DNA of 64,000 bases from an uncultured virus (IMG/VR IMGVR_UViG_3300009684_000030) (Duplodnaviria; Heunggongvirae; Uroviricota; Caudoviricetes): the IMG/VR virus record IMGVR_UViG_3300009684_000030, one strand, 5' to 3'. Under the pieces are notes generated by a model. The model did not search any database, had not been told where the DNA came from, and worked only from the letters and a program-made list of their open reading frames with translations. Positions 1 to 64,000 of the stretch are shown one piece after another. Each line of letters begins with the position of its first letter. Within the stretch, counting starts at the first letter, position 1. The translations under genes were made by a program, and so were the position numbers.

Positions 1-1406
1 GTTCGTGCTAATTTACAAGAGGCAAATGATATTGTAGCTTTGGTTCCAGATAGAGGAGCCGATGCCAGAGAACGGCACGTAAGAAATGCATTGGAAGTTG
101 TGGTAAAATCAGTAACAGCAGAAACATTTAAAGCTGGTACTGATTGCAAAGAGGTACAGTTTGCGAATATCTGATATGCTAATGTGACAGCAATAGTATT
201 CCATAAAGGAAATGTCAGCAATGAACTACAGTTAAAAAACATTCCAGACATATTAGTAACTAAATGTGTATCAAATAATGGGACTGTTTGTAATGAATTA
301 CAATTTGTAAACATTTGATTCATATTAGTAACCAATGAAGTATTAAATAGAGGAACTGATTGTAATGCAGTACATGTATAAAACATTTGATTCATAATAG
401 TGCAAGCCCGTGTATCAAATAGGGGAACGGTTCTTAATGATTGGCATGATTGAAACATACTAGTCATAATAGGACATAATATAGTATTAAATAATGGCAC
501 AGATTGTAATGAATAACAACCATAAAACATATTGCCCATTGAAACATTAACTTTGGATGTGTCAAATAATGGAACTGTTACTAATTCATAACAACTGTTA
601 AACATACCAGCCATATTAGTAACAGATCCTGTATTGAAGAGTGGGACCGATTGTAATGAATAACACATATTAAACATACTATTCATATTAGTAACAGATC
701 CTGTATTGAAAAGTGGGACCGATTGTAATGAATAGCAACTCTGAAACATACTATTCATTGCCGTAGCAGATGCTGTATTAAAAAGGTTAATGTACTGCAA
801 TGATATACAGTTCAGAAACATATTATTCATTGCTGTAATAGTCCCCGTTGTTCCTATATTAACTCTCTCTAAAAATGCCTGAGTTATATTAGCTCCCCCA
901 ATAGTAATACCAGTTATACTAGTGCCATTTATATTAATATCCAACCAATTTACATTAGAAGCGGCAATCAAACCAGTTCTTGTATTAATGATATTGAAGT
1001 TAATAACTGTAAGATTTGCTGTATCTGGTGTTATTGTTACAATACATTGTCTATGACCAGCATTCGTTAATGTTGTTGAAGACTTTGCTGTATCAGTTAT
1101 ATTGGCATAAACATATTGATGATTTGCTGTTGTATTGCTTGTTATACCTGTAACAATCGTGCCGTCCCCCCAGTCAACCGTATAGGTTCCGGCTGATACA
1201 GTGGCACGAAGAGCAACATAATTAGAATCATCATTTGATACACCATAAAGACCCACAACTTTTTGATCTGATGATGATAGAGTTGGTAGAGCCATCCATA
1301 ATGGTGAACGAACCCAAGGGGAATTAGTGGGAATGGGTCTTCCATAAGCTGGAGAAATACCAACTTTTCCTAAAGGAGTACTTCCAAGATATAATGCTGT
1401 AGCCAT
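1..1406 (-). CDS. Surface/adhesin-like protein with PKD-like segment and DUF285/BspA-type 24-aa repeats (runs off window start)
   Basis: Manual translation from ATG at 1406: MATALYLGSTPLGKVG...TYTVDWGDG...; repeats of type SLQSVPLFNTGSVTNMNSMF with 72-bp period (641 vs 713). Absent from the ORF track because it is truncated. Confidence 0.75.
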   Translation of the reverse strand, partial: MATALYLGSTPLGKVGISPAYGRPIPTNSPWVRSPLWMALPTLSSSDQKVVGLYGVSNDDSNYVALRATVSAGTYTVDWGDGTIVTGITSNTTANHQYVYANITDTAKSSTTLTNAGHRQCIVTITPDTANLTVINFNIINTRTGLIAASNVNWLDININGTSITGITIGGANITQAFLERVNIGTTGTITAMNNMFLNCISLQYINLFNTASATAMNSMFQSCYSLQSVPLFNTGSVTNMNSMFNMCYSLQSVPLFNTGSVTNMAGMFNSCYELVTVPLFDTSKVNVSMGNMFYGCYSLQSVPLFNTILCPIMTSMFQSCQSLRTVPLFDTRACTIMNQMFYTCTALQSVPLFNTSLVTNMNQMFTNCNSLQTVPLFDTHLVTNMSGMFFNCSSLLTFPLWNTIAVTLAYQIFANCTSLQSVPALNVSAVTDFTTTSNAFLTCRSLASAPLSGTKATISFASCKLAR

Positions 1407-1412
1407 ATGTTA

Positions 1413-4400
1413 TTAAATTATTATCCAACCTGTACTAACACTCTGAATTGACATCGAATTATACCTTGTTCCAATAGTCATTGTAGCACTTCCATCTATA
1501 AGATCTGCCCCAACTGCCGATACTGTTACTGTGTTTGTTCCAGAGTTCTTAATGTTAAAGATATATCCAGCAGATCCAGATGCTGTTGGTAATGTTATAT
1601 TGGTTGCTATTGTTGCTATACTATTTACTGTATAATCTGTTATAGTAATTGTATAATTTCCTGAAACCGTTACATATTGTCCAATATTACCTCCAACAGT
1701 AGAAGCATCAGTAATTATATAAAGAGTAGATGCTGATGGAGATCCAAGAGCATTATATGCTGCTTGTGTTATTGTTACAACATTGGTAATTGTATTTGAA
1801 TCTAGAATGTTTTCCCATGCTGATAATGTTGTATTATAGGAATTAAGATTTGTTTGAGTTGAATTATAAACCACTAACCCATCAGCGGGAGTAGTAATAG
1901 CATCACGCTGAGTTGTTGATAAACGGGGTGGTAGAAATCCTTTTGTTGTTGAGGAGAGTTCAAGGATGGATGTAGATGCTGGGGAAGCTGTGCCGATTCC
2001 AACATTGCCAGATCCAAGAATTGTCATCTTGGCGCTTGATGTCTGAAGAGTAGTTCCTGTTGTTAGGGTAGTACCAGTATTAAAAGTAATTGTGCTAACC
2101 CCGGTTCCAGTTCCTGGTGTTGCATTTATATTTACTGCACCCCCAACAATATTTGTTCCAGATGCAGTTGCAGTATTACCTTGAAGTGTTACTGCCGCTA
2201 CAGCAGAAGCACTACCAGAAATAGTGGGAGCAATAACTCCATTTGTAAATACTTGGGCTTGAGAGGTTGCTCCTGTGGTTGCACCTGATACATTAAGAGC
2301 ATCAGTTATACCATAACCTCCTAAGGTGCTTGATGTTAGAGCAACTGTACCATTTACATTTGGCATTGTTACTGTTACAGCACCAGATGAAGCAGGAAAG
2401 GTAAGAGTAGTTAAATTTGTACTTGCTCCAGTAACTATTTGATTTGATGTGCTTTGAATCTTTAATCCGGTTCCAAGATATAATGATCGAGGGCGAGTTG
2501 CAGCAGTTGCACCAATATCAAGTGTATTATCTGTTGAAAATAACAGATTACCTGTAAGGGTTCCTCCTCCTGTCGATAATGCTCCAACATCAGAAGCAGA
2601 AGGCATTGCATGAACGTGATCTCTTCTTGCAGCAATTAATTGTGTTCCAGGTCCAACAGTTCCTAACGCAGCAGGATTTGTTGTATCAAATAATGCCTTG
2701 TTGGAATAAACAGTTTCTGTATTTCCAATTGCAAGAACCGATAATAAACCAGATGACGGAGCAGTTGCTCTAGGAGCATATCCATGAGAAGTGGTAGAGG
2801 CATTTCCTGTGGTTATATCAGTAAATGTTATGGTAGATTCTGCTTGAGAATGTGAAGCGGTGGCATAGTCAGTCGCGGCAGTAAATGCGGCAGTTCCTAA
2901 GGTAGCTCCTCCAACCTTAGTTACTGATATAGCACCAGTTGAAGCTATTGTTGCATCCCCTGAAGTGGATACTGCTGCATATGCAGTATTACCAGCATTA
3001 CCAACTAGAATTTGGCCAGCCGATGGAACTGTATTAGGAACAATTGATGCCTTAGTTTGGGCATCATTGGTAACAGATCCTAAGGAAACATCAGAAGCGG
3101 ATATTGTTATATCACCGGTTAGCGCATGACCTGCAACTGTGCGAGATGTAGGAACACCGCCAAGACCTGATAGGGTAATTGCAGCAGCAGCACCAGCAAC
3201 ATCATATACGCCTGTATGAAGATGATCTCCATATGCAGCAGTTGAATGGCTTATTCCAAATCCAGGAAAACTTACAAGAGAACTATAATTTGAATTTGCT
3301 GCATTATCTCCTGTATTAGTACCAGATACAGATGCATCAAGAGCGACTGTGAGTGTTTTAGATGTTGTTCCACCAGCAATAGTAAATCCAGTAGTTGCAC
3401 TGGTTAGAGTTAAACCATTAACCGAAGACGGAGTAATGGCTCCAAGAGTAATAGTTATGGCTGGAGTTGATGATGGATTTGATACAGAACCAGAAACTCC
3501 ATTTGCGGTTGATACAGAAACAGTTGTAACAGTTCCAGGATTAGATACAAATGTTTTCCATTCAAATCCATCAGTTGAAGAATTTGTACAAAGAGTTTGA
3601 CCTGCTGTACCAAAACCAGTTAATCCTTTTAAAGATATTGTATTGGTTGATCGCGCTAGAGGAGAAGTAAATGTAAGAGGAACTTCGTATGTTCCACTAG
3701 AACCTGGAGCAAATGCCCCAGTCGCCCAATCATATACTGCTTTTGTAGAAGGATATTGAGTTGTACTAGCTAAATCTGTAACTATACTTTGTGACCTATG
3801 TGCATCATTTTCTGGAATATAAGGAAATGCACCTTCAAGTAGAGCCCAATTTGAAGTTGTTTGTCCAGGAGAATCAACCAAGGCTCTCATTGAACTGCCA
3901 ATGGTATAACCAGCCAATGGACCAGATGCAGCAACTATAGAAATTCTCCATAGATCACCTTTTAAAATTGCTCCAGATGTTCCAGATCCTCCCGTAGTTG
4001 GAAATGTATTTACAGATGCATCAAAATTACCACGATCATCAACTAGACCAATTACCAAACCGTCAGCATATGACTTTGCAGCAGACTCAGCAGATGCAGC
4101 CAATCCAGATGCATCATATGCGGTAGCCGCCGTAAATGCGGCAGTTCCTAAGGTAGCTCCTCCAACCTTAGTTACAGAAATAACACCAGTTGAAGCTATG
4201 GTTGCATCACCTGAAGCGGATACCGCAGCATATGATGTACCACCAGCATTGCCTATTAATAATTGACCAGCAGATGGAGTAGTATTAGGAACAATGGATG
4301 CTTTTGTTTGGGCGTCATTTGTGACAGATGATAATCCAACGTCAGATGCTGAAATAGTTACATCTGCGGTTAGCGCATGGCCTGCAACTGTGCGAGATGT

Positions 4401-5903
4401 AGGAACACCTCCAAGACCTGATAGGGTAATTGCTGCGGCCGCACCAGCAATATCATATGCTGTTGAATTTGTATAAGCAGCTGTTCCTAATGTTCCTCCT
4501 GTTCCAGCTGCAAGAGTATAACCAGAAGTTATTGTTATAGTTCCTGCATAAGGAGTTTTACCCGACCATGTATCTAAATTAGCAGACCAAGCTTCAATGG
4601 TAGAACCAATTGATCCGGGTTGTAATGAAGTCCCACCCAAAACTATTCTTGAGTCATCTCCATATGCAGCAGTTGAATGACTTGTGCCGAACCCAGGAAA
4701 ACTTATAAGGGAACTATATTGTGTATTAGTTGCATTATCCCCAGTATTGGTACCAGATACAGATGCATCAAGAGGAACCGTTAGAGTTTTTGAAGTAGTT
4801 CCGCCCGCAATAGTAAATCCAGCAGTTGCAGTTGCTAATGTTAGACCGTTAACAGAAGTTGGAGTAATTGTTCCAAGAGAAATTGATATTGCTGGAGTTG
4901 ATGATGCATTTTCAACAGATCCAGAAACTCCATTTGCAGTTGATACAGAAACAGTTGTTACTGTTCCAGGATTCGATGTAAATGTTCTCCACTCTAAACC
5001 ATCCGTTGTAGAATTAGTACATAAGGCTTGATATGATGAACCAAATCCAGTTAAACCTTTTAGTGATATTGTATTAGATAATCTTGAAAGGGGAGAAGTA
5101 AAGGTAAGAGGAACTTCATATGCTGTTGAATTTGTATAAGCTGCGGTTCCTAATGTACCCCCTGTTGTAACATTAAGAGTTTGTCCTGATGTAACTGTTA
5201 TAGTTCCAGCATAAGGAGTTTTTCCTGACCAAGAATCTAAATTGGATGAATACCCTTGAATAGTTACTCCAATTGCACCTGGTTGCAGAGCAGTATCAGC
5301 CTTACCACCTTGTACAGAAGTTGCTGCATCAGTTATGCCATATCCAATAAGAGTTGTAGGGTTAGTTCCAGATATAACTCTTCCCTTGGAGTCAGTTGTT
5401 ATACTTTTATATGTTCCTGCTGAACCTGTATCCTTAAGAGTTGTTACAAAACTCCCAGTACCAGATCCTGTGACATCTCCAGTTAGAGTAATAGTTTGTT
5501 CTGCTGCTTCAAATGAACCTATTGTATTTGTTGCTGTTCTATAGTATATTAAACCATCAGCATAATTTAAGGCAAGTTCTCCGTATCCAATATTTGCTAT
5601 AGTAGGATTAGATCCATGTATGCCTGAATTCTTAATAAGAATAGTTGATCCAGCTATACCAGAATAAGAACCTCCACTAATAGTTGTATGGGAATTATTT
5701 GCAAGAGTTGTTGCAACAAAATTTAATGATGCTCCATTATAGATTAATAATGCACCATCTGAAACATCGGACAAATCTACATCAACTAATTCTGATAATC
5801 TGTTACCGCCTGAGCTAAATGTAGTAACCGAAATATCATTATTCGATTTTACACTACCCATTAAAGGATTATTTGGAACAATATAGGATGTAATGTCAGC
5901 CAT
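1413..5903 (-). CDS. Long tail fibre-like protein (1496 aa) with internal duplications
   Basis: G/T/S/A-rich; YGELALNYADG module; TITLTGDVTGSG and GNVGIGTASP...KGFLPPRL motifs typical of fibres; virion-gene context. Confidence 0.75.
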   Translation of the reverse strand: MADITSYIVPNNPLMGSVKSNNDISVTTFSSGGNRLSELVDVDLSDVSDGALLIYNGASLNFVATTLANNSHTTISGGSYSGIAGSTILIKNSGIHGSNPTIANIGYGELALNYADGLIYYRTATNTIGSFEAAEQTITLTGDVTGSGTGSFVTTLKDTGSAGTYKSITTDSKGRVISGTNPTTLIGYGITDAATSVQGGKADTALQPGAIGVTIQGYSSNLDSWSGKTPYAGTITVTSGQTLNVTTGGTLGTAAYTNSTAYEVPLTFTSPLSRLSNTISLKGLTGFGSSYQALCTNSTTDGLEWRTFTSNPGTVTTVSVSTANGVSGSVENASSTPAISISLGTITPTSVNGLTLATATAGFTIAGGTTSKTLTVPLDASVSGTNTGDNATNTQYSSLISFPGFGTSHSTAAYGDDSRIVLGGTSLQPGSIGSTIEAWSANLDTWSGKTPYAGTITITSGYTLAAGTGGTLGTAAYTNSTAYDIAGAAAAITLSGLGGVPTSRTVAGHALTADVTISASDVGLSSVTNDAQTKASIVPNTTPSAGQLLIGNAGGTSYAAVSASGDATIASTGVISVTKVGGATLGTAAFTAATAYDASGLAASAESAAKSYADGLVIGLVDDRGNFDASVNTFPTTGGSGTSGAILKGDLWRISIVAASGPLAGYTIGSSMRALVDSPGQTTSNWALLEGAFPYIPENDAHRSQSIVTDLASTTQYPSTKAVYDWATGAFAPGSSGTYEVPLTFTSPLARSTNTISLKGLTGFGTAGQTLCTNSSTDGFEWKTFVSNPGTVTTVSVSTANGVSGSVSNPSSTPAITITLGAITPSSVNGLTLTSATTGFTIAGGTTSKTLTVALDASVSGTNTGDNAANSNYSSLVSFPGFGISHSTAAYGDHLHTGVYDVAGAAAAITLSGLGGVPTSRTVAGHALTGDITISASDVSLGSVTNDAQTKASIVPNTVPSAGQILVGNAGNTAYAAVSTSGDATIASTGAISVTKVGGATLGTAAFTAATDYATASHSQAESTITFTDITTGNASTTSHGYAPRATAPSSGLLSVLAIGNTETVYSNKALFDTTNPAALGTVGPGTQLIAARRDHVHAMPSASDVGALSTGGGTLTGNLLFSTDNTLDIGATAATRPRSLYLGTGLKIQSTSNQIVTGASTNLTTLTFPASSGAVTVTMPNVNGTVALTSSTLGGYGITDALNVSGATTGATSQAQVFTNGVIAPTISGSASAVAAVTLQGNTATASGTNIVGGAVNINATPGTGTGVSTITFNTGTTLTTGTTLQTSSAKMTILGSGNVGIGTASPASTSILELSSTTKGFLPPRLSTTQRDAITTPADGLVVYNSTQTNLNSYNTTLSAWENILDSNTITNVVTITQAAYNALGSPSASTLYIITDASTVGGNIGQYVTVSGNYTITITDYTVNSIATIATNITLPTASGSAGYIFNIKNSGTNTVTVSAVGADLIDGSATMTIGTRYNSMSIQSVSTGWIII

Positions 5904-6544
5904 TATATGGTGCAGGTTATTGTATATGTAGAGGTTGAAACTCCGTCTTGAGCAAGAACAACTATAGTAATTACATTAACTCCGGGAATAAGAGCAATCC
6001 CATTACTAGAGGTTCTTGATATAACTGGAATACCATTAATTTTAATAGTAGAAGTATCATCAAGAGAAATTGGAGTAAGGGCAATATCTGTTGTATGATT
6101 TGGAAAGGATATTGTGTATGATAGAGTTTTAGGTGTAAATTCTGGGTTTAATGTACCGTAACTTAACATAAGTTCAGATAGATCTGAAACCGTAGATAAG
6201 GGAGCTACTATATGAGTAGCCGCAGGCGATACAGAAACTTGTCCTTCAGCAATTCTAATTACATCATTACTAATATTATAAATTTCTACATCGAAAACAT
6301 AACGACCAGGCTTCATCCCCCGTGTTACAGCAGATGTTAATGAAATACCAACATGTCCTAGTGTGGTAGGAGTAAGAATAACAGTTGAAAAATCAATTGC
6401 TGTCAAAGATGTATATGATTTTCTAATTTGGCCGCGTGCGGAGTATCCTACAACATCAAATGGGAGACCATTGACATCTTTGACAGTAATAGTAGACGAA
6501 AATGAACTTCCCTGATCAATATTGATATCCGAATATGTGGCCAT
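5903..6544 (-). CDS. Virion protein: baseplate/fibre adaptor-like N-terminus plus cadherin-like beta-sandwich C-terminus
   Basis: NIDQGSSF...GRYVFDVEI N-domain; C-terminal LNPEFTP...ALIPGVNVITIVVLAQDG..TYTI; late promoter upstream. Confidence 0.6.
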   Translation of the reverse strand: MATYSDINIDQGSSFSSTITVKDVNGLPFDVVGYSARGQIRKSYTSLTAIDFSTVILTPTTLGHVGISLTSAVTRGMKPGRYVFDVEIYNISNDVIRIAEGQVSVSPAATHIVAPLSTVSDLSELMLSYGTLNPEFTPKTLSYTISFPNHTTDIALTPISLDDTSTIKINGIPVISRTSSNGIALIPGVNVITIVVLAQDGVSTSTYTITCTI

Positions 6545-6552
6545 TATAGTAG

Positions 6553-6560
6553 TATTTATA
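6553..6560 (-). promoter_or_regulatory. T4-type late promoter TATAAATA
   Basis: Exact consensus just upstream of ATG 6544. Other exact copies precede genes at 7004-7011(-), 9602-9609(-), 22451-22458(-), 26738-26745(-), 34862-34869(+), 59238-59245(+), 60032-60039(+) and 61068-61075(-). Confidence 0.8.
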
Positions 6561-6635
6561 CATCATTACAAAAGAAAAATACTTTCCGATATAAAATCAG
6601 AAAGTATTTGGAGATACACTTATTATTTTATAAAC

Positions 6636-6983
6636 TCAATTAAGAGTAACAGTCCCGTCGGAATGAATAGTGTGTGCTGGAATTGCATTTACTTTAGTAG
6701 TAATAGTAGTAACAATATCTTGACGTTTTCCTGCACATTGGACTAAAATAAATTCGGTAAATGCGGCAGATGCATTAAATAGTTCTGCACCTGAAGTGCC
6801 AATAGCCTCTAATTTCATTGCTGAAGTTACATCACCACGAGTATTCCAAAGATTATCATATGCAGTATTCCACTGATTAACCATCATCTCCATCATTTGT
6901 TGTGGTACCGATTTAAGTTGTTCAGCAGCACGGGCCGCACGCTGAGTTATGTCTGGATGTGTATTTTGTGTTAATAGGCTCAT
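6636..6983 (-). CDS. Hypothetical protein (late)
   Basis: 115-aa ORF preceded by TATAAATA at 7004-7011. Confidence 0.7.
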   Translation of the reverse strand: MSLLTQNTHPDITQRAARAAEQLKSVPQQMMEMMVNQWNTAYDNLWNTRGDVTSAMKLEAIGTSGAELFNASAAFTEFILVQCAGKRQDIVTTITTKVNAIPAHTIHSDGTVTLN

Positions 6984-7022
6984 TTTATTTAGTGTTGATT
7001 ATCTATTTATATAGTATTTTTA

Positions 7023-7191
7023 GTTTTGTGAATTATTACCTTTACAAACTTTTAAGATATGGTATAATTGATCTAGATTCTGCTTGATTTAAACATATCC
7101 TAATATGAATAAACTAATCCAATTCCCGAAGGGAATAACCCGAAGGGTTGAATAAAGATACATAAGGTTGTTCTTTGGAAGAGATAGATTA
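7023..7191 (+). repeat. Dispersed ~170-bp non-coding element, copy 1 (sigma70-like promoter plus twin hairpins)
   Basis: Near-identical inverted copy at 34688-34857; TTTACA(7041)-16-TATAAT(7063); hairpins ATTCCCGAAGGGAAT and AACCCGAAGGGTT at 7122-7149. Confidence 0.85.
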
Positions 7192-8004
7192 TTAGTATTG
7201 GAAAGTATTTTGATACCATGCATGGCTATCTTTAATACTGGTTGCAATTTCTGGAATTAATACATCAGTCCAATCAGATAGTTTACTTGGTTTTAATTGA
7301 GGTTTTACTGAATGGGCTCCAAAAATTCCAAAATGAGAATCATCCTCATAGACCTCTTTAGTTATATTATTGAAATCATGTAAATATGATTCTTCTCCAA
7401 TATACTCATAAAGTTTATCCATACTTTCTTGAGGAGATGCACATAAATCTTCATATCGAATAAAGTAAATATCCTTTGCAACACCTCGTTGGAATAGATC
7501 TGCTGTTCTTTGTAAAGCTAATCCAATTGGTTGTGATGTTAACCAATATTGAACTCTTTGAGAGACGGTCATATTTTGCATCTTGACAGGATTATCAGGA
7601 CCTTCTGGATTATGTCGGTTTGCTTGGTAAATTCGTTCCATGGATGCAATAATCGAACGAAGATCACGAACCATACAAATCATTTTTGGATTAGGATTCC
7701 ATTGAGCAGCCCATTCAAAATAATGCGACCACCCGCGATTTTTATCACATACTATAGATCTATCTGTAATAGGAGCATAATAACCTTGTGCCATAGCTGA
7801 ACACATTGATATAAATGCATCCTTCATGAGTTGAGGGTCTTGTGATTTTACTTCTGCGAGATTATAATTAGATCTTGCACCGTACATATATTCCAAAAGT
7901 GGTGAAGTAGAACTACCATATATTTTTGGATTTTGATGAAGTAGGACTTGAAGAAGTTCACTGCCAGATCTTGGCATGGAAGTATTAAAGATAAAGCTTT
8001 TCAT
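7192..8004 (-). CDS. Sulfotransferase family protein
   Basis: 5'-PSB loop SMPRSGSELL, DKNR, 3'-PB motif VRDLRSIIAS, RYEDL. Confidence 0.85.
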   Translation of the reverse strand: MKSFIFNTSMPRSGSELLQVLLHQNPKIYGSSTSPLLEYMYGARSNYNLAEVKSQDPQLMKDAFISMCSAMAQGYYAPITDRSIVCDKNRGWSHYFEWAAQWNPNPKMICMVRDLRSIIASMERIYQANRHNPEGPDNPVKMQNMTVSQRVQYWLTSQPIGLALQRTADLFQRGVAKDIYFIRYEDLCASPQESMDKLYEYIGEESYLHDFNNITKEVYEDDSHFGIFGAHSVKPQLKPSKLSDWTDVLIPEIATSIKDSHAWYQNTFQY

Positions 8005-8068
8005 ATATTAATTTATATGATTTTCTAAGAGAAAAATACTTATTATATACAATCAATTTTCGTCAAAC

Positions 8069-8602
8069 TTACTTATTTGCAAAAATTTGCTTTTTAATAT
8101 CATTATAATCAGCTAAAACTCCAGCACTACAACCTTCTTTTTCAATACGGCTACGTAGTTTAATAATAGATATACCCAACCAATTACCAGGATATGCATC
8201 AGTATCAAATAGTATATCTCTCATATTTAGCCATTTAACAAATTGATCTTTACCTATCACATTTAGAGTTACTTGTAGTCGATTAAGTGTTGTTATACTA
8301 CTACCTGATGCTATTAATTGATTGCATAAGCTCTCTATAGTAGTATCAATTACTTTAATTGGCTGTTTAGGAGAATCAACCGGTGCAATAATGGCAGCTA
8401 ACTTAGTTGGATCTAGTTGAGATAATGTAAGTAGTACTGGTAGGTTCCCTTCTACAATTGTTGGAAGAACTGTAATTGTAGAAGGAATTATAACTTGAAC
8501 TTTTGGAATATGTTTAACTTTTACTGATATATCTGAAGGAGTACTATCTTGTTGTGCAAAGATAGTTCCTATAAAAAAAATATTCAGTAAAAGGAATTTC
8601 AT
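8069..8602 (-). CDS. Hypothetical protein with N-terminal signal peptide
   Basis: MKFLLLNIFFIGTIFA-Q signal-like N-terminus. Confidence 0.6.
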   Translation of the reverse strand: MKFLLLNIFFIGTIFAQQDSTPSDISVKVKHIPKVQVIIPSTITVLPTIVEGNLPVLLTLSQLDPTKLAAIIAPVDSPKQPIKVIDTTIESLCNQLIASGSSITTLNRLQVTLNVIGKDQFVKWLNMRDILFDTDAYPGNWLGISIIKLRSRIEKEGCSAGVLADYNDIKKQIFANK

Positions 8603-8605
8603 GTA

Positions 8606-9580
8606 TTACTTAAGTTCAACAATTTCAAAGGGTTTGCCTGCTGTTTGAGCAACAACAAAGTCATTAGCACGGATGAGATTACCGTCAATATTTCTAAGAA
8701 TTTGAGCAATTTTAGAAACAGCATTATTTAATTCATCATTTGATTTGGCTGAGCTAAATTTACTAAATGCACGACGTAGAGCATCTACATTATCATCTAC
8801 TAATATAGTAAGTCCATTTGGTAATTTAATAGGAGATAAGATATTAGGCCCGGATCCATCTTTTTGATATTGAATAAAAGCATTTGATCTAACTAGGTTT
8901 AAATCACATGATCTTAGTGCTCCAGCAACAGCATCAATTCCCTTTTGAGATTGATTAAATGATGTAAAGAAGTAACGTAATTTAGCCCATTCCATAACAT
9001 CTTTAGCCATTACTTCAATTTTAATTTCAGCAACTTTATTAATTGGTAGATCAACTCGCTTACTGGTAGTATTAATAATATCAGTATATAAAGAAATAGC
9101 GCCAGTTCTATCTCCATGTGTCCTTAGAAGAGCTGCTTGATCCCATTTACATTTATTTTTTTGTTCAATTACAGCAGAAGCTAAATCTAACTTAGGAAAT
9201 AAAGCTGCCTCGGCATCAATTAGAGTAAGTTGTGCATCATAACCAGTTGTTTGTGTTACAAAAAATGCTATAGCCTGTTGAACAAGGAGTGCTGACTCTT
9301 GAGAACTTCGTGTTCCCCCAAAAGTAGGATCTGCAAGAACATCATCAGCAATAGTCTGTTTATCTTGAATAGTCAAATCTGGTCCTGCTGGTGTTACTAA
9401 TAGATAAGAAGTAGCCGCCGTAGATGCAATATGGTCTGAATTTGATTTATAAACCATAGCATCTGCAATTTTCTCCTTTGTGCTAACGGTTTCATTTTTA
9501 TAATCTGGTAAATCTACAGCAAAAGCACTCAAGGAGAATGCCGCCATAGATACTAGTGTTAATATATTTATTTTTTTCAT
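8606..9580 (-). CDS. Hypothetical exported helical protein
   Basis: MKKINILTLVSMAAFSLSAFA signal peptide; internal repeat LRSCDLNLVRSNAF / LRNIDGNLIRANDF. Confidence 0.65.
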   Translation of the reverse strand: MKKINILTLVSMAAFSLSAFAVDLPDYKNETVSTKEKIADAMVYKSNSDHIASTAATSYLLVTPAGPDLTIQDKQTIADDVLADPTFGGTRSSQESALLVQQAIAFFVTQTTGYDAQLTLIDAEAALFPKLDLASAVIEQKNKCKWDQAALLRTHGDRTGAISLYTDIINTTSKRVDLPINKVAEIKIEVMAKDVMEWAKLRYFFTSFNQSQKGIDAVAGALRSCDLNLVRSNAFIQYQKDGSGPNILSPIKLPNGLTILVDDNVDALRRAFSKFSSAKSNDELNNAVSKIAQILRNIDGNLIRANDFVVAQTAGKPFEIVELK

Positions 9581-9609
9581 GTTTGTTTTTCTCTATGGAT
9601 TTATTTATA

Positions 9610-10497
9610 TTACTCAAAACCACCGATAATAGATTCTAGCATCCAGAATGAGCCAGAGTATTCTAGTTCAACAATATATAGTTTATTTACATCAAAAGTC
9701 CCGGGAAATAAAGTTCCATAACTGGCAATCTTAATTCCGGCATCTAAAGTTAAAACACAAGATGTATCCGAAGTAATAAAGTAACGAACTTTATTACCAG
9801 CTTGTGTTCCTCCAGTTGGGGTATTAAGAAGTACAGTACTAGAAGATATATTAACTAAATATCTTCCTTCAGATACAGCATTAACTGGGCTTGATGTTTT
9901 AATTGTCCACGGGAGGGTATTAAATGATTTTGCCGTAACATCTCCAGTAGTTGTTACTGATCCATTAGCTTTAACCTCTAAAGTACCACTTCCCCTTAAT
10001 TTAACTAATGAGGCAGTTGCAGCCGCTGGTTGATGTGCTACAACTAAAGGAGTTAGTGTATCCATTCCGATATGTAGCGGATCTGGTGTAAGAAGGTCAG
10101 ATCTTCCAACTATAAGAGCAGTTGATGTAGCATATGTCTTTTGCCACGCTTTAACACCAGATGCTCCTGATTCAGAGAATCCAATAATAGCATTCCCTTG
10201 AGTTCCTGAGGTATGTACAATTAATCCATGAGTAGTTGAATTAGGTGTTAAATCTTGAATACTGACAAGAGCATCTAATGCAGCATGTGGCCCCGTTGTT
10301 CCAGGCCATTGTAATGGATTAGTTGTACCAATTAAAATAGGAGCTCCTGGACTAGTAATTAATGATGTAGTAAAGGTCTTTACTCCATCAATATTCTGAA
10401 TGCCTTTAGTCATAACAGCCTGAGTAATAGGAGTAGGAGTAGACCATACAAAGGCCGTAAGAGCAAAGTATCCAAGTAGTATAATATATCTTCTCAT
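9610..10497 (-). CDS. Fibre-like hypothetical protein with signal-like N-terminus
   Basis: MRRYIILLGYFALTAFVWS; QNIDGVKTFT resembles QSIVGVKTFT in the 967-aa fibre. Confidence 0.55.
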   Translation of the reverse strand: MRRYIILLGYFALTAFVWSTPTPITQAVMTKGIQNIDGVKTFTTSLITSPGAPILIGTTNPLQWPGTTGPHAALDALVSIQDLTPNSTTHGLIVHTSGTQGNAIIGFSESGASGVKAWQKTYATSTALIVGRSDLLTPDPLHIGMDTLTPLVVAHQPAAATASLVKLRGSGTLEVKANGSVTTTGDVTAKSFNTLPWTIKTSSPVNAVSEGRYLVNISSSTVLLNTPTGGTQAGNKVRYFITSDTSCVLTLDAGIKIASYGTLFPGTFDVNKLYIVELEYSGSFWMLESIIGGFE

Positions 10498-10508
10498 ATA
10501 AATATTTA

Positions 10509-12455
10509 TTAAAGTTTTACTAAGCCGATTGTGGCATTTTCATCAGCACCAGTAACAACAATTTTATAATAATGACCATCATCAGATAGGAATGCCCCTA
10601 TTATTGAATTTGTATTAATAGTCCCTGCATCATTATAATCAAGTAAGATATTTTCTCCGCTTTTACGTAGTGCCATCATTCCTGATGCCAGATAATTATC
10701 ACGTTCAGATCCAATAGCAGCAGTAACTGTCATTGTACCTACTGCTGGTGTTGGCAGTGTATCATCTACGGCATATGTAAATACATCTGTGTTAACTCCT
10801 GTAATTATTACTCCTATTCCATTATAACCAATTGAGCTCCCCGTTGCGCCTTCAATGTTAACTGCACTTCCAACTTTATATCCATGATTATTAAGTGTTA
10901 TGAGTGCTTCATTACCAATTCGTGTTGTCGGATATGTTACGGTCTCTATTACTGCAGCATTTAAATATTCTGTTGCTCTCTCTTGAACCGACATCGCAAC
11001 CATTCCAGTTAATCCGTGGATTCTAATTGCCGAACGATTACCATCACCATCATAATAACCAAATTCATGAACATATGCAGTATGATTTTGAATACCGCAA
11101 CCAACCGCCGATGAATCATCACCAGATGCAGTATTAATATAACCAATAGCTGATGAGTGAATACCAGATGCAGTATTACCGTAACCAAATGCAGATACAT
11201 AAGCACCAGATGCATTATTAGAATAACCAACCGCCGATGAATAATCATCATATACAGTATTATTAGAACCAATAGCTGATGAGTGAATACCAGATGCAGT
11301 ATTACCGTAACCAAATGCAGATACATAAGCACTAGATGCAGTATTATTAGAACCAACAGCCGATGAATCATCACCAGATGCAGTATTATTAGAACCAACA
11401 GCCGATGAATAATCACTAGATACAGTATTATTATAACCAATAGCTGATGAATAATTACCATACGAGCTATTATTATGACCAATAGCTGATGAATGATCAG
11501 CAAATGTGTTATTATTATAACCAATAGCTGATGAATAATTACCATATGTGTTATTAATATAACCAATAGCAGAAGAATTAGAATTGATATTAGAGTAATT
11601 ACCATGACCAATAGCTGATGAATAATCACCATATGCTCTATTATTAGAACCAATAGCAGAAGAATTGGTACCGCCGGCTTCATTAAAATAGCCAAATGCA
11701 GATGCCCCAACTTGTCCTGGGGTAAGCTCATAAATAGCATTATTAGAACCAATAGCAGTCGATCCATCTATATTTACAGTATTATTAGAACCAATAGCAG
11801 ATGAATTAACACAAGTTGCTGTATTTTTATTACCAATGGCAGTTGAGTTAATACCTGAAATATTTTCAAATAAACCATAATTATTCTGAAATCCAATTGC
11901 AGTTGACCCATCTCCAGTTGTAATATTATTATAACCAAAACTGCTTGATCCTATCCCTTGTGCACCATTGGCGTATCCAAAGGCTGATGAATTAACTCCA
12001 GAAGTAATTCCAATTCCAAAGTTATTCTTATATCCAATAGCAGAGGCTCCATCTGAGGTAGTAGCATTAATATAACCAACACAAACAGATCCTACACCTT
12101 GTACTGTATTAGAATAACCAAATGCAGAAGAATTAACTCCAGAAGTAATTCCAGTGTTATTTCTATATCCTACAGCACTTGATAAATCACCAGCAGCAGA
12201 ATTTTGATAACCAATTGATACAGCAGATGTTCCAACACCATCATTATCATAACCAACAAAAATTGGACTTAAAGCATTTACTGAACCACTCCCACTGCCA
12301 CCTGCTATTGTTGAAATAGTAGATTCATCTTTTTTATAGAATAATGTTCCATCGGCATAATTTAAGGCCAATTCTCCATAATCAAGATCACCTATAGCTG
12401 GTAAAGCGGCGCTAGTCCCTGATTTTTTTAATATGATTTTATTATATACTGACAT
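10509..12455 (-). CDS. Tail fibre/adhesin with YadA-head-like 14-aa repeats
   Basis: Many SSAIG(Y/S/H)NNxxxGxx repeats; N-terminal YGELALNYADG module. Confidence 0.75.
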   Translation of the reverse strand: MSVYNKIILKKSGTSAALPAIGDLDYGELALNYADGTLFYKKDESTISTIAGGSGSGSVNALSPIFVGYDNDGVGTSAVSIGYQNSAAGDLSSAVGYRNNTGITSGVNSSAFGYSNTVQGVGSVCVGYINATTSDGASAIGYKNNFGIGITSGVNSSAFGYANGAQGIGSSSFGYNNITTGDGSTAIGFQNNYGLFENISGINSTAIGNKNTATCVNSSAIGSNNTVNIDGSTAIGSNNAIYELTPGQVGASAFGYFNEAGGTNSSAIGSNNRAYGDYSSAIGHGNYSNINSNSSAIGYINNTYGNYSSAIGYNNNTFADHSSAIGHNNSSYGNYSSAIGYNNTVSSDYSSAVGSNNTASGDDSSAVGSNNTASSAYVSAFGYGNTASGIHSSAIGSNNTVYDDYSSAVGYSNNASGAYVSAFGYGNTASGIHSSAIGYINTASGDDSSAVGCGIQNHTAYVHEFGYYDGDGNRSAIRIHGLTGMVAMSVQERATEYLNAAVIETVTYPTTRIGNEALITLNNHGYKVGSAVNIEGATGSSIGYNGIGVIITGVNTDVFTYAVDDTLPTPAVGTMTVTAAIGSERDNYLASGMMALRKSGENILLDYNDAGTINTNSIIGAFLSDDGHYYKIVVTGADENATIGLVKL

Positions 12456-12457
12456 AA

Positions 12458-15361
12458 TTATTTAATTCTGTTAAACCCTTGGCGAAGACCAGTATTACCA
12501 ATAGTTGGATCAAAATACCATTCATTGCCTCCAGTGTAGTATAGTGTTCCATCATCCAATAATAGAAATGTACGGAAATAATTTCCATAGTTATAACTAA
12601 TTTGAACATCTGTAATTTTAGCAATATTTTCAGAACTCATAGGAATCTGCGTCCAAGTAGTTCTATTAATTGTGGAACCATCACCAAGTTCTCCATGTAC
12701 ATTCCATCCGGCTGAGAATAAGTAATAGGTTGTAATAAGACCTTCGGTTTTATGACATTTAACAATATTTGAAGAATAATAAGAATTATCAGAAGCACCA
12801 ACATATAAATCATCAATTATATATGCAGATAATGAACTATCAATTAATGTCCATATATGAAGATCAGTATTATTTCCATTTCCAAAATGCCCATATGAAT
12901 TAGATCCGGTTGCATAAATGTGTCCGTCTGTTGTAAGCACATATGATGCGCCAATTGTTGTATATAGTTTGGATATTGATCTATTATTATATAGAGGTAG
13001 TGAAGAATCCCATATTTTAGTAGGAGTTGTGTATGCTATTGTAGTTGGGTCAGTAATACCAAATGAATTAGTATAACCATATCCTAGAGTCGAATCATTA
13101 TATCCCCAAGCATATGCATATGTTCCAGAATTATGAACTAATCTAAAGCTAGACGCAATGTCGCTGCCAGAACCTCGTAGAGTATATAAAGTACCAACCG
13201 ATGCACTACTTGTAACACTAGTTAATGTAACTGAAACCCAGTTTGAAGAATTAGTAGTTGTTCCATTTCCTAATTGTCCATATCCGTTATATCCACATGA
13301 CAATACACTATTCGTTGATAATATTATACATACCGCACAAAATCCGCTTGTGTCAAGCCCAATCATTGTTACATCTACTACATTTGAATGAGTAGGAGTA
13401 GTTTGATATTTTGCAGTTGAGGCATTAGTTGTAGTAGTATTTCCTATACCTAAATGTCCATATCCGTTATATCCAGCAGCCCATAAATCATGATTTGAGT
13501 CAATAACAAAACAATTATAATCATGAAGAACCACAGTAGCAATTGTTCGTGATGATGACAAATATGTATATACTTTATCAAAAGCCAAAGTCCATGCATA
13601 TAAGACAGTCGGCGGAGATGCTGGAAGAACAACAGATATATTGAATTGATTACGATCATTATTACCTATTGCCCACAATTGGCCAGTTGTATCAAGGCAT
13701 GCCATTGAATTTGCACAAATGAATAGCTTTGCGGCTTTTCTATTAAGAGGCAAGGGCATAATTTGATGCCCAGTCTTATCAGCATATCCGAAACGATTAT
13801 TAGTATTAGCACCATTTACAACAACCATCTGATCAGTATCAATATAAGCATTATCATTAAACTGGGATGCTGATGAATTTCGGAATGCCGAATCTCGTTC
13901 TCGTAATTTTAAAACAGAACCCTTTAAATGGTTGGCATTAAATAAATCTGTTACTGTTGCCAATTTATCAGTTTTGAAATAAGCACCATCTGCTTTCCAA
14001 TCAATATATCCACCACTGACCGATTGTATTTTTGCAGGTGTAATCTGGGCATCCGCAATTTTTGCCGTTGTTACTGCAGTATTTGCAAGTCCTAATTGCT
14101 GAGATCCATTAATTGTTAATGATGAATCATATTTAACAGCAAGTGTATGAGTTCCTCCAACTGCCAAACTAAAGTCAGCAAATGCCATACCAGCACCAGC
14201 AGCAATAGTAGTATTAACTACTGTATCTGGAGTAGATTTGATAATATAATTTAATGATAGATAAGGCTGAAGGATTGAAAATGGAGTGGAAGAGCCAGTT
14301 GCTCCAGTTGCTCCAGTAATTGAGTGGGTGTGAGCGCTTCCATTACCAGTTGTGCGTGCAATTTGATATTGTGAATTATCATAATCAGTTGCCCGCGAAC
14401 CCATAGAAGAAAAATACACATTACCACCATACTCACTATATATTACATCCTCATATGGATGTGTATGGGCGCCTTCATTTCCTATTAGAAGAGTACCAAC
14501 TCCGTGAGTATGTGATGGTAATTCAGCAGAAATTAGGGTATGGCGATATAATCCAGCACTATCACCAATTATAAAGTTTGGTGTATCAATACCATCACCG
14601 CCCAGCCCAGTTCCAATAACATTACGTCCTCGAAGATCTGGTAATGTATACCAATAAGCTTCACTTCCTGTGGTATATGAATATAGATCTACAATAGTGC
14701 CCGTTGTAGATGCTTTGGCTGATATTACAGAACCATCAGTTTCTGCAGTATAAATGCCACCATATGTATTTAATACTACCTGGGCAAGTACAGGAAAGTC
14801 TACTCCATGAAATCTTACGCCGTTACATAGTTTCCACCCACCAGGTGATACTGCAGCTGTATATGGAATAATACTTCCAACCGGGAGAACAGCTGCACCA
14901 ATAACACCAGGAGGAATTACTTGAATACTTGCTGCAAGTCGTAGAACTAATGCTGCCTCGCTTGACCAGGATAAAGCTCCTGTATTACCAGTTAGATATG
15001 AATTTGTATTACCAGCACCAACTGAAGGAACAGTATATGAATTAGAACCAAGTTTTAAATTAGTTGCAGCAATAAGAGTATCTGCTTGAAGAGGTGTAGT
15101 AGCCTTAAGAATAGAACCCTCATAGTATAAACCAGCAGCATCAATTTTTAAAACTGGATTAGATAAAGTTCCATTAGTAAATGTCTTAACTCCTACTATA
15201 GATTGAGGCCCTGTAAGTGTTACATGGCTAGACATGATTGATGTAACAGAACCATCAATAGATGTTACTTTATCAATAATACCATTTGTCTTTTGACGCC
15301 AGGTATTAAAGGTATCTGCTACCGAAACTACAGTAGTGTCAAAGGGAATGCTATCGTTCAT
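12458..15361 (-). CDS. Tail fibre with tail-collar domain and RCC1-like beta-propeller repeats
   Basis: ADTFNTWRQKTN N-terminus; PVGSIIPY...GWKLCNG...LPDLRGR collar; repeated GYNGYGQLGNG-type motifs. Confidence 0.8.
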   Translation of the reverse strand: MNDSIPFDTTVVSVADTFNTWRQKTNGIIDKVTSIDGSVTSIMSSHVTLTGPQSIVGVKTFTNGTLSNPVLKIDAAGLYYEGSILKATTPLQADTLIAATNLKLGSNSYTVPSVGAGNTNSYLTGNTGALSWSSEAALVLRLAASIQVIPPGVIGAAVLPVGSIIPYTAAVSPGGWKLCNGVRFHGVDFPVLAQVVLNTYGGIYTAETDGSVISAKASTTGTIVDLYSYTTGSEAYWYTLPDLRGRNVIGTGLGGDGIDTPNFIIGDSAGLYRHTLISAELPSHTHGVGTLLIGNEGAHTHPYEDVIYSEYGGNVYFSSMGSRATDYDNSQYQIARTTGNGSAHTHSITGATGATGSSTPFSILQPYLSLNYIIKSTPDTVVNTTIAAGAGMAFADFSLAVGGTHTLAVKYDSSLTINGSQQLGLANTAVTTAKIADAQITPAKIQSVSGGYIDWKADGAYFKTDKLATVTDLFNANHLKGSVLKLRERDSAFRNSSASQFNDNAYIDTDQMVVVNGANTNNRFGYADKTGHQIMPLPLNRKAAKLFICANSMACLDTTGQLWAIGNNDRNQFNISVVLPASPPTVLYAWTLAFDKVYTYLSSSRTIATVVLHDYNCFVIDSNHDLWAAGYNGYGHLGIGNTTTTNASTAKYQTTPTHSNVVDVTMIGLDTSGFCAVCIILSTNSVLSCGYNGYGQLGNGTTTNSSNWVSVTLTSVTSSASVGTLYTLRGSGSDIASSFRLVHNSGTYAYAWGYNDSTLGYGYTNSFGITDPTTIAYTTPTKIWDSSLPLYNNRSISKLYTTIGASYVLTTDGHIYATGSNSYGHFGNGNNTDLHIWTLIDSSLSAYIIDDLYVGASDNSYYSSNIVKCHKTEGLITTYYLFSAGWNVHGELGDGSTINRTTWTQIPMSSENIAKITDVQISYNYGNYFRTFLLLDDGTLYYTGGNEWYFDPTIGNTGLRQGFNRIK

Positions 15362-15366
15362 TAGTC

Positions 15367-15630
15367 TTATTTATTCTTTATTTTGCTTACTTTTTCTTGG
15401 TTTGCAGTAATAACAGATTCTTTCCAATCAAGGAGAATATCTATAATATCATATAGACCATTAATTTTAGCATATAAATCATCAATTGTCGCCTTATTAT
15501 CTGCAACTTGTTTACGGCGATGACATACCATATTATATGCCGAAACATCTGTATTGATAATGGCCTTCGAATAGGAATCTCTAACCAGGGTAGGATTTGA
15601 TTCAACCTTTATAGTATGTTGAGGAGTCAT
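15367..15630 (-). CDS. Small hypothetical virion-module protein
   Basis: KVESNPTLVRD..SKAIINTD N-terminus, coiled-coil-like C-terminus; tightly packed in operon. Confidence 0.6.
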   Translation of the reverse strand: MTPQHTIKVESNPTLVRDSYSKAIINTDVSAYNMVCHRRKQVADNKATIDDLYAKINGLYDIIDILLDWKESVITANQEKVSKIKNK

Positions 15631-15633
15631 ATA

Positions 15634-18600
15634 TTAAAATGTTGCAATTGCTCTAAAGTCTTTAAGTAATGGAACTTGTGTTTTATCATTTGAAAACATA
15701 ACAATCTTTACTGCAAATGAAACAAATTGAGTATTTGAATTTATGTCTGTATAATGAATTTCTGTAAATGAATTTGGATCTGATGAAACTGCAATTTGTT
15801 TATCAGGATTATATAGATTCCATGTAGAACCTTCATTATATTTAACATAAACCCGAATATTAGATCCTGCGGTCGGACGATTTACATTAACATAAATATC
15901 AACTCGGTCTGATGTTGAATTTAGATTAACTGTTCTAGTAATATATCGTGCTGATGTATTACCAGTATCTGATGTTAATTCAGTATCAAGTAATGAAGAA
16001 TAAACACCAAGGGGATTATAAACAGTAGGAGTACCCGCTAATGCTAATGTATAATCTAGCCCGATGATATTATTAATACAAACAATTGAATTACGTTCAA
16101 TATCAATAACAGGACTTAGATACGCCGATGTTGATGTTAATGTTGATGTTAATATTGCTGTACCCGATTCATATCGAACTATAGATCCTCCAGGAGTAGT
16201 TATTGCATAATTTTCATTGGCAATAATTGGATATATTACACCGACCAGCTCCAAGGAATTTGAAAGTGTTGTCTTATTAACTACGGCAGAATTTTGACTA
16301 ACATTAAACATTGTTATATCAATGGAATCTAAAATTGCAGTAATTGACCAAACTCCGGTTGTTGATTTTGGAATTGAAACTGTAGGTAAGGTATTATATC
16401 CTGAACCTGGATTTGTTATAGTTAGTGATGAAATAGCATTTGTTGCAGGATTAATATTTACTGTTGCTGATGCAGTAACTCCTGGAGGAGCTATATTAAT
16501 GGTTGCAGAATTATATCCAGAGCCTCCATCTGTAACAATGATTGCAGTAATGGCTCCAGCAGCAATTGTTGCATGGGCCTTGGCCTGTGTGCCACCACCC
16601 GATGCATTAGGAGCTGAAATTGTTACAAGGGGTGGTAATGTATAATTTGATCCTGTCGCAGTTAACGGTATTGATACTGTTTTAGATATAGATGTACCGT
16701 CTAGTGTTATTGTTCCTGCTACAGCGGGTGTTCCTGGTGGTGAAATTGTTACCACAGGAGCAGTAGCAGATATATAGCTATTACCAGCTGCACCTACAGT
16801 AGGTAAGTTACTGAATCCAATAATACCGCCATCTATATGTTTATCAAATGTAACATCTGCTGATTGTGTATTAAATGAAGCATAATTTAGTCTGAACTTC
16901 ATATCCTTAGTTTGCTCAGGAGTCCATGTTGAAGCATTTTGACTCATAAGAAGAACGCCATTATATACATTCTTTGTAATTGCAGTTTTAGTCTTAACAT
17001 CAAAACTACCAACAGTGGCAACCCAAATTTTATAATCAGCGGAATTTGATGTTACCACAATTGCATATTCAGTTCCATTTAGAAGATAAACGGGATCTGA
17101 GAATTTGAAATTAGTTGCAATAGCACCGTTATCAGGATCAACAGTTATATTAGCAGCAGCAATAGTTACTGTTGAGAATGGCATAATCTGCTGAGTAGGA
17201 ATACCATTTGAAACTAGAACAATATATGCAGTAACCGGTAATGTACTTGATTTTGCAGAAAAGTATAAATCAATACTTGTGGCAAATAATCCTTCTTCAA
17301 CATTAGGAATTAGGAATGTTTGAGCTAGGGGATCACTATATTGAACTGGAGGAACTACAATTCCTCGATCTTGAGTTTGATCAGTAACAACTAACTCAGG
17401 GCTGCGAATTGATAATTGTGTTGTTTGTGAAGTTTCTATTATTCCTGATGCAATATATTGTGTATCAGCAACTGTTGTTGTATCAGTTGCAAGATTAATT
17501 GGAGAATCTGTTAATTTAAATATACGTTGACCGCATTTAAATTTAGTTGCAACAGTATTGGGAATATAGAATTCTCCTTCAACATTACCAAATTGGTCTG
17601 TAGTAATAATCGGTAATGTTATACTTAAAGGTGATTCTCCTGGAAGTAGATTTTTATATACTGCTGTATTATTATCATTATCAATAGATGCAGGAGTATT
17701 TGTAAGTTGATTACAATAAGCAGTTACATTAATACCATCAAAGAATGCATAAAGTCTTGTATTTGGTTTAAGTTTATCTGCTTTAAAATAGATCTTACGA
17801 GAACGGATATACGGAATATAACTAATATCAACAACTCGTGTTCCAAGTGATTGTGTTTGATCGGTATACCCTAGGGTTGTAAGAGTCCCTGTCCGCGATT
17901 GATGATTTGTTGTTACAGTATTCCAAAAGCCCCTACTTGTTACATGTCCCCACCAATTTGTTTTCTTTTGATCAACCCAAGTAGATTCTGTAGTTATACC
18001 TTGCCAATTAGTGGCCCATTCATTCCAATGGTATCCAAATGCAGGATTGGAAGCTTCTGTTAATGCAACAGCATCATATGCTCCAGTATCATCTACTATA
18101 AGATCTGGTGAAGTTGTTGTATCTTTCCAGTTATCTGTAGATGGAACCAAACTTATATTTCCGGCAAATACAGCAATATCATACGGATTTACAGATAGAG
18201 TATCAGATGCAACAGATTGATCAATTAAATTCTTTTCATCATATTTTAAGGTAATAATATGATCATGAACAGCTACATTAGATGTATCTGATTTAACTAG
18301 TCTCAAATTTCGCATATCAAATTTTGGACGGCAAAGTCCAACGGTCATATCCATTGAACATGCATATCCTACATTAGTTGGATCTCCTATAGAATTTCCT
18401 GTAAATGCATCAACAATATAGCCATTCTTATATCTGTCGCCTCCAGCATCAATAATAGATGCATTTTGTGCTGAAGTTTCTAGAAGTGATAGAGATGTAT
18501 AATATTCAATATTTGAAATACGTTTTTCAATACCGCCAATATCTCTCATTGTATATCTGCGATTATCAATATAGTTTACAGTAATATCTTTTGGAGAAAA

Positions 18601-21042
18601 TGTATAAGCAGGAATATTTAGTGTATATAATGAAATTGCATTATTGGGGGTAATCGGAATTTTTGGTTCTAATGCAGAATCACCTTTGACAATACCAAAT
18701 ATGCCATTGGAATCAACTATAACCGTATCAATTCTTGGCATAAAATAGTCAACAGTTGATGTTATAATTGAATCTGGATCAAGGGCAGTAGTAACTTCGC
18801 CAGACCCTACTTGTAATCTCATTCTTCTAAAATCATATACATCAGATAGACGAACTCCTTTATAGGAAGGAATATCATCATAAAGATTACCGCCTTCATG
18901 AGTACCATAATCAAAATCTATACCATATGAATTTACTGTAAAATAATCCCCGCTTGAATGTGCAAAGTAGGTATACATAATATACAATGTATCAGTAACA
19001 GGGCCAGCATATGTAATAGAAGAATTAGTATAATAAGTGTCACGTTGTCCATCATCTGTTATAGTACATAATGATGTAACATTCTTACCCTGGTAACCGC
19101 CACTATATGCTTCGGTATAAACAGATATTATACTTTTAACATCCCCTTTGGCTAACATGCGAGTATATACACCTACAGCTGTAGGTAATAATGTTTCTTG
19201 TGTACCAGAAGTTAATGATGTATTAGTTTTTGTCTTTTGATATCGCGGATTTGCTTCTGGCTCAGTAACAATAATTGGAAGTAATGCATGCGTAATAACT
19301 CCAGGAATAGTAATTTGTGTTGGTGTGTAAATAATTCCCGCTGGAGTAGGAATAACACCTGCGGAAGTTCTACAAATTATATTAGATATATCACCAAAAA
19401 CAGCGCCTGATGTATGGGAAGATGATGATATATTAAATGTTGTAGGGCCTGTACCAGAACCTACCAATAGTTCATTACAAGTATAAGACATCTCCTTTAC
19501 TACTTTTGTAGTTCCATAGGGAATAGGGAATAAATTAGTAGAATATGCAGAATCAATTATATTGATTGGGGTTGCAATAGTAAAATCTACTAGAGCAGTA
19601 GACGAATATATTCTTACTGCATCTGATAGATACCGCCCAGAATTAACTACAACTTCTGTTATATGTAATCTAACAGAATCAAATGAACCAATATAACCAT
19701 CAACTGCTCTAATTTTGCATGTTCCAATTAATGTATCAGACCCATGATAATGATTAGAAGCAGCATAGATATTATATTCAGTTCTTAAATTTGTTATATT
19801 AGGTAGGTGTGAACCAGCTGCAAATGTGCCAAGAACATAATCACCAACTCGGGCAGAAGAATATGTAGGAATCCCTGTAATAGGAGTTCGTGCCTTTTCA
19901 CCATATAAATCACGTACTTTAGTAAGTTCAACTCTATATCCTTTAATATAAGCAACTGCTGGATCTAGAGCAGCAGAATATAGTTTTTCACCAGCAGCTA
20001 TTTTTTTATTATTGGTATTATCGGTAACTGCATAGGATCCTACTGGCATTTCGCCTACAGTATATCGTCCACCATTAGTACCATCATTATAAAATTCTCG
20101 TAAAGTAATCTTAAATGGGCTTAAAGTATAATCACCTGACTCTTCATATGTTCGTTTTGCCAATACATCATCAAGTGATGTATAAATTTTCTTAATAGTA
20201 TCAAGAGATTGTGAATCTTTGATTGTCATTAATCTAATATAATTCGTAGATGGAGGTGAAGCCTCGCTAGGAACATCAATAAATGCCAATGATAGGTCAA
20301 TAGTATACCGATCTGCTCCTGGGGCAGAATAGTTGGGCATTCCAGTTGCATTATCCTTTAGTGTTTCATCAGTTGAATAATTTACAACTGCTTCAGTAAC
20401 ACCCAGAATCATTAATTTATTAATAAGGGTATCACGTGCAACCTTATCAAGAAATACAGATTGTTGCGGAGTCCATACAAATGAACCCTTTGTATAAAAT
20501 ATTCCATCATCTAGGAATGCCGCACAAGCATATCCATTTTTAGTCCAAGTTCCGATTGGGGATTGATTAAATGTGGCAATATCGTCTGAATATATTGCAT
20601 TACCCGAACCAAATGTTCTAATATTTAAATTATTGACATCTTGTAAAGACTTATTATATCGAATATACAATCTATATCCTCCAGTAATAGTAATATGCCC
20701 AAGTAATGTTGCTGTAAGGAGTGTTCCATTTACATCATTACTTATAATTTTTGTGTTACTAAGATCTAATGATAAACTTGTAGATATGTCAATTGATGAT
20801 ATATTATTATCAAATGTACAATTTCCTTTAAGAACAGCAGATCCGTCCTTATATATAGATGATCCAAGACGATTAATCTGTGATTGCAGAATACTTTGAA
20901 GTTGATTTAATTCCCGAACTTGTACAGAATACCCAGGCTTAAATAAAATTCTAAGGAAGTTCTTAGTAGAAGCAGTTTCTCCATTTGCATCCTTGACATT
21001 AAAGTCATCGTAATAAGTGTTGCTGTATGCAGTAATTGACAT
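15634..21042 (-). CDS. Large virion structural protein (DUF4815/VrlC-like)
   Basis: YYDDF...RILFKPGYSVQVRELNQLQSILQ, NYSAPGADR, LAKRTYEESGDY, DPLAQTF, DFRAIA motifs. Confidence 0.8.
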   Translation of the reverse strand: MSITAYSNTYYDDFNVKDANGETASTKNFLRILFKPGYSVQVRELNQLQSILQSQINRLGSSIYKDGSAVLKGNCTFDNNISSIDISTSLSLDLSNTKIISNDVNGTLLTATLLGHITITGGYRLYIRYNKSLQDVNNLNIRTFGSGNAIYSDDIATFNQSPIGTWTKNGYACAAFLDDGIFYTKGSFVWTPQQSVFLDKVARDTLINKLMILGVTEAVVNYSTDETLKDNATGMPNYSAPGADRYTIDLSLAFIDVPSEASPPSTNYIRLMTIKDSQSLDTIKKIYTSLDDVLAKRTYEESGDYTLSPFKITLREFYNDGTNGGRYTVGEMPVGSYAVTDNTNNKKIAAGEKLYSAALDPAVAYIKGYRVELTKVRDLYGEKARTPITGIPTYSSARVGDYVLGTFAAGSHLPNITNLRTEYNIYAASNHYHGSDTLIGTCKIRAVDGYIGSFDSVRLHITEVVVNSGRYLSDAVRIYSSTALVDFTIATPINIIDSAYSTNLFPIPYGTTKVVKEMSYTCNELLVGSGTGPTTFNISSSSHTSGAVFGDISNIICRTSAGVIPTPAGIIYTPTQITIPGVITHALLPIIVTEPEANPRYQKTKTNTSLTSGTQETLLPTAVGVYTRMLAKGDVKSIISVYTEAYSGGYQGKNVTSLCTITDDGQRDTYYTNSSITYAGPVTDTLYIMYTYFAHSSGDYFTVNSYGIDFDYGTHEGGNLYDDIPSYKGVRLSDVYDFRRMRLQVGSGEVTTALDPDSIITSTVDYFMPRIDTVIVDSNGIFGIVKGDSALEPKIPITPNNAISLYTLNIPAYTFSPKDITVNYIDNRRYTMRDIGGIEKRISNIEYYTSLSLLETSAQNASIIDAGGDRYKNGYIVDAFTGNSIGDPTNVGYACSMDMTVGLCRPKFDMRNLRLVKSDTSNVAVHDHIITLKYDEKNLIDQSVASDTLSVNPYDIAVFAGNISLVPSTDNWKDTTTSPDLIVDDTGAYDAVALTEASNPAFGYHWNEWATNWQGITTESTWVDQKKTNWWGHVTSRGFWNTVTTNHQSRTGTLTTLGYTDQTQSLGTRVVDISYIPYIRSRKIYFKADKLKPNTRLYAFFDGINVTAYCNQLTNTPASIDNDNNTAVYKNLLPGESPLSITLPIITTDQFGNVEGEFYIPNTVATKFKCGQRIFKLTDSPINLATDTTTVADTQYIASGIIETSQTTQLSIRSPELVVTDQTQDRGIVVPPVQYSDPLAQTFLIPNVEEGLFATSIDLYFSAKSSTLPVTAYIVLVSNGIPTQQIMPFSTVTIAAANITVDPDNGAIATNFKFSDPVYLLNGTEYAIVVTSNSADYKIWVATVGSFDVKTKTAITKNVYNGVLLMSQNASTWTPEQTKDMKFRLNYASFNTQSADVTFDKHIDGGIIGFSNLPTVGAAGNSYISATAPVVTISPPGTPAVAGTITLDGTSISKTVSIPLTATGSNYTLPPLVTISAPNASGGGTQAKAHATIAAGAITAIIVTDGGSGYNSATINIAPPGVTASATVNINPATNAISSLTITNPGSGYNTLPTVSIPKSTTGVWSITAILDSIDITMFNVSQNSAVVNKTTLSNSLELVGVIYPIIANENYAITTPGGSIVRYESGTAILTSTLTSTSAYLSPVIDIERNSIVCINNIIGLDYTLALAGTPTVYNPLGVYSSLLDTELTSDTGNTSARYITRTVNLNSTSDRVDIYVNVNRPTAGSNIRVYVKYNEGSTWNLYNPDKQIAVSSDPNSFTEIHYTDINSNTQFVSFAVKIVMFSNDKTQVPLLKDFRAIATF

Positions 21043-22439
21043 TAGAATTGAATTATGATTTTGATTTCTTCAGTTTGAGATTCTGCTCTTGTAATTGCCT
21101 TACGATTTTCAATAAAAACAACATCACCTGTATTAGCGATATATTCAGCTGTTACTTTAGCAGAGTGTGTAGTACCTATTGAAGTACCATCCTTGTTAAT
21201 TGCAGATGATGATGAACTAATAGGTGCATAACCTGATACATTATTTTGATGATAATACAAACGATGTAGAGGTTCTGTTGCAGACTCTACATATATATCA
21301 TAAAATATTGTAGAAATATAACTGTCAGATCCTACTACAGTTAATAAATCGCCTACTGTTGGAGTTATAGTAGGAGCATTGGCTAAAGCTAAATACGGTA
21401 AAGCACCCAATGATGTAACTGGGTTGACTGTACCTAATTTATATGATAAACCTTTTAGAATTGAAATCTGACGATATGGAATATAAAATCCATCTCCAGT
21501 AATTGATGATTCTGCTTTAACAGTGACAGCTGCATACCATGCGGGTAATACTTTATACGGAGCATATGCAAAACCCTTTGCAGGCGCTATTCTTGGAGCA
21601 CATATAAGGCCTATCCCTGTAATTGAAGTTAATATTAATGATCCAGTTAATACAAGTGAAGGCGCAATTGGTGAACTATTTAATGTAATTGATGTTATAG
21701 CACCTGTATTTACATTTGTTTTAACATTAACTGATAATGATACTGTATACGAAACAGGACTTACATTTGTATTAGTATATACAAATGTAGCAGCCTGTGT
21801 TGGATTAGCAGTATATCCTAATCCTCCAGAAATAATATCAAATCCATATAATAAACCTCCAGAGCCAATACCAATTGCATTAATAAGCCCTGCTGCACAT
21901 ATATTTGGAGTAATACTAATGAATTGATCGGTTACAGTATTAGTAGTTAAGTTTGTATCAATTATATCAATTAAAACCCATGTATAACCATCATTATTAG
22001 TAAATGGTGCATATACATTAGAGGAGTTATATTGAGGTACAATTGATGCATATGATGTACCTGAACGTAAACATAAATAAATATAACCGCCTACAGTTGC
22101 ATAACATGGAGAATATATTACAGATCCTACAGTTGTTGCATAAAAACAACTATCTGATAGTGGTTGATACTCTTTATATCTTGAATTGGATGTAAATTTA
22201 ATATTTGGAATTACCTTACCCATTGAAGTACTATTAACACCAATTAAAGTAATTAAATTATTCTTAATCTCATATTCATCTGCATATGTTCCATACGGAT
22301 CAGGTACAGTTGGATCTGCTTCTTCATCAGATGTCCATTTATCAGATTTTCCAAGACCTACATAATAATTACTAGCAGTATCTGCTATAAATGAAGTAGT
22401 ATTATTTCTACGAAAGTTTTCAGTTATGATTGCTGACAT
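21042..22439 (-). CDS. gp8: Baseplate wedge subunit, T4 gp8-like
   Basis: MSAIITENFR...YYVGLGK; C-terminal GDVVFIENRKAITRAESQTEEIKIIIQF; follows gp6/gp7-like genes. Confidence 0.75.
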   Translation of the reverse strand: MSAIITENFRRNNTTSFIADTASNYYVGLGKSDKWTSDEEADPTVPDPYGTYADEYEIKNNLITLIGVNSTSMGKVIPNIKFTSNSRYKEYQPLSDSCFYATTVGSVIYSPCYATVGGYIYLCLRSGTSYASIVPQYNSSNVYAPFTNNDGYTWVLIDIIDTNLTTNTVTDQFISITPNICAAGLINAIGIGSGGLLYGFDIISGGLGYTANPTQAATFVYTNTNVSPVSYTVSLSVNVKTNVNTGAITSITLNSSPIAPSLVLTGSLILTSITGIGLICAPRIAPAKGFAYAPYKVLPAWYAAVTVKAESSITGDGFYIPYRQISILKGLSYKLGTVNPVTSLGALPYLALANAPTITPTVGDLLTVVGSDSYISTIFYDIYVESATEPLHRLYYHQNNVSGYAPISSSSSAINKDGTSIGTTHSAKVTAEYIANTGDVVFIENRKAITRAESQTEEIKIIIQF

Positions 22440-22464
22440 GATATTAATTATATTTATACGGGTT

Positions 22465-24456
22465 TTATGGTGCGGTAATCGTTATTTTATATTCTAATGT
22501 AACTAGGTCTTGAGATTGTGTAGCTATTGTAATATGGTTAATACCAGATGCCAAAGTTATTGTAAATGGTGCTCCTGATGCAATTGGAGGAGAAGAATTA
22601 ATAGTAATAGTAGCAGCTATATCATCTGTATATGGAGTAATAATTATATCAGATGTTTCAACAGTTGCTGTATAAATATCGTTTCCTGGTGAAAATATAG
22701 GTATTAAGGAAACACCAGTTGTTCCAATATTAACTTTTAAATTCGATAATATAGAACATGCATTTACAGCAGAGTTAAACCAAAGAGAGCCTGGCGGAGT
22801 AATACCAAGATCTCCTAAAATAGCACTTGAATAATTTGGATCAAATATATTTTCATTAACATTTAATGGAATAGTCTTAGATAAAAAGTAATCTCTTTCG
22901 CGTATAGTTACGGTAATATATGCAGAAATATTACTAAAATTACAAATATTGATATTAGAATATTCTTCTTCGGCCTGCTCAATTGTTTTATTAAAATAAG
23001 CAGCACATAATTGGGTACTATCAATATTTTTAGACCATGTTTGATAATCAGATCTAATTAATGAATTCCTACTATTAGATGACTCTTTAATTATCTTCAG
23101 ATCTGTTAATATCATCTGAATAAGAGATGCATCTACATTAGCATTACGAAGAGCCATTGCAATAATATTATAGGTTCTAGACCTATTATTAAGCCAACCT
23201 GGTTGATATGTAGGTGTATGATATCCTAATATTGGAGGCTGATATTTATTTACACCAAGTTCAAAATTAGAGAGTTCATACGCAATCTTAGCATACCATT
23301 CACTTTTTGCCACGAGTTGAAGTAATAGTGCAGAAAATAATTGTAATCCGGCTGGGTGAACAAACTTTATATAATCATCCATCCATACATTAGAACTTTG
23401 TCCTGACTTAATTTCATATGAATACTTCTGCCAATAATATCCATCATGCAACTTATATTGGTCAGATGCAAATGATTTATGATTTGTATATGACCACATA
23501 TTGGTATCCAATAAAATAGTCCATATAGTAGGATTTAATTCTATTGCAGAATAAATAGTTTTTACTGTTGATGTATCATATATAGTATTTCCGTGATATA
23601 ATGCATCTATTGATTGTGCTTGTATAGAAAATTGGTATTTGTAAATGACATTATCGATATTATCGTCATTATCATAAATAACGATACTTGAATCATAATT
23701 AATAGCATCCACCATTGGGCCCCAAATAGCTTCATCTGGATATATTGATGTATTTATGCTTATATTCTGTAAATTACCATATGTAAAAATCCACTGTACA
23801 CTTTGAGTTTCATTATAGGATCCTCCATATATATTATTATATGGTTCAACATATGGAATTAATGTTTGTGTAGGATCTAATCCATTATATGACCATATAT
23901 TATTTCCAATATTTTGCAATGTCACTATATATTCACCACCTGGGTCAATTACTGTATTGGAAGTAATTATAAGATACTCTTTATTTGGATTAGTATTACA
24001 TGTGGCAATATTGGCAAAATCTATTTCTCCCCAACTTCCAGAACCAGATGATAAGTCAAATAGATAATCTTTAGGATAAAATATACTTACTATTTCATCA
24101 TAGAATATCTTAAAGAAGGCATAAATACTATCTTCAGATCCTCTAGTATTATAATACTGTATAACAATCTTATAGAGAGTTACTTTATCTAATACAGATG
24201 TTTTTGGTATAGTCTTTGCAATAAGACTTTGAATACTTGTGAGGTACTTATCAGAAGCAATATCAATATCCTTATCGGATGTTATATTTGAAATTTCATA
24301 TGACGGTAATCCAATACTATTAATATGCTCATAGTATCGTTCAATAAATGATATTAATGATATAGGAGATGTATCTTGAAGGGCATTAGGATATAATCCT
24401 GAAACCTTTGAAGATTCTACATTACGCGGTTTTGCATCTACTACACTTAATATCAT
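22465..24456 (-). CDS. Baseplate wedge protein (gp7-like) with C-terminal cadherin-like domain
   Basis: YNTRGSEDSIYAFFKIFY, DGYYWQKYSYEIKS, VHPAG motifs; lies between gp6 and gp8. Confidence 0.65.
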   Translation of the reverse strand: MILSVVDAKPRNVESSKVSGLYPNALQDTSPISLISFIERYYEHINSIGLPSYEISNITSDKDIDIASDKYLTSIQSLIAKTIPKTSVLDKVTLYKIVIQYYNTRGSEDSIYAFFKIFYDEIVSIFYPKDYLFDLSSGSGSWGEIDFANIATCNTNPNKEYLIITSNTVIDPGGEYIVTLQNIGNNIWSYNGLDPTQTLIPYVEPYNNIYGGSYNETQSVQWIFTYGNLQNISINTSIYPDEAIWGPMVDAINYDSSIVIYDNDDNIDNVIYKYQFSIQAQSIDALYHGNTIYDTSTVKTIYSAIELNPTIWTILLDTNMWSYTNHKSFASDQYKLHDGYYWQKYSYEIKSGQSSNVWMDDYIKFVHPAGLQLFSALLLQLVAKSEWYAKIAYELSNFELGVNKYQPPILGYHTPTYQPGWLNNRSRTYNIIAMALRNANVDASLIQMILTDLKIIKESSNSRNSLIRSDYQTWSKNIDSTQLCAAYFNKTIEQAEEEYSNINICNFSNISAYITVTIRERDYFLSKTIPLNVNENIFDPNYSSAILGDLGITPPGSLWFNSAVNACSILSNLKVNIGTTGVSLIPIFSPGNDIYTATVETSDIIITPYTDDIAATITINSSPPIASGAPFTITLASGINHITIATQSQDLVTLEYKITITAP

Positions 24457-24459
24457 GTT

Positions 24460-26295
24460 TTATCGATCTCTTTTAAATGTGCTATAGTCAACTGCTCTAT
24501 TTGCTCCACCAATTGAAATAGTATCAACCTCGGCATAAACAGAAGTTCTGTTTGTATCAATTTGAAGTAGGACATTTCGTGAAGATGCAATATCATTTGA
24601 AGCTGGAATCAGATCAAGAGATACTGTAGTATCACTATCTGCATCTATATAATCAAGTTCAACTATGCCAGTACTAAGATTAATATTACCAATATTAGCG
24701 TTATCTATAACCGGCATATTATTGGCAATATAGTAACTGTAAACAGTTCTTAAGTTGCTATCAGAAGCATGGGCTATATCACCAAGATATAAAACCCTTC
24801 CATGATATGTCCAGGAACCTGAGAAAGTAATAGTCATATTATGTTCTACTGCAAGAGGAGATCCATATTTTATAGTCTGAATAGTAGGTAATCCAGCATG
24901 AATAGTAAATGATTTTGACAAATAAACTCTCACTAATGAGTTTAAAATAGCCGGTGAACTATTATCAATTGTTTTTAATAATAATGAATGACGAAATACA
25001 CCATCAAATGATTGAAGATATTGAGTATTAAAATTAGAAACAACATTAGAAACATAATTTTCTAATTGAATTTGTGATTGTGATGTCTGGTTTCTATTGT
25101 ATTTAAACATCACATCTAAAATTATATTAACATAATCATAATCAACTATTTCGGGTATAATTGATAGGACTTTTTTACCAGATAATATTTTCATTATTAC
25201 ATCTCTATCACTAAGTGTAAGTTGATTAAGTACTCCTGGTAAATCACTTGATTTTGCAATACTTATGAATACTTTGCCATAATATGGAGGATCATTTTCT
25301 TCTCCTCCCCATACAGCAATAGTTTGTGCATTTTGAAAATCCTTTTTAATTATTGCTTTATAATCATCGGCAGTAACTGCTCTATTCTGAGCAATAAAAT
25401 TAATAGGAGCATTAAATTTAATAGAATCAATACTCTCATTATATAATCCCCCCGACGCAACATCATTTGTAGTAATAGTAGAGCTACCAGTAGTAAAAAA
25501 TAAATTTGCTCCATTTGCATCAATACCAGCAGTAATTAAATATGTTAATTCTAAAACACTTAGATTATTTGGTTGTTTTCCAAAAATATTATTTCCAAAA
25601 CTAATAAAGTAATTACCATTATAATTTTCATTAATAAAATATATTGGTGAAGATCCATTAATACCAGCAATATCAGTAAATTTATTATATACTGTAATGT
25701 CGACTGAAGTTTCACTTGGATATACTGCAACATGTAATGAATTAATATCAATATTTTTATCGGCTATAATATATTGGTTACTAGATTGAAGATTATTTAC
25801 TTGAAATCTTCTGGTAACAATTGTTCCTTGATATATATCTCCAGTGCCAATATATAGTAGGCCTTCAGCTGTAAGATTAATATCTTCTATGTTAGTAAAT
25901 TCATATATAACATTATTGATAGTAGTTGTAAATATAGTTCCAGTAGGAACCGTAATAGAGCCTGAAGTATTATCTCCTATTGGAACAGATATAGTAACAT
26001 TTGCCTTTGGAGAAGAATAACTAGCAGGAACATATCCAATCAATTTTGCAGATGATACAACATTAGGTCTAAGTTGGGCAGAATCAATGAATGTTTCATT
26101 AACTGCCATATGAGCTAACATTGCATTATAATGAGTATTATGCGATAAAAGATCAATTAGTATATTTAGACCAGATCCAGAGAAATCCCAATCCTTAAAT
26201 GGCGAATCTGTTAATTGAAAATATGCGATCAGATTTCGTTTAATCTGATCAAAATCTAATTCTGTTACATTAATTCTTTGACTTGGTGTTGCCAT
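24460..26295 (-). CDS. gp6: Baseplate wedge subunit gp6
   Basis: ELDFDQIK..DWDFSGSGL..ETFIDSAQLRPNVVSSAKLIGY; AQNRAVTADDY; WGGEENDPPYYGKVFI. Confidence 0.92.
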   Translation of the reverse strand: MATPSQRINVTELDFDQIKRNLIAYFQLTDSPFKDWDFSGSGLNILIDLLSHNTHYNAMLAHMAVNETFIDSAQLRPNVVSSAKLIGYVPASYSSPKANVTISVPIGDNTSGSITVPTGTIFTTTINNVIYEFTNIEDINLTAEGLLYIGTGDIYQGTIVTRRFQVNNLQSSNQYIIADKNIDINSLHVAVYPSETSVDITVYNKFTDIAGINGSSPIYFINENYNGNYFISFGNNIFGKQPNNLSVLELTYLITAGIDANGANLFFTTGSSTITTNDVASGGLYNESIDSIKFNAPINFIAQNRAVTADDYKAIIKKDFQNAQTIAVWGGEENDPPYYGKVFISIAKSSDLPGVLNQLTLSDRDVIMKILSGKKVLSIIPEIVDYDYVNIILDVMFKYNRNQTSQSQIQLENYVSNVVSNFNTQYLQSFDGVFRHSLLLKTIDNSSPAILNSLVRVYLSKSFTIHAGLPTIQTIKYGSPLAVEHNMTITFSGSWTYHGRVLYLGDIAHASDSNLRTVYSYYIANNMPVIDNANIGNINLSTGIVELDYIDADSDTTVSLDLIPASNDIASSRNVLLQIDTNRTSVYAEVDTISIGGANRAVDYSTFKRDR

Positions 26296-26299
26296 ATAT

Positions 26300-26731
26300 C
26301 TATCGTGTTCTTACTAGGTAAAAAGTTACATCTGCGACTCTATTGAATGATGCAGAAAATGTTAGTGTTATTTGATATGCATTACGTTCAGAATTATCAA
26401 GTACTTCAATACTAATTATTTTTACACGTGGTTCATATTTTTGAATAATATATGTGATTTTGTCCTTTATTGCAAATATAGTAAAGGCATCGACATTTTC
26501 AAATAAAAGAGCAGTTAATCCGGAACCTAACTGAGGTTGAAATGGTCTCTCGTATGTATTAGTTAAAATAAGATTATATAAGGATGTGCGAATTGCATCC
26601 AAATCATTTACGGCCATTATATCATTATATACTGGATGAAGGGTAAATGTAGGATCTATATCAGAATACTGATGTCTACGCGTGACAACAGTTGCACGGG
26701 TATCATTATAATCAGATAATGCACGACTCAT
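26300..26731 (-). CDS. gp25: Baseplate wedge subunit gp25
   Basis: YSDID...NLILTNTYERPFQPQLGS...YEPRV. Confidence 0.9.
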   Translation of the reverse strand: MSRALSDYNDTRATVVTRRHQYSDIDPTFTLHPVYNDIMAVNDLDAIRTSLYNLILTNTYERPFQPQLGSGLTALLFENVDAFTIFAIKDKITYIIQKYEPRVKIISIEVLDNSERNAYQITLTFSASFNRVADVTFYLVRTR

Positions 26732-26752
26732 ATATCATATTTATACAACAGT

Positions 26753-28807
26753 TTATGCATTATTGAGTGCCATACTTACTGTATTTGGGTGTGCTGCCAT
26801 AGCTTGTTTATATCTTGGTCCATATTGTGTTCCAAGAGATACTACAAATGCCTGAACATATTCAGTACCAGTATATAATTTAGGAGTAGTGGTAAATATA
26901 TCAGGCCGAGCATAGGTTAATTCCATATTACCTGTATCAGTTACAGTATATACTCCTGATGGATTTACTCCTGCTGGGTTATACGGGCTTCCATTTGGAT
27001 TTTTTAATGCAATGAGAGAACCGCCCGGCCAACGTGAACTTGCTATAGTTAAACCACTTCGCAGAATTCCATATGCACCCATATCACCTTCTCTGGTTCC
27101 GTTAATAGATTGAATTCCAATTTCTATTTCATGGGCGGTTCTAGAATCCGTTTCAGCTGGACCATATGTAGTTACACCCACAGATTGTGCACCTCCAGGT
27201 AGAACTGCTGTATTTTTCATAAAATATCCTCTAATAATATCAGGTGACCTAGATATCTCAAGTTTTACCCTATTAGTACGTCTATCAAATTCTGATAGGG
27301 TATCAGCATCCCATGTAGAATATGTTGTCCGTTCTCTTTTAACATTACCAATATATTTTTGAAGCAATATTTCATCTTTACTAGAATCAGTTGTCTTTGA
27401 AATATCATCATGATATGAATAACCGAGTTTAGAAACAGATGTTATCATTGTAAGATAATTTGCGAAGGCTGTTTTATCTCCGCCATCTGATAATTGTTTC
27501 ATTTTTTCGGAATCCTTAGTCATTCCCTCTTTTAATTGAACTAATAATGCATCATAATCTGTTTTTAAGTTATTTGATGTTTGATCAAACAAAGGCATTG
27601 GAGTTGGCGCCATTGCTGTAGGTCGTAGAGTTGGATCTGATTTTAATTTACCCGGGGAAGGTAATCCAAATATACTATAATCCTGTTTATTACAAATATT
27701 ATCAATATCTTTTAGGACTTCAGAAACACCTCCTGATATTGCAGGGAATTGACTTTCTAATGCATGAATTTGATCATTTACAGCTGCATATACTCCTGTT
27801 GAAGCAAGAACAGAATCAAGGAATCCAAGTGGATTGGCTCTAATAGCATTAATCATTACTATTATCTTCTGGATTTCTTCCATTATCTCCTTAATTTCTT
27901 TAATTAAATTAACTATACCAAAACCAGGAATATATGATAATATTATTCCTAATAACTTTGTGGCAATAGCTGCTATTAATTTATCTGGTAATGATTTTGC
28001 ACAATCCCCAATAGAAGCGATAGTAGATATTGCAGCAATCTGAGGAACATCTAATCTTGTTAAAAGAGTATTGGTAATAAACCCTGTTGGATCTGCAAGA
28101 GATGCCTTACCTTCTGGGCTTAGTAGACCTCCTTTAAAATCAAGGGTCTTTGTCATTGCATTCACATCATTAACTATACTAAGAGTACCAGACGCGGGTG
28201 CAACTGATTTATAATTTCGATCCATTATAGTTAGAACTACGCCATGTGATCCAGCATCAGATGGTGCTACTACAGATGATGATGTAGATCCTTCAGGAGT
28301 ATATGTCACAGAACACTTTAAATTGGCTGGTTCTGTTGTGTATGTAACCACAGGAGAACGATCATTATATGTATGATTTAGAGATTCTGGATCTATGGTA
28401 ATTGTTGCTATACCTTTATCAATAACAAGTGCTTTAGAAGTATCTACTATTTCTATTTTTCCTGAATATGGTTCATTGGTCTCCGCATATGATGTAAAAT
28501 AACCAATCATACTTGAAGTAGGAACTCCTGGAGTAAGTGGACTAGGAGATAATGATGCAGTAATACGAATATTATATCTTCCTATATTAGTTGGGGTATC
28601 AGTAGTAAGAGTACCATTTTTATTATAATATTTTTTTGTAATAACTGCTGATACTGGATGATATATATCTTCTCCACCGCCTATACCTATACCATCAGTA
28701 TAATATCCAACATCAGTAATAATAACACCTGAAAAAGTATCACTATATACAGTTTTAAGATTTGTTGGATCTATAGTTATATAAAGAAAATTAGGTTCGT
28801 GTGTCAT
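26753..28807 (-). CDS. Multidomain baseplate-region protein: MBG/Ig-like N-terminus, helical middle, possible 3D-like C-terminus
   Basis: KGIATITI..SLNHTYN..APSDAGSH..DRNY (MBG-like); C-terminal TTYG..IASSRWPGGS..VTDTG..PDIF. Confidence 0.5.
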   Translation of the reverse strand: MTHEPNFLYITIDPTNLKTVYSDTFSGVIITDVGYYTDGIGIGGGEDIYHPVSAVITKKYYNKNGTLTTDTPTNIGRYNIRITASLSPSPLTPGVPTSSMIGYFTSYAETNEPYSGKIEIVDTSKALVIDKGIATITIDPESLNHTYNDRSPVVTYTTEPANLKCSVTYTPEGSTSSSVVAPSDAGSHGVVLTIMDRNYKSVAPASGTLSIVNDVNAMTKTLDFKGGLLSPEGKASLADPTGFITNTLLTRLDVPQIAAISTIASIGDCAKSLPDKLIAAIATKLLGIILSYIPGFGIVNLIKEIKEIMEEIQKIIVMINAIRANPLGFLDSVLASTGVYAAVNDQIHALESQFPAISGGVSEVLKDIDNICNKQDYSIFGLPSPGKLKSDPTLRPTAMAPTPMPLFDQTSNNLKTDYDALLVQLKEGMTKDSEKMKQLSDGGDKTAFANYLTMITSVSKLGYSYHDDISKTTDSSKDEILLQKYIGNVKRERTTYSTWDADTLSEFDRRTNRVKLEISRSPDIIRGYFMKNTAVLPGGAQSVGVTTYGPAETDSRTAHEIEIGIQSINGTREGDMGAYGILRSGLTIASSRWPGGSLIALKNPNGSPYNPAGVNPSGVYTVTDTGNMELTYARPDIFTTTPKLYTGTEYVQAFVVSLGTQYGPRYKQAMAAHPNTVSMALNNA

Positions 28808-29646
28808 TATACCATTGGTATTAGGGTTGGAGCAAATTCAGTTGTAGCTTCATGAACATGCAATGATAGAGGAACAGGTCCAGTTATCGTACTCATAAAA
28901 TCTAATCCTTCAAAATAAGTAGTAGGTCCTGAAACTAGAAGAACTTCTTCTAAAAGAACTTCGGGAGCTTGAATAAGAATACCTCCAGTTCCTGCTACTG
29001 TAGTTAATAGAGAAGAAATACCAACTAATGATCCACCTACCGAGGTCTGACCCATAGAGTTAAGAGTTGCCCCCAAGAAACCGCCTGTAAGACCAGCAGA
29101 TCCTGATGCTGACATACTATAATTACCTCCTACTACACCGGTATATCCAGCTGAAATAGTTTCCGAAACCTTACCATGGACTGTATGTGTAAGATCTTTA
29201 CATTCAGTAATCTTATTTCCTGCTATCTTTTCAGACATATCATGAACAACTTCAACTGCATAATTACCATCAACTTTTAGATTATAACTACCATGAACAG
29301 TTGTATTCATATCTCCTTCAACCTCAAGTTCTAATTTCTTACAATGAAGTTTAACTGTTTTTGCCATAGTTACATTAACCTCACCATTAATAAGTATATG
29401 ACCATCGCGAATAATAGTTATCCAAGCATCGCCTACAATTGTAATATCTGATGAACCATCTGCAGTAATTACACGAGATGTTCCTGATTTATGATGTTCC
29501 CCAATGCGCTCATTACCAAGTGTATCATCAACTTCAAATACATGTCCTGAACGAGTTTGATTAACTGATGATGATGAATATTGAGAATCATCAGATGGAA
29601 GTTTTGGATTCCAATGATCTGTCTGGGTAAAATCTCCTGTTGCCAT
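28807..29646 (-). CDS. gp5 C-terminal beta-helix (needle) portion
   Basis: TRSGHVFEVDDTLGNERI..HKSGT followed by VxGx repeats; LSLHVH tip. Confidence 0.8.
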   Translation of the reverse strand: MATGDFTQTDHWNPKLPSDDSQYSSSSVNQTRSGHVFEVDDTLGNERIGEHHKSGTSRVITADGSSDITIVGDAWITIIRDGHILINGEVNVTMAKTVKLHCKKLELEVEGDMNTTVHGSYNLKVDGNYAVEVVHDMSEKIAGNKITECKDLTHTVHGKVSETISAGYTGVVGGNYSMSASGSAGLTGGFLGATLNSMGQTSVGGSLVGISSLLTTVAGTGGILIQAPEVLLEEVLLVSGPTTYFEGLDFMSTITGPVPLSLHVHEATTEFAPTLIPMV

Positions 29647-29666
29647 ATATAAAATTATTTATTGGT

Positions 29667-30722
29667 TCAAAATCCGGCAGCTGCTGCAATACCGCCTACT
29701 GTAGAAGTACTATTTGAAGATCCGCTCTTTATTCTAAGTAAACTTCGTACACATGCCAATGTTTTATTTTTCATAAATACACCCTCAACGCCATTTGATA
29801 CTGTATTACCTTCAATTGTGGTGAATCCATTTGGGGTTGGTTCTTTTACAATACCTGCATGACCTTTACCAGATGCCCATGAAAATATAACAATATCACC
29901 AGGTTGAGCTTCTCGAGGATTTCTTATAATTTGGACAATTGATGGATGCGATGCGGCCCATTCAGTTTCTAATCCAAATGCACTTGCTGTTTTCGGCCTA
30001 TTTTTATCATCAAGTATACCACTCTGTTGAACACACCAACATACAAATGCGGCACACCAGGACTGTCCATATCCCCCGCCAACAGCAGTCCAATACTTTT
30101 CAATACCAGGACCTATATTGTTATTATTAGTTTCTATAACACCAATTTGACCTTGTGCAATTGGTACTATAGCAGCCGCAGATCCCGATGCAGTTGGGGC
30201 AGATACTCCATTCGGCCCAGTTACTCCAGTTGCATTCATAGTATTACCTTTTCCCATGAAAACGCTGGAAATTGACATTGATGCTTGTAATTTATTATTA
30301 TATGCTGGATTTCCTTTACCTGCATACGAAAGTGCACCAGCAGGAATATCATGGCCTGCTGTTAATGGATATGTTCCCATCGGATCTTGAAATCCTAATA
30401 TAGGTGTAGTTCCTCTATTATTATCATATCCAGAAATAGAGGATGAACCTGACATAGTACCAAGCACAACAGGATCTTGCATTTCAAGATCTCTAAAAAA
30501 TCCAAATACCCAGGAACCTGACATTAAGCCGACCGATGAACCAACACCAGAAAGTCCAGCAGATGTTGTTGGAAGTATTACTGTTGCCCATGGTAAATCC
30601 TTAGATGGTATTAATGTTAAATCGGGAGTATGGTATCCCATACATCTAACTTGAACTCTCCCAAGCTGTAATGGATCATTAGTATTTTCAACAACTCCAG
30701 TATACCAATTTGTGATCTTCAT
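29667..30722 (-). CDS. gp5: gp5 N-terminal OB-fold fused to CHAP amidase/peptidase domain
   Basis: WYTGVVENTNDPLQLGRVQVRCMGYH..DLPWA..GSWVFGFFRD; CHAP residues SWCAAFV, PGDIVIF, GHAGIV, TIEGN. Confidence 0.85.
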   Translation of the reverse strand: MKITNWYTGVVENTNDPLQLGRVQVRCMGYHTPDLTLIPSKDLPWATVILPTTSAGLSGVGSSVGLMSGSWVFGFFRDLEMQDPVVLGTMSGSSSISGYDNNRGTTPILGFQDPMGTYPLTAGHDIPAGALSYAGKGNPAYNNKLQASMSISSVFMGKGNTMNATGVTGPNGVSAPTASGSAAAIVPIAQGQIGVIETNNNNIGPGIEKYWTAVGGGYGQSWCAAFVCWCVQQSGILDDKNRPKTASAFGLETEWAASHPSIVQIIRNPREAQPGDIVIFSWASGKGHAGIVKEPTPNGFTTIEGNTVSNGVEGVFMKNKTLACVRSLLRIKSGSSNSTSTVGGIAAAAGF

Positions 30723-32131
30723 AATTTATCTGTAACAATTGTTAGGCTTGTTGTATATTGTCCATCTGCAAATGCATGTGTTGCAACAGTAACTATATAG
30801 TCTCCTGATATACGTCTATCTATATTAGAACCATCATCATTTGGTTTATCATTAGGATTTTCTTCATCATATCGTTTAACATTTACTGCCTTTGGAATTT
30901 CAATGGTGATTTTAGTCCCCGGATTTAAACTAAAATCACCAAATACAGTTACTTCGTGTGTGACTGAACTCATTTTTGCAGCAAAAGCCTTTGCATTTGC
31001 TATATTGGAAAGTAACGGGCCCGATGTTGAATTGAGATTTGTACCAGGAGTAGCAACAGTATTAACATTTAAATTAACAATGCTGGCATTTGCCATATCT
31101 GTTAATTTTGTTGGTTTGCCTGTTGTTCCATTATTAAAAAATGATAAGGACTCTGCATATGCTGCACCAAGTTGTTTTGTTATATCAGATGTAGATGATA
31201 GTTTCGTAGATAAAACTGAAGTAGATTTATCAGCATTAAATATTTGTTGTGTCCATGTTTTATTACCAAAATCAGTAACATTAACAGTAGAAGCAAATGC
31301 ACCACCTTTTGCAAGATCTAATTTATTTAACTTCATATTAGATTGCATCTCAAGAATTCTAGTAATAGCCTCCGCATATGCATTTGCAGTATTAGGAGTC
31401 GTTTGTAAAAGTTGACGATATACATATGTTCTATATGCAGCCTTTTTTGTAAAATATGACCATGATGCCAATGTAGGTTTATTGGCCGCTATAGTATTAT
31501 ATAAAAAGAAAGGAGATCCAACAGAATCAAATAATTTTGATCTTAACCACTCTGCTGCTCTTAATGGACTTTGAATAGTTATAATACCATCAAATGCAGA
31601 TGTTGATGTAATTAGAGGATCTGCTATAACTACATTAAGATCATCCTTGAAGATCTTAGTAATATTAGGAATTACGGCATTTTTAACTGATCGGGATATT
31701 CTCTTTAGGGCCGATAAGTAAGCAAAATCTGAAATGGCAATAAGGCTATATCGTTGAATATTTGGAGATGATGCTTTCTTTTCATAGTTTGGATACTCCA
31801 TAACAGCCAACTTTAACTTTATATTTTTTGTCGGAGTTGATGAATTAATCGTAGAATTATCGCTAATCTTTTCAATTTCAAGATCAAGTATTTCTTGTCC
31901 TGCAACTCCAAAGTCTTCAAAGAAATTAACAGTATCTCGAATAGTAGCAGAAAATGTAATAACAGGTGAGAATAGTTCTTCAACAATAACAAATGATTCA
32001 ACTAATTGCCGTATATCACGGATATCACCAGATGAGTTAGACATATCTAGTTTTATTAGATTAAATGATGAAGCAACTGTTGCAATATCATTCTCAATAC
32101 CCTTAGGTGTATTTCGTGTATTAATACTCAT
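30719..32131 (-). CDS. Baseplate hub protein (gp27-like)
   Basis: EELFSPVITFS..DTVN N-terminus; VFGDFSLNPG..ISGDYIVT C-terminus; lies between gp53 and gp5. Confidence 0.6.
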   Translation of the reverse strand: MSINTRNTPKGIENDIATVASSFNLIKLDMSNSSGDIRDIRQLVESFVIVEELFSPVITFSATIRDTVNFFEDFGVAGQEILDLEIEKISDNSTINSSTPTKNIKLKLAVMEYPNYEKKASSPNIQRYSLIAISDFAYLSALKRISRSVKNAVIPNITKIFKDDLNVVIADPLITSTSAFDGIITIQSPLRAAEWLRSKLFDSVGSPFFLYNTIAANKPTLASWSYFTKKAAYRTYVYRQLLQTTPNTANAYAEAITRILEMQSNMKLNKLDLAKGGAFASTVNVTDFGNKTWTQQIFNADKSTSVLSTKLSSTSDITKQLGAAYAESLSFFNNGTTGKPTKLTDMANASIVNLNVNTVATPGTNLNSTSGPLLSNIANAKAFAAKMSSVTHEVTVFGDFSLNPGTKITIEIPKAVNVKRYDEENPNDKPNDDGSNIDRRISGDYIVTVATHAFADGQYTTSLTIVTDKL

Positions 32132-33222
32132 GAATTTAATATAGAGAAATACGAATTTGAAAAGTCTGTTATTTTATCATTTCTAATGATTTTTATATTA
32201 GATCGTTCTTCGTTATCAGATAATTCCATATCCTGGAAACTTATAAATGATGGTATAATTTGAGGGATTTCTAACTTTTGATCTAATAGTATATTATATA
32301 TAGATTCGGTAATACCGTTCTGATTATATATTGTATGTGAAGCATTATAATACATAGACCATCTATATGGGACTAGTGTATTATTAACTGGTATATAATT
32401 TTTACCAAATACATATTGTTCTAAATCAGAATTAGTACTAATAACAGTATCATATCCACTTTTATCAATAGCCTTAATGTTATTTAATACTAATGTAAAC
32501 CATTCATCTTTTAAGGCTATATTATTAATATAAATGAAATTACCAGTTTCATCTAAAACTGGATTACCATTTTGATCAGTATCATATATTGACTCATTCC
32601 ATGATAACTTATATGAAATAACAGAATTGGCTAAAAATGCATCTCGTGAAAATGAATTACCATTTGCATCAACTATATTATGTATTACTAATTGTTGCCT
32701 TTGGATATCATATTTCAATATATTTGCATATATTTTAGATGATGTATCGGTACCAGTTGTTAATCTTAAATATGGCAAATATTTTTCATCAAGAGGAGTT
32801 AAGGCAAAATCAGAATCTCCTGTACCATCTATTGAACTATATTTTGTTGCACCATTTTTATCAATAAACTCTAATGTCTGTGCTTCAAATGTAATTGCAG
32901 AATAGGGACCATATTCAGATTCAATCATTTTATCTAAGGCATAATACGATAAAGGCCATGCACCATTTAAACCTGCTCTTAATGATTCATTAAGAATAAA
33001 GAATGTCCAATAATATTGAACATCTCCATAAAGATTATAGGAAACTACATCAGGACGGTCACCGTTCTTAATAGTATAATAGGTATATGTTGAAGCATCA
33101 TCGGGAATCATTGATGCCATTAGTTTAACATCTTGGCATATGTTAGTTAATGCCATAAGGGAGCCATCCCCATACAGATCATAATTAATCTTAGGATATT
33201 TTGAGAAAAAGTTAGTTGACAT
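32128..33222 (-). CDS. gp53: Baseplate wedge protein gp53
   Basis: FFSKYPKINYD; YTIKNGDRPDVVSYNLYGDVQYYW (LysM-like); WPLS. Confidence 0.85.
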   Translation of the reverse strand: MSTNFFSKYPKINYDLYGDGSLMALTNICQDVKLMASMIPDDASTYTYYTIKNGDRPDVVSYNLYGDVQYYWTFFILNESLRAGLNGAWPLSYYALDKMIESEYGPYSAITFEAQTLEFIDKNGATKYSSIDGTGDSDFALTPLDEKYLPYLRLTTGTDTSSKIYANILKYDIQRQQLVIHNIVDANGNSFSRDAFLANSVISYKLSWNESIYDTDQNGNPVLDETGNFIYINNIALKDEWFTLVLNNIKAIDKSGYDTVISTNSDLEQYVFGKNYIPVNNTLVPYRWSMYYNASHTIYNQNGITESIYNILLDQKLEIPQIIPSFISFQDMELSDNEERSNIKIIRNDKITDFSNSYFSILNS

Positions 33223-33277
33223 AATTTAAATATTTATCAGCCCCCACCTGCCTTTTGTTTGGCCTCTAATTGTTGAA

Positions 33278-34162
33278 TCATTGTTGCTGCTTATCAAATG
33301 TAATTGTTTTATCAAATTCCCCTTGGCTATATGGTATAGCTTCAAGTTTACTAATATCATCCAGTGTAAGAGCTCGAGTTTCTGTAAATGATAAAACAAT
33401 ATCTGTTTCAAGAGGTGCTCCGCCAACTCTCCACATATTACCTCCAGCATTAAATGTAGTTGTTACATCTTGGAGGTATGTTTCAAATATCTTTGGAAGA
33501 AAATCTATATCTTTTAATGCTCCTAATTCAGTATAGCCAATAAATCTAATTGTCCATGTCGGAGGATATGATAATTGAATAGCATTCTTTGTTTTAGGAT
33601 AAACTCCTAATCTAAAAGCAGAAACAATCTGTTTAATTAGATCTGCCTCATCTTTACTAGTTGGTATTAACTTAAAATTAAATGTAAATTGTCGTGTTTC
33701 CGTTCCAGTAAATTCAGTAGTTACATATGGATTAAACACCGTTCCAGAACCAATACTCGCAGCAGATGAGAGTTCAGCAGAGACGCCTCCAACTCCAGCA
33801 CTAGACATTCCTTGAATAGCTGTTGAGATAAGACCCTTCCATCCACTCGTTTTTAGATCCTTTCCAGTATTTGATAATTTTTCACCGATAGCCTTTGCAT
33901 CTGTAGTACCTACCATTAATTGTGACATTTCCTTGCCGACTAAACCAAGTGATTTAGATCCATAATCGGCTTTATCATTAACAGAAATTGATTGCGGTAT
34001 TGGTAAATAAATACGGCTATTGCCAGAATCATCCATTACATAACCATTAAAAATAGCTCCGTCATTTGCAGTAACTTTGGTTGTATTTTGAGTAAATACA
34101 ACCAATGGTCGTTGTTTAGCGGAGGATCCTTGAAGGTCTAATGGAAATATTAAGTTAGCCAT
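33278..34162 (-). CDS. gp48: Baseplate tail-tube cap gp48
   Basis: IYLPIPQSI; NPY..F.G...RQFTFNFKLIP.S..EA; LSFTETRALT. Confidence 0.8.
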   Translation of the reverse strand: MANLIFPLDLQGSSAKQRPLVVFTQNTTKVTANDGAIFNGYVMDDSGNSRIYLPIPQSISVNDKADYGSKSLGLVGKEMSQLMVGTTDAKAIGEKLSNTGKDLKTSGWKGLISTAIQGMSSAGVGGVSAELSSAASIGSGTVFNPYVTTEFTGTETRQFTFNFKLIPTSKDEADLIKQIVSAFRLGVYPKTKNAIQLSYPPTWTIRFIGYTELGALKDIDFLPKIFETYLQDVTTTFNAGGNMWRVGGAPLETDIVLSFTETRALTLDDISKLEAIPYSQGEFDKTITFDKQQQ

Positions 34163-34203
34163 ACCATAGTATTTATCTATGTTTATTTACTAATAAATAG
34201 TTT

Positions 34204-34689
34204 ATGGGAAAATATTATTCGGGCAGGTTCAAACCAAAGAATATTTCAAAGTATTCGGGCAACTACGAGAATATTCAATATAGATCACTATGGGAAAGAC
34301 AGGTATTTAGATTCTGTGATGATAATCCCAATGTCATCAGTTGGTGTTCAGAAGAAGTTGTAGTATCCTATCTGTGTAAAACTGACGGCAAAATGCATCG
34401 TTATTTCGTAGATTTAAAGATAACATTTAAAACAGGAGCAACATACTTAATAGAAATTAAGCCTCAAAAGGAAACAATTCCACCAAAGCAGCCTACTCGT
34501 CAAACAAAAAGATATATTACTGAGGTAATGACCTATGTCAAAAATAGTTGTAAGTGGGAAGCTGCTGATATATATGCCCGTCAACGTGGGTGGATTTTTG
34601 AAGTATGGCATGAAAAAACTTTGGCCTCATTAGGTATAAAGATAATAATCGAACGAGCTCCAAAACCAAAAAAACCCAAGATCAAATAA
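34204..34689 (+). CDS. gp4: Head completion protein gp4 (TnsA-like nuclease fold)
   Basis: YSGRFKPKN..KY.G....IQYRSLWE..WCSEE..HRYFVD..IEIKP..KWEAA. Confidence 0.9.
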   Translation: MGKYYSGRFKPKNISKYSGNYENIQYRSLWERQVFRFCDDNPNVISWCSEEVVVSYLCKTDGKMHRYFVDLKITFKTGATYLIEIKPQKETIPPKQPTRQTKRYITEVMTYVKNSCKWEAADIYARQRGWIFEVWHEKTLASLGIKIIIERAPKPKKPKIK

Positions 34690-34857
34690 TCTATTTCTTC
34701 CAAAGGGGAACCTTATGTATCTTCATTCAACCCTTCGGGTTATTCCCTTCGGGAATTGGAACTATTAGTTGAATTATTACGGCTAGATCATATCCAGCAG
34801 AATCTAGATCCATTATACCATATCTTAAAAAGTTGTAAAGGTAATAATTCACAAAAC
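34688..34857 (-). repeat. Dispersed ~170-bp non-coding element, copy 2 (inverted relative to copy 1)
   Basis: Reverse complement matches 7023-7191 at both ends, with a divergent ~30-nt middle; AACCCTTCGGGTT and ATTCCCTTCGGGAAT hairpins at 34729-34756. Confidence 0.85.
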
Positions 34858-34881
34858 CCAATATAAATACATATAGTATAT

Positions 34882-35478
34882 ATGGCATCATTATTTGGAA
34901 ATATTCACACTAAGGCTGAGCAGGCTGGAATCATTCCGCGCACACTCCAGTCACAAAAATGGTTCATACAAAAATTGAGGTCAATGCGGTCATCAATTAC
35001 ACCTAAAGGAATATTAAATGATGAAGCATTAACTATTCGAAAAAAGCCTCTTATTGGAAGGATGTTTATGTTTATGTATAATCCTAAGGGAAAGAAAACC
35101 CTTCCTTACTATGATACATTTCCTCTAATAATTATGATCGGGCCTGCTCCTGGCGGGTTTTACGGTCTAAACCTTCATTATTTGCACCCAAGAGTTCGTG
35201 CTATCTTCTTTGATAGACTTATGGATTATACATCTGATAAAAACTTTGATGAAGGTACTCGTATCAGATTAAAGTATAGTATGTTATCTAGTACAGCAAA
35301 ACTAAAGGCATTTGCGCCATGTTTTAAGCACTATTTATTAGATCATGTTGTTTCTAAAACGGTTGAAGTTCCTCCATCAGAATGGGAAGTTGCATTATTT
35401 ATGCCATCTGATAATTTCAAAGGAGAATCAAATGCATCTATCTGGTCAAAATCACGTAAATTAGTAATGGAAAATTAA
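34882..35478 (+). CDS. gp2: DNA end protector protein gp2
   Basis: GRMFMFMYNPKGKKTLPYYDTFPL..GFYGLNLHYL..PCFKHYL. Confidence 0.92.
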   Translation: MASLFGNIHTKAEQAGIIPRTLQSQKWFIQKLRSMRSSITPKGILNDEALTIRKKPLIGRMFMFMYNPKGKKTLPYYDTFPLIIMIGPAPGGFYGLNLHYLHPRVRAIFFDRLMDYTSDKNFDEGTRIRLKYSMLSSTAKLKAFAPCFKHYLLDHVVSKTVEVPPSEWEVALFMPSDNFKGESNASIWSKSRKLVMEN

Positions 35479-35481
35479 TAT

Positions 35482-36168
35482 ATGGCTGATAGAAAAACAT
35501 CACCTGGGAAAAATACAACATCTTCTACTTTACAAAGTTTAAAGGAACGTATTATTACACGACAAGGATTAGCAAAATCAAATAGATTTACCGTTGATTT
35601 TTCAGCAGTTGATGCACTTTTTAAAGCGGCATCACCGCCTATAAAATTAACAGCATCTATTCATGATTATGATGATCTTAGCTTTTTCTGTGAAACCGTA
35701 AGTCTTCCTGGTCGTACAACTAATACTATGGATTACGGTTCATGGCATCACGATATTAAAATACCAATTGGTTATACTGAAGATGATGTTGATATGACAT
35801 TTATATTAACTAATGATTACTTTATAAAAAATATTCTTGATGCATGGGCTCGTCTTATTATTAATTATGACACATATATACTTGCATATGATAAAGATTA
35901 TCGGGCCGATATTAAAATATATCAATTAAACGAATATAATGAAAGCATATATTGTGTTACATTATTTGATGCGTATCCACATACGGTAAAGGCAATTGAT
36001 TTTGATAATTCTGCTGAAGGTGGTATAACAAAATGTGGTGCCACATTTGCATATAGAGCATTTTCTTCAGAGGTTATGGTATCTGCTATTGGTGCACCAC
36101 TGAAGCCAATTATATCAATAGGTACTAATCCATTTACACCAGCAATTCCTCTTCCACCAACTCAATAA
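35482..36168 (+). CDS. gp54: Tail tube initiator/baseplate-tube junction, gp54-like
   Basis: GLAKSNRF..FCETVSLPGR..LFDAYP gp19/gp54-type motifs; position after gp2. Confidence 0.7.
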   Translation: MADRKTSPGKNTTSSTLQSLKERIITRQGLAKSNRFTVDFSAVDALFKAASPPIKLTASIHDYDDLSFFCETVSLPGRTTNTMDYGSWHHDIKIPIGYTEDDVDMTFILTNDYFIKNILDAWARLIINYDTYILAYDKDYRADIKIYQLNEYNESIYCVTLFDAYPHTVKAIDFDNSAEGGITKCGATFAYRAFSSEVMVSAIGAPLKPIISIGTNPFTPAIPLPPTQ

Positions 36169-36186
36169 TTACATATAAATTAAAGT

Positions 36187-36894
36187 ATGGCATTACCAAT
36201 ACTAGAATCCCCAAAATATACACTCAATATTCCTTCAACAAAGAAGACTATTGAATATAGACCATTCCTTGTTAAGGAAGAAAAGATCCTTCTTATAGCA
36301 CAAGAATCTTCTAATAATGAAGAGATCATAAAGGCAATGAAGGATATTATTAAAGCATGTACATTCGATAAGGTTGAACCAAATGATTTAACTACGTTTG
36401 ACCTTGAATATATTTTTCTTAAGCTCCGTGCAAAATCAGTCGGTGAACTAGCTGATATTAATTGTAAATGTTCTAAATGTGAAGCATTCACCCAAACCGA
36501 AGTTAATATTGATAATATCATATTTAATATTGACCCCAAAGTAAATAAAATAATTATGCTAACCGATAAGGTTGGTATTAATATGAGATACATTAGAGTA
36601 AAGGATATGAATGTTCTTATGAATGAATTAAAGACTACTCCTGATATGATTAATGATGTCATCATTGCATCAATTGAATCTATCTTTGATAATGATGGAG
36701 TTTATCCTGCAGATCAAACATCACAATCCGAAATGACAACATTCATTAATTCATTAAATAGAGCACAAATGAAGCTTATTGAAACATTTATTGCGGAATC
36801 ACCTAAACTATCCCATGATATTAACTTCGAATGCTGTAAATGTCATGAATCAAACACTATGACCTTAGTAGGCGCACAAAGTTTTTTCGAGTAG
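36187..36894 (+). CDS. gp26: Baseplate hub subunit/assembly chaperone gp26
   Basis: MALPILESPKY..YRPFLVKEEKILLIA..FDLEYIFLKLRAKSVGE; two CxxC pairs; ends SFFE. Confidence 0.9.
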   Translation: MALPILESPKYTLNIPSTKKTIEYRPFLVKEEKILLIAQESSNNEEIIKAMKDIIKACTFDKVEPNDLTTFDLEYIFLKLRAKSVGELADINCKCSKCEAFTQTEVNIDNIIFNIDPKVNKIIMLTDKVGINMRYIRVKDMNVLMNELKTTPDMINDVIIASIESIFDNDGVYPADQTSQSEMTTFINSLNRAQMKLIETFIAESPKLSHDINFECCKCHESNTMTLVGAQSFFE

Positions 36895-37070
36895 CTCTCT
36901 CCCATGAATCTCTTGTAAACTATTACCAAACAAATTTTGCATTAATGCAGCATCACAAATATAGTTTATCAGAATTAGATTCAATGCTACCATGGGAGAG
37001 AGAAATTTATATAGCTCTATTATTAAATCATATTAAAGAAGAAGAACAGCGAGAGAAACAGAGAAAATAA
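36888..37070 (+). CDS. gp51: gp51-like baseplate hub assembly protein, in the -1 frame of gp26 (probably made as a frameshift fusion)
   Basis: Manual translation RVALSHESLVNYYQTNFALMQHHKYSLSELDSMLPWEREIYIALLLNHIKEEEQREKQRK*; first ATG only at 36945; not in ORF track. Confidence 0.85.
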   Translation, partial: RVALSHESLVNYYQTNFALMQHHKYSLSELDSMLPWEREIYIALLLNHIKEEEQREKQRK

Positions 37071-37072
37071 TT

Positions 37073-39085
37073 ATGGATAAAACAGAAAAGATAAGTTTAA
37101 AAACAGTTATTGATGAGATTAAGAATACTAATCACATCAATGAACTTATCTTTGATAATGTTGATACATTCACATCAAAAGTATTATCACCTAAACCAGA
37201 TGTTTTGGGTGATAAAAATACCGAACATCTTAGTTCTATTGATACTAGTATTAATTCAATAAAAAAAGTTCTTGATGATACTCTAAAGATTATTAAAAAT
37301 ATTGGTTTTGGTGGTACTTCTGGAGCTAAAAAAGGTACATCATATAGTATCTTTGATAAGATGCTATCACCATTTAAAACCATTATGAATATTCCTAAGA
37401 ATATTATGGGTGGTATTAAAAATATTATTAATATGCCTCATCGTATTATTAGTAATATTCTAAGTGTGCCTAAAAAAATACTTGGCTCGGTTGGTGGTTT
37501 ATTTGGATTTGGAAAAAAGAATAAAGAGGGTAAAGGATCATCTGGATATGAAAAAACAGTTATTTCTCAATTAACAAATATATCTAATACCTTACAAAAT
37601 ATTCTTGGCTCTCTTGGGGGTGCTGTTCATTCTACCCCACCGGCAGCTGCTGGAGTTCCGGCTGTTCATTCTACCCCACCGGCAGCTGCTGGAGTTCCGG
37701 CTGCTCATATTCCAGTAGTAACATCAGCACCAAAAGGCATAACTGGTTTTGGAAAAGGTATCTCCAATGTTGGAAAGGGTATAGGAGCTGGAATTAAAGG
37801 TACACTTACTGGATTATCATTAGGATTACAATCTCTTGGTAATATGAAAGTCTTGAAGGGCATTGGTGCACTGGCATTATTAGGTATAACAATGATACCA
37901 TTTGCAAAATCATTAGATATGATGAAGTCTGTTGGTATTGGTACTATTGGTGTTTTTGCCACCGGCCTATTAACACTTGGGGTTGCAGCAAAGTTATTAT
38001 CATCTCCTACATTACTTCAGGGGGCACTTACTATAGCAGCCCTTGGAGCATCAATAATCCCCCTTGCATATGCCTTGGATATGATGAAATCGGTAGGTAT
38101 TGAAACTATAGGAGTTCTTGCTGCAGGAATAGCAGCACTAGGTGTAGCTGCTGCCGTTCTTGGCATACCTGCAGTCGCCCCATTTATTTTCCTAGGTGCT
38201 CTTGCAATAGGAGCCCTTGGAGCAGCATTAATACCATTTGCGTATGCAATGAATTTAATGAAGGATATTAACTGGGATGAGTTTATGAAAGCCGGTGATG
38301 CTTTAACCGCATTTTCGATTGGTATAATTCCTCTTGCTACCGCAGTTCCATTAATTACAGCAAGCGCAATCGGATTAGGATTATTTGCTGGGGGTGTTAA
38401 ACTTCTTAGAATGGCCTTGGGCGATGATAATGGTATAGGTATTACTAACTTTATGGATGGATTAAGCTCTATGACTAAAGTCCTTGATCCAGATAAATTA
38501 ACAGGTTCTGCTATTGCTCTTGGAAAACTAAGTTTGGCAATTATAGCACTTGGAGGATCTCAAGCATTATCTGGTATGGCTGGATTCTTTGGAAAAATAT
38601 TTTCAATGGGATCTGATAATCCAATTGAGCAATTAATTAGATTATCAAAGGAAGGATATAATCTAATTCAAATCGGAGACGGAGTTCAGAAAATAGCAGA
38701 TGGTATTAAAGCATTGGCTGACGCATCGAAAGGTATCCTTGCTCTTAATGATCTGGATATTAAAAAACTTCAAGAGATTGCAAAGTTCGAAGATGCTCGC
38801 CAAGCAGGGTATACCTCATGGAATGATTATGAAGGACATAATTTTGAATTTAGAGCTAAAAATACTGGCAATGAAGCAGCTGCAATTCAAGGAGTGACTG
38901 GAACAGCCGGAGTTGAATTAAACCAGGCTGCTAGTATTACTGCCGGTGCAGGTGGAACTGTTATTGTTAATAATATTGGAGGTAGTACTAATATATCATC
39001 ATCATCATCCAATGTAAATACATCAACAAGTATATTAGCACCATCTCCTCAAGGTTCTGCAATGTATAATATTTACAATGAATGA
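37073..39085 (+). CDS. Tape-measure-like protein (gp29 position)
   Basis: 670 aa, long Ala/Gly/Leu-rich helical repeats (PFAKSLDMMKSVG / PLAYALDMMKSVG), directly after gp26/gp51. Confidence 0.6.
   Translation: MDKTEKISLKTVIDEIKNTNHINELIFDNVDTFTSKVLSPKPDVLGDKNTEHLSSIDTSINSIKKVLDDTLKIIKNIGFGGTSGAKKGTSYSIFDKMLSPFKTIMNIPKNIMGGIKNIINMPHRIISNILSVPKKILGSVGGLFGFGKKNKEGKGSSGYEKTVISQLTNISNTLQNILGSLGGAVHSTPPAAAGVPAVHSTPPAAAGVPAAHIPVVTSAPKGITGFGKGISNVGKGIGAGIKGTLTGLSLGLQSLGNMKVLKGIGALALLGITMIPFAKSLDMMKSVGIGTIGVFATGLLTLGVAAKLLSSPTLLQGALTIAALGASIIPLAYALDMMKSVGIETIGVLAAGIAALGVAAAVLGIPAVAPFIFLGALAIGALGAALIPFAYAMNLMKDINWDEFMKAGDALTAFSIGIIPLATAVPLITASAIGLGLFAGGVKLLRMALGDDNGIGITNFMDGLSSMTKVLDPDKLTGSAIALGKLSLAIIALGGSQALSGMAGFFGKIFSMGSDNPIEQLIRLSKEGYNLIQIGDGVQKIADGIKALADASKGILALNDLDIKKLQEIAKFEDARQAGYTSWNDYEGHNFEFRAKNTGNEAAAIQGVTGTAGVELNQAASITAGAGGTVIVNNIGGSTNISSSSSNVNTSTSILAPSPQGSAMYNIYNE
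37622..37699 (+). repeat. Perfect in-frame 39-bp tandem duplication
   Basis: gctgttcattctaccccaccggcagctgctggagttccg x2 (AVHSTPPAAAGVP x2). Confidence 0.95.
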
Positions 39086-39351
39086 CGATTATTGTAAATT
39101 AACATATCAAATTCTTCTGTATTCATTACTCCCATAGAAGTAAACTTTACAGTACCGTCTATATCATAAAATACCGTAAATGGAATTGATTGAATCCGTG
39201 CTGCTAAAATAGTATCGAGGTTATCTAAATTATCAATATCAATAATTTGTAACTCAGTTGAAAATTTATTACAATACGTCTCAACTACCTTCATATATTT
39301 AAGGCAATCTACGCAATCTAAAAGTGTATATAGTTTAATTAAAAAGAGCAT
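39073..39351 (-). CDS. Thioredoxin/glutaredoxin-like protein
   Basis: CVDC motif, IIDID, IQSIPFTVF (cis-Pro motif); start uncertain (39351 or 39366). Confidence 0.65.
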   Translation of the reverse strand: MLFLIKLYTLLDCVDCLKYMKVVETYCNKFSTELQIIDIDNLDNLDTILAARIQSIPFTVFYDIDGTVKFTSMGVMNTEEFDMLIYNNRHSL

Positions 39352-39368
39352 ATAGTATATACACACTT

Positions 39369-39405
39369 AAAAACGGCGTCCTACAATAAAGTAAGACGCC
39401 GTTTT
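39369..39405. terminator. Intrinsic terminator downstream of gp32 (likely bidirectional)
   Basis: AAAACGGCGTC..GACGCCGTTTT inverted repeat flanked by A/T runs. Confidence 0.75.
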
Positions 39406-39427
39406 ATTATTTATTTTTATTAATAAA

Positions 39428-40876
39428 TTACTGACGCGCTAATTTAGCGAAGTATGATAAACTCGTATCATCATCTTCTTCCGTTTCTGAAGAAGCAGTT
39501 TCTCCTACCCAAGGGGCATCATCTGATTCTTGAATAGGCTCAGGTGCTGTACGGCCGACTGATGATCGGGTTGGTTCAATAATAGTAGGACCAACTGAAT
39601 TACCAGGGGCTGCTTCACCTAGGACTTCATATAACTTACGGCGAAGTTCATCATATGTTTTATAGTTTGCAGGATCAATGAAATCATTCAATGAATAAAT
39701 TCCTTCATAGACTTCCTTAAGGCGTTCTTCATCTCCTCCAAACAATTCAGAAACATTATCGAATTCGGACTTATCATAATTACGATAACCTTCCACATTA
39801 CGAATCTTCAATTTGAAGTTCGCACCTAACCAGAGATCAAATGGATTAGTTGGAGTTTCACCTGGGAATTGAGGCTGCATAACATCCATGATCTTATCAA
39901 AGATCTTCTTTCCGAACTTAAAGAGAAATTGCTTTCCTTCATTAGCTGGATTGGCTGGATCTGAAATAACCAGAATGTTTGAAACATAATGAAGGCGACG
40001 CTTACGATCGCGAACACCATCCTTATCAGATTCAATACCTGAGTTCCACTTTGCTGCATTATATTCTCCTCGTTTATGTTCAAGAGAGTTCGTTATTTCT
40101 CTCCCTGGGATTTTACCCAACTGATACTTTCATATCAGACCAGACTATATCACAGTCCTCAAGGGACTCTCGGCATTTCGTACCACTTGGTACTACTCCT
40201 TTACGGATAGTCGTTGAACCTTCTTCATTTAATATTATCATATCAAATAAAGCTTGGCTGCTGATTGCCCAATTTAACAGATTGTTAGAATTCACTAAAC
40301 CTAAACCATTTCTAACATCATTACCTTTTAGTACTAATGTTATTATTTTATAACCATTTTTAATAGCACCTAACATTTTATCTTCAACATTTTTAATATG
40401 CAGATTATATGTATATGTACTTTTTATTAGTTAATAGGTTTGTATATTGAGTCATACTTTATTTATAATATGACTGAATTTAATACTTGTAAGTGAAGCT
40501 ACTGTTAACTCTAAGGGGTTTCCAGCAATTAACCGAATTTGCAAAAGACGTTACCGTCTTAGGCCGCTAGAAAATTAACGGGGTCGGGTTGACCAATTGA
40601 GGTCAAGGAATTCTCGATGTACCATCTTCCGGTTGGACCTTTAAAGCCGTGATCCCAGAAACGAACCCATGGAAGATCTTCACCCTCCTTGGCTGGAAGA
40701 AAACGAAACACTGCGTATCCGTTTCCTGCTTTATCTACTGCTGGAGCCCATAGACGGTCATCACCGTAAGTTTTAGCGGCTCCACCTGTTTTTTCTGCTG
40801 CAACTACTAGTTTGTTAATTGCGGCGTCTCTATTCTTCTTAAGGGAATCAAACCCTCCTGATGTATTATTTTGCAT
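39428..40876 (-). CDS. gp32: Single-stranded DNA-binding protein gp32, two exons (40876-40578 and 40070-39428; 313 aa spliced)
   Basis: DDRLWAPAVDKAGNGYAVFRFLP..HGFKGPTGRWYIENSLT..DPV joined to GEYNAAKWNSG..FGKKIFDKI..GANFKLKIR..NYDKSEF; acidic tail ending SYFAKLA. Confidence 0.93.
40071..40577 (-). ncRNA. Group I intron (IA2-like), 507 nt
   Basis: Starts TAA after a U.G pair in P1 (CCGU|UA..UAGCGG) and ends in G (AAACG). P AATTGCTGGAAA, Q AATCAGCAG, R TTCAACGACTA, S GATATAGTCT; P2, P7.1, P7.2, P8 and P9 (GAAA) hairpins visible. Removal restores the gp32 frame. Confidence 0.92.
40405..40455 (-). pseudogene. Probable remnant of an intron-encoded GIY-YIG homing endonuclease
   Basis: MTQYTNLLTNKKYIYI* resembles the TNxxNxKxYIG segment of GIY-YIG nucleases; preceded by TATAAATA inside a hairpin. 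Confidence 0.5.
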
Positions 40877-40949
40877 TGTATGTTGTTGTATTTTTGTTTT
40901 GTATCATATGGAAGAAATTAAATTATCTAGTCTCTTCCGTATAAAGTAT

Positions 40950-40978
40950 ATTATATATTATTTGTTCACCGTTGTAAA
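40950..40978 (-). promoter_or_regulatory. Sigma70-like promoter for gp32
   Basis: TTTACA-17-TATAAT. Confidence 0.7.
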
Positions 40979-41605
40979 CAAAGAAATAATAATATCTCGG
41001 CTCTTATCCAAGTTCATTTCTGAACAAAGGAAAGGGCTATATTTAAGAATCCTCCGATTTATGTCAGACATAATATCGAGCGGATCATTAAGAGTATTAT
41101 TTATATCTTTTGAAAATGATACTAAATTCTCAAGGATAACCAGAGACTCTAGTGATAGGGTCTTCTTTTGATATAGTGTATAGATTAGAGGAAAGTTGGA
41201 TCTATCTTTGGGAAGAATCGCCTCATCAAAGTGAAGATGAAATTTTTCACATTCATTCAACATATTACTCATTTCAGATTTAAAAGTATAGTCAAGGCGC
41301 TGAATCTTTGCGCACCATTGATGATATGTATTATCATTCATACCGCCAATCCAAGTATTTCCTTCAAGGATATTTGCTAGGAAATATAGGATAAGATCAT
41401 TTTTCTTAGGATACGTTTTTGATAACTTCTCAAGGGACCATTTATTCCTTGCCTCTGTTACACTACCTCTTTTAAGTTTAGGTCCTTTAAAATTAAACTT
41501 AAAAGCATCATATTTAGATCCAGATTTGAAGTGTAGTGATATTGACATATACACTTGCCATACATCCGATGGTGCTATTCCAATATCTTTACTGAGAACT
41601 ATCAT
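40958..41605 (-). CDS. gp59: Helicase loader gp59
   Basis: YMSISLHF....YDAFKFN; YFLAN; W...IQRLDYTFKSE; SLESLVIL; gene order 33-59-32. Confidence 0.85.
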   Translation of the reverse strand: MIVLSKDIGIAPSDVWQVYMSISLHFKSGSKYDAFKFNFKGPKLKRGSVTEARNKWSLEKLSKTYPKKNDLILYFLANILEGNTWIGGMNDNTYHQWCAKIQRLDYTFKSEMSNMLNECEKFHLHFDEAILPKDRSNFPLIYTLYQKKTLSLESLVILENLVSFSKDINNTLNDPLDIMSDINRRILKYSPFLCSEMNLDKSRDIIISLFTTVNK

Positions 41606-41853
41606 GCAAACATTATTGAATTTGATGAACGAGGAATAAGATGATTCCGCATTGCTTCAGCTTCAAGTTTATCTTTAAGAGGTCCTGTGATTAACTTTGA
41701 AATATCCTCCGGATCAACGCCGAGATCATTACAAATACGAATAAGAGCCTCAATATATTGCATACCTTCATTATGTACTAATGCCTCCGTTTTTGCAATT
41801 AATTCAGTTTTAGTAATGACGGGAATAAATTTTTCAATATCTAATGTGCTCAT
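41602..41853 (-). CDS. gp33: Late transcription coactivator gp33
   Basis: YIEALIRICNDLGVDPEDISKLITGPLKDKLEAEA; likely start MSTLDIEK. Confidence 0.85.
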   Translation of the reverse strand: MSTLDIEKFIPVITKTELIAKTEALVHNEGMQYIEALIRICNDLGVDPEDISKLITGPLKDKLEAEAMRNHLIPRSSNSIMFA

Positions 41854-41860
41854 AGTTTGT

Positions 41861-43078
41861 TTATAGTTTTGTTTCAATAACCTTCAGAATAATGCAATGC
41901 TCGTTAAACCTGCCAGAAGCTTTCTTATGAACAACCTTAACTCCATCGAAGATCTTATCAAGCTTCTTGGGAGTTGCCGCGAGGATACCCAGGAGAACAT
42001 CCTTGGGCTTCCGTAGAGTTATATTAAAACTTGCATCCATATCCCAGTCTTGAAGGCTTGAACCTTTAACGGCAAATCCAGGAGATCCTTTTGCAAAGTA
42101 TACAGCCAATGTACGATATTTGGTATTAAAAACATACAATCGTTGTGCTCCTGGAATTCTGATAGGAGAGATAGAATCAAGATTAAATGTTGAAGAGTTA
42201 ATCTGATACTTAAGCTTTAGGATCTGTTTAGTCGCATCCTTAGTCTTTTTAATACGAGGCTTACGGTCAGCCATTTTTGCCTTTGAATGCATTCTTACAT
42301 CAGATAGCATAACGTCAAAACACTTTACTATCTTCTTCAGATCTGGTTTTGATAGGTAACTATAACCCTCAACTGCTTGATTACAGTTCTTTTCAAGAGC
42401 ATCATTATATCCACTCTGATGATATTCCAACCAATCAATAATCATCTTACAGCCTTGAGCAGGAACCTTATATGTCTTTAGCATAGCTGCAACATTAATA
42501 GTTGCAACACCCTGTGATGTATCCACCCAGCGATCAATTAGCTCATCCAGAACGATTAGGATGTCCTTACGAACATTTTCACGAATACGATCAAGAGGTG
42601 ATTGCCTAACTACCTTAACCTTAGCTTCTACAGTAGAATCATCTATAGCATAAGCACCAAGAAATACCAAAGCAGCATCAATTCCTTCCTTCACAACTTT
42701 CAGATCTGACTTTGCAATCGGAGGAGTTTCATGGAATGGCAATTGATTATAATACTCTTGTGCCTTGGGGTGAATATGAGGCATACCCCTATCAAAACAG
42801 CGGATCAATTTTCCAACGGTAGTCGGAAGAACAGATGGAGATGCTTCCTTAATTCTAGAAATTGCATCCTTGGAATAGTTCTGCACCTTCATCCATGTAA
42901 GGACAAGAGGTTTTAGATCAGGAGATGCCAGATAATAGTTATAGAAGTTCAAAGCGCGAGATCGCTTAGTATAGAATTTCTCAACATCCCAGGATTCCCA
43001 TCCATGAAAATCGGGTTCTTCCCCAGTATATTTAAAATCCGGGGAGTGAACATTACCGGATTTGTTAAAGGCGCTCAT
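41861..43078 (-). CDS. Hypothetical T4-like phage protein (405 aa)
   Basis: RALNFYNYY, IPGAQRLYVFNTKYRTL, TLRKP, GRFNEHCIILK; upstream of gp33. Confidence 0.7.
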   Translation of the reverse strand: MSAFNKSGNVHSPDFKYTGEEPDFHGWESWDVEKFYTKRSRALNFYNYYLASPDLKPLVLTWMKVQNYSKDAISRIKEASPSVLPTTVGKLIRCFDRGMPHIHPKAQEYYNQLPFHETPPIAKSDLKVVKEGIDAALVFLGAYAIDDSTVEAKVKVVRQSPLDRIRENVRKDILIVLDELIDRWVDTSQGVATINVAAMLKTYKVPAQGCKMIIDWLEYHQSGYNDALEKNCNQAVEGYSYLSKPDLKKIVKCFDVMLSDVRMHSKAKMADRKPRIKKTKDATKQILKLKYQINSSTFNLDSISPIRIPGAQRLYVFNTKYRTLAVYFAKGSPGFAVKGSSLQDWDMDASFNITLRKPKDVLLGILAATPKKLDKIFDGVKVVHKKASGRFNEHCIILKVIETKL

Positions 43079-43347
43079 AGGGAAACATTTACCGAAATCA
43101 GAGAATCAATACGAAATGACCGCCATCCTTCTGCATCCAAATCATATACCTTTACAACTTCATCAGATTCGGCTCTTACGTTAGAGCCTTCTAGTTTGGC
43201 CATTGGATATGACTCATGCGGAATACGGGATCCGTCCCGGGTGCATTTCATAGCACGGTGCTCACCATCAACCTTGATAAAGGTAATATCTAGGATATGT
43301 GTACTCAATGCAGTCTCGAGATTTTCCTTTGTGTTTAGATTCTTCAT
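43075..43347 (-). CDS. WYL-like/Sm-like SH3 beta-barrel protein (DUF2693-type)
   Basis: ITFIKVDGEHRAMKCT..VYDLDAEGWRSFRIDSL. Confidence 0.7.
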   Translation of the reverse strand: MKNLNTKENLETALSTHILDITFIKVDGEHRAMKCTRDGSRIPHESYPMAKLEGSNVRAESDEVVKVYDLDAEGWRSFRIDSLISVNVSL

Positions 43348-43353
43348 ATGTGT

Positions 43354-43382
43354 ATTATAAATTATTTGTTACTGAATGTAAA
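43354..43382 (-). promoter_or_regulatory. Sigma70-like promoter, likely leaderless transcript
   Basis: TTTACA-17-TATAAT-6 nt-ATG(43347). Confidence 0.7.
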
Positions 43383-43389
43383 TCTTATT

Positions 43390-43596
43390 TTATACGAATG
43401 GAAGAATAATGCGTGATTTGGCAGCATTATCCGCAGTATATTTTTCACCTTCAAGATGCCCTGCAGTGAAGGCTGCATCCTCAATTACCTCTACTGCATC
43501 TCGCAATGATTGTACTGCGGCTGCAATGGTAACTTTTCCTTCACAAACTGCTTGAAACAACTCGGTTAGGCTATCAGTATTATTCGGTGTGGTCAT
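43390..43596 (-). CDS. Hypothetical protein
   Basis: 68-aa ORF in operon orientation. Confidence 0.6.
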   Translation of the reverse strand: MTTPNNTDSLTELFQAVCEGKVTIAAAVQSLRDAVEVIEDAAFTAGHLEGEKYTADNAAKSRIILPFV

Positions 43597-43605
43597 ATAT
43601 GTGTA

Positions 43606-44187
43606 TTATAGGTTAAATTCTAGGATTTCGCAGTTTTTGGGATTTGTTCTATGCTCAACAAAATGAAGGATTGAATATTTGTTTAGATACATTATCATAC
43701 ATCTCATAATTTCACCATGGGATACAATAACAATATCATCGGGCAGCTCATCTTTAATCCTATGAAGTTCTTGGAAAAATAGAACTACCCGTTGATATGC
43801 ATCTGAGAATGATTCTCCTCCTGGGGCACGATAATAAAAACTAAAGTATTTTTTCCTATCAAAATCTGTATTATCTACGATATGACTAAGCTCTTCTCCC
43901 CAGGCTCGTTCAAAGATTAAAGGTTCCTCTATTAGAGAACATGATATATCTCCAAGTTCAAGGTTTTGTGCAATAATTTCGGCAGTATCCTTGGCCCGTT
44001 TGAATGGCGAATAGAAGATGACAGGATTTGCTCGAAGTTGTTTTATGAGTTTATCAGCACATTCTAATGCTTGTGTTACTCCACGATCAGTAAGAGCAAC
44101 CTCAAAATCATTCTTCTTAAGATAGACTTGAGGATCTACATTGGCCTCTGATTCACCATGTCTAATCAAGTAAAGTTTCTTCATCAC
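43606..44187 (-). CDS. Histidine phosphatase (phosphoglycerate mutase family)
   Basis: LIRHGES, SPFKRAKDTA, GES, IVSHG. Confidence 0.9.
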   Translation of the reverse strand: MMKKLYLIRHGESEANVDPQVYLKKNDFEVALTDRGVTQALECADKLIKQLRANPVIFYSPFKRAKDTAEIIAQNLELGDISCSLIEEPLIFERAWGEELSHIVDNTDFDRKKYFSFYYRAPGGESFSDAYQRVVLFFQELHRIKDELPDDIVIVSHGEIMRCMIMYLNKYSILHFVEHRTNPKNCEILEFNL

Positions 44188-44200
44188 GTATGCTATTATT

Positions 44201-44229
44201 ATTATACCACAATTTTGATCATTTGTAAA
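44201..44229 (-). promoter_or_regulatory. Sigma70-like promoter
   Basis: TTTACA-17-TATAAT with TGG extended -10. Confidence 0.7.
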
Positions 44230-44535
44230 TCAAATAATATCTCCTTTTGTATGATAGTCTGAAGGGGACCAATCATCTTCTCTAGTCCATGGGTCGAACT
44301 CAATGGAGAGTTCTTCATCAGACATAGTTGATAGCAGCTCATCGAGTCTCTCCTTAAATAGTTGAGGAAAGTTATAGTCCATAGCCACTAATTGCCCCTT
44401 GATATTACTCATTAGGAGATATGCATCGTCTGCTGACATAATGGAGAGTCCAACCGGACATCTAACTTGAATAACGCCAGCAACTGCTTGGGCCGCTAAA
44501 AGTGGTAGGTTATCATCTACTGAGAGTGATTTCAT
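44230..44535 (-). CDS. Hypothetical protein
   Basis: 101-aa ORF, ATGA overlap with upstream gene. Confidence 0.6.
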   Translation of the reverse strand: MKSLSVDDNLPLLAAQAVAGVIQVRCPVGLSIMSADDAYLLMSNIKGQLVAMDYNFPQLFKERLDELLSTMSDEELSIEFDPWTREDDWSPSDYHTKGDII

Positions 44536-44744
44536 CGATACGTTTTCTTTTTTACTTGTTCAATTGTGAATTGCGGAACACCAAGAATATCTCGGATTTC
44601 GGATTTTTCTCCCTTGCCAATAAAGTAATTAGCTTGGGACCATTCATCATAGTTCATTGCAGTATCTTCAGACAAAACTCTTCGAGTCTTTAAGGGTACT
44701 TGCCTTACGGCTATGACCAATCCAGTCAACTTATCAATTTCCAT
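44532..44744 (-). CDS. Hypothetical protein
   Basis: Likely start MEIDKL directly after the ligase stop. Confidence 0.55.
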   Translation of the reverse strand: MEIDKLTGLVIAVRQVPLKTRRVLSEDTAMNYDEWSQANYFIGKGEKSEIRDILGVPQFTIEQVKKKTYR

Positions 44745-44745
44745 A

Positions 44746-45864
44746 TTAGTCTTGGCCCTTTCCAGCCCGGAGTTTAATAAGGTATGGAAACCGTGGGATA
44801 CCATCCGGAGTTAAGTTGAAGAATTTACACGTAGCCCAAGTTCCAGCATACTTACTACGGTTATTCCAGAGGTCCGTAAGGAAGTCATGAGAGCCTTTGA
44901 TATTCGATCGAAACCTAACTCCATCAGCACGTTCCATTACTGCGAAACCTGCCATCGAACTTCTATTACCATTACCTTCGCCGATTTCAATGATCTTATA
45001 TTCATCGTCAACAAAGGTCTTACGCTTCAGAAGGTTGGCAGACCGCTTAAATTCATAAGGAGTATTAATACGGACCATTTGACCTTCGTAGTTTTCCTCA
45101 AGGAATTTTCCGTAGAGTTCATCAAGTTCCGCAAGGTTACTCACCTTAAAGGTTGCAACGGGGATGACATATTTGAGATTGTATTTCTTAATGATGGCCG
45201 AAATCCGTGCAGAGCGAACATTAAAATCGGCACTATTATCGCAGATGTCATAACAATGATACTCAACAAACTTTTTAGATTCTGCAAGGTCTGCTGCCGT
45301 TGGTTTGGTCTTCTTAATCAGAGACGAAATCTTATTGAAGTCATCATGGAACTCATGATTATAGAGTTCACCATCAAGGATGAGATCGGGTATTTCCTTG
45401 AAAACAATCTCAAGCTCTTTAAGAATATGAGGAATCGTCACCCACTGTTTACCCGATCGTGAGAATGGACCTGCCTTAGAAATTACTGCTCGCATTCCGT
45501 CCAGTTTAGCCTGAGCATAGAGGGGAAATTTTACTTTGTCCTTACGGTCCTCCCATTTCTTAGCTAGCATCGGCTCAACAAATGTCGGAGTATCAATAGC
45601 ATTGATGTCCTCGAAGGATCCAGCATCAATCTTTTTCTTCCAGCAGGCAGTAGCTTCAAAAATAGCCTGGGCATTACCATCCCGGTAGTTTGCCCGGCCT
45701 TCGTTAGTCGGCACAGCCTTGAACCAAGAGGTTGTGACAATCTTACCGCCTACCTGGCCGTGAAGAGTGCGATACTTATCGGCCTCGATTTCGATGGTCC
45801 ATTCCTGGGTTGCACCAGTGGAGGTGCGTGAGTATAGTGTAGGTAGTTTAGTCATTGTATTCAT
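44746..45864 (-). CDS. ATP-dependent DNA ligase
   Basis: QAKLDGMR (motif I), LDGELY, EGQMVR, LLKRK, PRFP. Confidence 0.92.
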   Translation of the reverse strand: MNTMTKLPTLYSRTSTGATQEWTIEIEADKYRTLHGQVGGKIVTTSWFKAVPTNEGRANYRDGNAQAIFEATACWKKKIDAGSFEDINAIDTPTFVEPMLAKKWEDRKDKVKFPLYAQAKLDGMRAVISKAGPFSRSGKQWVTIPHILKELEIVFKEIPDLILDGELYNHEFHDDFNKISSLIKKTKPTAADLAESKKFVEYHCYDICDNSADFNVRSARISAIIKKYNLKYVIPVATFKVSNLAELDELYGKFLEENYEGQMVRINTPYEFKRSANLLKRKTFVDDEYKIIEIGEGNGNRSSMAGFAVMERADGVRFRSNIKGSHDFLTDLWNNRSKYAGTWATCKFFNLTPDGIPRFPYLIKLRAGKGQD

Positions 45865-45891
45865 ATTGTAGAGAGAGCCACGAGATGTAGT

Positions 45892-46107
45892 TCAGCGATT
45901 CCGCTTATCCTTGGCGGATTCATAGAATGTCACCAGGGAGTTGTAGTGATCGAACTCGGCAGGAGTGGTAATACCGGATGCGGCCCAATGGGCGAGGTCT
46001 TCGGTGAAGGTGCATGCACCACGACCTTCGCCTTCACTTATCCATTGGAGGGTCTTGGCATTGATTTTGCGGATGTGATCAATCAGGGTAGGAATGGTAG
46101 TAATCAT
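45892..46107 (-). CDS. Hypothetical early protein
   Basis: Likely start MITTIP downstream of the promoter at 46138-46166. Confidence 0.6.
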   Translation of the reverse strand: MITTIPTLIDHIRKINAKTLQWISEGEGRGACTFTEDLAHWAASGITTPAEFDHYNSLVTFYESAKDKRNR

Positions 46108-46137
46108 GAGGTGGTGGGAAGTGTTGCTTACGGCTTT

Positions 46138-46166
46138 ATTGTACCATACTTTTCGCGATTTGTACA
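46138..46166 (-). promoter_or_regulatory. Early promoter, cassette class (copy 1)
   Basis: TGTACA-17-TACAAT with TGG extension; same architecture at 47820, 52383 and 56875. Confidence 0.8.
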
Positions 46167-46517
46167 TAACTAAATTCGCTAAAGTTGAAAATAGTTTGGG
46201 CTATTACAAACCAACCACTTAGGAGGACACCGATTTTTCCATGAGGACAGAAATTGCTACAATTGAGCCAAATCTAGGTTCTAGACACTCCTAAACCATT
46301 GGTTTCCAACGGTCATAATAGTAGTTTTAGCTTCAAATCATTGATTTGAGCCCCAATAGGGTGAACCTCCATTAGGACCCAGGCATCTCCTCCTAGGAGC
46401 CTTAACCTCAACTCATCACTAATTTCCAAATGAAGATCCCCAGACCGATCATAATCGAGATCGAAATCAGAGGCCCTACTGTCCAGGCTAGGAATCGGGT
46501 AAGTTCGAATTGCAGTT

Positions 46518-46682
46518 TCATAATGTTAAGGCGGCTGAAATAATCATACTAACGATTCCGATAATTGCAAATGTTCGTACAATTACATTCATATAAGGAC
46601 CAAATAAACAATACCCCGTGCAAAGGCTAGTAGAAAAAAGCATTAGGTTATTAATGATGGCATGTATTGTATGTGTATTCAT
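46518..46682 (-). CDS. Small membrane protein
   Basis: MNTHTIHAII..., two hydrophobic segments. Confidence 0.5.
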   Translation of the reverse strand: MNTHTIHAIINNLMLFSTSLCTGYCLFGPYMNVIVRTFAIIGIVSMIISAALTL

Positions 46683-46689
46683 GGTAGTG

Positions 46690-47178
46690 TTATTTATTAA
46701 AATCAACAATAACAATGTCGGAGAAATCTTCAAAGACGCATTCGAGCATTTTCTCAACAATTCTCCAATCGCCCCCAGCTCTAAATGCCCCCATGTATTT
46801 AGGAACTCCAATCACTCCTTTAAATCCATCCTTTTGTAATACATCCCGAACTTTTTCAAGAGTTACATATAATGCTTCATAGTTCAAAAATCGTGAACCA
46901 GAGCCATACAGATTTTGAGCATGAAGATTAAAGATATATCCACCCCCTTTGTAAAGGGAACTAGTATACGAAATAGTACCAAGTTCAAGATAAGAATGTC
47001 CCATAAGATCTAACTCTATTGGATGATCCATATATGCCTGATAAGCCTGTGGGTATCTGTTCTTAATCTGAAAAGCAATTCCAGCACCCATAACACGTTG
47101 ACAATTACAGACATGCAGAATAGCATCTACAGTCCCAGTTTCAAATTCCTTTAGGAGGTCTCCTTTAATTACTTTCAT
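46690..47178 (-). CDS. Macro domain (ADP-ribose processing, Poa1p/TARG-like) protein
   Basis: IKGDLL..HVCNCQRVMGAGIA..P.MGA.RAGGDW. Confidence 0.85.
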   Translation of the reverse strand: MKVIKGDLLKEFETGTVDAILHVCNCQRVMGAGIAFQIKNRYPQAYQAYMDHPIELDLMGHSYLELGTISYTSSLYKGGGYIFNLHAQNLYGSGSRFLNYEALYVTLEKVRDVLQKDGFKGVIGVPKYMGAFRAGGDWRIVEKMLECVFEDFSDIVIVDFNK

Positions 47179-47199
47179 ATATGTTTCTTTTTAAGATTC

Positions 47200-47436
47200 T
47201 CAACGCATCGACCGATTCCATTCTTGCTCACGGAGTTTATGATAAGTCCGTGCCAAAGTCTTATCAGCCTTATTGGAGGCAACGATCCAACCATTCGGCT
47301 GACGAGTAAGAACCCAGGTATTGCCGAGACCGAATCGGCCCCGCTTCAAAAAGAGACCGAGAGCCTCTGCAGGAGTACTTGCCTCGATGAGATTTTCCTT
47401 GCCGAGGCGATCAATAACGATGTATGTAATGTCCAT
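47200..47436 (-). CDS. Hypothetical early protein
   Basis: Likely start MDITYIV after a CA-rich leader. Confidence 0.55.
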   Translation of the reverse strand: MDITYIVIDRLGKENLIEASTPAEALGLFLKRGRFGLGNTWVLTRQPNGWIVASNKADKTLARTYHKLREQEWNRSMR

Positions 47437-47476
47437 AATGTAGTGTGCGTGTATATGTGTGTGTGTATGAGAGAGA

Positions 47477-47791
47477 TTAGGCAGGAACGGCAAGATTAAA
47501 TGAACCGCAGCAATTATAGACATTATAGCCGATGAAGCCGTTTTTATTGTATGAGCGAATCAGATCACCGCCGACAACCCAGACACCGTTAATACCGAGG
47601 GTATTCTTATTATAGATGTCAGAATCCGTAGCGCGAACAAAATTGCTATTATAGTCACGTTCAACGCAGTCGGTCATTCCGTCAAATGTGCTTTGAACTT
47701 CAACAAATAGATTCTTGCGGTTTTTCCGAATGAAGGCCTTGAGGGTAGCCACAGTGGCTTTTTTAGTAGGGGCGATAGTGATTGCGGTCAT
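47477..47791 (-). CDS. Hypothetical early protein
   Basis: ATLKAFIRKN..FDGMTDCV..NTLGINGVWVVG..VYNCCGSF; first gene behind a promoter. Confidence 0.7.
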   Translation of the reverse strand: MTAITIAPTKKATVATLKAFIRKNRKNLFVEVQSTFDGMTDCVERDYNSNFVRATDSDIYNKNTLGINGVWVVGGDLIRSYNKNGFIGYNVYNCCGSFNLAVPA

Positions 47792-47819
47792 ATAGGTGGT
47801 AGTGGTTGCTTACGGCTTA

Positions 47820-47848
47820 ATCATAACATATTTTTAGCCATTTGTATA
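47820..47848 (-). promoter_or_regulatory. Early promoter, cassette class (copy 2)
   Basis: TATACA-17-TATGAT, followed by AAGCCGTAAGC as in copy 1. Confidence 0.7.
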
Positions 47849-48003
47849 CAACTAAATCAATAAAGTTGAAAATATTTTGCTTTGTTGCAAACCAACTACT
47901 TACATCCAATGGCCGGTGAACCACTTATGAGCACATGTATATGCCAAATATGATCCAATCATAATAATTGCTATCACATCAATACTATCAACAATAACTA
48001 CAC

Positions 48004-48321
48004 TCATACTTCACCAGATCCTACAATAATCTTTGCAAGTTGAAGAGGAGTCTTAATTTCGGCCATCTTTGATTTTGCTGAGCCCTTGGCTTTCATCCCC
48101 TTGGTGCCACAATCATTCTCAAAAATGTACCATGAAATCCAATCATCTTTATCACAAAGCTCAAGCATAAGAGAAAAGGATTCCCAGATAGCACTATGAA
48201 GAGGTCCTTCAATATCCATTGCACCGACCAACATTACTGCTTCCGTTGCGGCATCTAACTTTTGATAAGAAGCTACAATTTTTGTAATGACGGCTTCCCA
48301 ATTTTTAATTTGTGTTTTCAT
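48004..48321 (-). CDS. Hypothetical protein
   Basis: DWISWYIFENDCG motif; 105 aa. Confidence 0.65.
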   Translation of the reverse strand: MKTQIKNWEAVITKIVASYQKLDAATEAVMLVGAMDIEGPLHSAIWESFSLMLELCDKDDWISWYIFENDCGTKGMKAKGSAKSKMAEIKTPLQLAKIIVGSGEV

Positions 48322-48326
48322 ATGTA

Positions 48327-48932
48327 TTATAGAGTTGGTGTATAATCTTTAAGATATTTAAAAAGTTCTAATGTTTTTTCAACATCGTATAAGGCGTCAT
48401 GCGCTGCAGATTCATCCCAACCAAGACCCGCACATTTACAAATAGTTCCAAGCTTAAAATTGGGAAATGCTCCACGGACCCGTTGTGCAAAATATGCTGT
48501 TGCCTGCATTACACAAATCGGAGGTGTCCAAAACCAGGGCCCAAAGTAGTTATCATCATTTTTTGAAAAGAACTCGCGAATAAAATCAGCATCAAACTGA
48601 GCATTATAGGCTACAAAATGTAGTTTATCTGCCTTATTGAATTTATTGCAATGGCGTGATAAAACTTCGATAAAACCTACATATGCTTGGGGTGCTGTCA
48701 TCTCCAATGCTTCTAACTTCTCTAATGTCATTCCAGTCTTTTCAGTTGAACCTGGATCAATATGTTCTAAGGAGAATGGCTGAAATCGGAAGTCAAACTT
48801 TTCAAGGATATTCAAATCAGGGTCTGTGATAATTCCTGAAAGTTGAAAGATGTTATTTAACTTCCTATCAAGGCCAGTTGTTTCACAGTCGATTATACAG
48901 TAGCGATAGCCGTTATACTCATTATCATTCAT
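48327..48932 (-). CDS. DEDDh 3'-5' exonuclease (DNA pol III epsilon-like)
   Basis: IDCETTG, YNAQFD, HDALYD. Confidence 0.9.
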   Translation of the reverse strand: MNDNEYNGYRYCIIDCETTGLDRKLNNIFQLSGIITDPDLNILEKFDFRFQPFSLEHIDPGSTEKTGMTLEKLEALEMTAPQAYVGFIEVLSRHCNKFNKADKLHFVAYNAQFDADFIREFFSKNDDNYFGPWFWTPPICVMQATAYFAQRVRGAFPNFKLGTICKCAGLGWDESAAHDALYDVEKTLELFKYLKDYTPTL

Positions 48933-48938
48933 ACCAAT

Positions 48939-48967
48939 ATTATATCATAAACATCGAATAATGTAAA
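48939..48967 (-). promoter_or_regulatory. Sigma70-like promoter, likely leaderless transcript
   Basis: TTTACA-17-TATAAT-6 nt-ATG(48932). Confidence 0.7.
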
Positions 48968-48975
48968 TAACAAAA

Positions 48976-49392
48976 TCAATCTTCTTTTGGTTTGATGATA
49001 AGACTCTCGTTAAAAATAAGGGATGGTATTAATTTCACAAATTTACGTTTACAAATACATCCTTTAAGTTCTGTGATTGCCCGAATATTTTTAATTTCCT
49101 GCCGCAATCTCATTATTCTGGCTTTATGAGCAAGAGATTTTTCTTCGAGTTCTTTAATCTCCTCTTTAAGCGAATTATTTTCTTCTGCTAAACGCGCATT
49201 CGCATTGCGAAGATTCTCCATATCCATTGGAAGACAAACCATATCTTTATGTTGTACTAAACGATCGGCATAATCTGACATCCATTTATAATCTTCCCAA
49301 GAGACATAAGGACCATCAGATTCAACTAGCATTACATCATAGTTAGGATCTTCATTATAGTTGTATCGTTTAACTCTCATATTATTCATCAT
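48976..49392 (-). CDS. Hypothetical coiled-coil protein
   Basis: Heptad-like LRNANARLAEENNSLKEEIKELEE. Confidence 0.6.
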   Translation of the reverse strand: MMNNMRVKRYNYNEDPNYDVMLVESDGPYVSWEDYKWMSDYADRLVQHKDMVCLPMDMENLRNANARLAEENNSLKEEIKELEEKSLAHKARIMRLRQEIKNIRAITELKGCICKRKFVKLIPSLIFNESLIIKPKED

Positions 49393-49497
49393 CTTTAAAA
49401 ATAAACATATCTAAAATTATCATTGCAATTGCTATTACAAATGTAATTATATTGAATGTTGAAAGATACTCCACATACTATTTATGAATAGGCTTAT

Positions 49498-50085
49498 TTA
49501 TGTATCAATATCTGCAATAAACTCACAGGTATTAGTATAATCAATAATCTTCGGCAGTAAATCTTTCATATGATCATACCGATGAGTTCCACCTGAACGA
49601 ATATCAAGTAGGAAGTCCTTGAATGTATTCACTGCATTGCTCTGATCAATTACTTCATCATCACGATTAACAGCAACAAAGGGCACATATTCATATGCAT
49701 TTCCATTCAGATTCATATTTTGTTTGAAATATGAATCAACCGTAATATTAGATAATGATTTTACTTCTCCTGTTAAATAATTTGTATATGGTAAACCCGC
49801 ATTTGCCTTTAGATCTTCATAGGGATTAATAGAAGGATTTAATAGAATTGATGGAACTCCGTAATATTCTGCAAGAGCAGCAGCATAATATCCCCCAAGA
49901 CTTGTCCCAATGAATACTTTATCTTTAATTGCCGAACAGGCTAATTTTAGTTTATTTAGAATCATTAGCCGACTCTCAAAGGTATCATAGGTAATACCCA
50001 TGATATTATTATGCTCAGCTAAAATTCTAACCTTATCAGATGAGGAATTATATGCCGAATTAAAGCCGTGGAGGTAAATAAACAT
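49498..50085 (-). CDS. YqiA/YcfP-like alpha/beta hydrolase (esterase)
   Basis: YLHGFNS, GTSLGGYYA nucleophile elbow, LLNPS, DEVID, GGTH. Confidence 0.88.
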   Translation of the reverse strand: MFIYLHGFNSAYNSSSDKVRILAEHNNIMGITYDTFESRLMILNKLKLACSAIKDKVFIGTSLGGYYAAALAEYYGVPSILLNPSINPYEDLKANAGLPYTNYLTGEVKSLSNITVDSYFKQNMNLNGNAYEYVPFVAVNRDDEVIDQSNAVNTFKDFLLDIRSGGTHRYDHMKDLLPKIIDYTNTCEFIADIDT

Positions 50086-50088
50086 ATA

Positions 50089-50715
50089 TTAGATGATGTG
50101 TTGATCTACCGATCCCATTGCAACCTTTAGATGAGGCTGGCCTCCAATAATGCGAACATAGAAGTAATTACGAAGAATTTTCAAACGATTATATACAGCT
50201 TGGTCAGCCTTATCAAGGTTGTCATTTACATATTCTTGAGTAGGAACAATAACGGTATTATCATGTATAATATGTGATACTTCTGATGGAGTTATTAGAT
50301 AAGGTTCAATAACTTCAAATGGGGCGGATTTCATCATCATCACAAGAGCACCTTTTGATTTCTCGCCCCAACTTATTTTAAGTTCGGATTTAAATACATC
50401 AGATAAAATCTTCTTGGCTTGCATAGACCCATCGGTTACATATGCAACTGCTTTTCGGCCGCCTTTATCTTTATACATTGCTACAACTAAAACCTTTCCA
50501 TTAGTTTCATATACTTTCCAAAATGGAATATTCTCTATCATATCCTCCTTGGTTTTGAATCCAGAACCATGAATTCCTCCAATCTTTGCATATGAGGATT
50601 GAAGAATATCCCAAACTCGATCTACAATTTTTTCACGATCGGAGATAGAATCCTTTCCAATGAAGTTTTTAAATCCTTCATTTAATTCTGTATATTTCCC
50701 GAATGATAAAATCAT
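50089..50715 (-). CDS. Hypothetical protein, possible internal head protein
   Basis: N-terminus MILSFGKYTELNE; GATAAATA late-like promoter just upstream. Confidence 0.55.
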   Translation of the reverse strand: MILSFGKYTELNEGFKNFIGKDSISDREKIVDRVWDILQSSYAKIGGIHGSGFKTKEDMIENIPFWKVYETNGKVLVVAMYKDKGGRKAVAYVTDGSMQAKKILSDVFKSELKISWGEKSKGALVMMMKSAPFEVIEPYLITPSEVSHIIHDNTVIVPTQEYVNDNLDKADQAVYNRLKILRNYFYVRIIGGQPHLKVAMGSVDQHII

Positions 50716-50719
50716 ATAT

Positions 50720-50926
50720 CTATTTATCTTTTGACTCGGCAGTCATAGACCAGAATAGTAATACTAACCATACAATTCCAGTTCCGCCACAAACAATATT
50801 GATTGCAAGAACCATCCAAGGATATTCAATTTTCCGAATAAATGCAATAATTGACGGAAGAAAGAAAACTACACCTATGAAAGATAGAACTATGAGAGCT
50901 GATAATGTACCGATAAGTGTTTCCAT
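50720..50926 (-). CDS. Superinfection immunity (Imm-like) membrane protein
   Basis: FFLPSIIAFIRK...INIVCGGTGIVWLVLLFWS resembles the T4 Imm family pattern. Confidence 0.75.
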   Translation of the reverse strand: METLIGTLSALIVLSFIGVVFFLPSIIAFIRKIEYPWMVLAINIVCGGTGIVWLVLLFWSMTAESKDK

Positions 50927-51156
50927 TATTTATGATATGCTGTATTAAATCGTTCCAATTCATTTGCAAATACTCTAAAGGCATCCGCTGTTTCATGTCG
51001 TTTCATAACATCCTCTTTATTAGCTTCTTTACGTAGTAGCTCTGCCCAACGAGTAGAATCTCCCATTGCCTGTAAAGTCAATTTCCAATATCTCCATCCT
51101 TGATTAAGACCAAGATGACGAAAGCAAAAATAGAGGTGAATAATTTTAAATATCAT
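50926..51156 (-). CDS. Hypothetical protein
   Basis: Likely start MIFKII. Confidence 0.5.
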   Translation of the reverse strand: MIFKIIHLYFCFRHLGLNQGWRYWKLTLQAMGDSTRWAELLRKEANKEDVMKRHETADAFRVFANELERFNTAYHK

Positions 51157-51496
51157 GATCGTTAATCCACTTGAAAATATTAGGACCGTATAGTGTCCAC
51201 ATAACAGCTTCAAACATATATTGTTGAACATCTTTAGTGCTTCTACCTTCCGCTAGATTTTTCATATAATAGTCGGCATATATACTCAACTTATCAATAT
51301 TTACTACCTCTAATTGTTTTGGAATTTCGGGCGTTTCTGGCTTAATTCTAAAATGGCTAGACGGTAATGGTAACTCAAAATGCGGATCACTAGTATCATT
51401 CCATGCAGACCCAACGGCATTTAGCCATTGAATTGTCTCACCATTTGCTAATGCCGTAATAACGGGTAATAGTTCCTTTGCTTGTTGTTCTTTCAT
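51146..51496 (-). CDS. Hypothetical protein
   Basis: Likely start MKEQQAKELLPVITALANGETIQ. Confidence 0.6.
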   Translation of the reverse strand: MKEQQAKELLPVITALANGETIQWLNAVGSAWNDTSDPHFELPLPSSHFRIKPETPEIPKQLEVVNIDKLSIYADYYMKNLAEGRSTKDVQQYMFEAVMWTLYGPNIFKWINDHDI

Positions 51497-51500
51497 ATAA

Positions 51501-51839
51501 TTAGTTCCAGTTAACACGCTTGGTGATTTTAACCTGAATGGGTGGAGCGTCATCGTCTATGTAAATCACTAGTTGATGTTTGGTACCTTCCTTGATATGA
51601 CAAGGAACAGCAGTAAAAAGAGGATCCTCTTGGCAATAATTTGGAGTAAGTTCAACGAGATGAGTTGCCGCTGGGAATAGATTTTTAGTAGCCTCATCAA
51701 TCTCATAAAGAGTCCGCCAAGATTTCCATTTATCAAGAGCAACAGAGGTTAGAGTTGTCTTCAAACGAGGGCGCGACCAAATCGCACCATTTGAAGTAGT
51801 GAATGTCAAAATTCCATTTTTATCTGCTAGGAGTTTCAT
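51501..51839 (-). CDS. Hypothetical protein
   Basis: 112-aa ORF in operon. Confidence 0.6.
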   Translation of the reverse strand: MKLLADKNGILTFTTSNGAIWSRPRLKTTLTSVALDKWKSWRTLYEIDEATKNLFPAATHLVELTPNYCQEDPLFTAVPCHIKEGTKHQLVIYIDDDAPPIQVKITKRVNWN

Positions 51840-52120
51840 AAGGTGGGGCGAATACGATAATCATAAACAATAACGAAGTTCAGATTAGGCTCATTCATCG
51901 GAATGACGGTCTCATGGAAAGATTCTACTCCAAATCCTCCAGACTTAATATCCGCGTCATTGAGTAAATAAATCATAGCGATGTTACCTGCAAGGAGGCA
52001 AGGGACATCATTCATATCGTGAAACATTTCTCCATCGTCGATAGCTTCGAGGAGTTCATTATCAAGTTCTGCAGCGAGGTAATTTGCCGCTGCTTTAATA
52101 GCATCACTTAGTGTGTTCAT
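51836..52120 (-). CDS. Hypothetical acidic protein
   Basis: 94-aa ORF in operon. Confidence 0.6.
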   Translation of the reverse strand: MNTLSDAIKAAANYLAAELDNELLEAIDDGEMFHDMNDVPCLLAGNIAMIYLLNDADIKSGGFGVESFHETVIPMNEPNLNFVIVYDYRIRPTL

Positions 52121-52126
52121 ATAAAA

Positions 52127-52357
52127 TTAGGCTGTAAGAATAGTTCCCTTATCGGTATTAGGATTGAAGCGATAAATGTCACCGTCGGCATTCTTAATAT
52201 CAATTGTAACCTTGTTGACCTTCATAACCGTATAGGCGATCCGAATGGTTTCCCAACAATTACGACCGTCATCATAATCGGTAGCGATAACAATTTTTTG
52301 ACCGACTGTATACGGAAGGTCTTTGAGGATCGGAGGAGCTTTGAAGAGGAGTTTCAT
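52127..52357 (-). CDS. Hypothetical early protein
   Basis: First ORF behind the promoter at 52383-52411. Confidence 0.65.
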   Translation of the reverse strand: MKLLFKAPPILKDLPYTVGQKIVIATDYDDGRNCWETIRIAYTVMKVNKVTIDIKNADGDIYRFNPNTDKGTILTA

Positions 52358-52382
52358 AATGTGGTGGTTTGCTTACAACAAT

Positions 52383-52411
52383 ATTGTACCATAAATTTAG
52401 CCATTTGTACA
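52383..52411 (-). promoter_or_regulatory. Early promoter, cassette class (copy 3)
   Basis: TGTACA-17-TACAAT with TGG extension. Confidence 0.8.
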
Positions 52412-52454
52412 TAAGAAAATCACCATTTGACGAAAATAATTTGGCCTCTGGAAA

Positions 52455-52505
52455 CCAACTACTTAGGAGGATGATTGAAAAATATTTTTCCTCCTAAGTA
52501 GTTGG
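52455..52505. repeat. Perfect 17-bp inverted repeat with 17-bp spacer
   Basis: ccaactacttaggagga ... tcctcctaagtagttgg. Confidence 0.9.
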
Positions 52506-52591
52506 AAATCAATAGACCTTTATAATGACCAAACCTCAAGCCCTTAGGACTTCAACCTACATCTTTCGGTGGGGGGATTCCCATTGTGTCA

Positions 52592-53011
52592 TCACAATTG
52601 CTTCAAAACAATGCCAAATACCTCGGCTAATTCCTTGGCAGATGATGTCGGATAGTCCTCACGATAGTAGATTGTCTTCACATCGTGTGCTATCAATAAT
52701 TGCATACAGGATGTACATGGAAGGGTTGTACAGAAAACTGTCTCAACCTCACCTCGTTTGAATAGTGAGACGAGATTAACTTCCGCGTGTAGCATGAATT
52801 TTTGCCTAGATTCTCTATCATTCCAAAAATCCTCATCTGGATTAAATCCTGCAGGCAGACCATTATACCCTAGAGCAATAATTCGATTATGTTTATCTGC
52901 TGCAACAGCCCCAACCTTTCGGAAAGGATCTTCTGACCTTAATGCAGCAGTATGAGCTAAGGTAATTCCGTATTCTTCAAAACTAATTCGTGTTGTCATT
53001 AAATACTCCAT
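52592..53011 (-). CDS. dCMP deaminase
   Basis: RSEDP..VGA..GYNG..HAEVN..PCTSC. Confidence 0.92.
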   Translation of the reverse strand: MEYLMTTRISFEEYGITLAHTAALRSEDPFRKVGAVAADKHNRIIALGYNGLPAGFNPDEDFWNDRESRQKFMLHAEVNLVSLFKRGEVETVFCTTLPCTSCMQLLIAHDVKTIYYREDYPTSSAKELAEVFGIVLKQL

Positions 53012-53246
53012 CTTCGGTTAACATCCTAATTGCATCATTATACATACCTTCCGTTATAGTAGTTGGATTATCATTTAAGCATTTACTCAAACGAGCATCC
53101 AGTCCATACTTATCCCTATCATCTTTATTAACTGCATGAATAGCTACTCTTTTAACTATAACATAATTCTCTTCATTTATCGTATACTCTATACAAAATA
53201 CATAAAGAACTTCATCTTTAAGTTCATAATGTCGATGGACAAACAT
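52983..53246 (-). CDS. Hypothetical protein
   Basis: 87-aa ORF in operon. Confidence 0.55.
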   Translation of the reverse strand: MFVHRHYELKDEVLYVFCIEYTINEENYVIVKRVAIHAVNKDDRDKYGLDARLSKCLNDNPTTITEGMYNDAIRMLTEDGVFNDNTN

Positions 53247-53436
53247 ATTATCGGGGGCGGCGACGTTCGTAAGGAGATTCTCCGGCGGCCATGCGAGACC
53301 AATCTGAACCTACTGGTTTTGTTAGGAGGTACCCAATTGTAAGAAATGCAGATACAGCTAGAACAGAAACAGTTGACACAATAATTTTTTGCGAAGTATT
53401 CATATAATGTATATATTAAATCATTGTTTACTAGTT

Positions 53437-53637
53437 TTAGTAAGGCATTTCATGAACATAATATGGTTCATGTGTTTCAACAAACATCCAACCCTTACGA
53501 ATAAATTCCCCTTGAAAATACTTATTAATTAGAGTAACATTATTAGGATCTTTATTATAATCCTCCATACACTTATTAGTAAGCTGAGTCTTGACGGTGT
53601 GTTGAATCTTTTTTATGTAAAATTTATTGTGTTTCAT
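53437..53637 (-). CDS. Hypothetical protein
   Basis: Likely start MKHNKF. Confidence 0.5.
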   Translation of the reverse strand: MKHNKFYIKKIQHTVKTQLTNKCMEDYNKDPNNVTLINKYFQGEFIRKGWMFVETHEPYYVHEMPY

Positions 53638-53638
53638 A

Positions 53639-53944
53639 TTAATGCTTTTTCTTCTTAACAACTACTGCTCGTCTATATGACATTTCCTTGGACGGTATAC
53701 TCTGAAGTCCATTTTTATCAAATGCAACTACAGTAAAGTAGTATGTCGTATTATTAGCAAGATGTTGCTTTGGAACAATAACTGAAGTGTTTGGTCCCTT
53801 TGGAAGATGATAGTTATAATGTCCAGAAGATGTCCCATAACTCGCCTGATAATCTATCACAGTCGGCTCAGGATTCTTATTCCATGACAATATTTCTGCA
53901 TTGGCAAATGGACATGTTAGTAATAGTAATAGTGTTGTTTTCAT
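53639..53944 (-). CDS. Exported fibronectin type III-like domain protein
   Basis: Signal MKTTLLLLLTCPFANA; LSWNKNPE..Y..SYGTSSGHY..TYYFTVVAFD..G.QS.PS.E. Confidence 0.75.
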   Translation of the reverse strand: MKTTLLLLLTCPFANAEILSWNKNPEPTVIDYQASYGTSSGHYNYHLPKGPNTSVIVPKQHLANNTTYYFTVVAFDKNGLQSIPSKEMSYRRAVVVKKKKH

Positions 53945-53953
53945 ATATTTATT

Positions 53954-54148
53954 TTATAAACGAATAAGACGATGCATCCCATCAAAGTTTGCGATACCAC
54001 GAACTTCAACCCAATCAACGAACGAAAGTCCCCATCCCGTGGTTCCAATAGTTATAGTTCTACAGTATTCTGCAACAAGGCAGCGAACTTCATATTCAGT
54101 GAAGTCTCCATAGTCAACTTTATGTCTTTCTGGTAATTGCGGGTTCAT
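53954..54148 (-). CDS. Hypothetical protein
   Basis: Likely start MNPQLPERH; the upstream part of the track ORF overlaps another gene. Confidence 0.5.
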   Translation of the reverse strand: MNPQLPERHKVDYGDFTEYEVRCLVAEYCRTITIGTTGWGLSFVDWVEVRGIANFDGMHRLIRL

Positions 54149-54152
54149 AGCA

Positions 54153-54410
54153 TTAACCTCCTTGATGTCCCATAGCAATACCATCGGGATTTCTTGAAGC
54201 AGATCCTGCCCATTCACTTCCATTATAACATAACGGAAAAAATACCCTCTTCTTTGTCCAAATAGTAAATGGGATACCTTGTGTACCTCCGTATCCAGAA
54301 TCAAATTCTACATTTTCTTCTCCATCCTTAAATGTGGATGCTACAATGTCATCCCATGTTTCATCATGCATTGCGCGCTCGACTTCTTTTCGCCATGTTG
54401 TGTTGTCCAT
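54153..54410 (-). CDS. Hypothetical phage protein
   Basis: EFDSGYGGTQGIPFTIWTKKRVFFP..Y.GSEW..S..RNP. Confidence 0.7.
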   Translation of the reverse strand: MDNTTWRKEVERAMHDETWDDIVASTFKDGEENVEFDSGYGGTQGIPFTIWTKKRVFFPLCYNGSEWAGSASRNPDGIAMGHQGG

Positions 54411-54414
54411 ATTA

Positions 54415-54567
54415 TTATAGAACACGGATAAGTTTGCTGTAAGGCTCGGCATAGAAATACTCTTCAAGCAGAGTAAGATTTTGACTCAACCAAGAATATG
54501 CTGACTTATCCAGCAATTGGGTCCTTACTTTACGCCGAATGTCTTTTAGATGTTTTTTGTGTTTCAT
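54415..54567 (-). CDS. Hypothetical basic protein
   Basis: Likely start MKHKKHLK. Confidence 0.45.
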   Translation of the reverse strand: MKHKKHLKDIRRKVRTQLLDKSAYSWLSQNLTLLEEYFYAEPYSKLIRVL

Positions 54568-54586
54568 ATTTTCTCCATGTTGTTGT

Positions 54587-54886
54587 TTAGTAAATAAAGG
54601 TAAAGTCTTCTCGGTTAGCAAATACATATTCTGCAAATGCCTGTAGTTTGAATTGTGGCCCAAATAATTTCTGCCAATGTTTTGATTCAGAAATCATATA
54701 CTCATCATAGGATGCACGATGATTTGGATATTTTGCAAAAAATGCAGTTTCCAAATTTTTCATGGTGAACCAATTAAGAGATGCCTGATCCCGGGACTTA
54801 GTATATTCCATGCGATCCCGAGATAGTTTTCCAAGGAATAGCATTGCATGTGATGCGTCAAGAGGTTGTGTGTTCATATTATCCAA
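54587..54886 (-). CDS. Hypothetical protein
   Basis: 99-aa ORF in operon. Confidence 0.6.
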   Translation of the reverse strand: MDNMNTQPLDASHAMLFLGKLSRDRMEYTKSRDQASLNWFTMKNLETAFFAKYPNHRASYDEYMISESKHWQKLFGPQFKLQAFAEYVFANREDFTFIY

Positions 54887-54987
54887 ATTTGGTCATGAAA
54901 AATAGAAAGGCAATAAAAGAAATTGTGCCGAGGGCTGACTCAGCTACATCTTGCCAAGTTGTTAATGCTAGGATTAGATATTCCATA

Positions 54988-56001
54988 TTATTTGCGGGTA
55001 TCATAGTCGAGATTTATAATTTTAAAGCTGCCGCCGTTATGCTTCATCACAACACCTTCAAAACGTTGACCATTAATATGATTCATCTCAATGGAATACT
55101 TATCAATAAGAGCAAAGGTAAGAGGAACCTGCCGTTCCACCATAGGAACTACTGGAATATCCAGAGCAGCACATACCTTTTCATAATAATGCTCGGATTG
55201 AGGATTTTCATACTTATGAGTATCCATATTAAATATTGAAAAGGCCGCAAAGTCAAGAGGTCCCTTTGAATGAGGATTTGTAGGAAATGCCTGAATGCCA
55301 GATCCGTAAATTTCACCACGAAGCGCAAGGCTCACATTATGCTTAACACAATATGCATGAAGTTTTTCGTTGATATTGTATTTTGCTCCAGCTCGGGTAT
55401 AGTTATTAACGGTCTCGGGTTTGATGCAAAGAGATCGAGAACATACTGCATCCTCCCATTCTCCAGTTTGAGAATTCTTTTTCGTATAGAAAGTTCCAGA
55501 TTGACCATCAATCTTTAGGGTTACATCCATAAGCTCGTTGTATGGAAGATCGGAGACAATATTCTGCCACCGCTCTTCATCGGTTTTACCAAGACCTACC
55601 GGAAGGGGACCTAATGCATCAAGGCATTGAGGAACCGGAGCCTCATATTTAGTAACTCCAATAAGATGTGAAATATCAGTCCCAACACTCTTATTCTTAA
55701 AAGCATCTATAAGTTTTGAAGTATCTTCAATTACCGTATAAGGATGCATTACAATTCCAAAGGACCAAGCCCCTCGAAGTTTCATAGCCTTGACTCGTGA
55801 GGACCTCTTTTTAAAACCTTCTGCCCATGGCTTATCGGGTAGAACCGTATCGGGTTGAATAAGGACTACAATATCATTTACTGCAAAATCACCTTTTCCT
55901 ACAATGCAGGTATATCCTCCTACATGCGCCATCTCTAGTAGGTCGGCATTAGGATGCGGAGTAATATCCGTCACAAATTCAAAGGATGAGAGCTTGGTCA
56001 T
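54988..56001 (-). CDS. RNA ligase (DRB0094/Rnl5-like)
   Basis: N-terminal HPNADLLE domain; KTDEER; TLKIDGQS (motif I), RGEIYG, EGVVMK, FKII. Confidence 0.88.
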   Translation of the reverse strand: MTKLSSFEFVTDITPHPNADLLEMAHVGGYTCIVGKGDFAVNDIVVLIQPDTVLPDKPWAEGFKKRSSRVKAMKLRGAWSFGIVMHPYTVIEDTSKLIDAFKNKSVGTDISHLIGVTKYEAPVPQCLDALGPLPVGLGKTDEERWQNIVSDLPYNELMDVTLKIDGQSGTFYTKKNSQTGEWEDAVCSRSLCIKPETVNNYTRAGAKYNINEKLHAYCVKHNVSLALRGEIYGSGIQAFPTNPHSKGPLDFAAFSIFNMDTHKYENPQSEHYYEKVCAALDIPVVPMVERQVPLTFALIDKYSIEMNHINGQRFEGVVMKHNGGSFKIINLDYDTRK

Positions 56002-56354
56002 TTCTTTAGAGCTTTGAGTTCCTTCTTGAGGATTTTAAGATTTTTTGTATAGACCCCGACGAAGTAAGCATTATTAGTGCCTCCTTTAGTAGGGTCATTT
56101 TGATATTCTGATAAACCTTTTTCAGTAAGAGCAATGTCCATCTCCTTTTCAACAATTGGAGTAAATGGGTTTCCGCTTCCTTTATTATTAATACGAGCAA
56201 TTGGAGTTTCAATGACAATAGGTGTCACCTTATTCTTTTTAGCCTCAGCCCGTTCCTTTTTGAGAAGATCCTTGGCCACCTTATCGGCGGCCTTAGCCTT
56301 CTCACTCAACTTAACTTTGACGGCTGAAACCTTTTTTACTTTCTTTGCGGACAT
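55998..56354 (-). CDS. Lysine-rich hypothetical protein
   Basis: Highly basic N- and C-termini. Confidence 0.6.
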   Translation of the reverse strand: MSAKKVKKVSAVKVKLSEKAKAADKVAKDLLKKERAEAKKNKVTPIVIETPIARINNKGSGNPFTPIVEKEMDIALTEKGLSEYQNDPTKGGTNNAYFVGVYTKNLKILKKELKALKK

Positions 56355-56458
56355 ATAGTCTATTGTGTTTCTGCGTAGTATGCATCCATGAGGTCGTAAA
56401 TTTCGCCCTCGGTCATATTATCATACTCAAACATTGTATAACCTACTGAATTCATAAA

Positions 56459-56848
56459 TCAAGCTTCAGCGATTTCTTCGGCGGAGGCAATATAGGTGAA
56501 GGCCGATGTATCAGCTGCAGGAGCCGCATCGGAAATCTTCGGAGTAGAGGCCTTAACAGCCTTTTTGGCAGCTTTCGGGACCTTCACAGCAGAAACTCCC
56601 TTAGGAGCCTTTGGGACCTTTACCGCCTTAGGAGCCTTTGCGGTAGGAATTTCAACTCCGTCAGCAACCTTAGCAGGATATTTACCTGGAGTCACAGCCC
56701 GACCTTTACCCAGGAAGAGGTGGCGAACCTGAACGCAGGTGAGGCCAAATTTATTTCCTGTTTGATGGAGGACGATAGGGGCAAATCCTTCAGCCGCATT
56801 GGGCAAGGAGTTCATATGGGCAATTAGCGTGTCAATTTTGTTTTGCAT
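56459..56848 (-). CDS. Early protein with histone H1-like Lys/Ala/Pro tail
   Basis: AKAPKAVKVPKAPKGVSAVKVPKAAKKAVKA; first gene behind a promoter. Confidence 0.65.
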   Translation of the reverse strand: MQNKIDTLIAHMNSLPNAAEGFAPIVLHQTGNKFGLTCVQVRHLFLGKGRAVTPGKYPAKVADGVEIPTAKAPKAVKVPKAPKGVSAVKVPKAAKKAVKASTPKISDAAPAADTSAFTYIASAEEIAEA

Positions 56849-56874
56849 AATGTATTGTGTTTCGTTACGGCTTT

Positions 56875-56903
56875 ATTGTACCATAAATTTGCCGATTTGT
56901 ACA
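56875..56903 (-). promoter_or_regulatory. Early promoter, cassette class (copy 4)
   Basis: TGTACA-17-TACAAT with TGG extension, AAAGCCGTAA downstream. Confidence 0.8.
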
Positions 56904-57218
56904 TAACTAAATCGTCAAAAGACGAAAATATTTCGCTTTACTAATTACCAATACTTTAGGACTATTCTTAAAAATCCTCTGTTGGCAGATGTTGTAATGA
57001 TGCATCAAATGATGGCAATTTTTGCTATGTAAGTTGTTGGTTTCCATGGATAAGAATCATAGTTTTAGCCTAAAAGCTGTCAAATATTGAATTTCAGGGT
57101 CCTACTGGGGAATCCTCCACAGGAATGAGGATGTGGCCTAAATTTCGCCATTCATCTTAAAGCCTAGGTGGGGGAAATCAAATGCATCAAAATATCTGTC
57201 AGAAAGCTCATTTTATTA

Positions 57219-57247
57219 TTTACAGATGGCTATAAGGATGATATAAT
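57219..57247 (+). promoter_or_regulatory. Sigma70-like promoter, likely leaderless transcript
   Basis: TTTACA-17-TATAAT-6 nt-ATG(57254). Confidence 0.7.
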
Positions 57248-57253
57248 ACCTTA

Positions 57254-58966
57254 ATGAAGCTACGATATGCCCAAAAAGAGGTTTTAAAACAAATTACAGA
57301 GGCTATTGATAGCGGCAAAAGAGACATATTTATTCAGGCACCTACCGGGGTAGGAAAATCTTTAATTGCCCTTGAGCTTTCTAAAATGTTAGCCTTAATA
57401 GGAAAAGATTCATATATCCTTACATCTGAAAAATCGCTTCAACAACAATATGAGGATGATTGTAAGGTAAAATTTGCTCCACGACATGAGGATGTAATTT
57501 CGATTTCAGGCATTGACACCTATAAATGCAATATCAATAATGAGAAATTCTCCTTGGGAGTTTGCCGAAACCTAGGTCTATCAAATAAGGCAGCTCTTGA
57601 ATTAACATGCTCAAGTAATTGCGAATATCTCCAAAGGTGGTATTCAGCAAAAATGTCAAAACGGGTTATTATGAATTATAACCTATATCTCCTTCAGATG
57701 AATTATGTTTATCCTCGCATGGGAAAAAATGCTCCATTTCAAAGGAGAAATATTGTCATATGCGATGAGGCCCATAAATTGCCTGACATTATTGAAAGCC
57801 ATTTTGCATGTCGGCTAAATCCAAATACAGCAAATCGAATTCTCGATGTCATTAAAGGATTAACCTCATTAGGACATAACTATAATCTTAATATTTCAGA
57901 ACTTAGGACTAGCATTTCCTATGCCATATCAAAACCCGAGGGGGTATCTGCCTCAATTCACCATGCAGCCTTAAAAAGAGTTTATGATGCATATTCCACA
58001 ATGATCTCAAGCCTTAATTGCATTAAGGCTGAATTGACGGTGAAATATATGCCGGGAAGCCATTCACCCGAGGATTTAAAAGAATTCTCAAAAAATCTTC
58101 CCAAGGAAATTAAGGCTCTCTTATCCTTAACCGATGCTATTAAAGACCAACATTGTAAAGTTGAGGATGCATATAATATGATTGAATTACATGGGCTACA
58201 GAACCTTGTAGCATGCGATCAGGAAAAAGGTGAAAGGTCATATCATAATCTTTCTGATTATCATCTTTTCCATAAACATTTTAGAAATTTCTCAGATGTA
58301 CGAATTTATATGAGTGCAACATTACAATCAAATCTTCTAATAAACAGATGGAAACTTGATCCTAAAATATGTCATATTATTGATGTTGCGTCTGATTGGG
58401 ATCCTAATAAATCTCCCGTTGTATGTTGTAATACAACTAATATGTCCCATGGAGGAGGAGCATCTTCCGTAAATGCAGCCATAATGAAAATTGATTCGCT
58501 TCTCAATTCTCACTCATCTGAAAGAGGAGTAATTCATACAACAACTAATATAATCGCCGAGGAATTACTTGCAAATTCAATTCATGCAAATAGGCTATAT
58601 TCCTATTCAGGAACAGTAGAGAAAATTGAGCTCTTAAAGAGACTTCCTAACCTACCTAAAAATGCCGTTATTATAGGTCCTTCATTATTCACAGGAGTGG
58701 ATTTATATGATGACCTTGCACGTTTTAATATTATTGTCAAATTAGGCTATCCTAATGTAGGCTCTAGAGTATGGAAAAGAAGATTCGATTTTCAACCTGA
58801 TGTCTATTTTGGAGAAGCCGCATCTGTATTAGAGCAATCAGCAGGCAGAACTACTCGACATAAGGATGACTATTCAACAACCTATATCCTTGACGATCGG
58901 GCTAAAAACTTTATTTCTAAAAATAAAAGGTATTTCTCCGAATCATTTTTAGGGCGCGTCCTATAA
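57254..58966 (+). CDS. DinG/XPD-family SF2 helicase
   Basis: Q motif, APTGVGKS, four Cys (putative Fe-S), CDEAH, MSAT, GVDL, QSAGRTTR. Confidence 0.88.
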   Translation: MKLRYAQKEVLKQITEAIDSGKRDIFIQAPTGVGKSLIALELSKMLALIGKDSYILTSEKSLQQQYEDDCKVKFAPRHEDVISISGIDTYKCNINNEKFSLGVCRNLGLSNKAALELTCSSNCEYLQRWYSAKMSKRVIMNYNLYLLQMNYVYPRMGKNAPFQRRNIVICDEAHKLPDIIESHFACRLNPNTANRILDVIKGLTSLGHNYNLNISELRTSISYAISKPEGVSASIHHAALKRVYDAYSTMISSLNCIKAELTVKYMPGSHSPEDLKEFSKNLPKEIKALLSLTDAIKDQHCKVEDAYNMIELHGLQNLVACDQEKGERSYHNLSDYHLFHKHFRNFSDVRIYMSATLQSNLLINRWKLDPKICHIIDVASDWDPNKSPVVCCNTTNMSHGGGASSVNAAIMKIDSLLNSHSSERGVIHTTTNIIAEELLANSIHANRLYSYSGTVEKIELLKRLPNLPKNAVIIGPSLFTGVDLYDDLARFNIIVKLGYPNVGSRVWKRRFDFQPDVYFGEAASVLEQSAGRTTRHKDDYSTTYILDDRAKNFISKNKRYFSESFLGRVL

Positions 58967-58970
58967 AAAT

Positions 58971-59032
58971 ATCTAATTTCTCTTTCACAGGGGCTAGATT
59001 ATTTTCATTCACCTTCGGTTGCCCTTCGGGCA
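58971..59032 (-). repeat. Diverged third copy of the twin-hairpin element
   Basis: atctaatttc..agggg..ttcattca-ccttcggt-tgcccttcgggca aligns with 34690-34756. Confidence 0.65.
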
Positions 59033-59278
59033 GCAGCAATGGTTTTAATCAAGTTGGATTAAGCAATCCCTTATCATATACCTTAAGGTTATTGATAAAC
59101 AATTAAGATTGAATTGAAAGATTCTAATATTATTTATACGGTCATATGCGAATTCTCAAAACTATTTTCAATAATTGAAAAATAATTAACGGTTTTGTTG
59201 GATCTCTCTATATAACCATGTTTAAACTAGAACTCTCTATAAATACTTTCGTAGTTTACAAACAAATAATAATACTAA

Positions 59279-60031
59279 ATGTCTATTAAAACAAGCACCA
59301 AACGGCCGCCTCGTAAGAAAAAAGATACAGGGGATATTACTAAAGAATTTGCAGAAGTATATAAAAAGAACTTTGATTGTTCAAATATAAAACTCAATAA
59401 GATGTTTCCGTTGACAGATAATCATACGGCATTTTATTATCTATCTCAGAATGAAAAAACTAATATGATCTTTCTGAGTGGTCCTGCGGGAAGTATGAAA
59501 TCCTATCTTGCTGTTTATACGGGTTTAGAACTATTAAAGGAACGTAAGATTGATAAAATTATCTATATACGAACAGTTGTAGAAAGTTCCTCTCGCTCAA
59601 TGGGATTCCTTAAGGGAGATGAAAATGAGAAGTTTGCTGTCTATATGGCACCATTTCTTCAAAAGGCAAATGAGATTCTTGATCCTCAAACAGTTCAAGC
59701 TCTTGTAGATCAAGAATATGTTAAAGCTATGCCTGTGAACTTTGCCCGTGGACTCACCTTTAATAATGCTCTGGTAATTTTTGATGAAGCACAGAACGCA
59801 ACACGTTCAGAACTTACAACTATCCTTACACGATTTGGGCGCAACTCAAAGTTCATTCTTCTTGGAGATACAAAACAAGCAGATATTAAAGATTCTGGAT
59901 TTGCTCCAGTATTTAATCTATTTGATACAGAATTCTCAAGAAAGAATAATATTCACTGTGTAAACTTTGATATTCATGATATTATGAGATCCCCAATTTT
60001 AAGACATATCACACAAGTTCTTGGAGTTTAA
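59279..60031 (+). CDS. phoH: PhoH-family ATPase
   Basis: GPAGSMKS, MGFLKGD..EK, RGLTF, DEAQN, LTRFG, GD..Q.D, DIMRS. Confidence 0.92.
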   Translation: MSIKTSTKRPPRKKKDTGDITKEFAEVYKKNFDCSNIKLNKMFPLTDNHTAFYYLSQNEKTNMIFLSGPAGSMKSYLAVYTGLELLKERKIDKIIYIRTVVESSSRSMGFLKGDENEKFAVYMAPFLQKANEILDPQTVQALVDQEYVKAMPVNFARGLTFNNALVIFDEAQNATRSELTTILTRFGRNSKFILLGDTKQADIKDSGFAPVFNLFDTEFSRKNNIHCVNFDIHDIMRSPILRHITQVLGV

Positions 60032-60047
60032 TATAAATACTATTACC

Positions 60048-60401
60048 ATGAAACTGTCCCTCCTATTTACAGCACTAAACCAATTAAAAACGGATCACTT
60101 CCAAACAAAAAGCCATGCCGAGCATACAGCTCTTGGTACAGCATATGATGATCTTGGTGATCTATTTGATACTTTTGTTGAACTATATTATGGATGGGAA
60201 TCAATTCCATCCGAACAAGTTGTATACTCATCTAGTGCCGAATCGTATCGTGGAAATTTAATTTTCCGTTATACCAATCTTCGTAACATTATCAATGAAC
60301 ATCTTACAGAAGTAACAGCAAACCGCGAAGATCTAAAGAATACTCAAGCTGATATTCTTGGAGTATTTTCTCATCTGCTATATCGTTTACAGCAATCCTA
60401 A
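60048..60401 (+). CDS. Ferritin/Dps-like four-helix protein (DUF5856-type)
   Basis: HFQTKSHAEHTALGTAYDDL.DL.DTFVE; ATG 60048 follows late promoter 60032. Confidence 0.7.
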   Translation: MKLSLLFTALNQLKTDHFQTKSHAEHTALGTAYDDLGDLFDTFVELYYGWESIPSEQVVYSSSAESYRGNLIFRYTNLRNIINEHLTEVTANREDLKNTQADILGVFSHLLYRLQQS

Positions 60402-60411
60402 TTCAAACACA

Positions 60412-60450
60412 AAAAATCCCGCCAAGTAAATTAATGCTTGGCGGGATTTT
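60412..60450. terminator. Bidirectional intrinsic terminator between convergent genes
   Basis: AAAATCCCGCCAAG..CTTGGCGGGATTTT. Confidence 0.85.
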
Positions 60451-60457
60451 AGTTTAG

Positions 60458-60697
60458 TTATCTATTGCCTATTATGACAGCTCTTTGATATGAGTAGTCA
60501 GAGTGCCATTTTTGTCCGGCGCCGACTACTATACCTTCTTGAAACTGATATGATTGTCCAGAGATCAAGGTCACTGTAACAGGATCATAGAGATTTGAGC
60601 GATTCAAGTTTTCTTTGTTTGCGGAGGCTAAGTTGTTCCATCCGCAGCTCTGAAGCAGCGGAACCAATAGCAGCACAAGCAGATATTTCGTCTTCAA
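60458..60697 (-). CDS. Putative lipoprotein (o-spanin-like)
   Basis: TTG start: MKTKYLLVLLLVPLLQSC lipobox-like; overlaps the upstream ORF in another frame. Confidence 0.5.
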   Translation of the reverse strand: MKTKYLLVLLLVPLLQSCGWNNLASANKENLNRSNLYDPVTVTLISGQSYQFQEGIVVGAGQKWHSDYSYQRAVIIGNR

Positions 60698-60806
60698 GAT
60701 TATCAATTTCTTTTGATTTTTCCCATTTAACCCAGGCAACATATGCATTACATGCAGGAGCAATTGCATTCAATGCAGATGCAAGAGCAAGCAATAAAGC
60801 ATTCAT
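60585..60806 (-). CDS. Putative i-spanin-like protein
   Basis: Hydrophobic N-terminus then charged helical segment; overlapped by the lipoprotein ORF. Confidence 0.45.
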   Translation of the reverse strand: MNALLLALASALNAIAPACNAYVAWVKWEKSKEIDNLEDEISACAAIGSAASELRMEQLSLRKQRKLESLKSL

Positions 60807-60815
60807 ATTGGATTA

Positions 60816-61022
60816 TTACTTTACAACCGGAGGAGTAACACCAGTGTCCTTAGCCTTAAGAATGTTCAAGGCGAGGAAATCAATGCAGGAGTATACCTTA
60901 GCCCAAACGGATCCAGGTGTAGGAGTCGGAGTTACAGCAGCAATGGCAGATGCCAATGTAACTACTGCAGTAATGATTGTGAACCATGAGGTCCCTTGTA
61001 GCGATGCGATAATGTCAGTCAT
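60816..61022 (-). CDS. Putative holin-like membrane protein
   Basis: 68 aa, WFTIITAVVTLASAIAAVTPTP..IDFLALNILKAK; late promoter 61068-61075. Confidence 0.5.
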   Translation of the reverse strand: MTDIIASLQGTSWFTIITAVVTLASAIAAVTPTPTPGSVWAKVYSCIDFLALNILKAKDTGVTPPVVK

Positions 61023-61077
61023 ATATTTTGTTTTTGTTTATACTAATCTGAATGATTAGCACTTATGTATTTATATA

Positions 61078-61266
61078 TTAGTCTTGAATACATGAACAAG
61101 AGTAAACCCAGTGATCGTCTTTCCATTCTGCTTGCTTACCACATTTACAGCAGGATTTTTTTGGAGTTGGCTTTACTTCTTGTTGGGCATTATCGCCGAC
61201 GATCTCCCGAAGTTGTCCTATGTGACGAGTTGGTTTATATTCAGTATATTCTTGTTTAGTGTTCAT
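61078..61266 (-). CDS. Small Cys-rich hypothetical protein
   Basis: CCKC...CSC; late-like AATAAATA upstream. Confidence 0.5.
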   Translation of the reverse strand: MNTKQEYTEYKPTRHIGQLREIVGDNAQQEVKPTPKKSCCKCGKQAEWKDDHWVYSCSCIQD

Positions 61267-61307
61267 ATATAGTATTTATTGTTTCTTTAGAGTTTATGGA
61301 TGATTAT

Positions 61308-61952
61308 TTAGTATCCCCATGCTTCCAAGGAATATTTAAACGGATTTCCTTCGATATTTCTTACAGCTTCTAGCATCTCACCAACTAATTCACGGGTTTC
61401 TTGCTGTGCATCCGGTTTCAATCTTAGAGCAAATAAATGCATCATGGCATGAAAACTTCCCGTCCAGATAAACTTAGTTTCCAAACATAGCGGTAGATGA
61501 ATTCGGCACATTTCTTTAGCCACACCATAATCAGCCATTTCTTTATATAACTCTTTTGACTGTTCAATAATATTATTAATACGGTCAATGAAGTATTTAT
61601 TTTTATCTTCTGATAGATTACCCGCAGATCCTTGTTTACTGTCCTTAGATTGGAATCTAAGAACTTCTGGTTTCCAATATGTATCAGAAAAATCTACATA
61701 TCTCCCGCTGATGCTGTTCCTAGCCCAACCTATCTGATGTGTGAATAATTGTCGCTCTACAAAAATAGGACACGAAATTCTGAATTGTAATTGTGCATGT
61801 CTAAATGGGCTAGTATGCTTATGTTCAGCAAGATATTTCAATAGTTTTCCATCACTCTCACTTACTTCAGCAGATTCCTTATCAAAAGAAACTCTGGCAA
61901 TATTAGCGATCATAAGATCATCTCCAAAATGTTTAAGCAATTCTATATTCAT
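61308..61952 (-). CDS. thyX: FAD-dependent thymidylate synthase
   Basis: ARVSF, HTSPFRH, PIFVERQLFTH...NSISGRY, LRLKPDAQQETRE. Confidence 0.92.
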   Translation of the reverse strand: MNIELLKHFGDDLMIANIARVSFDKESAEVSESDGKLLKYLAEHKHTSPFRHAQLQFRISCPIFVERQLFTHQIGWARNSISGRYVDFSDTYWKPEVLRFQSKDSKQGSAGNLSEDKNKYFIDRINNIIEQSKELYKEMADYGVAKEMCRIHLPLCLETKFIWTGSFHAMMHLFALRLKPDAQQETRELVGEMLEAVRNIEGNPFKYSLEAWGY

Positions 61953-61957
61953 ATTTG

Positions 61958-62266
61958 TTAAAATTTATTAAAGGTTGAATTCATTTTAAAATCCCGCCAT
62001 TCTTCTTCAGTTGCATAATCTTCAAGTTCTGGATTCTGAATCTCTATTAGATGTTCTACTAGGTTTGCAAGTTGTTGATCATCTAAAATAACTTCATCTT
62101 TATATGGGGTTCCCTTAAGACACGCCCAGGCCAACTTAATGCGATTAGGCCAACAACGATCGCTTGGATCACGACTAAATAATGCAATCTCTGTTCCAAA
62201 GTCGGTATTATGTTCTACCCATAATCCTTCCATTCCACAATCACATGGGAAAAATTTACCGTTCAT
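61958..62266 (-). CDS. Hypothetical protein
   Basis: Likely start MNGKFFPCDCG; RIKLAWACL. Confidence 0.6.
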   Translation of the reverse strand: MNGKFFPCDCGMEGLWVEHNTDFGTEIALFSRDPSDRCWPNRIKLAWACLKGTPYKDEVILDDQQLANLVEHLIEIQNPELEDYATEEEWRDFKMNSTFNKF

Positions 62267-62426
62267 ATTATTTAATTTCAATAGGTACTACTGTTTCTAC
62301 TAAACGCTTCCATGAGCGCCTTCTCTTTCGACAACCCTTATAGTATAGTTGCTGTTCATTGGATTCTCTTTGTAGTATCAATGATTGTTTTAGAATTGTC
62401 ATGGATATTCTATATAGGCTCTAGCC

Positions 62427-62819
62427 TTATTTCAGAAGTAATTCAATAATCTTTTCAGCATTCCCGGCAAAACTAGGGAATTCTAAAGAGGAAAATTCGG
62501 CTCCATGTTTCTTGACAAACTTCTTCCAATCCTTGAGAGCTTCAGGAGTAATAGGTCGTGATGATGGTCGAGCCTCACTTGCTTCTCGAATTATATTAAG
62601 TAATTGATCCTCTTTATCACGAGCAGCAGCGGTAAGTTCAGCCTTTGCAGGATATACTTGTTGACGAATAGATGTTGAGTATTCATCGACCTTTACCAAC
62701 CACCATCCTTCCCTTAATCCGTCATAAGCACAGTTATCACTAGCTCGCACATATTTTCTTCCAACCTTTTTATATAAGGTCTGAGATTCTTTTAATTCTA
62801 TTCTTTCTTTTGCAGTCAT
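62427..62819 (-). CDS. Hypothetical protein
   Basis: TLYKKVGRKYV; 130 aa. Confidence 0.65.
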   Translation of the reverse strand: MTAKERIELKESQTLYKKVGRKYVRASDNCAYDGLREGWWLVKVDEYSTSIRQQVYPAKAELTAAARDKEDQLLNIIREASEARPSSRPITPEALKDWKKFVKKHGAEFSSLEFPSFAGNAEKIIELLLK

Positions 62820-63517
62820 ATATTTAATAATCTATGTTCCTTAATTTGTTCAATTGAAAGGATTGTAGAATAACAATCCTTAAACTCAACCCAATGATAC
62901 TCATGAAAATGGCCCGCATAATGCATCTTCGCTTTAGATTTAACAATAAGTTTGTCATGGTTCTTACGTTCTTCAAAACATTCATCCCAGAGTGTTTTAT
63001 CTTTTTCACACCAACCAGATAGACCTGCTTTATCAAATGGTCCATTCCATGTCGGGGCGGAATGTGTAATCAGAACATCACAATCAACTATCTTTGATTC
63101 ATCATAATTAAATTTTTCACCAATCCAATATGACCTACCAACTTCGCGATAATACCTATCAATAGAAATAGCGCCCCCCACAAAAAGAAAGCGTTCTCCA
63201 TTAATTACTTCATGATAATAATCTGGAAGCAACCTAAAATGACTTAGGTTAATTTGTTTTGCTCCATTGAAATACTCAGGATCATCATGATTCCCTCGAA
63301 TAGACATAAATGAAATATCGCGTTCTGCAAAAAGAGTATTGAGTTTCTTCACAGCATGCATTTCTCCCTTGGCCGGATGTTGAAATCCGATACCAAGATC
63401 CCCAACACAAATTAGATAACATGAACGAAGATCAAGCTGTTCAACTTGTTCTTTAAGACGCCCAAATGCGGCGTGAATATCCCCAATGATGAGGATCGGT
63501 TTGCAATAGTTTGACAT
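62816..63517 (-). CDS. Calcineurin-like metallophosphoesterase
   Basis: GDIH, GDLG, RGNHD, THSAP, GHFH. Confidence 0.9.
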   Translation of the reverse strand: MSNYCKPILIIGDIHAAFGRLKEQVEQLDLRSCYLICVGDLGIGFQHPAKGEMHAVKKLNTLFAERDISFMSIRGNHDDPEYFNGAKQINLSHFRLLPDYYHEVINGERFLFVGGAISIDRYYREVGRSYWIGEKFNYDESKIVDCDVLITHSAPTWNGPFDKAGLSGWCEKDKTLWDECFEERKNHDKLIVKSKAKMHYAGHFHEYHWVEFKDCYSTILSIEQIKEHRLLNI

Positions 63518-63657
63518 AGGATAATTATTTATTTACAACATGAATACGTTCTTGTTTTACTTGAAACGATACAACTTTATCATCTGGGCAAAGAAAGAAT
63601 ACCATAACCGCAACAGCGACTATGATGACACAGAATATATTACAAAGTATATAGGTT

Positions 63658-64000
63658 TCAGTTTTCATTATTATCATCTTCTTCTTCTTCTAAGGAGTCA
63701 TCTCGAAATGTTTGTTTTGCGAGTTTATGTTTTTGCCATTCTTCATAGCAATAATCGAAATAGGATAGCCCTGTCAATTTCTCATACTGTTCCTCGGCAT
63801 GAGACTCATCGGCATCAGATGGATCAACCATACCCCAATAGCAGAAGAATTCATCCTCTTGACCTATCGTTGGCTCAAGATCTTTCAGACCTGCATGAAG
63901 TCGATTTCCTTCGCACCAAGGGCATGAGCCATGATTGCAGCAAGTACGATCAAATGCCTTCGATTTTCGATAGGGCTTCCGCTTTTCCTTTTTGTGTTCT
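63658..64000 (-). CDS. Hypothetical protein, 5' end outside the window
   Basis: Manual translation EHKKEKRKPYRKSKAFDRTCCNHGSCPWCEGNRLH...EEEEDDNEN*. Confidence 0.6.
   Translation of the reverse strand, partial: EHKKEKRKPYRKSKAFDRTCCNHGSCPWCEGNRLHAGLKDLEPTIGQEDEFFCYWGMVDPSDADESHAEEQYEKLTGLSYFDYCYEEWQKHKLAKQTFRDDSLEEEEDDNNEN

What the first reader, a model, noticed from the sequence alone, without database searches (positions are those of the whole stretch)
40071..40577. Group I intron inside the gp32 ssDNA-binding protein gene
Seen: gp32 is broken between ...QPDP-V and GEYNAAKW.... The intervening 507 nt start with TAA after a U.G wobble in P1, end in G, and contain P/Q/R/S cores plus P2 (GTAA loop), P3, P7.1, P7.2, P8 and P9 (GAAA loop). 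Splicing GT|A restores Val100 and a 313-aa ORF. Known: T4 introns (td, nrdB, nrdD) are subgroup IA2, and phage group I introns mostly sit in nucleotide-metabolism and polymerase genes. I do not recall gene 32 as a described host gene. Inference: production of an essential, stoichiometric replication protein would depend on splicing.
Basis: partly seen in the sequence, partly recalled or inferred. Interest (0 to 1): 0.85.

Follow-up and report, generated by a model that had tools for sequence, protein, structure and literature searches.

The report
Spliced intron in phage gene 32
The gene for the single-stranded-DNA-binding protein of an uncultured T4-like phage is interrupted by a self-splicing-type (group I) intron whose precisely joined message appears in lake RNA; it is a worn-down copy of a mobile intron family that has invaded this essential gene in many phages, a home for such introns that I did not find described in print.

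Summary
Confirmed. Window 40577-40071 (minus strand, 507 nt) is a group I intron: Rfam RF00028 56.7 bits, with P1-P10 helices that covary across relatives. Removing it restores a 313-aa gp32. One lake RNA-library assembly holds both the intron-containing form and a contig joining 40578 to 40070 exactly (30 nt on the short side). No DNA run was laid, so an identical intronless sibling is not excluded. Eleven other distinct gene-32 introns of this lineage were found: nine at the same codon, one shifted 1 nt, one at a second site. Six carry an intact DUF7487 ORF with a Vsr/I-Bth0305I-like fold; others show frameshift or deletion. Intron-bearing gp32 alleles are not one clade (p-AU 1.9e-11). The site is T4 Val89; from a recalled, unverified 332-bp figure, T4's free-standing SegG would cut at the same spot. 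Ten literature searches found no gene-32 intron, but this scan noted gp32 introns twice before on other genomes. Known kind of element, unreported host gene and endonuclease family.

The parts
41602..41877 (-). gp33-like late-promoter coactivator gene (context)
   Evidence: phrog_254, E 1.4e-17
40958..41605 (-). gp59 helicase-loader gene (context; T4 order 33-59-32, here with no segG between 59 and 32)
   Evidence: phrog_269, E 1.4e-35; T4 map
40950..40978 (-). sigma70-like promoter consensus (11 of 12) upstream of gene 32
   Evidence: consensus scan only; 12 sites found against 9.7 expected, so not evidence of function
40877..40949 (-). gene-32 leader: hairpin followed by an unstructured A/C-rich stretch with no Shine-Dalgarno motif; candidate autoregulatory operator
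   Evidence: fold -12.2 kcal/mol; an A/C-rich stretch, often with a hairpin in front, is seen by eye in many of 15 relatives, start calls rough; role inferred from T4 (PMC535899 passages)
40578..40876 (-). gp32 exon 1 (99 codons plus 2 nt of Val100)
   Evidence: PDB gp32 hits E 2e-10
40071..40577 (-). group I intron, 507 nt, terminal G at 40071
   Evidence: RF00028 56.7 bits; joint skipping exactly 507 nt in RNA run X1
40564..40581 (-). P1 (last 4 exon bases with the guide sequence, U.G at the 5' splice site); the P1 loop is also the P10 partner of exon 2
40542..40563 (-). P2 with GNRA tetraloop
   Evidence: 7 of 9 pairs change on both sides among 6 introns; 0 of 500 shuffles reach the covariation score
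40531..40537 (-). P3 5' strand (partner 40177-40169)
   Evidence: 5 of 5 pairs kept in 9 of 10 introns, with compensatory changes; the L182 row was mis-anchored by my script
40523..40528 (-). P4 5' strand (partner 40263-40258)
40502..40518 (-). P5/P5a 5' strands (partners 40280-40268); the insert lies in the P5a loop
   Evidence: CM alignment, fold, compensatory changes read from the core alignment
40460..40467 (-). T4-type late-promoter motif left over in front of the lost ORF start
   Evidence: motif within the first 260 nt of 7 of 10 introns, at +106 to +111 in 4; genome-wide count is at chance level, 14 against 16
40113..40430 (-). C-terminal remnant (105 open codons) of a DUF7487 endonuclease-type ORF; begins at the catalytic Lys, lacks the N-terminal 230 residues with the PD and E catalytic residues; its last ~55 codons overlap the ribozyme core
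   Evidence: family profile positions 238-323 of 324, E 1.7e-22, sole hit in six frames of the window; alignment; 45% identity to P0045
40219..40258 (-). P6/P6a
40207..40212 (-). P7 5' strand (partner 40148-40143), guanosine-binding helix
   Evidence: 6 of 6 pairs in 10 of 10 introns, invariant
40180..40206 (-). P7.1 and P7.2
40154..40168 (-). P8
   Evidence: covarying pairs
40072..40140 (-). P9.0 (40140-40139 with 40073-40072), P9 (40138-40121), P9.1 (40119-40106), P9.2 (40105-40082)
   Evidence: both P9.0 pairs kept in 10 of 11 introns with 4 different dinucleotide pairs; P9 and P9.2 covary
39428..40070 (-). gp32 exon 2 (1 nt plus 213 codons and stop)
   Evidence: covered without mismatch by the joined RNA contig
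39370..39405 (-). 15-bp hairpin behind the gene-32 stop, terminator-like
   Evidence: z -7.5; not listed by the terminator scan

Best explanation
A functional group I (IA-type) ribozyme intron in gene 32 of an uncultured T4-like myovirus. SHOWN: sequence and structure of the core, splice sites, restored frame, a precisely joined form in an RNA library, and a same-site family in other phages. INFERRED from established group I chemistry: after transcription the guide sequence pairs with the end of exon 1 (P1), a guanosine bound in P7 attacks the U.G site, and exon 1 then attacks the terminal G positioned by P9.0 and P10. This gives the mRNA for full-length 313-aa gp32; unspliced RNA stops 6 codons into the intron. 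INFERRED history: the intron came in by homing driven by a DUF7487 PD-(D/E)xK endonuclease (Vsr/I-Bth0305I-like fold) encoded in the P5a loop behind a late promoter. After fixation the ORF was mostly deleted; only the part near or inside the ribozyme core remains. This copy still splices but can no longer spread by itself. It persists because only an exact deletion restores an essential gene.
For: CM hit. Covariation in P2, P3, P5a, P8, P9, P9.0. RNA run X1: 1 contig joins 40578 to 40070 with 0 mismatches over 639 nt of exon 2, and another contig runs from exon 1 into the intron with 0 mismatches. 12 distinct gene-32 introns including this one: 10 at the same codon position (one of them, L181, seen only at its 3' half), 1 shifted by one base, 1 at a second site. 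ORF state forms a decay series: intact in 6 (L165, L169, L171, L182, L387, L180), frameshifted in 1 (L233), internally deleted in 4 (window, L173, L177, L383), unknown in 1 (L181). ORF is Pfam DUF7487 (E 1e-13) and PHROG 15137 endonuclease; model pLDDT 89.5; best folds Vsr Z 10.0, rmsd 3.4, 116 aligned and I-Bth0305I Z 8.9, rmsd 3.3, 96 aligned; invariant E182, P219, D220, E231, K233. Seven intron-bearing gp32 alleles held together as one clade are rejected, p-AU 1.9e-11; the L177 allele is 94% identical to an intronless one.
Against: The RNA evidence is one assembled contig in one run with 30 letters on the short side (the tool asks for 31 to count a bridge), laid at 85% likeness, with no DNA run beside it; that run may come from the window's own source. 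No cleavage or self-splicing assay exists. Foldseek gave no match at E <= 0.001 and the family profile no PDB sequence hit. P10 pairing of each intron with its own exon 2 (mean 5.9 of 8) is only slightly above cross-pairings (5.1). A patchy tree also fits repeated loss, and the intronless rows were mostly chosen as relatives of the window's gp32.
Confidence: 0.88

Rival explanations
1. The intron is real but the joined contig in X1 comes from a co-occurring sibling phage that lacks the intron (exact loss, or not yet invaded), not from splicing.
For: No DNA run was laid and the tool gave no count of the joined form in other runs. A near precedent exists: L177's allele is 90% identical in DNA to intronless alleles with the same 4 bases at the site.
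Against: Exons in X1 have 0 mismatches to the window over 639 + 354 nt. The only viral contig with the exact first 25 nt of exon 2 is the intron-bearing one (1 of 1). The core helices are intact and covary, as expected under selection for splicing. Even under this rival the intron-bearing phage would have to splice to make gp32.
Confidence: 0.07
2. A gene in pieces: the intron is dead and the two halves are translated separately (105 aa plus an internally started C-terminal part) and assemble, as reported for a HEG-split ribonucleotide reductase (cited in PMC10448857, passage).
For: Both halves are open frames.
Against: The exact joint in RNA. The core is conserved and covaries in all copies. 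The long exon-2 ORF is only open upstream through intron P9.1-P9.2 sequence that differs among relatives.
Confidence: 0.02
3. [quoted passage not shown]
For: T4 gp32 is an autogenous translational repressor (PMC535899, passages). The ribosome acts as chaperone for T4 intron splicing (PMC3984707, passage). The leader has a hairpin plus an unstructured A/C-rich stretch. ORF-less copies persist in 4 lineages.
Against: No direct test. 156 of 158 related loci have no intron, so it is dispensable. Persistence of ORF-less copies is the ordinary late stage of the homing cycle.
Confidence: 0.1

Closest known systems
T4 td, nrdB and nrdD group I introns with I-TevI, I-TevIII, I-TevII (PMC2988022, passages and section 7)
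   Same: T4-like phage, essential DNA-metabolism gene, P7.1/P7.2 core, 3' core about 70% identical to nrdB/td intron cores, ORF behind a late-promoter motif, ORF decay as in T4 I-TevIII.
   Different: Host gene is gene 32. The ORF is PD-(D/E)xK type (DUF7487), not GIY-YIG or HNH. The ORF sits in the P5a loop and runs about 55 codons into the core (T4 ORFs in L6a/L9.1: recalled, not checked).
I-Bth0305I (PDB 3r3p), Vsr-like/EDxHD intron endonuclease (that it lies in a Bacillus phage recA intron is recalled)
   Same: Nuclease-domain fold, Z 8.9, rmsd 3.3, 96 aligned; encoded in a phage group I intron.
   Different: 21% identity in the structural alignment; no profile hit to any PDB sequence; conserved residues follow E..PD..ExK; N-terminal Cys/His-rich region; other host gene.
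T4 SegG, free-standing GIY-YIG endonuclease between genes 59 and 32 that targets gene 32 (PMC2988022 Table 1; PMC2330249 and PMC535899 passages)
   Same: Gene 32 is already a known homing target. T2 homology to T4 resumes 63 nt before the gene-32 start, and 332 bp from there is T2 nt 269, inside the Val codon (nt 268-270) equivalent to the intron site. The figure 332 is recalled from Liu et al. 2003, which was not held and not confirmed elsewhere.
   Different: SegG is not in an intron, belongs to another nuclease family, and is absent between genes 59 and 32 in this window.
Earlier notes of this scan e1-6342326 and e1-6064206 (gp32 introns with a nuclease ORF on other genomes; AI notes)
   Same: Same host gene and, by their titles, the same ORF type.
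   Different: This copy has lost the ORF; RNA evidence, decay series, second site and shifted site were obtained here. Whether their loci are among mine is not known.

Membership tests
Group I intron | Covariance-model score above the curated cut-off | tested here: met
   56.7 bits against 50. Relatives score 31 to 93 bits; long ORFs lower the score.
Group I intron | 5' splice site at a U.G pair in P1 | tested here: met
   10 of 10 introns; P1 is invariant, so no covariation support
Group I intron | Terminal G with P9.0/P10 3'-site pairing | tested here: met
   last base G in 11 of 11 (partly by selection of candidates); both P9.0 pairs in 10 of 11 with 4 pair types; P10 7 of 9 in the window, weak over cross-pairings
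Group I intron | P3-P7 pseudoknotted core with P4-P6 domain | tested here: met
Group I intron | Exons ligated in RNA at the predicted sites | tested here: met
   exact 507-nt joint in run X1; one contig, 30 letters on the short side, no DNA control
Group I intron | Guanosine-dependent self-splicing in vitro | not testable with these tools
   needs an assay
Subgroup IA (IA2) | P7.1/P7.2 between P7 and P3 | tested here: met
   class criteria as in PMC3984707 (passage)
Subgroup IA (IA2) | Best score among subgroup-specific models | not testable with these tools
   only the generic Rfam model is held
Mobile (homing) group I intron | Intact endonuclease ORF in this copy | tested here: not met
   only profile positions 238-323 remain; no other family copy in the window or in the 45-kb overlapping record; the rest of the genome is not held
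Mobile (homing) group I intron | Patchy presence at one site, with intact ORF in relatives | tested here: met
   6 intact ORFs among 12 introns; one clade rejected
Mobile (homing) group I intron | ORF product cuts the intronless allele | not testable with these tools
   needs an assay
EDxHD/Vsr-like homing endonucleases (relatives' ORF) | Vsr-like PD-(D/E)xK fold | tested here: met
   Z 10.0 to 1cw0 and 8.9 to 3r3p, top two of 48,161 chains; Foldseek E 0.044, prob 0.94 to 3r3p
EDxHD/Vsr-like homing endonucleases (relatives' ORF) | EDxHD active-site signature / sequence kinship | tested here: inconclusive
   invariant residues read E182, D220, E231, K233 with no conserved HD; no PDB profile hit; no residue-level overlay was made
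T4 gp32 family | Profile match and 33-59-32 gene order | tested here: met
T4 gp32 family | Cysteine zinc ligands flanking Val89 (ligand role recalled) | tested here: not met
   the window allele has no Cys at these columns, while L182, L233 and L383 keep C-P-V-C

The most novel reading that the evidence does not exclude
Gene 32 is a contested homing hot spot (the same Val codon hit by this intron family and, if the recalled distance holds, cut by T4 SegG), and the intron is wired into gp32's own feedback: when free gp32 silences translation of its mRNA, exon 1 is no longer cleared by ribosomes, splicing stalls, and the ribozyme acts as a second valve on the level of an essential replication protein.
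Probability: 0.1. Interest if true: 0.8.

Novelty: new variant of a known kind. Interest (0 to 1): 0.52.

Why it matters
It adds gene 32, an essential, abundant and self-regulating replication gene whose product is itself needed for homing (PMC2988022, passage), to the host genes of phage group I introns. It gives DUF7487 a concrete, testable role as an intron homing endonuclease with a predicted target. One locus shows the whole cycle: intact, frameshifted and deleted ORFs, a 1-nt shifted site and a second site sharing the same four exon bases. If the SegG coincidence is confirmed from the original paper, it would be a further case of a free-standing endonuclease and an intron converging on one site (the collaborative-homing premise). 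Practically, gene callers will mis-annotate gp32 in these phages as two fragments.

Tried and rejected
No whole genome is held for the window; the nearest record is a 45-kb contig identical over the locus, so it is not independent support. L167 is an intronless allele and L178 a chance match. GTDB genomes: 0 junction matches and 2 distant ORF relatives without gp32 or core motifs. The intact ORF has no tblastn match in 50,697 GenBank phage records, and neither the window intron nor L177 is covered to 80% by any record (60 of 212 and 60 of 435 rows seen). Run X2 (6% of words) laid one 215-nt exon-2 relative with 7 differences and says nothing about splicing. In X1 no contig covers 40071-40166 or most of the flanking genes; contigs cannot show absence, ends or level, so I draw nothing from this or from the depths (8.9 joined, 21.2 intron, 23.4 exon 1). 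Alternative cuts at 40571 or 40068 were rejected. The 87-aa ORF 40376-40113 has no family hit alone and is the remnant, not a gene. Of 54 P1-type motif matches 15 follow gp32 exon 1; the other 39 lie in other genes that I did not identify. The SegG distance could not be verified. A second AU test (window with L177) did not finish and was not repeated. Weak Rfam matches elsewhere in the window are far below cut-off. No tRNA. Look-up of earlier findings by the ORF sequence gave nothing.

Full report
OBSERVATION. The window is part of a T4-like myovirus: baseplate, tail tube, head closure, ligase, helicase, PhoH and ThyX genes, with the T4 order gp33-gp59-gp32 on the minus strand. Gene 32 is in two frames that match phrog_224 at profile positions 3-97 and 97-316. 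Between them Rfam RF00028 scores 56.7 bits, E 9.8e-12, the only gathering-level RNA hit in the window. Of 160 related loci, 158 hold both halves: 156 are uninterrupted with this codon spacing and 2 are one contig identical to the window.

RNA. Two RNA runs were offered and both were laid on 39000-41700 at 85% likeness. Run X1 (labelled lake water metagenome, assembled contigs) shows one joint, from 40070 to 40578, skipping exactly 507 nt. The joined contig matches exon 2 over 639 nt with no difference, and a second contig runs from exon 1 into the intron (40607-40167) with no difference. Limits: one contig, one run, 30 letters on the short side (the tool asks for 31 to count a bridge; 30 is what a 31-mer graph would leave at a branch, my inference), no DNA run, and the run may be the window's own source. 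An intronless twin is therefore not excluded. The only viral contig with the exact start of exon 2 carries the intron (1 of 1). X2 was uninformative.

FAMILY. A gp32-anchored motif found 7 viral contigs: self, 5 intron-bearing (3 distinct introns) and 1 intronless. A junction motif found 8 viral contigs, all intron-bearing including self, 5 metagenome records of which 4 are introns and 1 is chance, and 0 in GTDB genomes. The ORF alignment found 60 loci, 4 of them introns in gp32. A core 20-mer found 119 loci, 3 with gp32. A P1-P4 motif found 54, 15 directly behind gp32 exon 1. Distinct gene-32 introns: window 507 nt, L173 694, L165 1198, L169 1187, L171 1194, L177 349, L182 1276, L233 1265, L383 397 and L181 (3' half only) at the same codon position; L387 1196 nt one base upstream; L180 1147 nt at a second site about 50 codons downstream, T4 Arg138. 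Host gp32 proteins are 40-77% identical to each other and the intron cores 56-86%.

STRUCTURE. On 6 introns, P1+P2 pair in 93% of cells, 7 of 15 pairs change on both sides, and 0 of 500 shuffles reach the covariation score; slid controls pair in 24-48%. RNAalifold on the 3' half recovers P7, P8, P9, P9.2 and parts of P6a and P7.2, with double-sided changes in 20 of 43 pairs. P3 keeps 5 of 5 pairs in 9 of 10 introns (the L182 row was mis-anchored), P7 is invariant in 10 of 10, and both P9.0 pairs hold in 10 of 11 with four different dinucleotide pairs, which fixes the 3' site independently of the reading frame. P10 is plausible in the window (7 of 9) but barely above cross-pairings (5.9 against 5.1). 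All 11 introns with a visible 5' end follow the same four exon bases. Most motifs demanded this, but it also holds for 6 of 6 contigs, where the third Pro base was free, and for the 4 found without exon constraint. Only 5 of 115 distinct intronless contexts have these bases, so P1 appears to fix a synonymous position.

THE INSERT. The AT-rich stretch (23% GC) lies in the P5a loop. In relatives it holds a 300-345-aa ORF: Pfam DUF7487, PHROG 15137 endonuclease. A protein search gave 53 clusters, 51 of them 40-100% identical; 43 of 53 end in the peptide read through the intron core, so most are probably in introns of this lineage, but their host genes were not seen. The model (pLDDT 89.5) matches Vsr (Z 10.0, rmsd 3.4, 116 aligned) and the homing endonuclease I-Bth0305I (Z 8.9, rmsd 3.3, 96 aligned) best among 48,161 chains. 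Foldseek had nothing at E <= 0.001 and the profile no PDB sequence hit. The window keeps only profile positions 238-323 (E 1.7e-22), starting at the catalytic Lys, so the PD and E residues are gone; part of this similarity is forced by the RNA core, but codons 232-264 upstream of the core also match (48%). ORF state over 12 introns: 6 intact, 1 frameshifted, 4 internally deleted, 1 unknown. A T4-type late-promoter motif lies in the first 260 nt of 7 of 10 introns, as for the T4 intron endonucleases (PMC2988022, passages); across the window the motif is at chance level.

MOBILITY. In a tree of 82 rows (10 intron-bearing, 71 dereplicated intronless, T4; L383 and L181 not included) intron-bearing alleles are scattered. 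After dropping T4, L182 and L165 (long branch or cut exon 2), holding 7 same-site alleles together costs 149.8 log-likelihood units, p-AU 1.9e-11, with at least 4 changes. L177 is 94% identical in protein to an intronless allele. Sparse, scattered presence with intact nucleases fits homing; repeated loss is not excluded, and the intronless rows lean to the window's relatives.

THE SITE. It aligns to T4 Val89 in the C-P-V-C motif. The window's gp32 lacks these cysteines; L182, L233 and L383 keep them. T4 carries segG between genes 59 and 32, and SegG targets gene 32 (PMC2988022 Table 1; PMC2330249, PMC535899 passages). T2-T4 homology resumes 63 nt before the gene-32 start. I recall from the abstract of Liu et al. 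2003 that the SegG cut lies 332 bp from the segG insertion site; that lands on T2 nt 269, within the equivalent Val codon (268-270). The paper was not held and the number was not found elsewhere, so this is a lead, uncertain by the definition of the insertion site (T2 has about 35 unrelated bases there).

MECHANISM. Shown: anatomy, splice sites, joined RNA form, family, ORF decay. Inferred from established group I chemistry: two transesterifications give the 313-aa gp32 message; without splicing translation stops 6 codons into the intron. Inferred: entry by endonuclease-driven homing, then ORF loss. Confidence 0.88. Rivals: intronless sibling as source of the joint (0.07), separate halves (0.02), regulatory domestication through gp32 autorepression (0.10, compatible with the main reading).

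KNOWN OR NEW. Ten paper searches. Those joining group I intron with gp32, gene 32 or single-stranded DNA-binding protein listed 4, 13, 4 and 6 papers, none with a title or abstract start reporting a gene-32 intron; DUF7487 gave 0. I saw only listings for most. I read passages of PMC2988022 (also section 7), PMC535899, PMC12350094, PMC10448857, PMC12880540, PMC3984707, PMC11835236 and PMC2330249, and term-searched the supplements of PMC12350094 (one group II intron in a streptococcal ssb stop codon, not gp32) and PMC12880540 (file cut; first places only, showing full-length gp32-like proteins). Subscription journals, bioRxiv supplements and the intron database of PMC11835236 were not seen and could hold such a record. 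The intact ORF has no match in 50,697 GenBank phage records. Two earlier AI notes of this scan describe gp32 introns with a nuclease on other genomes; I consulted them after reaching the same reading, and they are not independent support.

VERDICT. Real, very probably spliced, a decayed member of a mobile intron family. Known chemistry and known life cycle; host gene, endonuclease family and ORF position not found in print. New variant of a known kind, interest 0.52.

Noticed in passing
L180:2332-3478: Second intron site in gene 32 (between Arg and Tyr codons, T4 Arg138, phase 0) by the same intron lineage, with the same four exon bases, a long P1 loop holding the late-promoter motif, no P2, and an intact ORF 29% identical to P0001.
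   Followed up: partly
L387 (= L306, L370, L394, L396): Intron inserted one base upstream of the usual position (phase 1, Leu codon): intron sliding or independent use of the same four bases.
   Followed up: partly
L363-L414 (39 of 54 loci): Introns with the same P1 type in other phage genes; upstream peptides look like ribonucleotide reductases, capsid and terminase-type proteins (my impression, not searched).
   Followed up: no
L225, L226: A distant DUF7487-like ORF next to a gp32 exon-2-like segment on the opposite strand, without intron core motifs; possibly a free-standing relative.
   Followed up: no
L332: 592-nt fragment with an ORF piece 63% identical to P0001 and a 68.9-bit group I core; host gene not visible.
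   Followed up: no
window 40877-40949: Gene-32 leader with a hairpin and A/C-rich repeats and no Shine-Dalgarno motif; similar A/C-rich stretches precede gene 32 in many relatives.
   Followed up: partly
window 50117-50301: Weak alpha-tmRNA match (21.4 bits, cut-off 50) inside an ORF; ARAGORN finds nothing; probably chance.
   Followed up: partly
window 61308-61952: Thymidylate synthase is ThyX (Thy1, E 1.9e-44), intact and intronless.
   Followed up: yes
L167:1-177 and L176:2084-2154: A permuted tmRNA (53 bits) near gene 32 in L167 and a tRNA gene directly upstream of gene 32 in L176.
   Followed up: no
window 37073-39085: 670-aa tail-module gene with a short duplicated Ala/Pro-rich repeat and no PHROG hit; position suggests a baseplate hub or tape-measure protein.
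   Followed up: no
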